Assembly (NCBI RefSeq): GCF_003334385.1 | Contig: NZ_QOWN01000103.1 | Origin: Escherichia coli | GTDB taxonomy: Bacteria; Pseudomonadota; Gammaproteobacteria; Enterobacterales; Enterobacteriaceae | Reading direction: 5' to 3' (one strand) | DNA: 1,987 bases | Shown: one piece after another, positions 1-1,987 of the stretch | Layout: each line of letters opens with the position of its first letter | Numbering within the stretch: the first letter of the stretch is position 1 | Translations under genes and position numbers: made by a program | Notes under the pieces: model-generated | What the model saw: the letters and a program-made list of their open reading frames with translations, nothing else | What the model was told of the DNA's origin: nothing | Database searches by the model: none

Positions 1-471
1 TGGTGGCTGGTCTGCCGGGGGACGATTCATAAGTTCCGCTGTGTGCCGCATCTCACCGGGCGGCGCTTTGAGCACGGGGTGACGGACTGTTACACGCTGT
101 TCCGGGATGCTTATCATCTGGCGGGGATTGAGATGCCGGATTTTCATCGCGGGGATGACTGGTGGCGTCACGGTCAGAATCTCTATCTTGACAATATGGA
201 GGCGACTGGTTTTTACCGTGTCGCACTGACAGAGGCGCAGCCTGGCGACGTGCTGCTGTGCTGCTTTGGTTCATCGGTGCCGAATCATGCCGCCATTTAC
301 TGTGGTGACGGCGAGCTGCTGCACCATATTCCTGAACAACTGAGTAAACGAGAGAGGTATACCGACAAATGGCAGCGACGCACACACTCCCTCTGGCGTC
401 ACCGGGCATGGCGCGCATCTGCCTTTACGGGGATTTGCAACGATTTGGCCGCCGCATCGACCTTCGTGTGA
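1..471 (+). CDS. K: Phage tail tip assembly protein K (gpK-like), C-terminal part only; 5' end lies upstream of the window. The portion present looks like an NlpC/P60-type peptidase domain.
   Basis: Frame 1 is open from base 1 to the TGA at 469-471 (translation begins WWLVCRGTIHKFRCVPHLTGRRFEHGVTDCYTLF... and ends ...NDLAAASTFV). The ORF track's start at 43 is a GTG inside this frame, not the true start. The translation matches my recollection of the lambda gpK C-terminus. A Cys in a D-C-Y context (codon 88-90) and a His in an N-H-A-A-I-Y context (codon 286-288) fit NlpC/P60 catalytic motifs. Lies immediately upstream of I and J, as in lambda. Confidence 0.9.
   Translation, partial: WWLVCRGTIHKFRCVPHLTGRRFEHGVTDCYTLFRDAYHLAGIEMPDFHRGDDWWRHGQNLYLDNMEATGFYRVALTEAQPGDVLLCCFGSSVPNHAAIYCGDGELLHHIPEQLSKRERYTDKWQRRTHSLWRHRAWRASAFTGICNDLAAASTFV
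350..357 (+). promoter_or_regulatory. Possible purine-rich ribosome binding site for I, lying inside the K coding sequence
   Basis: GAGAGAGG at about 350-357, roughly 11 nt upstream of the I ATG at 369. The spacing is slightly long, and initiation may instead depend on coupling to K translation. Confidence 0.3.
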
Positions 472-1040
472 AAACGGGGGCTGAAGCCATCCGCGCACTG
501 GCCACACAGCTCCCGGTGTTTCGTCAGAAACTGAGCGACGGCTGGTATCAGGTACGGATTGCCGGGCGGGACGTCAGCACGTCCGGGTTAACGGCGCAGT
601 TACATGAGACTCTGCCTGATGGCGCTGTGATTCATATTGTTCCCAGAGTCGCCGGGGCCAAGTCAGGTGGCGTATTCCAGATTGTCCTGGGGGCTGCCGC
701 CATTGCCGGATCATTCTTTACCGCCGGAGCCACCCTTGCAGCATGGGGGGCAGCCATTGGGGCCGGTGGTATGACCGGCATCCTGTTTTCTCTCGGTGCC
801 AGTATGGTACTTGGTGGTGTGGCGCAGATGCTGGCACCGAAAGCCAGGACGCCCACGGCAGCAAGTACAGATAACGGCAAACAGAACACCTATTTCTCCT
901 CACTGGATAACATGGTTGCCCAGGGCAATGTTCTGCCCGTTCTGTACGGTGAAATGCGCGTGGGGTCGCGGGTGGTCTCTCAGGAGATCAGCACGGCAGA
1001 CGAAGGGGATGGTGGTCAGGTTGTGGTGATTGGTCGCTGA
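369..1040 (+). CDS. I: Phage tail tip assembly protein I (gpI-like), complete, 223 aa
   Basis: ATG at 369-371, TGA at 1038-1040, 223 codons. Translation MAATHTLPLASPGMARICLYGDLQRFGRRIDLRVKTGAEAIRALATQLP... matches my recollection of lambda gpI in sequence and length. Overlaps the 3' end of K by 103 nt in a different frame, as in lambda. N-terminal ~90 aa is charged/mixed (reported ubiquitin-like fold in gpI), followed by a long Gly/Ala-rich hydrophobic stretch. Confidence 0.95.
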   Translation: MAATHTLPLASPGMARICLYGDLQRFGRRIDLRVKTGAEAIRALATQLPVFRQKLSDGWYQVRIAGRDVSTSGLTAQLHETLPDGAVIHIVPRVAGAKSGGVFQIVLGAAAIAGSFFTAGATLAAWGAAIGAGGMTGILFSLGASMVLGGVAQMLAPKARTPTAASTDNGKQNTYFSSLDNMVAQGNVLPVLYGEMRVGSRVVSQEISTADEGDGGQVVVIGR

Positions 1041-1057
1041 TGCAAAACATTTTATGT

Positions 1058-1086
1058 GAAACCGCCTGCGGGCGGTTTTGTCGTTT
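1058..1086 (+). terminator. Intergenic GC-rich hairpin followed by a T-rich tract; possible intrinsic terminator or mRNA stabilising / processing structure between I and J
   Basis: Perfect inverted repeat AAACCGCC (1059-1066) and GGCGGTTT (1071-1078) with a 4-nt loop TGCG (1067-1070), followed by TTTTGTCGTTT. An A-rich run (TGCAAAACATTTTATGTGAAA) precedes it. The stem is only 8 bp with 5 GC pairs and the T-tract is interrupted, so terminator strength is uncertain. Confidence 0.35.
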
Positions 1087-1088
1087 AT

Positions 1089-1092
1089 GGAG
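1089..1092 (+). promoter_or_regulatory. Shine-Dalgarno ribosome binding site for J
   Basis: GGAG located 8 nt upstream of the J ATG at 1101. Confidence 0.6.
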
Positions 1093-1100
1093 CGTGACGA

Positions 1101-1987
1101 ATGGGTAAAGGCAGCAGTAAGGGGCATACCCCGCGCGAAGCGAAGGACAACCTGAAGTCCACGCAGCTGCTGAGTGTGATCGATGTCATCAGCGAAGGGC
1201 CGATTGAAGGTCCGGTGGATGGATTAAAAAGCGTGCTGCTGAACAGTACGCCGGTGCTGGACAGTGAGGGGAATACCAATATCTCCGGCGTCACGGTGGT
1301 GTTCCGGGCAGGTGAGCAGGAGCAGACGCCGCCGGAGGGCTTTGAATCCTCCGGTTCCGAGACGGTGCTGGGTACGGAAGTGAAATACGACACGCCGATT
1401 ACCCGGACCATCACGTCTGCAAACATCGACCGTCTGCGCTTTACCTTCGGTGTGCAGGCACTGGTGGAAACCACCTCAAAGGGGGACCGGAATCCGTCGG
1501 AAGTCCGCCTGCTGGTTCAGATACAGCGTAACGGTGGCTGGGTGACGGAAAAAGACATCACCATTAAAGGCAAAACCACCTCACAGTATCTGGCATCGGT
1601 GGTGGTGGGTAACCTGCCGCCGCGCCCGTTCAATATCCGGATGCGCAGGATGACGCCGGACAGCACCACAGATCAGCTGCAGAACAAAACGCTCTGGTCG
1701 TCATACACCGAAATCATCGATGTGAAACAGTGCTACCCGAACACGGCACTGGTCGGCGTACAGGTGGATTCGGAGCAGTTCGGCAGCCAGCAGGTGAGCC
1801 GTAATTATCATCTGCGCGGGCGTATTCTGCAGGTGCCGTCGAACTATAACCCGCAGACGCGGCAATACAGCGGTATCTGGGACGGAACGTTTAAGCCAGC
1901 ATACAGCAATAACATGGCCTGGTGTCTGTGGGATATGCTGACCCATCCACGCTACGGCATGGGGAAACGTCTTGGTGCGGCGGATGT
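1101..1987 (+). CDS. J: Phage tip attachment / host specificity protein J (gpJ-like), N-terminal 295 aa only; 3' end lies downstream of the window
   Basis: ATG at 1101-1103, preceded by GGAG at 1089-1092 with an 8-nt spacer. Frame stays open to the window end. Translation MGKGSSKGHTPREAKDNLKSTQLLSVIDVISEGPIEGPVDGLKSVLLNSTPVLD... matches my recollection of the lambda gpJ N-terminus. Position directly after I with a 60-nt spacer matches lambda. Confidence 0.95.
   Translation, partial: MGKGSSKGHTPREAKDNLKSTQLLSVIDVISEGPIEGPVDGLKSVLLNSTPVLDSEGNTNISGVTVVFRAGEQEQTPPEGFESSGSETVLGTEVKYDTPITRTITSANIDRLRFTFGVQALVETTSKGDRNPSEVRLLVQIQRNGGWVTEKDITIKGKTTSQYLASVVVGNLPPRPFNIRMRRMTPDSTTDQLQNKTLWSSYTEIIDVKQCYPNTALVGVQVDSEQFGSQQVSRNYHLRGRILQVPSNYNPQTRQYSGIWDGTFKPAYSNNMAWCLWDMLTHPRYGMGKRLGAAD

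Follow-up and report, generated by a model that had tools for sequence, protein, structure and literature searches.

The stretch of DNA analysed here (the window, 1987 nt) is almost certainly an internal piece of the late (tail) operon of a lambda-type phage or prophage carrying genes K, I and J, this being the best explanation of the stretch as one whole. The window aligned without gaps to positions 14405–16391 of phage lambda (NC_001416), with 99 mismatches (95.0% nucleotide identity) and zero indels, as had been predicted in a preliminary description of the sequence. The three plus-strand open reading frames (ORFs) had been assigned there to the C-terminal part of gpK, the complete gpI and the N-terminal part of gpJ, and alignment, Pfam, NCBIfam and PDB chains all agreed with this assignment. 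The geometry was also that of lambda (K 14276–14875, I 14773–15444, J from 15505), with a K/I overlap of 103 nt (471 − 369 + 1), an I-J spacer of 60 nt and a gpI of 223 amino acids, and the computed coding fraction of (1987 − 60)/1987, or 97%, bore out the earlier figure of near 100 percent. The features of the window are as follows.

1–471, plus strand: 3' part of gene K (tail-tip assembly protein K), truncated at the 5' end of the window and encoding the C-terminal NlpC/P60 (C40) peptidase domain
349–356, plus strand: Shine-Dalgarno-like GAGAGAGG for gene I, inside the K coding sequence, 12 nt before the ATG; read from the sequence
369–1040, plus strand: gene I (tail-tip assembly protein I), complete, 223 amino acids plus stop, in the −1 frame relative to K
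408–659, plus strand: predicted ubiquitin-like beta-grasp domain, gpI residues 14–97 (Pfam Lambda_tail_I, AF2/Foldseek)
666–671, plus strand: Gly-Gly, gpI residues 100–101
672–833, plus strand: Gly/Ala-rich hydrophobic stretch, gpI residues 102–155 approximately
768–1037, plus strand: plug part of gpI, residues 134–223 approximately, a trimer in the lambda tail-tip lumen
1041–1100, plus strand: I-J intergenic spacer, 60 nt, 56/60 identical to lambda
1059–1086, plus strand: intrinsic-terminator-like element, stem AAACCGCC / GGCGGTTT (1059–1066 with 1071–1078), loop TGCG, T-rich TTTTGTCGTTT (1076–1086)
1089–1092, plus strand: GGAG, Shine-Dalgarno sequence of gene J, 8 nt upstream of the ATG; read from the sequence, and a ribosome-binding site in record OM418627
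1101–1987, plus strand: 5' part of gene J (central tail fibre / tip attachment protein J), codons 1–295 from ATG 1101, truncated at the 3' end of the window

Nucleotide identity to lambda was 92.4% in the K part, 95.8% in I, 56/60 in the spacer and 96.3% in the J part, and the corresponding protein identities were 146/156 (93.6%) for K, 218/223 (97.8%) for I and 292/295 (99.0%) for J. The mismatches fell mainly at third codon positions, and the substitutions tracked the codon phases of K, I and J. Megablast returned E = 0 against 226 phage records with at least 80% coverage, and 4510 of 5426 complete E. coli genomes gave some match to the window; the similarity to lambdoid phages is therefore far beyond chance. 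The best phage record was PhiR42_1 (PV340562), with 96.6% identity over the whole window, and the comparison with E. coli prophages gave up to 98.2%, also over the whole window (for example strain ECAMP047, NZ_CP196265); no record identical to the window was found. A lambda-type siphophage may be the source, but an E. coli-type lambdoid prophage is more probable.

Genes, gene order, frames, K/I overlap, gpI length, spacer length, hairpin and J start are common to the window and lambda, and the 99 differences are point substitutions, which include two clustered patches. The first patch lies in K (nt 189–249) and alters eight amino acids of the fragment within residues 51–78; the second lies in I (nt 848–881), where RIQT of lambda is replaced by TAAS at residues 163–166. 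In the spacer, a G to C change at 1098 abolishes the second GAGG that lambda has beside the J start. The TAAS variant is shared by the window, PhiR42_1 and the ECAMP047 prophage, in the last of which the match is surrounded by a full set of head and tail genes in lambda order. Both PhiR42_1 and the ECAMP047 prophage carry a K patch allele that differs from that of the window, whose own allele occurs elsewhere in E. coli genomes, with 46 records at 99% identity or above, and the eight matches listed were all 100%. Both patches occur in other E. coli prophages, and the window is thus a mosaic of circulating alleles. The PhiR42_1 spacer also lacks one nucleotide, at 1049, and the records of PhiR42_1 and the ECAMP047 prophage give different start codons for I.

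The K frame was open from base 1 to a stop at 469–471 and matched Pfam NLPC_P60 (PF00877) over the full model (positions 1–105 of 105, E 5.6e-13), together with phrog_30 and phrog_2552. The putative catalytic residues of the fragment are Cys30 (nt 88–90), assigned by eye from the DC motif (TDCY), His96 (nt 286–288) and His108 (nt 322–324); both histidines aligned with histidines in the NlpC/P60 structure of RipC, and all three candidates are those of lambda. The N-terminal part of gpK, which in the full-length protein carries a JAB/MPN domain, lies upstream of base 1, outside the window; in the closest prophage K is 247 amino acids long and starts just past L. Others have reported that lambda gpK is required for assembly and is absent from virions. 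At the other end of the window, the gpJ part was 99.0% identical to residues 1–295 of lambda gpJ, and the receptor-binding C-terminus lies beyond the window. NCBIfam lambda_TipJ (NF049904) aligned from model position 1 to 295 of 1163 with 657.5 bits, the cut-off of 1950 bits being beyond the reach of a 295-residue fragment. Pfam FNIII-A_GpJ matched residues 86–207 (E 8.2e-42), and the solved chains 8IYK_J and 9E7M_J matched the gpJ part with E values of 1.8e-197 and about 1e-197 respectively.

Gene I sits between the K-type NlpC/P60 gene and the J-type central fibre gene. Its product matched phrog_32 (E 9.9e-83), Pfam PF06805 Lambda_tail_I (residues 14–97, model 2–83 of 83, E 1.8e-28), the solved lambda gpI over its full length (PDB 8IYK chain I, E 1.9e-138) and PDB 9E7M chain I at residues 133–222 (E 1.8e-49). 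The lambda tail tip is built from gpJ, gpI, gpL, gpM and gpH, and in lambda virions gpI is resolved at residues 135–223 and 134–222, where a trimer of residues ∼134–223 plugs the tip lumen and holds the C-terminus of the tape-measure protein (PMC10721106, PMC12617516). Just four amino acids of the plug part differ from lambda. An AF2 model of the N-terminal domain, of moderate confidence (pLDDT 60–75; the mean over the whole of gpI was poor, at 48), gave the order strand-strand-helix-strand-helix-strand, and the 14 best Foldseek matches to this domain in the PDB were MoaD, SAMP1, CysO or Urm1 (target TM 0.60–0.74, best E 2e-3), with ThiS also among the top matches; target TM was 0.65–0.74 for the leading MoaD, SAMP1, Urm1 and ThiS matches. 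Across 11 homologues G96 and G101 were invariant and K98 nearly so. The model and alignments support a ubiquitin/MoaD-like beta-grasp fold for the N-terminal domain, ending in a conserved glycine motif, and a ubiquitin-like fold of gpI is also supported in PMC1779556. Iyer et al. (2006; PMC1779556) predicted that the peptidase domains of gpK process the ubiquitin-like gpI; on this prediction the N-terminal domain, which ends in the conserved Gly-Gly, would be removed by gpK during assembly. Nothing newer than that paper was found in the literature on ubiquitin-like processing by gpK and gpI, and the window does not advance a question that is nearly twenty years old.

The 103-nt overlap hinges on the start accepted for I, and public records differ, giving ATG 369, TTG 435 or GTG 468. 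The arrangement of GAGG followed by ATG before I is retained in lambda, Ayreon, Gifsy-1 and the Stx2a phages, and record OM418627 annotates the GAGAGAGG site as a ribosome-binding site. ATG 369 with its GAGG is the sole candidate retained across these lineages; Met14 of gpI is replaced by Leu in Stx phages, and GTG 468 is absent in Gifsy-1. Because ATG 369 is kept with its GAGG while Met14 and GTG 468 are not, comparison of the sequences favours the lambda-style ATG 369, the start used in the preliminary description, over the shorter database starts. Translation of I would thus begin within the end of K and in the −1 frame. No report that determines the N-terminus of gpI directly was found in the literature.

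More distant phages retain the same genes with other spacings. The Stx-converting phages, Gifsy-1 and Gifsy-2 carry the same three genes at ∼72–76% nucleotide identity, and Stx2a_WGPS6, VT1-Sakai, Gifsy-1 and Gifsy-2 resemble the window in the 103-nt K/I overlap and in a hairpin with T-run before J. The I-J spacer is 71 nt in Gifsy-2, compared with 60 nt in the window, and 240 nt in the Stx phages, where it includes an extra 39-codon ORF and the stem is GGCACCC/GGGTGCC, unlike that of the window; phiKp_7-1 has no I-J spacer whatever. Members of the same gpI family with 33–36% amino acid identity were found in HK97/HK022-type phages, mEp043, phiES15, Klebsiella phages and F-type pyocin tail tips (PDB 25vf, 9l9p). 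In these homologues the G-x-K-x-x-G after the beta-grasp domain and the C-terminal domain are conserved and a J-type fibre gene comes next, whereas the N-terminal extension of 9–13 residues is lacking. In the phages of this group K and I overlap by only 4–16 nt or, as in HK542, are separated by a moron gene.

The preliminary description held that only the 60-nt spacer was left unexplained, which stands for the remainder of the window; the spacer itself can be explained by a terminator-like hairpin and the Shine-Dalgarno sequence of J. RNA folding gave an 8-bp stem with five G-C pairs, a 4-nt loop and a T-rich tract directly after it, and the lambda hairpin before J is identical. Eight lambdoid lineages had a hairpin with a T-run ahead of J, with four distinct stem cores among them, the hairpins of Ayreon, Gifsy-1, Gifsy-2, HK542, mEp043, phiES15 and the Stx2a phages lying in the same place with other stem sequences. 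In the covariation analysis 93.8% of cells were paired, a fraction inflated because the set was hand-trimmed around hairpins found beforehand; compensatory changes were seen in 5/8 pairs, and 0/500 shuffles equalled this result. The fold of the spacer taken alone was unexceptional (z = −1.67; 15/200 shuffles folded equally well). A consensus promoter and terminator scan of the window yielded counts at the level of shuffled sequence and missed the I-J hairpin, probably because a G-T extension of the stem consumes the T-run. The Ayreon record (GenBank MF807953) annotates its hairpin as 'terminator', a computational annotation, and no experiment or paper on termination at the hairpin was found in the literature.

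Judged by its shape, which is that of a Rho-independent terminator, the I-J hairpin is a conserved terminator-like element, and in function it is most likely an intrinsic terminator. Unmodified transcription would then be stopped ahead of J, and Q-modified RNA polymerase would read through in lytic growth. The element may alternatively stabilize or process the mRNA, or tune the translation of gpJ relative to the amounts of gpK and gpI. Such a role would suit a hairpin that lies within an operon transcribed by a terminator-resistant, Q-modified polymerase, whose T-run ends just 2 nt ahead of the GGAG of J and whose placement directly upstream of the J start is conserved. We consider it unlikely, although it deserves to be weighed, as the full intrinsic-terminator shape (GC stem, short loop and immediate T-run) was present in 8/8 lineages, one record annotates the hairpin as a terminator, and the conserved T-run is needed by a terminator but not obviously by a stability hairpin.

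A programmed −1 ribosomal frameshift in the K/I overlap, yielding a K-I fusion (JAB-NlpC/P60-Ubl-plug) in the manner of lambda G/GT, is highly improbable. Relative to K, I does occupy the −1 frame, which stays open over the 124 nt ahead of the K stop; Iyer et al. report some prophages in which TAPI is fused to TAPK or to TAPJ (PMC1779556), and phrog_28576, a profile of 399 positions, aligns first with the K fragment and next with gpI. However, the K frame of the overlap holds no slippery heptamer of the form X XXY YYZ in the window, lambda, Gifsy-1 or Stx2a, the conserved ATG and Shine-Dalgarno sequence explain independent initiation of I, and the distant relatives have only the short overlaps or the separate gene described above. 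The same profile also matches the out-of-frame ORF 796–1029 within I, which suggests that phrog_28576 was probably built on frameshifted gene calls.

An undescribed gene overlapping the known ones is equally improbable and already largely refuted: ORFs are indeed present at 1085–1474 (minus strand, 129 amino acids), 53–418 (minus strand, 121 amino acids) and 796–1029 (plus strand, 77 amino acids), and that antisense to J is open in lambda, Ayreon, Gifsy-1 and Stx2a. In Gifsy-2 and HK542, however, two to three stops interrupt it, the ORF antisense to K is broken by stops in both Gifsy-1 and Stx2a, the ORF within I is lost in Gifsy-1, and the substitution pattern matches the codon phases of K, I and J. 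By hand calculation from the coordinates, the wobble positions of J coincide with those of its antisense frame, so the open state of this frame across lineages says little; of the antisense frames, this is the one in which chance most often leaves long ORFs open. Six minus-strand ORFs (75–129 amino acids) had no match in NCBIfam or PHROG, and the plus-strand ORF 796–1029 had none in NCBIfam and matched phrog_28576 alone among the PHROGs. The PADLOC defence models did not match K, I, J or the two longest antisense ORFs, all 4227 Rfam families gave no match on either strand at E up to 1, the repeats in the window were only short and at chance level, and G+C was even along the window (55–62%).

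The content of the window is all present in lambda and its genes are already known. No inserted gene or domain was found, and Rfam, PADLOC, PHROG and NCBIfam matched nothing else on either strand, in line with the original view that there is no new system here; the window is a clean negative made of textbook lambda tail-tip genes, and no claim of a new system is warranted. Two points are of use for annotation. The shorter I starts truncate the ubiquitin-like domain and comparative data favour the lambda ATG, and the conserved terminator-like hairpin between I and J is seldom annotated. It is possible, and we put it forward only tentatively, that this hairpin is a functionally important intra-operon terminator or insulator common to lambda-, Gifsy-, Stx-, HK97- and mEp043-type phages, which would keep J silent without Q-modified polymerase and provide a moron slot. 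If so, the downstream genes lom and stf would, like J, be silent unless the polymerase is Q-modified, and a preferred site for moron insertion would lie at the position where the Stx phages carry their extra 39-codon ORF. The hairpin would then be a small, under-described regulatory feature of lambda itself, and not one specific to the window.

The window was found to be an already known module in its known arrangement, essentially that of phage lambda itself, with the following reading frames.

1-471, plus strand: frame of K, open from position 1 to the stop at 469-471
369-1040, plus strand: I, 223 codons
1101 to beyond the 3' end of the window, plus strand: J, beginning with ATG

I is read in the -1 frame relative to K, with a K/I overlap of 103 nt, and the gap between I and J is 60 nt. 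The lambda annotation (NC_001416) gives equal geometry (K 14276-14875, I 14773-15444, J 15505-18903). The preliminary description had named this overlap, this spacer and a gpI of 223 aa, and these numbers were borne out by the reading frames and the lambda annotation; its reading of the window as a lambdoid K-I-J module holding nothing new was likewise upheld by a gapless alignment and by family and structure matches.

Nucleotide alignment placed the window at lambda 14405-16391 with 0 gaps and 99 mismatches (95.0% identity), and no gene or domain was found inserted or missing relative to lambda over the whole window. Identity was 92.4% in the K part, 95.8% in I and 96.3% in the J part, while 101/103 positions of the K/I overlap and 56/60 of the I-J spacer were identical. 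Third codon positions held 25/34 of the mismatches in K and 18/26 in I (both outside the overlap), and 28/33 in J. Amino acids identical to lambda numbered 146/156 in the K fragment, 218/223 in gpI and 292/295 in the J fragment.

In the K fragment, NLPC_P60 (Pfam) was matched over the whole model (E 5.6e-13), and the candidate catalytic residues Cys30, His96 and His108 are present, both histidines aligning with their counterparts in the RipC structure. The structure search returned no solved structure of gpK itself, in agreement with reports that gpK is absent from virions (PMC10721106, PMC12617516). The J fragment matched lambda_TipJ (NCBIfam, 657.5 bits, model positions 1-295), FNIII-A_GpJ (Pfam, E 8.2e-42) and gpJ chains in the PDB (E about 1e-197).

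gpI matched lambda gpI chains in the PDB (E 1.9e-138) and, at residues 14-97, Lambda_tail_I (Pfam, E 1.8e-28). The AF2 model, for which 11 homologues were used, was of poor quality overall (mean pLDDT 48); residues 13-94 reached pLDDT 60-75 with beta-grasp topology, and the best PDB fold matches were MoaD, SAMP1, CysO, Urm1 and ThiS (target TM 0.60-0.74), which agrees with the beta-grasp/ubiquitin-like fold predicted in 2006 by Iyer et al. (PMC1779556). After the beta-grasp domain come a glycine motif (G96 and G101 invariant, K98 nearly so), a hydrophobic stretch rich in Gly and Ala, and the C-terminal part, of which residues 134/135-223 form, in lambda virions, a trimeric plug gripping the gpH C-terminus (PMC10721106, PMC12617516).

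The start of I is placed differently among public records, as follows.

369, ATG: equivalent start in lambda and several phages
435, TTG: start in phage PhiR42_1
468, GTG: start in RefSeq E. coli and phage Ayreon, giving 190 aa and a 4-nt K overlap

Starting at TTG 435 or GTG 468 would delete the first one or two beta-grasp strands, the domain beginning at residue 14. ATG 369, with GAGG 12 nt upstream, is the sole candidate start kept in lambda, Ayreon, Gifsy-1 and the Stx2a phage; Met14 of gpI is replaced by Leu in Stx phages, and the GTG is missing in Gifsy-1. In the distant relatives HK542, mEp043, phiES15 and phiKp_7-1, gpI lacks the 9-13-residue N-terminal extension, and their K overlap is 4-16 nt or none; the long K/I overlap is therefore a lambda-clade trait. 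A K-I fusion by -1 frameshifting is very unlikely, no X XXY YYZ heptamer being present in any of four lineages.

Searches against Rfam and PADLOC gave no match, and repeats and base composition were unremarkable. Six ORFs on the minus strand (75-129 aa) were searched, and none had a family match. Stops interrupt the K-antisense ORF in Gifsy-1 and Stx2a, and it is very unlikely to be a gene. The J-antisense ORF (1085-1474, minus strand, 129 codons), which lies over the J start, is free of stops in five lambda-clade sequences, including lambda, Ayreon, Gifsy-1 and the Stx2a phage; with 2-3 stops in Gifsy-2 and HK542 and no family match, it too is very unlikely to be a gene. Its wobble positions coincide with those of J, and in such a frame long antisense ORFs persist by chance; J codon usage most likely accounts for it. 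Besides the K fragment and gpI, the profile phrog_28576 (399 positions, 'unknown function') matched an out-of-frame ORF within I (796-1029, plus strand, frame 1, E 4e-22) that is lost in Gifsy-1. This profile looks like the product of frameshifted or fused calls in near-identical lambdoid genomes and no real family.

The I-J spacer contains the following elements, the stem being read from sequence and RNA folding.

1059-1078, plus strand: stem AAACCGCC/GGCGGTTT with loop TGCG
up to 1086, plus strand: T-rich tract
1089-1092, plus strand: GGAG, 8 nt before the ATG of J

Directly before the J start, lambda has GAGGA where the window has GACGA (G to C at 1098), which costs the window lambda's second Shine-Dalgarno-like motif and leaves the upstream GGAG intact.

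The spacer fold alone is statistically ordinary (z = -1.67), and a consensus terminator scan did not pick up the hairpin, probably because a G-T stem extension consumes the T-run. A GC hairpin with a T-run stands directly before J in 8/8 lineages, with four distinct stem cores: CCGCC/GGCGG (lambda, Ayreon, Gifsy-1, Gifsy-2, phiES15), CCACC/GGTGG (HK542), GTGC/GCAC (mEp043) and GGCACCC/GGGTGCC (Stx2a). In the alignment of the eight, made from sequences trimmed around hairpins already seen and with the mEp043 row one column out of register, 93.8% of cells were paired and 5/8 pairs had changes on both sides; 0/500 shuffles reached the observed values, and slid registers were 37-64% paired. Judged from these sequences, comparative support for the predicted hairpin is stronger than the single-sequence fold. 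One GenBank record annotates it as a terminator, and the literature search turned up no experimental work on it. The hairpin is most likely an intrinsic terminator overridden by Q-modified polymerase; that it affects mRNA stability or tunes the translation of J is less likely.

In the phages Stx2a_WGPS6 (L005) and VT1-Sakai (L006) the I-J spacer is 240 nt (1348-1587) against 60, and holds an unannotated 39-codon ORF (MKINVMELFF...) between its own upstream hairpin and a terminator-like hairpin before J, a moron-like layout. HK542 (L008, 415-677) carries a small HK022 gp20-like gene of 74 aa between K and I, with its own annotated rho-independent terminator; therefore the K/I and I/J junctions both tolerate insertion of small genes in certain lambdoid lineages.

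The phage collection has 226 records covering 80% or more of the window (best PhiR42_1, PV340562, 96.6%). Among complete E. coli genomes, 4510/5426 had a match, at a median of 3 places per genome; the best (98.2%, strain ECAMP047, NZ_CP196265) sits in a prophage with a full lambda-order set of head and tail genes. No exact copy was found in any collection searched. The differences from lambda are substitutions only, with two dense clusters. The gapless alignment gave 21 mismatches in the K patch (nt 189-249), where PhiR42_1 and ECAMP047 differ from the window too; nt 150-330, which hold this patch, occur at at least 99% identity in 46 E. coli records, the 8 listed being 100% identical. Through the I patch (nt 848-881), gpI has TAAS at residues 163-166 in place of the RIQT of lambda, a variant that PhiR42_1 and ECAMP047 also carry. 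The two patches represent patchwise recombination among prophage alleles, the usual mosaicism of lambdoid prophages.

Follow-up and report, generated by a model that had tools for sequence, protein, structure and literature searches.

Organization of the K/I junction

The window, i.e. the entire 1987 nt stretch of Escherichia coli DNA that was analysed, harbours on the plus strand the 3' part of gene K (1..471) for the tail tip assembly protein K, represented by its NlpC/P60 domain and C-terminal tail, and gene I (369..1040) for the tail tip assembly protein I of 223 aa. The assignment of K is based on the list of open reading frames, Pfam, the lambda annotation and alignment A2, that of I on the same list, Pfam PF06805 and chain I of PDB entry 8iyk. 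In the list, K is a frame 1 open reading frame at 43..471 that runs off the left end of the window and terminates with TGA, and I is a complete open reading frame with an ATG start; the two share positions 369-471, i.e. 103 nt. I is read in the -1 frame relative to K, with codons starting at 0 mod 3 for I and at 1 mod 3 for K. The double use of these 103 nt, by the 3' end of K and the 5' end of I in different frames, is confirmed, and the coordinates, the frames and the approximately 34 plus 34 residues given in a preliminary description of the locus agree with the list.

The features of the junction are all located on the plus strand. The I start codon (369..371; site 1) is composed of the last base of a K Lys codon and the TG of a K Trp codon, and is preceded by the Shine-Dalgarno-like sequence GAGAGAGGT at 350..358 within the K codons for R-E-R. 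The first part of the overlap (369..407) is the 13-codon I leader MAATHTLPLASPG, which lies over the end of the K NlpC/P60 domain, WQRRTHSLWRHRA. The second part (408..468), the dual-coded core, combines the K C-terminal tail with the beta1-turn-beta2 segment of the ubiquitin-like domain of I. It begins with an in-frame ATG for Met14 of I (408..410; site 2), the position of which is the start codon, equipped with a GGAG Shine-Dalgarno sequence, in the mEp044 and Pasteurellaceae clades. The K stop codon TGA (469..471) closes the overlap, and TGA, TAA or TAG occupies the same position in 12/12 diverse lambda-clade sequences.

The K/I overlap is a long-annotated arrangement of phage lambda and was already known, as the preliminary description had stated; the lambda record, with K at 14276..14875 and I at 14773..15444, carries the identical geometry with the same 103 nt overlap. 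The overlap is equally annotated in phage 2851, Gifsy-1, HannyBb and Stx2a_WGPS6. The window shares 95-97% identity with lambda-like phages, including lambda (95% over 1987 nt). It does not represent lambda itself, and the best match, at 96.6% identity, is a phage. An identical copy of the I protein is encoded by some IMG/VR prophages.

Downstream of I, the I-J intergenic region contains at 1058-1079 a GC-rich hairpin of 9 bp (GAAACCGCC UGCG GGCGGUUUU) with a U-rich run on its 3' side, just 5' of the GGAG and the ATG (1101) of J. The centroid fold has an energy of -15.2 kcal/mol (z -1.6), and a consensus terminator scan made no call for this hairpin.

Identity and structure of the K and I products

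Protein I matches the Pfam model PF06805 Lambda_tail_I (E 1.8e-28; residues 14-97 on model positions 2-83 of 83) and PHROG 32 'tail assembly protein' (E 1e-82), and no NCBIfam model was matched. In phmmer searches, it matches lambda gpI with near identity along the entire protein (PDB 8iyk chain I; E 2e-138), and also residues 133-222 of gpI in 9e7m. Membership of the family is thus indicated by the PF06805 profile as well as by the correspondence of the C-terminal domain to gpI of the lambda tail tip.

The K translation of the window (156 aa) matches the Pfam model NLPC_P60 (PF00877; E 5.6e-13) at residues 20-133. The Cys and His columns of this domain are invariant in alignment A2 (C121, H187 and H199/H200). 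The JAB/MPN part of K is located upstream of the window; in full-length relatives its residues E19, H68, S69, H70, S78 and D81 are invariant, and the AlphaFold2 model is confident.

A side observation concerns the N-terminus of K in lambda. The annotated lambda protein (199 aa) is short compared with most relatives, which have 245-248 aa (L001:1230-1372, upstream of window position 1), and a K open reading frame of this length beginning with MTETESAILAHARRC is present in 78/82 lambda-clade loci. Lambda encodes the same N-terminal peptide in another frame, with a deletion of 1 nt relative to the relatives just before the annotated ATG (GAGG-CTATTTCC in lambda versus GAGGATTATTTCC in the relatives). 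Owing to this deletion, approximately 46 residues of the JAB/MPN domain, among them the conserved Glu, are missing from the annotated lambda K.

With respect to the overlap, the AlphaFold2 model of K, with a mean pLDDT of 94, contains a confidently predicted C-terminal helix (residues 230-244; pLDDT of about 93), which corresponds to nucleotides 415-459. The model of I has a pLDDT below 50 at residues 1-9 and predicts strands at residues 15-19 and 29-32 as part of the ubiquitin-like domain. Taken together, the two models predict that 408-468 encodes a helix in K and a beta-hairpin in I.

Distribution of the overlap and conservation of the K tail

The preliminary description had stated that the overlap is conserved, which holds for the lambda/Stx/Gifsy/Citrobacter and Providencia clades, where it amounts to 97-103 nt (97 nt in Providencia-like prophages), but not beyond them. 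It measures 58 nt in mEp044-like phages and in Pasteurellaceae prophages (37 unique arrangements), and is reduced to 1 nt in Enterobacter phage AS5, 4 nt in Pseudomonas phage D14Q and 8 nt in phi80. The overlap is absent from HK446 and one Mannheimia phage, in which an extra gene and a terminator are located between K and I; insertions have eliminated it in Mannheimia phages. The 13-codon I leader is limited to the lambda/Stx/Gifsy/Citrobacter and Providencia clades.

In Mannheimia phage 535AP2 and HK446, K and I are separated by small extra genes that possess terminators or promoters of their own, and phi80 carries the lipoprotein gene MorF between I and J (loci of the junction extras: L085:633-900, L089:568-888 and L088:1511-2106). 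These extra genes indicate that the K-I and I-J junctions tolerate insertions in some lineages.

Lambda-type K extends about 21 residues beyond a conserved RH[KQ] motif, and this tail, with the motif [FL]-x-[GA]-I-x-[NE]-D-[LI], can be aligned across four clades; beyond lambda, it was detected in IMG/VR in Providencia-like, mEp044-like and Pasteurellaceae prophages. The K proteins of AS5, D14Q and phi80 possess no tail and end 3-5 residues past the motif. In Mannheimia phages, inserts of 29-930 nt part K from I, and nevertheless both the K tail and the I N-terminus are retained, which indicates that each product needs its own end. The last approximately 20 residues of K are hereby shown to be a conserved structural element and not a by-product of read-through. 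A trace of the duplication by which K and I must have been parted in Mannheimia phages was not detectable between K-tail DNA and the 5' DNA of I, as the identity of 44-45% compares with 42-43% for the null (95th percentile 48-49%).

Selection in the two parts of the overlap

Synonymous and non-synonymous change was compared across the lambda, Providencia and mEp044 clades, as the preliminary description had proposed. For the lambda clade, 77 unique sequences with 73-98% identity were aligned and parsimony steps per site were counted by codon phase. Third positions of K accumulate 4.2 steps per site in the K-only flank, compared with 1.27 in 369-407 (p 0.005 versus the flank) and 0.85 in 408-468 (p 1e-5 versus the flank). 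Third positions of I undergo 3.9 steps per site in the I-only flank (472-700), where 8% are invariant; in 408-468 the rate is about 2.6, with 10/20 positions invariant (p 0.0017). The equivalent of 408-468 is suppressed in both frames also in the Providencia clade (p 1.7e-5 and 1.4e-6) and in the mEp044 clade (p 2e-7 and 4e-9).

The core 408-468 is thus, as judged from its substitution pattern, truly dual-coded with both products under purifying selection. Two signatures of overprinting were considered, and independent homology is present for both frames; synonymous depression in both frames is observed for 408-468 in three clades, and in 369-407 for the K frame only. In the latter segment, the K frame has a pN/pS of 0.14 and the I frame one of 3.0, and the third positions of I follow a K-like codon-phase pattern. 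Within 369-407, the lambda clade shows a significant suppression of K-synonymous change (p 0.005), which does not reach significance in the Providencia clade (p 0.07). Based on the K-like pN/pS, residues 1-13 of I are a passenger, the leader evolving like K coding sequence in general. Both the Pfam model and distant homologues of I start only at residue 14. The expectation that the overlap constrains the evolution of both proteins consequently holds for the 408-468 part in three clades, but not for 369-407, where only the K frame is constrained.

The mean at I third positions of about 2.5 had raised the possibility that the K tail is an unconstrained read-through; this was rejected, as 10/20 sites are frozen. 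The mean is misleading since it is carried by the two hypervariable sites 413 and 437 with 15 steps each. These sites, which change approximately 15 times each on the tree, are the only fast I-synonymous sites in 408-468; they are synonymous in I (GCG/GCA and TTG/TTA) and toggle the K residues R/H and C/Y, respectively, a pattern which points to recurrent mutation or to recombination between two alleles.

Start signals of gene I

Both site 1 and site 2 consist of the last base of a K codon and the TG of a K Trp codon. At site 1, ATG is present in 61/61 unique sequences (40/40 of the lambda clade and 21/21 of the Providencia clade), created via K AAA followed by TGG in lambda and via AGA or CGA, both rare Arg codons, followed by TGG in Providencia. 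This ATG is partly dictated by the K Lys/Arg-Trp residues, which leave no freedom beyond the third base of the first codon. Upstream, the predicted duplex of 350-358 with the 3' end of 16S rRNA in the window has an energy of -9.3 kcal/mol, which ties with the strongest value in the K-only part (21-340). The GAGAGG at 352-357 shows no variation among 78 aligned sequences, even at the synonymous sites 354 and 357, and GAGG is kept in the Providencia clade though the next K residue is V or A and not R. The invariance of the ATG and the upstream GAGG in 61 unique sequences of two clades despite differing K codons argues that the K/I overlap is beyond chance. The distance from the Shine-Dalgarno sequence to the AUG at site 1 is 11 nt in lambda and 13 nt in the Providencia clade; long spacing usually lowers initiation efficiency.

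Start codon and Shine-Dalgarno sequence switch together between clades. In the lambda clade, ATG is found at site 1 in 40/40 and at site 2 in 38/40 sequences, with mean Shine-Dalgarno energies of -9.0 and -1.5 kcal/mol, respectively; the Stx clade has ATG at site 1 and CTG at site 2 (mean -8.5 and -1.5 kcal/mol). The Providencia clade combines ATG at site 1 (21/21) with CTG (13), TTG (6), GTG (1) or ATG (3) at site 2, with means of -6.3 and -1.5 kcal/mol. Conversely, the mEp044 clade has no start codon at site 1 and always ATG at site 2 (-2.4 and -6.5 kcal/mol), and overlapping Pasteurellaceae arrangements have a free CTG/TTG at site 1 and always ATG at site 2, made via CAA, GAA or GCA followed by TGG (means of -2.7 and -6.4 kcal/mol). 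The site-2 Shine-Dalgarno sequence GGAG of the clades with the 58 nt overlap derives from the K W-R codons TGG AGA, where lambda has TGG CGT. This directly observed co-switch is the best available support for lambda-type I starting at 369, and ATG369 is most likely the I start as judged from these signals.

An alternative is that in lambda proper I starts mainly or also at AUG 408 (Met14), which would reduce the functional overlap to 64 nt and make the 369 start a minor one or an annotation convention; in a weaker version, both starts are used and give rise to isoforms of 223 aa and 210 aa. This start would coincide with residue 14, the first one covered by the Pfam model and by every distant homologue, and is the exact start used by the 58 nt clades; furthermore, the 13-codon leader is unconstrained in the I frame, and ATG408 is retained in 38/40 unique lambda-clade segments across the K codons GCA, GAA and GTA, all with A as third base. 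On the other hand, AUG 408 is not preceded by a Shine-Dalgarno sequence (-2.2 kcal/mol in the window, clade mean -1.5), as the ancestral GGAG in TGG AGA has been replaced by TGG CGT in the lambda clade. Codon 14 is CTG in Stx and mostly CTG/TTG in Providencia, both of which retain ATG369 and GAGG, and M, L and V at this codon fit a hydrophobic strand residue just as well. As a description of lambda proper, the AUG 408 start is accordingly considered rather unlikely. Met14/ATG408 is probably the ancestral I start and in lambda proper may possibly act as a secondary one. The literature searched, namely cryo-EM papers and a virion mass-spectrometry table, provided no direct evidence on the gpI N-terminus: cryo-EM models of the lambda tail tip display gpI only at residues 134/135-223 (PMC10721106, PMC12617516), and virion mass spectrometry recorded a single gpI peptide, the sequence of which is not given in the table.

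The three K Trp codons TGG at 370-372, 394-396 and 409-411 create NTG in the I frame at codons 1, 9 and 14. At codon 9, lambda has CTG, many sequences of the Providencia clade have TTG, and three Citrobacter/Raoultella-type prophages (L093, L094 and L099) have ATG.

The start of I is not annotated uniformly in public records, which put it at codon 1, codon 23 or a site far downstream. RefSeq phage 2B8 (L260:767-1372) has I begin at the TTG of codon 23 (equivalent to window position 435), which removes strand beta1. In Providencia phage PSTCR8lys (L100:1785-2228), I is annotated from a downstream TTG, with the full open reading frame MAETNTLNL... intact from the ATG at L100:1566.

Alternative modes of I translation

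The preliminary description had considered that translation of I may be coupled to that of K, a proposal which finds no support. The K stop codon (469-471) lies approximately 100 nt downstream of the I start at 369, which excludes termination-reinitiation; a stop within a few nucleotides of the start, as this mechanism requires, is not present, and the GTGA at 468-471 is not conserved. In addition, no stable structure was found over the Shine-Dalgarno sequence and AUG, as positions 330-430 of the window fold with -21.3 kcal/mol compared with a shuffle mean of -25.2 kcal/mol (z +1.28). An initiation region that folds no better than shuffled sequence leaves nothing for K-translating ribosomes to unmask.

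A programmed -1 frameshift fusing K to I, as in lambda G/GT, would agree with the position of I in the -1 frame of K, with PHROG 28576 (399 positions), which matches K at profile positions 56-204 and I at profile positions 187-393, and with the fusion of TAPI to TAPK or TAPJ that occurs in some prophages (Iyer et al., 2006; PMC1779556). The junction itself speaks against it. A slippery heptamer X XXY YYZ in the K frame was not found in 345-468, nor was a homopolymer run of at least 5 inside the overlap 369-471, the sole such run in 340-480 being GGGGG at 476 after the K stop; a stable downstream structure is equally absent. As I moreover possesses its own conserved Shine-Dalgarno sequence and AUG, and relatives with K-I inserts do without a fusion, the frameshift was rejected as very improbable. 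Phrog_28576 looks like a family of K-I fused open reading frames from lambda-like phages, which are either real fusions or errors caused by 1-nt indels, and phrog_35166 and phrog_31 contain I-like segments inside longer proteins.

Finally, the overlap could be a mere artefact of annotation, with translation of I beginning at the K stop or beyond it, e.g. at the GTG 468-470 overlapping the TGA. This reading deserves hardly any weight and was rejected. Although GTGA 468-471 resembles a classic stop/start coupling signal and one RefSeq record begins I inside the overlap at codon 23, this GTG is GTA or ATA in Gifsy-1, HannyBb and Citrobacter prophages, the strong suppression of K-synonymous sites in 408-468 is that expected of a translated I frame, and I residues 14-34 constitute the conserved first strands of the Pfam domain.

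Proposed origin and significance of the overlap

Cumulatively, K and I are quite probably separately initiated proteins with a two-layered overlap, in which I is started at AUG 369. Both proteins would be translated from the same late mRNA in frames one base apart, K-translating ribosomes continuing to the TGA at 469-471 and other ribosomes binding GAGAGAGGT within the K codons at 350-358 and starting I at AUG 369. In the older layer, 408-468 (58 nt elsewhere), the K tail lies over the first approximately 20 codons of the I ubiquitin-like domain. The younger layer, 369-407, may have arisen in the lambda/Providencia lineage as the I start moved 39 nt upstream. Hereby, the K W-R codons TGG AGA, which provide the GGAG of the old start, would have changed to TGG CGT, and a new Shine-Dalgarno sequence and AUG would have been fixed upstream on another K Trp codon. 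The move would have added a 13-residue leader, probably disordered, with a sequence dictated by K. Initiation at 369 and the direction of the start switch are what we infer from the co-variation of the two signals among clades.

More tentatively, the overlap can be regarded as an ancient dual-coding module that prophages of Enterobacterales and Pasteurellaceae have in common, with a start jump of 39 nt in the lambda lineage, and lambda might make isoforms from AUG369 and AUG408.

Confirmation of the overlap as such changes nothing, as it is textbook lambda annotation. The additions are modest and consist of the two-layer structure, the switch of Shine-Dalgarno sequence and start codon, and the K tail as a conserved helix, the latter as predicted by the model. 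Comparative support for the gpI start codon is useful where public records disagree, and K-synonymous mutations have been identified that could separate the two candidate I starts. The junction may also serve as a worked example of a long phage gene overlap that grows by relocation of the start site. The overlap joins the end of K, a predicted protease, to the start of I, its predicted substrate with a ubiquitin-like domain; should the K helix contact the I beta-grasp, it would establish a physical link between two interaction surfaces that co-evolve. A literature search for treatments of the K/I overlap yielded nothing relevant.

Comparison with known systems

Lambda G/GT, in which the downstream frame of tail-assembly genes of the same operon is reached by programmed -1 frameshifting, shares with K/I the operon and the -1 frame. 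K/I of the window differs in that a slippery heptamer is missing and I is equipped with its own start signals.

Phi80, T1-like phages and Pseudomonas siphophages, with short overlaps (1, 4 or 8 nt) of the stop/start coupling type, share the gene order L-K-I-J and the protein families with the window. The K tail is, however, absent in these phages, and the codons for RHK (AAGGA) provide the I Shine-Dalgarno sequence. Stop and start are adjacent, which makes termination-reinitiation possible there, unlike in the window.

The overlaps of mEp044-like phages and Pasteurellaceae prophages resemble the window in that the K tail lies over the first approximately 19 I codons in the -1 frame under dual constraint. 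In these phages, on the other hand, I starts at the equivalent of Met14 via the GGAG in the K codons TGG AGA and possesses no 13-codon leader, and a stop codon in the I frame is often located just 5' of the start.

K/I of lambda has the same genes, the same frames and the same 103 nt overlap, with I of the window differing from gpI at a few residues.

What the first reader, a model, noticed from the sequence alone, without database searches (positions are those of the whole stretch)
1..1040. K (JAB + NlpC/P60 peptidase-like) paired with I (ubiquitin-like N-terminal domain): possible ubiquitin-like processing pair in tail assembly
The K portion in the window carries NlpC/P60-like catalytic motifs (Cys codon 88-90, His codon 286-288). 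gpI is reported to have a ubiquitin-like beta-grasp N-terminal domain. I recall comparative-genomics work proposing that gpK and gpI form a ubiquitin-like conjugation or deconjugation pair in tail assembly, but I cannot verify the citation here. The biochemical role remains incompletely defined, so this is the most biologically interesting aspect of the window even though it is not new.
Basis: partly seen in the sequence, partly recalled or inferred. Interest (0 to 1): 0.4.

Follow-up and report, generated by a model that had tools for sequence, protein, structure and literature searches.

The report
Lambda tail genes K and I
This is the well-known phage lambda tail-tip gene pair K (a two-headed peptidase that never enters the virus particle) and I (a tail-tip plug made with a ubiquitin-like domain at its front); the idea that K clips that domain off was published in 2006, fits all newer data, but has still not been tested directly.

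Summary
Window 1-471 encodes the C-terminal 156 residues of lambda-type gpK, 369-1040 encodes gpI, and 1101-1987 starts gpJ. The DNA is 96-98% identical to E. coli lambdoid phages and prophages.

The K fragment matches Pfam NLPC_P60 (5.6e-13). The named Cys (88-90) and His (286-288) codons are real and invariant in 19 diverse K homologues, as is a third His (325-327). The JAB metal site lies upstream of the window. I confirmed it only in full-length homologues.

The recalled citation is Iyer, Burroughs and Aravind 2006, which predicted that K's JAB domain cleaves I after the ubiquitin-like domain.

Newer work fits this. The C-terminal part of gpI is the tip plug in virions, with density starting at residue 101. 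gpK is absent from virions. In an F-pyocin homologue the N-terminal region is removed during maturation by an unknown protease.

K as that protease remains inferred, at about 0.55. Verdict: real, ordinary, already known, with an open and testable biochemical question.

The parts
1..471 (+). 3' part of gene K (tail tip assembly protein K). It encodes residues 92-247 of a 247-aa protein; the stop codon is 469-471.
   Evidence: Translation. 96.6% nt identity to PhiR42_1, where the gene is annotated 'tail tip assembly protein K'. RefSeq prophage copies are annotated 'C40 family peptidase'.
58..399 (+). NlpC/P60 (papain-like, C40) peptidase domain of K, fragment residues 20-133.
   Evidence: Pfam PF00877, E 5.6e-13, full model length. 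A weak TIGR02219 phage_NlpC_fam hit lies below its cut-off.
88..90 (+). Catalytic Cys codon (TGT; C121 of full-length K, motif G-x-x-D-C).
   Evidence: Read directly. Invariant in 19 of 19 homologues.
286..288 (+). Catalytic His codon (CAT; H187 of full-length K, motif N-H-A).
   Evidence: Read directly. Invariant in 19 of 19 homologues.
322..327 (+). His-His codons (H199-H200 of full-length K). H200 is the probable third member of the Cys-His-His triad.
   Evidence: H200 is invariant and H199 is at least 90% conserved in alignment A3. The spacing after H187 is typical of NlpC/P60 enzymes; this last point is from my own knowledge.
369..471 (+). 103-nt stretch that codes in two frames: the K C-terminal tail in frame 1 and the first 34 residues of I in frame 3.
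   Evidence: ORF list. The upstream ATG and its Shine-Dalgarno sequence are conserved in the Stx phage locus L019, where the internal Met14 codon is CTG.
369..1040 (+). Gene I (tail tip assembly / 'insertion' / plug protein), 223 aa plus stop.
   Evidence: phmmer to PDB chain 8iyk_I (lambda gpI), E 1.9e-138; four differences from lambda (A50V and R162-I-Q to T-A-A).
408..659 (+). Ubiquitin-like beta-grasp domain of gpI (residues 14-97), MoaD/ThiS/SAMP type.
642..671 (+). Flexible tail of the Ub-like domain, P92-R-V-A-G96-A-K-S-G100-G101. This is the predicted processing site.
   Evidence: P92 is invariant, G96 is present in 43 of 45, residue 97 is mostly A/S/G, and G101 is present in 35 of 45 and in at least 85% of the 20 aligned sequences (19 loci plus the window). 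The tail is disordered in the AF2 model. Lambda cryo-EM density for gpI starts at residue 101 (PMC11101478).
672..824 (+). Gly/Ala-rich hydrophobic helices H1 and H2 of gpI (about residues 102-152).
   Evidence: Sequence. Described as predicted transmembrane helices in PMC11101478 and PMC10721106. G108, G143 and G150 are invariant.
843..1037 (+). Plug (residues 159-175) and C-terminal beta-strands of gpI. In the virion they form a trimer in the tip lumen, bind gpJ by beta-sheet augmentation and hold the C-terminus of gpH.
   Evidence: Structures 8IYK, 8K35, 8XCG and 9E7M found by sequence.
1058..1079 (+). 9-bp G+C-rich hairpin (AAACCGCC-TGCG-GGCGGTTT) followed by a U-rich run, in the I-J spacer.
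   Evidence: RNA fold centroid. Conserved in PhiR42_1, with the only change lying in the loop. Not called by the terminator scan. No Rfam match.
1101..1987 (+). 5' part of gene J (central tail fibre / host specificity protein); it runs off the window.
   Evidence: NCBIfam NF049904 lambda_TipJ, 3.3e-197 over residues 1-295.

Best explanation
The window holds the K-I-J segment of a lambda-type tail gene cluster.

**gpI is made as a precursor with two parts.**
- The front part is a MoaD/SAMP-type ubiquitin-like domain (residues 14-96) ending in a flexible glycine-containing tail (G96...G100-G101).
- The back part consists of two very hydrophobic helices, a plug and beta-strands. [quoted passage not shown]

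**gpK is a non-structural enzyme with two peptidase heads.** One is a JAMM/JAB zinc peptidase (upstream of the window). The other is a papain-like NlpC/P60 domain (in the window).

**Most likely mechanism.**
1. The ubiquitin-like domain keeps the hydrophobic plug soluble and/or shields the docking site while gpI loads onto the gpJ trimer.
2. K's JAMM head then cuts the linear peptide bond at the glycine tail, somewhere between G96 and V102, and releases the ubiquitin-like domain.
3. Only then can the tip take up gpH and gpM, after which K leaves.

**Shown here or in the literature:**
- the domain identities;
- conservation of both active sites and of the glycine tail;
- near one-to-one co-occurrence of K and I;
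- absence of K from particles;
- the Ub-like part of gpI is unresolved in virion structures, and in a homologue the N-terminal region is absent from mature particles by mass spectrometry.

**Inferred:**
- that K is the protease;
- the exact cleavage site;
- the shield or chaperone role of the Ub-like domain;
- what the NlpC/P60 head cuts.
For: **Domains**
- NLPC_P60 5.6e-13; Lambda_tail_I 1.8e-28.
- Full-length K has Prok-JAB 6.1e-13 plus NLPC_P60 7.3e-12.

**Fold of the gpI front part**
- AF2 pLDDT 83.5.

**The matching enzyme type**
- A K profile hits MPN proteins 2kcq and 2kks (about 1e-11).
- It also hits P. furiosus JAMM1 (5lda/5ld9, 1.6e-7). From my own knowledge this is the archaeal peptidase that removes SAMP modifiers.

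**Active sites are maintained**
- E19, H68-S-H70, D81, C121, H187 and H200 are invariant in 19 K proteins down to 28% identity.

**The substrate tail is maintained**
- P92 invariant, G96 in 43 of 45, G101 in 35 of 45.

**Coupling of the two genes**
- K lies upstream of I in 19 of 19 diverse loci.
- Across 50,697 phage records, gpI matches 1746 and the K NlpC part matches 1749, with the same genus distribution.

**Literature**
- The prediction: PMC1779556.
- gpI 135-223 or 101-223 forms the tip plug, with the N-terminal domain unseen; gpI is found in virions by mass spectrometry and gpK is not (PMC10721106, PMC11101478, PMC12617516).
- In T1 the I homologue gp34 is in the tip, and gp35, which by its number should be the K homologue, is not listed among the tip proteins (PMC11945409).
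- In F-pyocin, the N-terminal region of PA0640 is present in stalled precursors and absent from mature particles. Its protease is unknown. The K homologue PA0639 is non-structural and required for the tip (bioRxiv 10.64898/2026.02.24.707460).
Against: - No experiment links K's catalytic residues to gpI cleavage.
- In lambda itself, absence of the N-terminal domain from maps may only reflect flexibility. The virion mass spectrometry lists gpI but gives no peptide coverage in the text I read.
- Recombinant PA0640 lost its N-terminal region in E. coli without its K homologue. Host proteases can therefore do it, or the linker is simply labile.
- Residue 97 is not always small (R or H in some phages), and G100 is variable. 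The site is therefore not a strict Gly-Gly.
- The model does not explain why a second peptidase head with a conserved active site is kept.
- The JAB part of K is not in the window.
Confidence: 0.55

Rival explanations
1. K is a peptidase but gpI is not its substrate. The Ub-like domain is a non-cleaved flexible module, or is trimmed by host proteases. [quoted passage not shown]
For: The protease for gpH to gpH* is explicitly unknown (PMC12617516). PA0640 loses its N-terminal region in E. coli without PA0639. The NlpC/P60 head has a fully conserved triad with no assigned substrate.
Against: JAMM peptidases and MoaD/SAMP-type Ub-like proteins are a validated enzyme-substrate pairing, and both members are present here. 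K and I co-occur about 1:1. gpH cleavage occurs late, after tube assembly, when K is no longer detectable in the structure.
Confidence: 0.22
2. The JAB head of K is mainly an anti-defence deubiquitinase. It strips host Bil-type ubiquitin-like proteins from the central tail fibre gpJ. The Ub-like domain of gpI is a decoy or is unrelated.
For: Hor et al. showed Bil conjugates its Ubl to the central tail fibre. They speculated that DUB domains in siphophage tail assembly proteins counter it (bioRxiv 10.1101/2023.09.04.556158).
Against: K and its F-pyocin homologue are needed for tip assembly in hosts with no Bil system reported. The JAB and Ub-like pair is conserved in cis across very diverse phages. 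Neither protein matches PADLOC models. This could be a secondary activity, not the primary one.
Confidence: 0.1
3. The NlpC/P60 domain of K is a virion-borne cell-wall hydrolase that cuts peptidoglycan during DNA injection, as some annotations imply ('tail fiber cell wall hydrolase', 'peptidase P60', 'C40 family peptidase').
For: NlpC/P60 enzymes are typically peptidoglycan endopeptidases. The K profile weakly hits MepS, Spr and CwlO. Annotations appear in phi80 and others.
Against: gpK is not detected in lambda virions by mass spectrometry and is not resolved in any tail structure. Lambda virions are reported to lack such an enzyme. The F-pyocin K homologue is absent from particles. The hit to the NCBIfam phage cell-wall peptidase model is far below its cut-off (22.8 versus 81.9 bits).
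Confidence: 0.05
4. True ubiquitin-like conjugation: after release, the Ub-like domain of gpI is activated and attached covalently to a tail protein.
For: The C-terminal glycine is conserved, as in MoaD, ThiS and SAMP. Iyer et al. raise interactions or thiolation as a possibility.
Against: No E1-like or E2-like gene is annotated in the tail-gene stretches of the 16 annotated loci examined. No extra density or mass on tail proteins is reported.
Confidence: 0.03

Closest known systems
Phage lambda gpK / gpI (TAPK / TAPI of Iyer, Burroughs and Aravind 2006; PDB 8IYK, 8K35, 8XCG, 9E7M for gpI)
   Same: Essentially the same genes. gpI differs from lambda gpI at 4 of 223 residues. The DNA is 96-98% identical to lambdoid phages and prophages. 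It has the same 103-nt K/I overlap and the same K-I-J order.
   Different: Only allelic differences: A50V, and R162-I-Q to T-A-A in the plug region. The window lacks the first 91 codons of K.
Archaeal SAMP1/SAMP2 with JAMM1 desampylase (PDB 5LDA/5LD9, 2L52, 3PO0)
   Different: No E1 or conjugation step. The Ub-like domain is made already fused in front of its 'target', so only a linear peptide bond would be cut. The peptidase carries a second, papain-like head.
F-pyocin PA0640 / PA0639 (P. aeruginosa; PDB 25VF)
   Same: PA0640 is a gpI homologue (E 1.8e-17). Only its C-terminal part is in the particle, and its N-terminal region is removed between the precursor tip and the mature particle. PA0639 is the K homologue, non-structural and essential.
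   Different: It is a tailocin, not a phage. The authors did not connect the cleavage to a JAB/Ub-like pair, and the protease is unassigned.
Bil (bacterial ISG15-like) defence system
   Same: Ub-like protein chemistry aimed at the same structure, the central tail fibre and tip of siphophages, and it includes a JAB-type DUB.
   Different: Host-encoded, uses E1 and E2, conjugates to lysines and blocks assembly. Neither K nor I matches PADLOC models.
NlpC/P60 peptidoglycan endopeptidases (MepS/Spr, CwlO, RipC)
   Same: Same fold family and the same Cys-His-His catalytic residues.
   Different: Only weak sequence similarity (E about 1e-3). There is no signal peptide or cell-wall-binding module (my own reading of the sequence, no predictor run), and the protein is not found in virions. 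A peptidoglycan substrate is therefore unlikely.

Membership tests
NlpC/P60 (Pfam PF00877, MEROPS C40) | Significant match to the family profile over the whole domain | tested here: met
   E 5.6e-13, model positions 1-105 of 105, fragment residues 20-133.
NlpC/P60 (Pfam PF00877, MEROPS C40) | Catalytic Cys, His and a third polar residue (His) present and conserved | tested here: met
   C121, H187 and H200 (window codons 88-90, 286-288, 325-327) are invariant in 19 homologues.
NlpC/P60 (Pfam PF00877, MEROPS C40) | Hydrolytic activity and identity of the substrate | not testable with these tools
   No biochemical data found.
JAB/MPN+ (JAMM) metallopeptidase (Pfam PF14464 Prok-JAB) | Profile match and the E...H-x-H-x7-S-x2-D zinc motif | tested here: inconclusive
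   Met in full-length K of PhiR42_1 (6.1e-13; E19, H68-S-H70, S78, D81) and in 18 other K proteins. The motif lies upstream of the window, which starts at K residue 92, so it cannot be read for this copy.
Lambda_tail_I (Pfam PF06805) | Profile match | tested here: met
   E 1.8e-28, residues 14-97, model positions 2-83 of 83. PHROG 32 'tail assembly protein' 9.9e-83.
Ubiquitin-like beta-grasp, MoaD/ThiS/SAMP branch | Beta-grasp fold | tested here: met
Ubiquitin-like beta-grasp, MoaD/ThiS/SAMP branch | Conserved glycine at the C-terminal end of the domain | tested here: met
   G96 in 43 of 45. G101 in 35 of 45 and in at least 85% of the 20 aligned sequences (19 loci plus the window). P92 invariant.
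Ubiquitin-like beta-grasp, MoaD/ThiS/SAMP branch | Activation by an E1-like adenylating enzyme, or sulphur-carrier or conjugation chemistry | tested here: not met
   No E1-like or E2-like gene is annotated in the stretches of about 2.5 kb on each side of I in the 16 annotated loci. The window itself holds only K, I and J. The pair is therefore not a member of a conjugation system and resembles only the deconjugation half.
Ub-like / JAB processing pair (Iyer et al. 2006, 'phage tail assembly associated Ub') | Ub-like TAPI next to TAPK (JAB + NlpC/P60) and TAPJ | tested here: met
   K-I-J order in the window. K with both domains lies upstream of I in 19 of 19 loci. 1746 versus 1749 phage records.
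Ub-like / JAB processing pair (Iyer et al. 2006, 'phage tail assembly associated Ub') | K-dependent cleavage of I at the glycine tail | not testable with these tools

The most novel reading that the evidence does not exclude
gpK is a two-headed maturation protease that sets a checkpoint in tail assembly. Its JAMM head removes the ubiquitin-like domain from the plug precursor gpI, which licenses the tip to dock the tape measure. Its papain-like head performs the still unassigned cleavage of the tape measure gpH to gpH*. As a side effect, the JAMM head can also strip host Bil ubiquitin-like tags from the tail fibre.
Probability: 0.1. Interest if true: 0.7.

Novelty: already known. Interest (0 to 1): 0.3.

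Why it matters
The K/I pair is one of the few places where ubiquitin-type protein chemistry appears inside a virus assembly line, in the best-studied phage of all. The role of gpK has been open since the 1970s.

If K's JAMM head is the enzyme that removes the front domain of gpI, three things follow:
- it would explain why K is essential yet never found in particles;
- it would identify the 'unknown protease' of the F-pyocin proteolytic checkpoint;
- it would give a bacterial-virus example of a ubiquitin-like domain used as a removable assembly chaperone.

None of this is new as an idea. The value of this window is only that it is a clean, typical copy.

Tried and rejected
- **Single-sequence AlphaFold of full gpI.** It gave a poor model (pLDDT 46). 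I replaced it with a domain model built on a 43-sequence alignment.
- **The search for related loci with the 45-sequence gpI alignment.** I used tblastn against the phage collection and 18 annotated loci instead.
- **Programmed -1 frameshift joining K to I.** Many database proteins carry PF00877 plus PF06805, and PHROG 28576 is such a fusion. I rejected the idea for three reasons: the junctions differ from protein to protein, the clusters are mostly singletons, and I saw no slippery heptamer in 369-471 by eye. These are indels or sequencing errors.
- **Internal ATG 408 (Met14) as the true start of I.** Most distant homologues begin there. But in the lambda-like Stx phage that codon is CTG, and the upstream ATG with its Shine-Dalgarno sequence is conserved. 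I therefore kept 369 as the start.
- **Defence-system membership.** No PADLOC hit.
- **Structured RNA.** No Rfam hit.
- **Promoters and terminators.** The scan gave nothing above shuffles.
- **K-I complex prediction.** Not attempted, because the structure tool returns no inter-residue contacts.

Full report
**What is in the window.**

The 1987-bp window has three genes on the + strand.
- Frame 1 is open from base 1 to a stop at 469-471.
- A 223-codon ORF runs from 369 to 1040.
- A third ORF starts at ATG 1101 and runs off the end.

Megablast finds the whole window at 96.6% identity in Escherichia phage PhiR42_1. There the three genes are annotated tail tip assembly proteins K and I and host specificity protein J. 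The window is also found at up to 98.2% identity in E. coli prophages, and some match is present in 4510 of 5426 complete genomes. The I product differs from lambda gpI (PDB 8IYK chain I) at four residues. The J fragment matches NCBIfam lambda_TipJ at 3.3e-197. This is an ordinary lambdoid K-I-J segment.

**Checking the observation.**

The K fragment matches Pfam NLPC_P60 over the full model at 5.6e-13. Codon 88-90 is TGT (Cys in the motif VTDCY). Codon 286-288 is CAT (His in PNHAAIY).

I fetched 18 further loci from phages of Mannheimia, Klebsiella, Ralstonia, Burkholderia, Serratia, Rhizobium, Pseudomonas, Moraxella, Vibrio and Erwinia, plus phi80 and T1-like phages. In all 19 loci an ORF upstream of I is a K homologue that covers both halves of the protein.

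In the alignment of these 19 proteins (28-85% identity) the two named residues are invariant, as C121 and H187 in full-length numbering. A third histidine, H200 (window codon 325-327), is invariant too, which completes a Cys-His-His triad.

The JAB part needs a correction. The window starts at K residue 92, so the zinc motif is not in it. In full-length K of PhiR42_1 the motif is intact (E19, H68-S-H70, S78-x-x-D81). Pfam Prok-JAB matches at 6.1e-13, and E19, H68, S69, H70 and D81 are invariant across the 19 proteins.

**gpI.**

Residues 14-97 match Pfam Lambda_tail_I at 1.8e-28. A single-sequence AlphaFold run was poor. With a 43-sequence alignment, the domain model reached pLDDT 83.5 with a beta-beta-alpha-beta-beta-(alpha)-beta layout and a disordered tail.
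- Foldseek against the PDB puts a MoaD-related protein, MoaD, SAMP1 and CysO on top (TM 0.65-0.71).

The 'ubiquitin-like beta-grasp' statement is therefore correct, and more precisely the domain belongs to the MoaD/ThiS/SAMP branch.

Behind the last strand lies a conserved tail, I-V-P92-x-V-x-G96-A-K-x-G-G101.
- P92 is invariant in 45 diverse homologues.
- G96 is present in 43 of 45.
- G101 sits directly before the first hydrophobic helix. It is present in 35 of 45, and in at least 85% of the 20 aligned sequences (19 loci plus the window).

After the tail come Gly/Ala-rich hydrophobic helices and a conserved C-terminal region.

**The citation and the state of knowledge.**

It identifies the Ub-like domain in 'TAPI' and the JAB plus NlpC/P60 architecture of 'TAPK'. 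[quoted passage not shown] It also says TAPI is not in the mature tail, which is now outdated.

Newer structural and proteomic work:
- **Lambda cryo-EM.** A gpI trimer (residues 135-223, or 101-223 in the best closed-state map) plugs the tip lumen. It binds gpJ by beta-sheet augmentation and holds the C-terminal coiled coil of gpH. The N-terminal domain is never seen (PMC10721106, PMC11101478, PMC12617516).
- **Virion mass spectrometry.** It finds gpI but not gpK.
- **T1.** The I homologue gp34 is in the tip, and gp35 is not listed among the tip proteins (PMC11945409). By its number, gp35 should be the K homologue.
[quoted passage not shown] The K homologue PA0639 is non-structural and required for the tip. 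The cleavage mechanism 'remains to be elucidated'. That paper does not mention the JAB/Ub-like idea.
- **Bil defence system.** Hor et al. noted that DUB domains in siphophage tail assembly proteins are unexplained and might counter Bil.

I found no paper that tests K's catalytic residues.

**How it most likely works.**

The two proteins look like an enzyme and its substrate of a kind validated elsewhere.
- A profile of the 19 K proteins hits MPN-family proteins at about 1e-11, and the P. furiosus JAMM1 desampylase at 1.6e-7.
- The gpI domain resembles SAMP1.
- Both active sites of K, and the glycine tail of I, are kept across very distant phages. This argues for catalysis rather than a dead scaffold.
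- The genes travel together. tblastn finds gpI in 1746 of 50,697 phage records and the K NlpC/P60 part in 1749, with matching genus counts. The shorter JAB query finds 1408. I attribute the lower count to sensitivity, because Klebsiella Webervirus K proteins missed by that query do carry the motif.

My best model, at confidence about 0.55, is as follows.
1. gpI is a precursor whose Ub-like domain keeps the hydrophobic plug soluble or shields the docking surface.
2. K's JAMM head cuts between G96 and V102 once gpI sits on gpJ.
3. The Ub-like domain and K then leave.

The order J, I, L, K in the classical in vitro complementation work would fit this. That order is from my own recollection of Katsura's studies and I did not verify it here.

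The role of the NlpC/P60 head is not explained. A peptidoglycan role at infection is unlikely because K is not in particles. A role in gpH processing is an open possibility, since that protease is unknown.

**Caveats.**
- Missing density is not proof of cleavage in lambda.
- PA0640 lost its N-terminal region in E. coli without its K partner.
- The tail is not a strict Gly-Gly.
- The JAB domain of this particular copy is outside the window.

**Other checks.**
- The 103-nt K/I overlap is real in the lambda-like group. The upstream ATG and its Shine-Dalgarno sequence are conserved in an Stx phage whose Met14 codon is CTG. Most other phages have K and I abutting or overlapping by a few bases. Six of the 19 have 268-1680 bp inserted between them.
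- K-I fusion proteins in databases have different junctions and are indel artefacts, not a programmed frameshift.
- There are no PADLOC or Rfam matches.

**Verdict.**

Nothing in this copy departs from lambda. It is already known. The interest is modest (0.3) and rests on the open, directly testable question of whether K is the gpI-processing protease.

Noticed in passing
window 1058-1079 (plus the U-rich run to about 1089): A 9-bp G+C-rich hairpin followed by GUCGUUUAU sits in the 60-nt I-J spacer, just before the J ribosome-binding site. It is conserved in PhiR42_1, with the only change in the loop. A T1-like phage (AHS24) has an annotated rho-independent terminator at the same place (L017 3029-3055). 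It could be a terminator or attenuator, or an mRNA-stability element inside the late operon.
   Followed up: partly
window 369-471: K and I overlap by 103 nt in different frames. K's C-terminal tail (SAFTGICNDLAAAS) is conserved as a peptide ([LS]-x-[FL]-x-G-I-x-N/E-D-[IL]) in Mannheimia, Erwinia and Serratia phages. In the Mannheimia and Serratia phages K does not overlap I, so both reading frames appear to be under selection in the lambda-like overlap.
   Followed up: partly
window 369-407; P0121-P0270: Most distant gpI homologues start at the residue equivalent to Met14. The 13-residue N-terminal extension (MAATHTLPLASPG) is specific to the lambda-like group. RefSeq annotations split between 223-aa and 210-aa versions (clusters P0006 and P0012).
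   Followed up: partly
L008 1933-2505, L012 1953-2473, L013 1779-2401, L015 2114-2464, L016 828-2421, L002 2373-2498: In 6 of 19 phages, extra genes sit between K and I. They include small hypothetical ORFs, reverse-strand genes, an anti-repressor-like DNA-binding protein, a KilA-N protein and a zinc-ribbon protein. The K-I junction therefore seems to be a tolerated insertion point for moron-like cargo.
   Followed up: no
window 852-860 (gpI residues 162-164) and 516-518 (residue 50): The only differences from lambda gpI are A50V and R162-I-Q to T-A-A. The latter lies inside the 'plug' segment (159-175) that closes the tail tube.
   Followed up: no
proteins P0010, P0013, P0015, P0017, P0019, P0036 and others; PHROG 28576 and 35166: Public databases hold many K-I (NlpC/P60 + Lambda_tail_I) and JAB-I fusion proteins. 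Their junctions fall at different codons of the overlap, so they look like independent indels or sequencing errors, yet two PHROG families have been built on them.
   Followed up: yes
PMC11101478 discussion: That paper speculates that the unseen N-terminal part of gpI might be the missing peptidoglycan-cleaving enzyme. The fold found here (a MoaD/SAMP-type beta-grasp with no catalytic motif) makes that unlikely.
   Followed up: partly

Follow-up and report, generated by a model that had tools for sequence, protein, structure and literature searches.

The window, a stretch of 1,987 nucleotides of Escherichia coli DNA, carries parts or the whole of three phage tail-tip genes in the order K-I-J, which is common to the window, to annotated relatives and to lambda NC_001416 (Table 1). 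The window derives from a lambda-like phage and not from lambda itself, and its best match in the phage collection has 96.6% DNA identity. Genes K and I overlap by 103 nt, and the JAB domain of K falls upstream of the window. Gene K also has a weak match to the phage NlpC model TIGR02219, and its homologues are annotated as either 'C40 family peptidase' or 'tail tip assembly protein K'. Longer K-I ORFs in the database contain a motif, HSHPGGLPWLSEAD, that looks by eye to be of the JAMM type. Such fused K-I ORFs suggested programmed frameshifting from K into I, but the junctions differ and each fusion is a singleton, and the idea was rejected. An antisense ORF of 85 aa (632..889) has no PHROG match and was dismissed as a by-product of GC-rich codons for glycine and alanine.

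The product of gene I is 98% identical over residues 1-223 to lambda gpI as found in PDB entries 8IYK, 8IYL, 8K35 and 8XCG (E = 1.9e-138 for 8IYK chain I). It matches Pfam PF06805 (Lambda_tail_I) at aa 14-97 (E = 1.8e-28) and PHROG 32, 'tail assembly protein' (E = 9.9e-83); among NCBIfam models there was none that matched. The primary paper for 8IYK and 8IYL is reportedly that of Wang et al. in Structure in 2024. With 218 of 223 residues identical it is the same protein as that of lambda (also present in 9E7M), and the five substitutions, A50V and the replacement of RIQT by TAAS at 163-166 in the plug linker, lie outside the segment considered here. That segment, bases 666-836 of the + strand, is translated as residues 100-156 and is identical in amino acids to its lambda counterpart, the DNA differing by two base changes that are both synonymous. 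Since the protein is lambda gpI and the segment is unchanged, the published lambda findings on the two helices of the segment, H1 and H2, apply directly.

Table 1. Genes of the window and parts of gpI, with coordinates in the window
Feature	Coordinates	Strand	Basis
Gene K, 3' part: NlpC/P60 domain of JAB + NlpC/P60 tail-tip assembly peptidase	1..471	+	PHROG 30 and 2552; annotated relatives
Gene I: gpI, the plug ('insertion') protein of the tail tip; 223 aa, counting the 13 N-terminal residues of the annotation; stop codon 1038-1040	369..1040	+	ORF list, lambda identity, Pfam, PHROG
N-terminal ubiquitin-like beta-grasp domain, aa 14-97, ending in conserved P92...G96-A97	408..659	+	Pfam, AF2, Foldseek
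Junction G96-A97-K98-S99-G100, putative gpK (JAB) cleavage region directly upstream of the segment	654..668	+	Weak hhalign match, literature
Helix H1, aa 100-129, GGVFQIVLGAAAIAGSFFTAGATLAAWGAA; invariant G108, small-residue stripe 101/108/115, conserved Q104	666..755	+	AF2, hydropathy, conservation, cryo-EM name
Inter-helix turn, aa 130-135, IGAGGM; uncharged, length-variable in the family	756..773	+	AF2, column occupancy
Helix H2, aa 136-156, TGILFSLGASMVLGGVAQMLA	774..836	+	AF2 (helix 136-155), conservation
Basic linker and 'plug' region, aa 157-175, PKARTPTAASTDNGKQNTY	837..893	+	Published plug domain 159-175; low conservation, net basic flank
C-terminal beta-strand anchor domain, aa 176-223	894..1037	+	Conserved F176, N181, G186, P190, G194, G199; published structure
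Gene J, 5' part: central tail fiber/hub protein	1101..1987	+	PHROG 31 'central tail fiber J' (E = 2.4e-186); annotations

Composition and conservation of the uncharged segment

The original prediction, made from the letters of the window, had pointed to about 55 residues with almost no charge, and this holds in a stricter form: the segment has 57 residues, not one of which is D, E, K, R or H, and 47% of which are glycine or alanine (A14 G13 L6 V4 F4 I4 S3 T3 M3 Q2 W1). The full uncharged run is slightly longer, 59 residues from aa 99 to 157. When the entire gpI, with its 33 charged residues out of 223, was shuffled, the longest uncharged run averaged 24.5 residues and reached at least 59 in 45 of 100,000 shuffles. 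Glycine plus alanine are enriched too, 27 of 57 residues inside the segment against 35 of 166 (21%) in the rest of the protein (Fisher p = 2.6e-4). The underlying DNA is not repeat-derived; a search of positions 600-900 for tandem, direct and inverted repeats gave short matches at chance level only. A scan for promoters and terminators gave one terminator-like match in the segment (762-779), which is within chance (1.4 expected) and was dismissed, and a scan of the window against Rfam at a permissive E-value gave zero matches.

Hydropathy has two peaks. Kyte-Doolittle windows of 19 residues reach maxima of 1.78 at 105-123 and 138-156, in comparison with a classical threshold of 1.6, so that there are two charge-free stretches of at least about 19 residues above threshold, the pattern of a transmembrane hairpin. 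Both stretches have an Eisenberg mean hydrophobicity of 0.61-0.65 with a low hydrophobic moment (0.14-0.20). On the Hessa biological scale the best windows give +1.5 to +2.7 kcal/mol, by plain summation of the residue values and on a scale that describes insertion by the Sec translocon, not the route relevant here; positive sums of this kind suggest that a translocon would find the helices no more than marginally hydrophobic.

These properties are those of a family. There are 3,128 gpI-family matches with E <= 0.001 in the representative library, and the feature is kept across the family at 32-60% identity. In 54 full-length relatives (about 36-60% identity) the longest uncharged run has a median of 54 residues and the Kyte-Doolittle maxima are mostly 1.8-2.4. 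The charged fraction across the family is 0.006 in the segment compared with 0.24 in the N-terminal domain, and on both flanks K/R outnumber D/E. The architecture that marks a member, a central uncharged Gly/Ala-rich two-helix segment followed by a conserved C-terminal domain, is present in the gpI of the window. Of 1,746 phage records that bear a homologue, every visible host is diderm, though as the search was by tblastn the restriction may merely reflect its limited reach.

In an alignment of 50 sequences six columns are invariant, three of which are G108, G143 and G150 of the segment; G194 of the C-terminal domain is invariant too, and F176, N181, G186, P190 and G199 are nearly so. At the end of the N-terminal domain, the family alignment has P92 invariant and G96 conserved at 96%. 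The spacing of G143 and G150 is 7 in all 50 sequences, and the distance from G108 to G143 varies from 22 to 42 residues. Columns 129-134, in the middle, are occupied in just 22-38% of relatives and are variable in length. Q104, Q153 and the hydrophobic positions are conserved as well, and the most conserved motif of the segment lies in H2: G143-x-S-M-x-L-G-G150-V-x-Q-M-L.

The spacing of small residues had been described originally as GxxxG- or AxxxG-like. Motifs of that kind do occur (G127xxxG131, G133xxxG137 and many variants with alanine or serine, together with an i/i+4 small-residue run, A129xxxG133xxxG137xxxS141), but the pattern that the family conserves is an i/i+7 stripe, G101-G108-small115 in H1 and G143-G150 in H2. 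A transmembrane glycine zipper, (G/A/S)xxxGxxxG, was rejected for this segment, as the best GxxxG run of lambda falls in the least conserved columns and the invariant glycines are spaced by 7.

The helix pair in tail-tip structures and the domain before it

AF2 modeling, in line with the earlier suggestion that structure prediction be used as a check, gives two helices after a ubiquitin-like domain. The latter is predicted with pLDDT > 90 over residues 14-97, and its top Foldseek matches are SAMP1, MoaD, CysO, Urm1 and ubiquitin. Confidence in the segment is moderate, with pLDDT 50-75 overall: one helix spans 100-129 (pLDDT about 70), residues 130-135 are non-helical (pLDDT < 50) and the second helix spans 136-155. 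The segment is a helix-turn-helix of two marginally hydrophobic Gly/Ala-rich alpha-helices in the middle of gpI, with H1 spanning roughly 100-129 and H2 roughly 136-155.

Cryo-EM agrees. Ge and Wang resolved lambda gpI in the closed tip from residue 101 on, as helices H1 and H2, which they identify as the transmembrane helices predicted by TMHMM, with a plug domain at 159-175. Residues 133/135-223 are modeled in PDB 9E7M and by Xiao et al., and the cryo-EM authors describe 137-152 as highly hydrophobic. gpI is a trimeric component of the virion, detected there by mass spectrometry, that plugs the tail tip, and its C-terminal domain runs, by beta-sheet augmentation, through gaps in the hub domains of gpJ. 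In the F-type pyocins the THIP protein of F7 has the same two helices, also TMHMM-positive, and those of PA0640 surround the coiled coil at the C-terminus of the tape-measure protein. Helix packing of the segment in the tail tip, which had been offered as one possible role, has thus been shown, for lambda by the resolved H1 and H2 of the closed tip and for the pyocin by the helices around the coiled coil, and the guess that there was length enough for two helices was right on both the predicted and the cryo-EM evidence. That prediction started from the view of gpI as a soluble tail assembly factor, which is out of date: in the virion gpI is the trimeric plug.

The other role that had been offered, membrane interaction, stands on different ground. 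The Ur-lambda paper states that gpI has 'strongly predicted transmembrane domains', and Ge and Wang found H1 and H2 absent from the map of the LamB-bound open state and proposed that they insert into the outer membrane. [quoted passage not shown] It had been suggested that the prediction would be refuted by consistent placement in a buried soluble core with no transmembrane propensity, but this cannot separate packing from membrane interaction, as the segment is buried in the lumen in the virion and is also transmembrane-prone.

Iyer et al. [quoted passage not shown] In lambda, gpK is reported, in a conference summary, to cut that domain off during tip assembly; no full paper on this cleavage was found beyond the summary. 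For PA0640 the N-terminal domain was found by mass spectrometry to be proteolytically removed in mature F-pyocin particles. An hhalign comparison of the family profile with E. coli MoaD (sequence checked against 1FM0) places gpI 79-96 on MoaD 63-80 over 17 columns with a non-significant E of 0.052, and in this weak register G96-A97 lies opposite the terminal GG of MoaD. On these sequence grounds we infer that gpK cuts gpI just after the G96-A97 region, with a register that is tentative because the match to MoaD is non-significant. The only gpI peptide in virion mass spectrometry (9.87% coverage) is exactly the C-terminal tryptic peptide, 202-223; gpL, likewise present in three copies, gave eight peptides in lambda virion mass spectrometry. 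These published data are consistent with loss of the N-terminal domain from gpI.

A proposed course from precursor to outer membrane, and its alternatives

[quoted passage not shown] In the finished virion three copies plug the tip, with their C-terminal strands woven into gpJ, the plug loop shutting the lumen and the invariant i/i+7 glycines probably providing a tight packing surface. Binding of gpJ to LamB would open the hub and disassemble the plug, freeing the helices toward the cell surface. Once free, each pair would most likely enter the outer membrane in the form of a hairpin with basic flanks, so that the trimer contributes three hairpins and six helices, and the inserted hairpins may anchor the open tube and help start a conduit for the exit of gpH* and then of DNA.

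The steps are not equally secure. The plug state has been shown by published cryo-EM, in which H1 and H2 are seen in the closed tip of lambda, the encircling of a coiled coil being stated for the pyocin homologue. The disappearance of H1 and H2 from the open-state map shows their release, and membrane insertion of the released helices is what would follow by inference. It is unusual for alpha-helices to enter an LPS-containing outer leaflet from the outer side. Six helices alone cannot line a pore wide enough for DNA.

The most serious alternative, to be regarded as unlikely all the same, is that the helices act in the lumen only, gripping the coiled coil of the tape-measure protein and stabilizing the metastable closed plug, after which they are expelled or disordered and have no membrane role. 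The packed closed-tip state is the only one that has been seen experimentally, loss of H1 and H2 from the open map fits disorder equally well, invariant i/i+7 glycines are typical of tight helix-helix packing, and Hessa-scale hydrophobicity is marginal; moreover the main periplasmic channel is assigned in the Ur-lambda paper to gpH*. Yet a clamp in a soluble lumen needs no 50-60 consecutive uncharged residues, and charge is excluded from the segment across the family (0.006), with basic residues at both of its ends. Ge and Wang also found that after opening the residues past H2 face the outer membrane, and T5 uses analogous parts for membrane anchoring.

It is improbable, to a considerably greater degree, that the helices serve in a different membrane, either crossing the periplasm with gpH*/gpHC to enter the infected cell's inner membrane or, in the producing cell, tethering the precursor to that cell's inner membrane while the tip is assembled. 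Alpha-helical hairpins typify inner-membrane and not outer-membrane proteins. gpI binds gpHC according to the Ur-lambda paper, but Ge and Wang found residues 167-223 still bound to gpJ in the open state, so that only some 10 residues of linker join the hairpin to the tip, and the inner membrane is out of reach unless gpI is released. As for the producing cell, the precursor has a soluble ubiquitin-like domain directly upstream of the hairpin, and recombinant PA0640 was expressed and analyzed with membrane targeting going unmentioned.

The 2006 description of the region as a flexible, glycine-rich, low-complexity linker between the ubiquitin-like and C-terminal domains, which the Gly+Ala content (47%) and the length variability of central columns 129-134 would suit, is now very hard to maintain: cryo-EM resolves two helices where AF2 also predicts them, G108, G143 and G150 are invariant with the last two at fixed spacing, hydrophobic positions and Q104/Q153 are conserved, and the DNA is without repeat structure. 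A chance or compositional artefact, or a signal from another frame or strand, for which it can be said that GC-rich GCN/GGN codons keep the antisense ORF and a +1-frame ORF (637..774) open, is excluded by conservation and the solved structures, the uncharged run being as rare in shuffles as given above and kept in thousands of homologues, the antisense ORF lacking a PHROG family, the window lacking any Rfam match, and the +1-frame database sequence, P0019, being a singleton with a disrupted protein.

Class I fusion peptides, such as those of influenza HA2 and HIV gp41, are Gly/Ala-rich, uncharged and hydrophobic, lie near an N-terminus made by cleavage, are sequestered in a metastable trimer and are released by the receptor. 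To return to the preferred reading, a bolder form of it, which we put forward tentatively and consider doubtful as a whole, is that the cleavage-primed helix pair with its free N-terminus acts like a viral fusion peptide. It would be held around the coiled coil by its i/i+7 surface, be released by LamB and form a six-helix collar in the LPS-containing outer membrane that nucleates the DNA conduit, the ubiquitin-like domain also acting as a solubility chaperone by which the hairpin is kept from the membrane of the producer. Neither such a framing of gpI nor a test of it was found in the cited papers. The analogy, drawn from general background, is to HA2 and gp41 peptides with which there is no homology; gpI has a 57-residue helix pair in place of about 20 residues, and its target would be a bacterial outer membrane, with no fusion.

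Related systems and the crossing of the outer membrane

A close parallel is the plug of the F-type pyocins (THIP of pyocin F7; PA0640 of P. aeruginosa). Like gpI it has an N-terminal domain that is removed, a pair of hydrophobic helices with a transmembrane prediction and a plug or anchor at the C-terminus, and outer-membrane insertion has been proposed for it likewise; the pyocin helices are at residues 94-142, and the tailocin kills and delivers no DNA. More distant relatives are the putative tail assembly protein of phage T1 (PDB 9L9P, E = 7e-20) and a homologue in PDB 25VF (E = 1.8e-17). The parts of these that align best include the hydrophobic segment, GGLFQVVLGAAIMVAAFYTGGASLA...GGAMVLGGVMQMISP, with an inter-helix loop shorter than that of gpI; the T1 paper is silent on the hydrophobic region of the protein.

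Phage T5 has no sequence relationship to the gpI segment. As in lambda, a trimeric plug touches the coiled coil at the C-terminus of the tape-measure protein and the hub opens once the receptor is bound, but the T5 plug is a domain of the hub protein that gives rise to beta-hairpin legs, and the two-helix stretch is in the tape-measure protein. On triggering, the plug of pb3 refolds into hydrophobic legs with a basic collar that are anchored in the outer membrane. The tape-measure protein pb2* has a hydrophobic stretch of 46 residues and two helices that has been proposed as an outer-membrane channel. The two roles appear to be combined in lambda gpI.

The ubiquitin-like domain has its own relatives in the ThiS, MoaD, SAMP and ubiquitin beta-grasp proteins on which JAB (MPN+) peptidases act. 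The likeness is in the fold and in the conserved C-terminal glycine, with the adjacent gene K encoding a JAB domain; it concerns the neighboring domain and not the segment, and there is no sign of conjugation or sulfur-carrier chemistry. In gpI the role of the fold seems to be that of an assembly module that is later removed.

The Gly/Ala-rich stretch is the already described hydrophobic helix pair of gpI, the lambda tail-tip plug protein, and since its candidacy as a membrane-engaging element was published in 2023-2026 the finding rediscovers a known feature and raises no new question. The additions are modest: the conservation across the family, glycines in a heptad and not a GxxxG pattern, a motif in H2 that is fixed and a loop that is free, the basic flanks, and the fit to mass spectrometry. 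G108, G143, G150, Q104 and Q153 are concrete residues with which membrane insertion may be tested directly. The pore of LamB is too narrow for DNA, and this has for decades made the passage of lambda DNA across the outer membrane a standing question; among elements that may engage that membrane, the helix pair of gpI is at present the leading candidate.

The charge-free segment and its setting

The three ORFs of the window lie in the K-I-J arrangement of lambda, K/I overlap included. In the phage collection the closest DNA match is Escherichia phage PhiR42_1 (96.6% identity), with coverage of 80% or more of the window in 226 phage records. The middle ORF, encoding the tail-tip plug protein gpI, shares 98% of its residues, from end to end, with lambda gpI (PDB 8IYK, 8IYL, 8K35, 8XCG; E = 1.9e-138), with only five residue differences, A50V and RIQT to TAAS at 163-166. 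The latter change sits in the plug linker, the least conserved part of gpI, and the TAAS variant is also present in a database protein, P0036. Of the 28 base differences from lambda in gene I, 15 are clustered in the codons for residues 160-171 with the remainder of the gene near-identical, an arrangement suggestive of a short mosaic or recombined patch.

Coordinates of features in the window
Feature	Position	Strand	Basis
K-like gene, 3' part	1..471	+	ORF list; matches annotated tail tip assembly protein K
Complete 223-codon ORF (gpI)	369..1040; stop codon 1038-1040	+	ORF list; matches annotated tail tip assembly protein I
K/I overlap, 103 nt	369-471		as annotated
Ubiquitin-like fold, gpI residues 14-97	408-659		
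Hydrophobic segment, gpI residues 100-156	666-836		
Clustered differences from lambda, residues 160-171	848-881		
I-J stem-loop	1054-1084		
J-like gene, 5' part	from 1101	+	ORF list; matches annotated host specificity protein J

The original prediction drew attention to a Gly/Ala-rich string nearly lacking charge, and the bases of the segment translate exactly to that string, which is identical to lambda in every residue and differs from it at two synonymous bases. The segment is in fact without any charged residue, the uncharged run extending from 99 to 157 (59 residues). A run as long occurred in 45 of 100,000 shuffles of the whole protein (mean longest run 24.5), and Gly plus Ala account for 47% of the segment versus 21% of the remainder of gpI (p = 2.6e-4). 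Repeat searches gave no repetitive DNA of note over the segment region, there is no Rfam match in the window, and an antisense ORF left open by GC-rich codons matches no PHROG family. Because of the shuffle statistics, the composition bias and the lack of repeat, Rfam or antisense support, a chance feature is excluded. The two helices, H1 and H2, are hydrophobic, though not strongly so: Kyte-Doolittle 19-residue maxima reach 1.78 at two sites, 105-123 and 138-156, the Eisenberg mean lies at 0.61-0.65, the hydrophobic moment being low, and the simple sum on the Hessa scale is slightly unfavourable at +1.5 to +2.7 kcal/mol.

Two helices conserved across the gpI family

The Pfam match (Lambda_tail_I) is limited to residues 14-97, which AlphaFold2, run with a 50-sequence alignment, models as a confident beta-grasp domain whose Foldseek neighbours are SAMP1, MoaD, CysO, Urm1 and ubiquitin. 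The same model bears out the proposal of two helices, placing them at 100-129 and 136-155 on either side of a low-confidence turn (130-135), and the C-terminus is poorly predicted. From AlphaFold2 and Foldseek together the segment is placed between the ubiquitin-like domain and the C-terminal part, the latter consisting, according to the cryo-EM papers, of the plug (159-175) and strands threading through gpJ, the central fiber hub.

HMMER, run in full against 1.84 billion representative proteins, yielded 3,128 relatives with E <= 0.001. In 54 full-length relatives, about 36-60% identical, the longest stretch free of charge lies at the corresponding position and has a median length of 54 residues. 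In the 50-sequence alignment the charged fraction by columns is 0.006 in the segment, compared with 0.24 for the N-domain and 0.28 for the linker that follows the segment; the flanks on either side of the segment are net basic in the majority of sequences. No more than six columns are invariant, and three of these, G108, G143 and G150, are inside the segment, whose best conserved part is G143-x-S-M-x-L-G-G150-V-x-Q-M-L. G143 and G150 are 7 apart in all 50 sequences while the distance from G108 to G143 ranges from 22 to 42, which reads as the signature of two fixed helices with a free loop between them. The GxxxG-like spacing originally proposed is present here, most clearly at 129-141, but the columns of that run are absent from most relatives; since positions 101, 108 and 115 are Gly or small in 88-100% and G143-G150 spacing is 7, it is an i/i+7 pattern that is conserved. 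Two homologues of known structure, 9L9P from phage T1 and 25VF from an unnamed phage, also align with gpI across the segment.

In the 1,746 phage records that contain a homologue, all hosts visible are diderm bacteria, which fits an outer-membrane role, yet search sensitivity alone may explain it. One record, MW057783.1 ('Campylobacter phage CJLB-4', named as a Campylobacter jejuni phage), has a gpI 97.8% identical in a 48-kb genome with lambda-like coordinates, and may be mislabelled or reflect lambda contamination.

Maturation, start codon and gene junctions

In 2006 Iyer, Burroughs and Aravind identified a ubiquitin-like domain in gpI and predicted that the JAB domain of K cleaves behind the final glycine of this ubiquitin-like domain. 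In a mass-spectrometry table for lambda virions gpI is represented by one peptide with 9.87% coverage, and gpL, of equal copy number, by eight. Only one tryptic peptide of lambda gpI, 202-223 (22 of 223 residues), corresponds to that coverage, and none of the several ordinary tryptic peptides of the N-terminal domain is in the table, a pattern that hints at N-domain loss. For the homologue, mass spectrometry in two F-pyocin preprints (2026) has the N-terminal domain removed in mature particles. A non-significant profile alignment sets gpI G96-A97 opposite the terminal Gly-Gly of MoaD, so mature gpI would begin at about K98, leaving two or three residues ahead of the helices, in agreement with residue 101 being the first modelled in the account of Ge and Wang. 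Precursor cleavage just upstream of the segment is, on balance, quite probable. The NlpC/P60 domain of gpK is the sole peptidase-like fold in the window; gpK was not identified in the virion mass spectrometry of Xiao et al. The speculation in a cryo-EM paper that the gpI N-terminus is the missing peptidoglycan hydrolase is unlikely to hold because that region has a ubiquitin-like fold.

The true start of gpI is uncertain since in 33 of 49 diverse homologues the first residue aligns with Met14 (ATG 408), and the 210-aa form from that codon (P0012) is the most populous in the database (5,268 members versus 1,140 for the 223-aa form), whereas it is ATG 369 that has a Shine-Dalgarno-like motif, GAGAGG, 11 nt upstream, with no obvious one at ATG 408. 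Fused K-I ORFs exist in public data (P0010, P0013, P0015, P0017, P0019, P0036), but as the position of the junction within the overlap differs between them and every one is a singleton, programmed frameshifting was rejected and they look like indels or pseudogenes. PHROG 28576 also pertains to the K-I or I-J fusions. Positions 133-276 of PHROG 31 ('central tail fiber J') match gpI residues 55-209, directly upstream of the part to which J itself aligns (from 263), so genuine I-J fusions exist in some phages; Iyer et al. noted such fusions too. The gap between genes I and J has a strong stem-loop, GAAACCGCC-UGCG-GGCGGUUU, U-rich on its 3' side (UUUUGUCGUUU), with -20.6 kcal/mol in a 67-nt context (z = -2.1 versus shuffles). 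Though absent from the output of a simple terminator scan of the window, it resembles an intrinsic terminator or RNA-stabilising hairpin.

Lumenal packing and a possible membrane step

Several papers already describe the feature, and the premise that gpI acts as a soluble assembly factor has been superseded. Mass spectrometry by Xiao et al. (2023) detected gpI in virions, and in their model residues 135-223 form a trimeric plug on which the C-terminal coiled coil of gpH is supported. Ge and Wang (2024) describe closed-state gpI as resolved from residue 101 (H1, H2, plug and strands), with only residue 167 onward kept in the LamB-bound open state. In the F-pyocin homologue the same two helices encircle the tape-measure coiled coil. 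In the Ur-lambda paper tomography could not resolve gpI, and the periplasmic channel was assigned mainly to gpH*.

We favor a helix pair with two states, at a probability of about 0.6 for the mechanism as a whole. In the first, shown by cryo-EM for lambda and the pyocin homologue, three copies, which would have lost their ubiquitin-like domain beforehand, are packed inside the lumen of the tip, around the tape-measure C-terminus, the invariant glycines permitting close helix contacts. In the second, receptor binding opens the gpJ hub, the plug separates and the helices are let go opposite the outer membrane. Their most probable fate is to enter that membrane as hairpins with basic flanks, which would anchor the open tube and contribute to starting the conduit. 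Release of the helices has been shown and their destination we infer. Of the membrane-spanning or tightly packed helices envisaged originally, a reading that accords with current thinking, packing is established in the lumen, with helix-pair identity and packing together nearly certain, and the odds on outer-membrane insertion are about even. T5 provides a mechanistic precedent; there the corresponding jobs fall to two elements, the pb3 plug and a hydrophobic two-helix stretch of the tape-measure protein.

That the helices are purely a latch with no membrane step is appreciably less probable; cryo-EM has captured the helices solely in the packed state, but a latch explains neither why charge is so strictly excluded along 50-60 residues nor why the flanks are basic. 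Action on an inner membrane is improbable because gpI residues 167-223 stay on gpJ after opening. The 2006 reading as a flexible linker is highly implausible, and a chance or other-frame artefact scarcely conceivable, both being contradicted by conservation and published density. The natural residues to target in probing membrane insertion are the invariant glycines G108, G143 and G150 and two conserved glutamines, Q104 and Q153.

Follow-up and report, generated by a model that had tools for sequence, protein, structure and literature searches.

The K/I/J region and its intergenic hairpin

The window, a 1,987-nucleotide stretch of Escherichia coli contig NZ_QOWN01000103.1, covers the K/I/J tail-tip region of a lambda-like prophage, with all genes on the plus strand (Table 1). 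Its identity to phages 434 and lambda is 95.1% along the entire length, and window position 1041 corresponds to lambda 15445. The best identity to other sequenced lambda-like phages was 96.6%, prophages in many E. coli chromosomes were 98.2% identical, and the window was matched in 4510 of 5426 complete E. coli genomes. An initial annotation of this DNA had described positions 1041-1100 as the only non-coding stretch, and the list of open reading frames agrees: since K (ending at 471) and I (starting at 369) overlap, the I-J spacer is the sole intergenic stretch in the window. Spacer length is nearly constant: of 86 lambda-type loci, 84 have 59-60 nt. The consensus promoter scan of our toolkit found no promoter-like sites within the 60 nt, and the only open reading frame there was a non-conserved, out-of-frame one of 22 codons.

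Table 1. Genes and sequence elements of the window, in window coordinates.
Feature	Position	Strand	Basis
Gene K, 3' part (tail-tip assembly protein, C40 peptidase family)	1..471	+	open reading frame list; matching phage and E. coli records name it K or a C40 peptidase
Gene I (tail assembly protein, 223 aa; TGA stop 1038-1040)	369..1040	+	open reading frame; equals lambda I 14773-15444
I-J intergenic spacer, 60 nt	1041..1100	+	equals lambda 15445-15504
Hairpin 5' arm AAACCGCC; G-C core 1062-1066	1059..1066	+	inverted-repeat search, folding
Tetraloop TGCG	1067..1070	+	inverted-repeat search, folding
Hairpin 3' arm GGCGGTTT; G-C core 1071-1075	1071..1078	+	inverted-repeat search, folding
T-rich tail TTTTGTCGTTT, U-tract of putative terminator	1076..1086	+	sequence; nT = 3.81, d = 19
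Out-of-frame ATG, by-product of the T-tract/Shine-Dalgarno junction	1087..1089	+	22-codon open reading frame; CTG in 10 of 81 relatives
J Shine-Dalgarno GGAG, 8 nt ahead of the start codon	1089..1092	+	sequence; corresponding ribosome_binding_site in the 434 record
Gene J, 5' part (central tail fibre / host specificity protein), first 295 codons, leaves the window	1101..1987	+	sequence, record matches

The spacer contains a compact hairpin in coding-strand orientation, outside coding sequence, whose stem begins 18 nt past the I stop codon. The perfect 8-bp inverted repeat with a tetraloop that had been noticed initially lies exactly at 1059-1078, its arms AAACCGCC and GGCGGTTT being 100% complementary and 4 nt apart. 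The stem consists of a 5-bp G-C core (as RNA, CCGCC-UGCG-GGCGG) and three A:U pairs, and folding with ViennaRNA added a G1058·U1079 pair to give nine pairs in all. A free-energy calculation, which had been proposed as a check, found the isolated 26-nt hairpin to be stable at -15.2 kcal/mol (z = -4.05), and none of 200 shuffled sequences folded as well; the G-C core by itself contributed -9.6 kcal/mol. Because the full 60-nt spacer had a z-score of only -1.6, the signal comes from the compact hairpin and not from the spacer overall.

The T-rich run described after the hairpin is present as well, but it is interrupted, and its first three to four T can pair into the stem with the upstream AAA and G1058. 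As RNA, the tail UUUUGUCGUUU has four U followed by interruptions, with a weighted tail score of 3.81, and the consensus terminator scan of our toolkit was silent on the site. Termination efficiency may be low, given that only four U precede the first interruption of the tract and that the G-C core has just 5 bp. We also considered a terminator on the minus strand and rejected it, as the reverse hairpin is weaker (-12 kcal/mol), has no T-tail and gave no positive score.

The toolkit's simple consensus scan missed the hairpin both in the whole window and locally, probably because greedy stem extension with G-T pairs to 1056-1081 absorbed the T-tract and left too few T. Since that scan skipped the hairpin, we wrote our own discriminant of the d'Aubenton-Carafa type, which combines hairpin dG per nt with a weighted T-tail; it is crude, and its limits are visible in lambda, where it did not pick up tR'. 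With this discriminant the I-J site scored d = 19 and was the sole positive on either strand of the window. No dinucleotide shuffle reached that score, whether of the local 90 nt (0 of 2000) or of the whole window (0 of 200), which excludes a chance origin of the hairpin. The intrinsic-terminator architecture proposed at the outset is thus borne out on the coding strand, with the qualification that of the two prediction tools only our discriminant called it. Applied to the whole lambda genome, the discriminant returned 18 sites, with the I-J site ninth; others include what we take, by their lambda coordinates, to be toop, tR2, tL2a, timm and tI.

The sole terminator site called by the toolkit scan lies inside the I coding sequence at 762-779 (GCCGGT-GGTATG-ACCGGC, then ATCCTGTTTT); it is probably meaningless, because the count is within chance expectation (one found, 1.4 expected). 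An Rfam search at a permissive E-value gave no family at its gathering score. The best overlap was STnc130 on the minus strand, which reached 19.8 bits against 55 required (E = 6.7) and aligned to the terminator end of the model only.

The hairpin has been annotated before in related phages. The phage 434 record (OL657226.1) carries a regulatory feature labeled "terminator" at 15466..15485, a position identical to that of the window hairpin, so that an independent annotation concurs with the terminator reading; in its left arm the same record marks further terminators at D-E, J-lom and lom-stf and after tfa. At the I-J hairpin, the lambda reference records NC_001416 and J02459 have no feature. 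In the HK75 record (HM173637), six coding-strand terminators are annotated in the late operon, one of them between the I homologue and J. The I-J hairpin is therefore nothing unusual, having been marked by earlier annotators as a predicted terminator. The toolkit scan overlooks it although these two GenBank records mark the same or an analogous site.

In our literature search we found neither experimentally mapped 3' ends nor termination assays for the I-J site, and no lambda 3'-end map. The small RNAs described in a lambda RIL-seq study were LPR1, LPR2 and 6S, none of them at the I-J locus, and the supplementary tables of that study contained nothing for I or J among the rows listed. Of the features used to recognize Hfq-dependent 3' UTR small RNAs, a hairpin and a U-tail are present in the spacer.

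A short ATG just after the hairpin had also been pointed out. It exists and is out of frame with J, but it is of no consequence: it overlaps the Shine-Dalgarno sequence of J, has just T-tract upstream of it, and is not conserved. We rejected the ATG and its 22-codon reading frame as a gene, given this overlap and the CTG that stands there instead in 10 of 81 close relatives. In HK75 and Rtp, other terminator-like hairpins are followed by the same TTTATGG(A/G)G junction. The incidental ATG is explained by the way in which, at most such sites, the T-tract tail runs into the Shine-Dalgarno sequence of the next gene (T-tract-A-(T)TGG(A/G)G).

Conservation and distribution of hairpins before J

To follow the spacer among lambda-type relatives, we drew 81 close relatives from IMG/VR and from records of phages, which collapsed to 26 spacer haplotypes, and scored by column the 24 that are exactly 60 nt long. 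Only one of the 16 stem columns was variable, position 1062, where T replaces C and a G·U pair is retained; the 3' arm was invariant and the 5' arm fixed except for this position. The loop varied in three of its four columns (TGCG, TCCG, TCAG and TGCA), and the rest of the spacer in 11 of 40. Stem columns were thus variable in 1 of 16 cases versus 14 of 44 elsewhere (Fisher p = 0.05). In the T-tail the first four T are fixed and later positions vary (G/A, G/A, T/A). Fixed arms around a free loop are the pattern expected of a selected hairpin, as read from these alignments. Within the lambda type, selection could also act on the DNA sequence, because the alignment offers invariance and no true covariation.

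We then scanned 263 I-J junctions, gathered with four reference pairs (lambda-, Stx-, HK97- and Rtp/T1-type), each spacer with our own discriminant. A coding-strand hairpin with a T-tract was found in 35 of 37 unique lambda-type spacers, 39 of 50 Stx-type, 50 of 51 HK97-type and all 11 from the virulent Rtp/T1 type. The lambda-type exceptions are ES18 and a Mannheimia phage, both with 9-nt spacers, and the Stx-type exceptions are spacers that hold an opposite-strand sodC insert. Positive HK97-type spacers include those with inserts of 318-879 nt, in which the hairpin still lies 17-19 nt before the J start. No reverse-strand score was obtained with the discriminant for the lambda-type, HK-type or Rtp (41-nt spacer) elements.

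The sequence of the hairpin differs by group, being for example CAGGCACCC-TCCG-GGGTGCCTG in the Stx type, GCCACC-TTCG-GGTGGC in the HK type and CCCGCC-TAGT-GCGGG in Rtp. Its distance to the J start is 25 nt in the lambda type, 17-19 nt in the HK type and 18 nt in Rtp, and 42-106 nt in the Stx type and 42-59 nt in other T1-type phages. In the Stx-type alignment, RNAalifold identified a single compensatory pair, at which C-G changes to U-A and the intermediates U·G and C·A also occur; the joint alignment of HK-type and lambda-type hairpins likewise yielded one, from A-U to G-C with G·U as the intermediate. At one compensatory pair per alignment, this apparent covariation is thin. Among one-sided stem changes, nine wobbles are valid in coding-strand RNA only versus three in the other strand, which is suggestive and not significant. 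Conservation across lambdoid phages, another check proposed initially, thus came out in favor of the hairpin, with fixed arms and a free loop in close relatives and compensatory or wobble changes in analogous hairpins.

Similar elements occur throughout structural operons. In the lambda late region, each of five annotated gaps of 41-64 nt (D-E, E-FI, I-J, J-lom and lom-stf) has a coding-strand hairpin followed by a T-tract. The discriminant found no such hairpin in the annotated 148-nt L-K gap of lambda, a gap that is closed by the K start at 14132 in the 434 record. HK75 has seven hairpin and T-tract sites (locus L272, 1-21000), and the virulent phage Rtp has nine coding-strand sites in its 21-kb structural operon (locus L273, 5800-26800), in almost every intergenic gap. 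Most of these sites run straight into the Shine-Dalgarno sequence of the next gene (TTATTGGAG, TATGGAG or TTTATGGG). The I-J hairpin is thus not singular but belongs to a common class.

Several observations concern what else occupies the I-J junction. Accessory genes insert there, among them sodC on the opposite strand of Stx-type spacers (in locus L085, 1350-2200, sodC occupies 1540-2067 on the minus strand). The 318-879-nt HK97-type inserts include a gene for a 242-aa protein that looks signal-peptide-bearing and one for a 210-aa minus-strand protein, neither of which had a PHROG or PADLOC match, as well as members of two small PHROG families of unknown function, phrog_22477 and phrog_23209. 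One T1-type phage has an HNH homing endonuclease at the junction. Besides L085, loci with inserts are L204 (2146-2874), L211 (2184-2816, minus strand), L198 (2144-2690) and L260 (2131-2619).

The Stx-type spacers have further elements of their own. Directly past the I stop codon, an A-run is followed by a CCCGCAG...CTGCGGG hairpin (L084, 1352-1385; L086 and L087, about 1355-1390), which in some variants scores as a minus-strand terminator and would suit stopping antisense transcription from sodC-like accessory genes. A short open reading frame of 32-38 codons with an MKI..V.EL start (L084, 1392-1510; L087, 1400-1498) appears in the PhiR12_1 record as a hypothetical protein. Whether it is coding is doubtful, because the frame ends differently in each phage, though the DNA is conserved.

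In many HK97-type loci (L175-L254), I is 75-80% identical to HK75 and the N-terminus of J 95-100%, a contrast that would fit two proteins evolving at very different rates, or else a mosaic joint in or close to the I-J spacer. Two spot checks, of L057 and Stx2_KH16-043, revealed no mosaic joint at the spacer. L057, with I 97% and J 71% identical, diverges inside J, and the homology of Stx2_KH16-043 to the window begins at 1090, this phage simply having a Stx-type spacer.

Possible roles of the I-J element

We lean towards reading the I-J element as an intrinsic-terminator-type RNA element that would be passed by Q-modified polymerase and would halt polymerase without the Q modification. Once I has been transcribed, the RNA would fold into the CCGCC-UGCG-GGCGG hairpin, with A3:U3 pairing lengthening the stem ahead of the tail UUUUGUCGUUU. 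Polymerase lacking this modification would pause at the U-tract, and its transcript would be released at about 1080-1087 (lambda about 15484-15491). Q-modified polymerase, which passes terminators across the whole lambda late operon, would travel from the late promoter pR' through the hairpin, so that J would still be made from the single late message. The element would then serve as a fail-safe or insulator: unprogrammed transcription, for instance in the prophage, in early infection or from spurious starts, would be kept from entering J and the tail and accessory genes beyond it, and the 3' hairpin might incidentally protect the upstream message. The analysis shows the architecture of the element, its statistical rarity, strand asymmetry and conservation pattern, and the recurrence of analogous hairpins before J in other phage groups; we infer from these and from what is established about Q that it terminates, is overridden by Q and has the role outlined.

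[quoted passage not shown] The first proposal corresponds to a leaky attenuator, the main idea of the initial annotation, at which some polymerases would stop even during Q-driven late transcription and thereby lower J and distal mRNA relative to K, I and the upstream tail genes. The fold and the discriminant score fit such an attenuator equally, the weak, interrupted U-tract fits a low-efficiency site, and in Rtp a strong hairpin and T-tract stand 18 nt before J. Because no room for a promoter is left between that hairpin and J, Rtp J must be expressed by read-through. We nevertheless consider attenuation at the I-J site unlikely, since Q-modified polymerase is terminator-resistant over the entire late operon. 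Moreover, K and I act as assembly factors that are low in copy number or absent from the virion, whereas each tail needs three copies of J, so that a lower level of J than of K or I would serve no obvious need.

The element might instead act in message stability or processing, where it would block 3'-to-5' exonucleases or, like a cap, protect the 5' end of a processed J message, giving segments of the 26-kb late transcript different half-lives. A stable, compact hairpin soon past a stop codon is consistent with this, as is the fact that almost all intergenic gaps of the structural operons of lambda, HK75 and Rtp hold hairpins, a pattern that resembles intercistronic stabilizer hairpins. A stabilizer needs no T-tract, however, and yet a coding-strand-specific T-rich tail is found in all four groups, the sequences of which are unrelated or highly diverged; a stem of 8-9 bp is also too short for RNase III. 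The strand specificity of the T-tail leads us to favor an element of the terminator type over a plain stabilizer, which we regard as improbable.

A third idea is that the hairpin is a relic or landmark of moron docking or a linker at a module boundary, either left by or flanking inserted genes or providing short homology for the exchange of J host-range modules. Insertions do occur at the I-J junction (sodC, the HK97-type inserts and the HNH endonuclease), and morons carry their own promoter and terminator (PMC3594210). In addition, lambda-type and some HK-type hairpins are alike (CCGCC-NNNN-GGCGG-TTTT...TTTATGG) despite flanking proteins that are about 30% identical, although such look-alikes may reflect generic terminator composition. 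This origin seems quite improbable to us, as the 60-nt lambda-type spacer has no gene or promoter-like site, the hairpin is present with invariant arms in insert-free spacers, and neither spot check revealed a mosaic joint at the spacer. Finally, a hairpin that shields the J ribosome-binding site from upstream structure, with the U-rich tail as a ribosome standby or S1 platform, would suit the short fixed distances at which the hairpin, T-tract and Shine-Dalgarno cassette recurs (25, 17-19 and 18 nt), but is very improbable, because the long distances in Stx-type (42-106 nt) and other T1-type (42-59 nt) phages indicate that the hairpin is not generally tied closely to the ribosome-binding site.

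The preferred reading, a terminator-type element overridden by Q, has a boundary of its own. We know of no antitermination system in virulent T1-like phages, including Rtp, and a pure Q-overridden insulator cannot explain these phages, since they have up to nine hairpins in one structural operon. A broader view could hold because T1-like phages, which lack a known antiterminator, have hairpins at almost every gap of that operon. A terminator-like hairpin before J may be a positional feature common to lambda-, Stx- and HK97-like temperate phages and virulent T1-like phages, with such cassettes serving as general RNA punctuation of siphophage structural operons, through partial termination, 3'-end stabilization or both, and the I-J cassette doubling as a docking point for accessory genes. 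We offer this tentatively and think it rather unlikely.

Relation to known terminators

Taken alone, the I-J hairpin matters little: it is textbook-looking, lies in a well-known genome and is annotated in a sister phage. It touches a small question in the literature, namely why antiterminated late operons keep several internal terminators. To this question the survey adds that distant phage groups retain the site before J, that it stays beside J when accessory genes insert upstream, and that many similar hairpins exist in a virulent phage without known antitermination. For those engineering the host range of lambda J or inserting cargo between I and J, the spacer should be seen as holding a conserved RNA element beside the J ribosome-binding site.

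Within the same transcription unit, lambda tR' shares the intrinsic-terminator architecture of the I-J element. tR' is the terminator of 6S RNA and the target of Q antitermination, experimentally defined, just past the late promoter, and yields a discrete short RNA; the I-J element, in contrast, lies 15 kb into the structural genes and is predicted from sequence. Q-modified polymerase would be expected to pass both. Terminators associated with morons, such as the HK97 gene 15 moron and the flanks of lambda lom, are likewise hairpins in tail-gene spacers at accessory-gene junctions. Unlike a moron, the window spacer consists of the terminator-like part only, with no accessory gene or promoter.

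The closest counterparts are the annotated or identical elements at the I-J junction itself. The HK75 I-J terminator is also a coding-strand hairpin with a T-tract in a short gap of an antiterminated late operon, as found in phage L and P22 too. It differs in its stem (GCCACC/GGTGGC), in an uninterrupted tract of T6-8 and in its distance of 17-19 nt from J, the lambda-type tail being the weaker of the two. The predicted I-J terminator of phage 434 occupies the same locus, with the same spacer length and stem arms, and departs from the window only in its loop (TCCG versus TGCG) and a few flanking bases, while the I-J hairpin of lambda is identical to that of the window.

Follow-up and report, generated by a model that had tools for sequence, protein, structure and literature searches.

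Position 1101 of this Escherichia coli stretch opens a reading frame that runs to the last base of the sequence, and the locus raises the question of which part of a phage tail gene that frame represents and whether it can tell anything about the receptor of the phage. We analyzed the whole stretch of 1,987 nucleotides, referred to here as the window, and concluded that 1101-1987 almost certainly holds the opening quarter of an ordinary lambda-type J gene, which breaks off where the record stops, and that this hub part is free of receptor-specificity information. The features of the window are as follows.

1 to 471, plus strand: 3' part of gene K (C40/NlpC-P60 family tail assembly protein), colinear with lambda K
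369 to 1040, plus strand: gene I (tail-tip plug/assembly protein, 223 aa; partner of the gpJ N-terminal domains), with the length and position of lambda I
1054 to 1084, plus strand: hairpin in the 60-nt I-J spacer, from RNA folding; stem 1057-1066/1071-1080, loop UGCG
1089 to 1092, plus strand: GGAG, Shine-Dalgarno-like, read from the sequence; 8 nt upstream of the J ATG and at the identical position in lambda
1101 to 1987, plus strand: 5' fragment of J (lambdoid tail-tip/central fibre gene), codons 1-295 plus 2 nt, cut at the record end
1314 to 1745, plus strand: FNIII-A (Ig-like), an insertion in the HDII-insertion hub domain; codons 72-215, with borders taken from PMC10721106 and a match to PF24801

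The J frame starts with an ATG at 1101 and has no stop codon up to 1987. Since the record is only 1987 bases long, J is cut by the record end and not by a stop codon. A phmmer search against the PDB aligned the whole fragment (residues 1-295) with residues 1-295 of lambda gpJ (PDB 8IYK chain J, 1132 aa; E 1.8e-197), and a second lambda J chain, 9e7m_Ja, was matched at E 9.6e-198. The two proteins are identical at 292 of 295 residues, the substitutions being A29V, T55S and M169V. In the NCBIfam profile lambda_TipJ (NF049904), the fragment covers positions 1-295 of 1163 and scores 657.5 bits; the curated cut-off of 1950 bits is out of reach for a partial protein, and the score per residue, which comes from those 295 of 1163 positions only, is at the level expected for a member. 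The Pfam model PF24801 (FNIII-A_GpJ) matched fragment residues 86-207 over model positions 3-125 of 126 (E 8.2e-42). At the nucleotide level, the fragment is 100% identical to the J gene of five complete E. coli genomes. On all features that can be tested in the window, namely its sequence, the FNIII-A domain and the synteny of K, I and J, the fragment belongs to the lambda gpJ family. The original prediction had described it as the N-terminal third or less of J, and about a quarter is more exact, since 295 residues are 26% of the 1132 residues of lambda gpJ and 24-25% of the 1159-1233-aa J proteins of close relatives.

The window contains G+C-rich sequence in which the minus strand also holds two open frames, one of 129 aa at 1085-1474 and one of 81 aa at 1701-1946, so we considered whether the J frame could be a chance open reading frame or the true gene could lie on the other strand. 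The chance of this is negligible. The match to a solved protein, at the E value given above, speaks against it, as does the annotation of J on the same strand in every relative. Among the 33 J codons that differ from lambda, 30 differ synonymously and 3 non-synonymously, and this bias indicates that the plus frame is coding and under purifying selection. We rejected both the chance frame and the minus-strand gene on the strength of the protein match and the synonymous bias in the plus frame.

We then compared the whole window with the lambda genome. The window aligned with lambda NC_001416 14405-16391 without a gap, at 95.0% nucleotide identity overall and 96.3% in J, and the aligned stretch runs from the 3' part of K through the whole of I and the 60-nt spacer into the 5' part of J. 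The gene order K-I-J is the same in lambda and in all relatives examined. K overlaps I by 103 nt, as it does in lambda; K is annotated as a C40 family peptidase in relatives, and its match to the NCBIfam model phage_NlpC_fam was weak. The I protein (gpI) differs from that of lambda at 5 residues. Lambda gpJ (NP_040600; PDB 8IYK, 8IYL, 8K35, 8XCG, 8XCI and 9E7M) is the same protein over residues 1-295 (99.0% identical), in the same place after K and I, and the window differs from lambda J by the three substitutions, all conservative, and 33 nucleotides. The remaining 74% of lambda gpJ, including the LamB-binding domain, falls outside the window.

The I-J spacer has the same 60-nt length in lambda, with 4 nt different and with the hairpin core, the GGAG and the ATG start unchanged. 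The hairpin core, AAACCGCC-UGCG-GGCGGUUU, is followed by a U-rich stretch and lies immediately upstream of the ribosome-binding site of J. The fold of 1038-1103 had an energy of -20.6 kcal/mol (z -2.4 versus shuffles). Lambda has the identical core stem and loop (1057-1080), and within 1054-1084 it departs from the window only at 1083, which belongs to the outer stem. A promoter and terminator scan of the window gave counts at chance level and did not flag the hairpin, and no Rfam family matched any part of the window, the hairpin included, at E up to 1.

The roles of the J domains discussed here are taken from the literature, and the identity, colinearity, domain content, conservation gradient and uncoupling of the N- and C-terminal parts were computed in this analysis. 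In cryo-EM structures, gpJ consists, in order, of hub domains, FNIII-1/2, a shaft that is alpha-helical (AHS), a central straight fibre (CSF) and a C-terminal receptor-binding domain (RBD) (PMC11101478). FNIII-A of lambda gpJ occupies residues 72-215, and in the tail tip the HDII-insertion hub domain is in contact with both gpL and gpI (PMC10721106). LamB is bound by the last 249 residues of J when these are fused to MBP (review PMC3509688, citing Wang et al. 2000 and Berkane et al. 2006), and compensating host-range mutations in J lie in its C-terminal portion (PMC3509688). A deep mutational scanning paper further describes the N-terminal ~980 residues of J as highly conserved and the receptor-contacting C-terminal ~150 as extremely diversified, with phages 2H10 and 2G7b as examples of the diversification (bioRxiv 10.1101/2020.06.25.171868); both phages were among the best matches to the window. 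The rest of the gpJ architecture, namely HDII, HDIII and HDIV with OB, FNIII-1/2, the shaft, the fibre and an Ig-like RBD at the C terminus, falls past window position 1987. In the relatives with an identical gpI, the domains PF13550, PF24421, PF24489, PF09327 and PF12421 were found downstream.

On this basis, residues 1-295 make up the HDII-insertion hub domain with the inserted FNIII-A. With gpL, gpI and gpM, they shape and seal the conical tail tip, and they do not contact the receptor; all receptor-binding parts of J are encoded far downstream. The choice of receptor falls to the receptor-binding domain at the C terminus, which comprises about the last 150-250 residues and which lambdoid phages swap by recombination without regard to the conserved N-terminal part. 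The window is therefore uninformative on receptor specificity. Two claims of the original prediction agree with the published work: that the receptor determinants are C-terminal, in view of the LamB-binding 249 residues (PMC3509688) and the position of the RBD (PMC11101478), and that the N-terminal part builds the tail tip, in view of the place of residues 1-295 in the hub and the contacts of HDII-insertion with gpL and gpI (PMC10721106).

We also considered whether the fragment could act on host range through the docking of side fibres on the gpJ N terminus. In Ur-lambda, the side fibres dock on gpV/gpM and not on gpJ (PMC12617516), so the J fragment does not influence host range indirectly by attaching side fibres, and this candidate was rejected. 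The FNIII-type Ig-like domains of tail tips have been speculated, without proof, to help non-specific adhesion to the cell surface (PMC10721106), and FNIII-A may make a minor, non-specific contribution to adsorption.

The N-terminal hub is shared more widely than among lambda-like phages. T5 pb3, the J-like tips of T1-like and other siphophages and the F-type pyocins (PDB 9L9P, 25VF and 23GD) have a homologous N-terminal hub; window residues 4-293 matched chains of these three entries at E 2e-51 to 5e-40, and tblastn with the fragment gave matches of 32-46% identity in about 1500 phage records. The T5 hub protein pb3 and the related tips are much less identical to the window than lambda gpJ is, and T5 divides the functions of hub, fibre and receptor binding among pb3, pb4 and pb5 (PMC10721106).

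To place the fragment within J as a whole, we aligned 18 full-length J relatives from phage, prophage and metagenome loci that matched the window and calculated identity in 50-residue windows. Over residues 1-295, every pair of the 18 was at least 97.6% identical. Mean pairwise identity was at least 96% in each 50-residue window from residue 1 to 650, then fell to 81% at 751-800 and 57% at 801-850, recovered in part, and was 58% at 1051-1100; the minimum pairwise identity was about 10% in both 801-850 and 1051-1100. The original description of the 295 residues as the conserved structural part of J is borne out by this profile, and the conserved structural block reaches about residue 750, far past the window. 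At 90% identity, the C termini of the 18 relatives fell into 7 classes, and over residues 983-1132 no non-lambda relative was more than 45% identical to lambda.

The two ends of J were also compared with the phage collection. The 295 residues of the window were matched at 95% identity or more by 103 records, and 1733 records covered at least 80% of them. With the last 295 residues of lambda J as the query, 22 records matched at 99% or more, none at 80-99%, and 248 covered 80%. Among relatives with a near-identical N terminus, the lambda-like LamB-binding C terminus was found only in lambda-type records (22 in the phage collection).

Among loci L001 to L031, J varied in two separate zones, one at about residues 750-900 and the other at about 1000-1132, and the stretch in between (900-1000) was better conserved. 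Full-length J proteins of these loci fell into discrete length classes of 1106, 1132, 1159-1160, 1165 and 1233 aa. This layout suggests that the distal half of J contains at least two recombination modules.

If the N-terminal type of J were linked to the receptor-binding type, the C termini of the nearest relatives would predict the receptor, and one C-terminal class is indeed common to L027, L029, L030 and L031, four of the five relatives closest to the window. We nevertheless regard such a linkage as very unlikely. Window positions 780-1987 are base-for-base identical to two complete E. coli chromosomes, CFIAFB20190172 (L028) and UTAK-1 (L029). Their J genes are each identical to the window at 887 of 887 nt and are mutually identical up to J nt 1220, whereas at nt 3151-3450, which code for the C-terminal end, they share only 55-59% of their nucleotides. 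The last ~150 residues of the two proteins are 63% identical and belong to different C-terminal classes; that of CFIAFB20190172 is shared with L020 and is 62-63% identical to the common class over the last ~150 residues. The same 5' end with different C termini is a direct counter-example to a linkage of the two ends of J. The seven C-terminal classes among 18 relatives with N termini at least 97.6% identical, and the mosaic make-up of the window itself, argue in the same direction.

The prophage J proteins WP_044723265.1 (UTAK-1 and 15.03CC; 1159 aa) and WP_463109714.1 (CFIAFB20190172; 1160 aa) are identical to the fragment at all 295 residues, and in 15.03CC the J fragment is matched at 886 of 887 nt. 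The three prophages differ from the window in K (patch 189-306) and in I. Since the two proteins differ from each other in the C-terminal domain of J, neither can replace the missing part. The claim that the window tells nothing about receptor specificity therefore stands, with "nothing" taken to mean a specific receptor. Among the relatives compared, the J 5' sequence is joined to many different receptor-binding ends, and in annotation a lambda-like J fragment must not serve to assign a receptor or host range. This caveat is correct and well known, and it adds nothing new to phage biology.

As judged from its patches of mismatches, the window is a mosaic of lineages, with short exchanged patches typical of lambdoid recombination. 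The mix seen here, a K patch from one lineage and I with J from another, had no verbatim match in the collections searched. The whole window was not found verbatim in complete E. coli genomes (best 98.2%), and the 10 contigs listed of the 23 with an identical 223-aa gpI were 96.1-97.7% identical to it. An exact 107-nt J pattern was found at 14 loci in viral_contigs, none identical over the whole window. An exact 109-nt K pattern gave 0 matches in genome_contigs and 3 loci in metagenome_contigs, about 96-97% identical over the window and none verbatim.

The patches can be located by counting mismatches along the window. In the K patch 189-306, there were 21 mismatches per 100 nt against CFIAFB20190172, 20 against lambda and 0 against the metagenome contigs L032 and L033. 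In the I patch 801-900, where the differences lie at 848-870, there were 0 mismatches against CFIAFB20190172 and 15-17 against L032, L033 and lambda.

We infer that the source J runs on normally past 1987. On the other hand, the source gene may be truly truncated, frameshifted or interrupted downstream, as in a defective prophage, so that the fragment would be the head of a pseudogene. Lambdoid prophages of E. coli are often decayed, and one locus with an identical gpI (GCA_000358475.1, AQAW01000026.1; 756-4446) has J split into open reading frames of 327, 89 and 801 aa in different frames; its first break, after residue 327, would lie about 30 codons beyond the end of the window. Nearest relatives are also damaged elsewhere: L is frameshifted in UTAK-1 (5132-5723), and an IS110-family transposase lies between L and K in CFIAFB20190172 (4428-5447). 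A decayed source gene is nevertheless unlikely. The frame within the window is intact and under purifying selection, and the window stops simply at the last base of its 1987-base record. In all of the five nearest E. coli prophages that were fetched (97.7-98.2% identical over the window), J is intact, at 1159-1160 aa, and lom and stf come after it. That the missing remainder of J carries an undescribed C-terminal receptor-binding class, or a truncation or fusion, is likewise quite improbable.

The place at which the record ends is in keeping with a J gene that is cut by assembly and otherwise normal. Of 5426 complete E. coli genomes, 4491 carry the J 5' sequence, at a median of 3 and a maximum of 14 copies each, and such a multi-copy sequence is a classic repeat that breaks short-read assemblies. 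Ten of the 23 contigs with an identical gpI are shorter than 2 kb, and the window is probably a short contig of this kind.

A 13.9-kb viral contig (IMGVR_UViG_2693429554_000018) starts inside J, and its positions 1-272 are 100% identical to window 1716-1987. The J frame continues for 960 codons in this contig, which is another sign of assembly breaks within the multi-copy J.

Gene I of the window was also inspected. Public records place the start of gene I at three positions, all in one frame. The ATG at 369 gives 223 aa and the 103-nt overlap with K, as in the lambda RefSeq record; the TTG at 435 gives 201 aa, as in phage PhiR42_1; and the GTG at 468, used by PGAP, gives 190 aa and overlaps the K stop codon as GTGA. 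Residues 163-166 of gpI (window 855-866) are TAAS here and RIQT in lambda, which makes four consecutive differences. Residues 159-175 of gpI are the "plug" segment that closes the lumen of the tail tip (PMC11101478), and the change from RIQT to TAAS thus falls within the plug segment. The TAAS version of gpI is also present in the nearest E. coli prophage.
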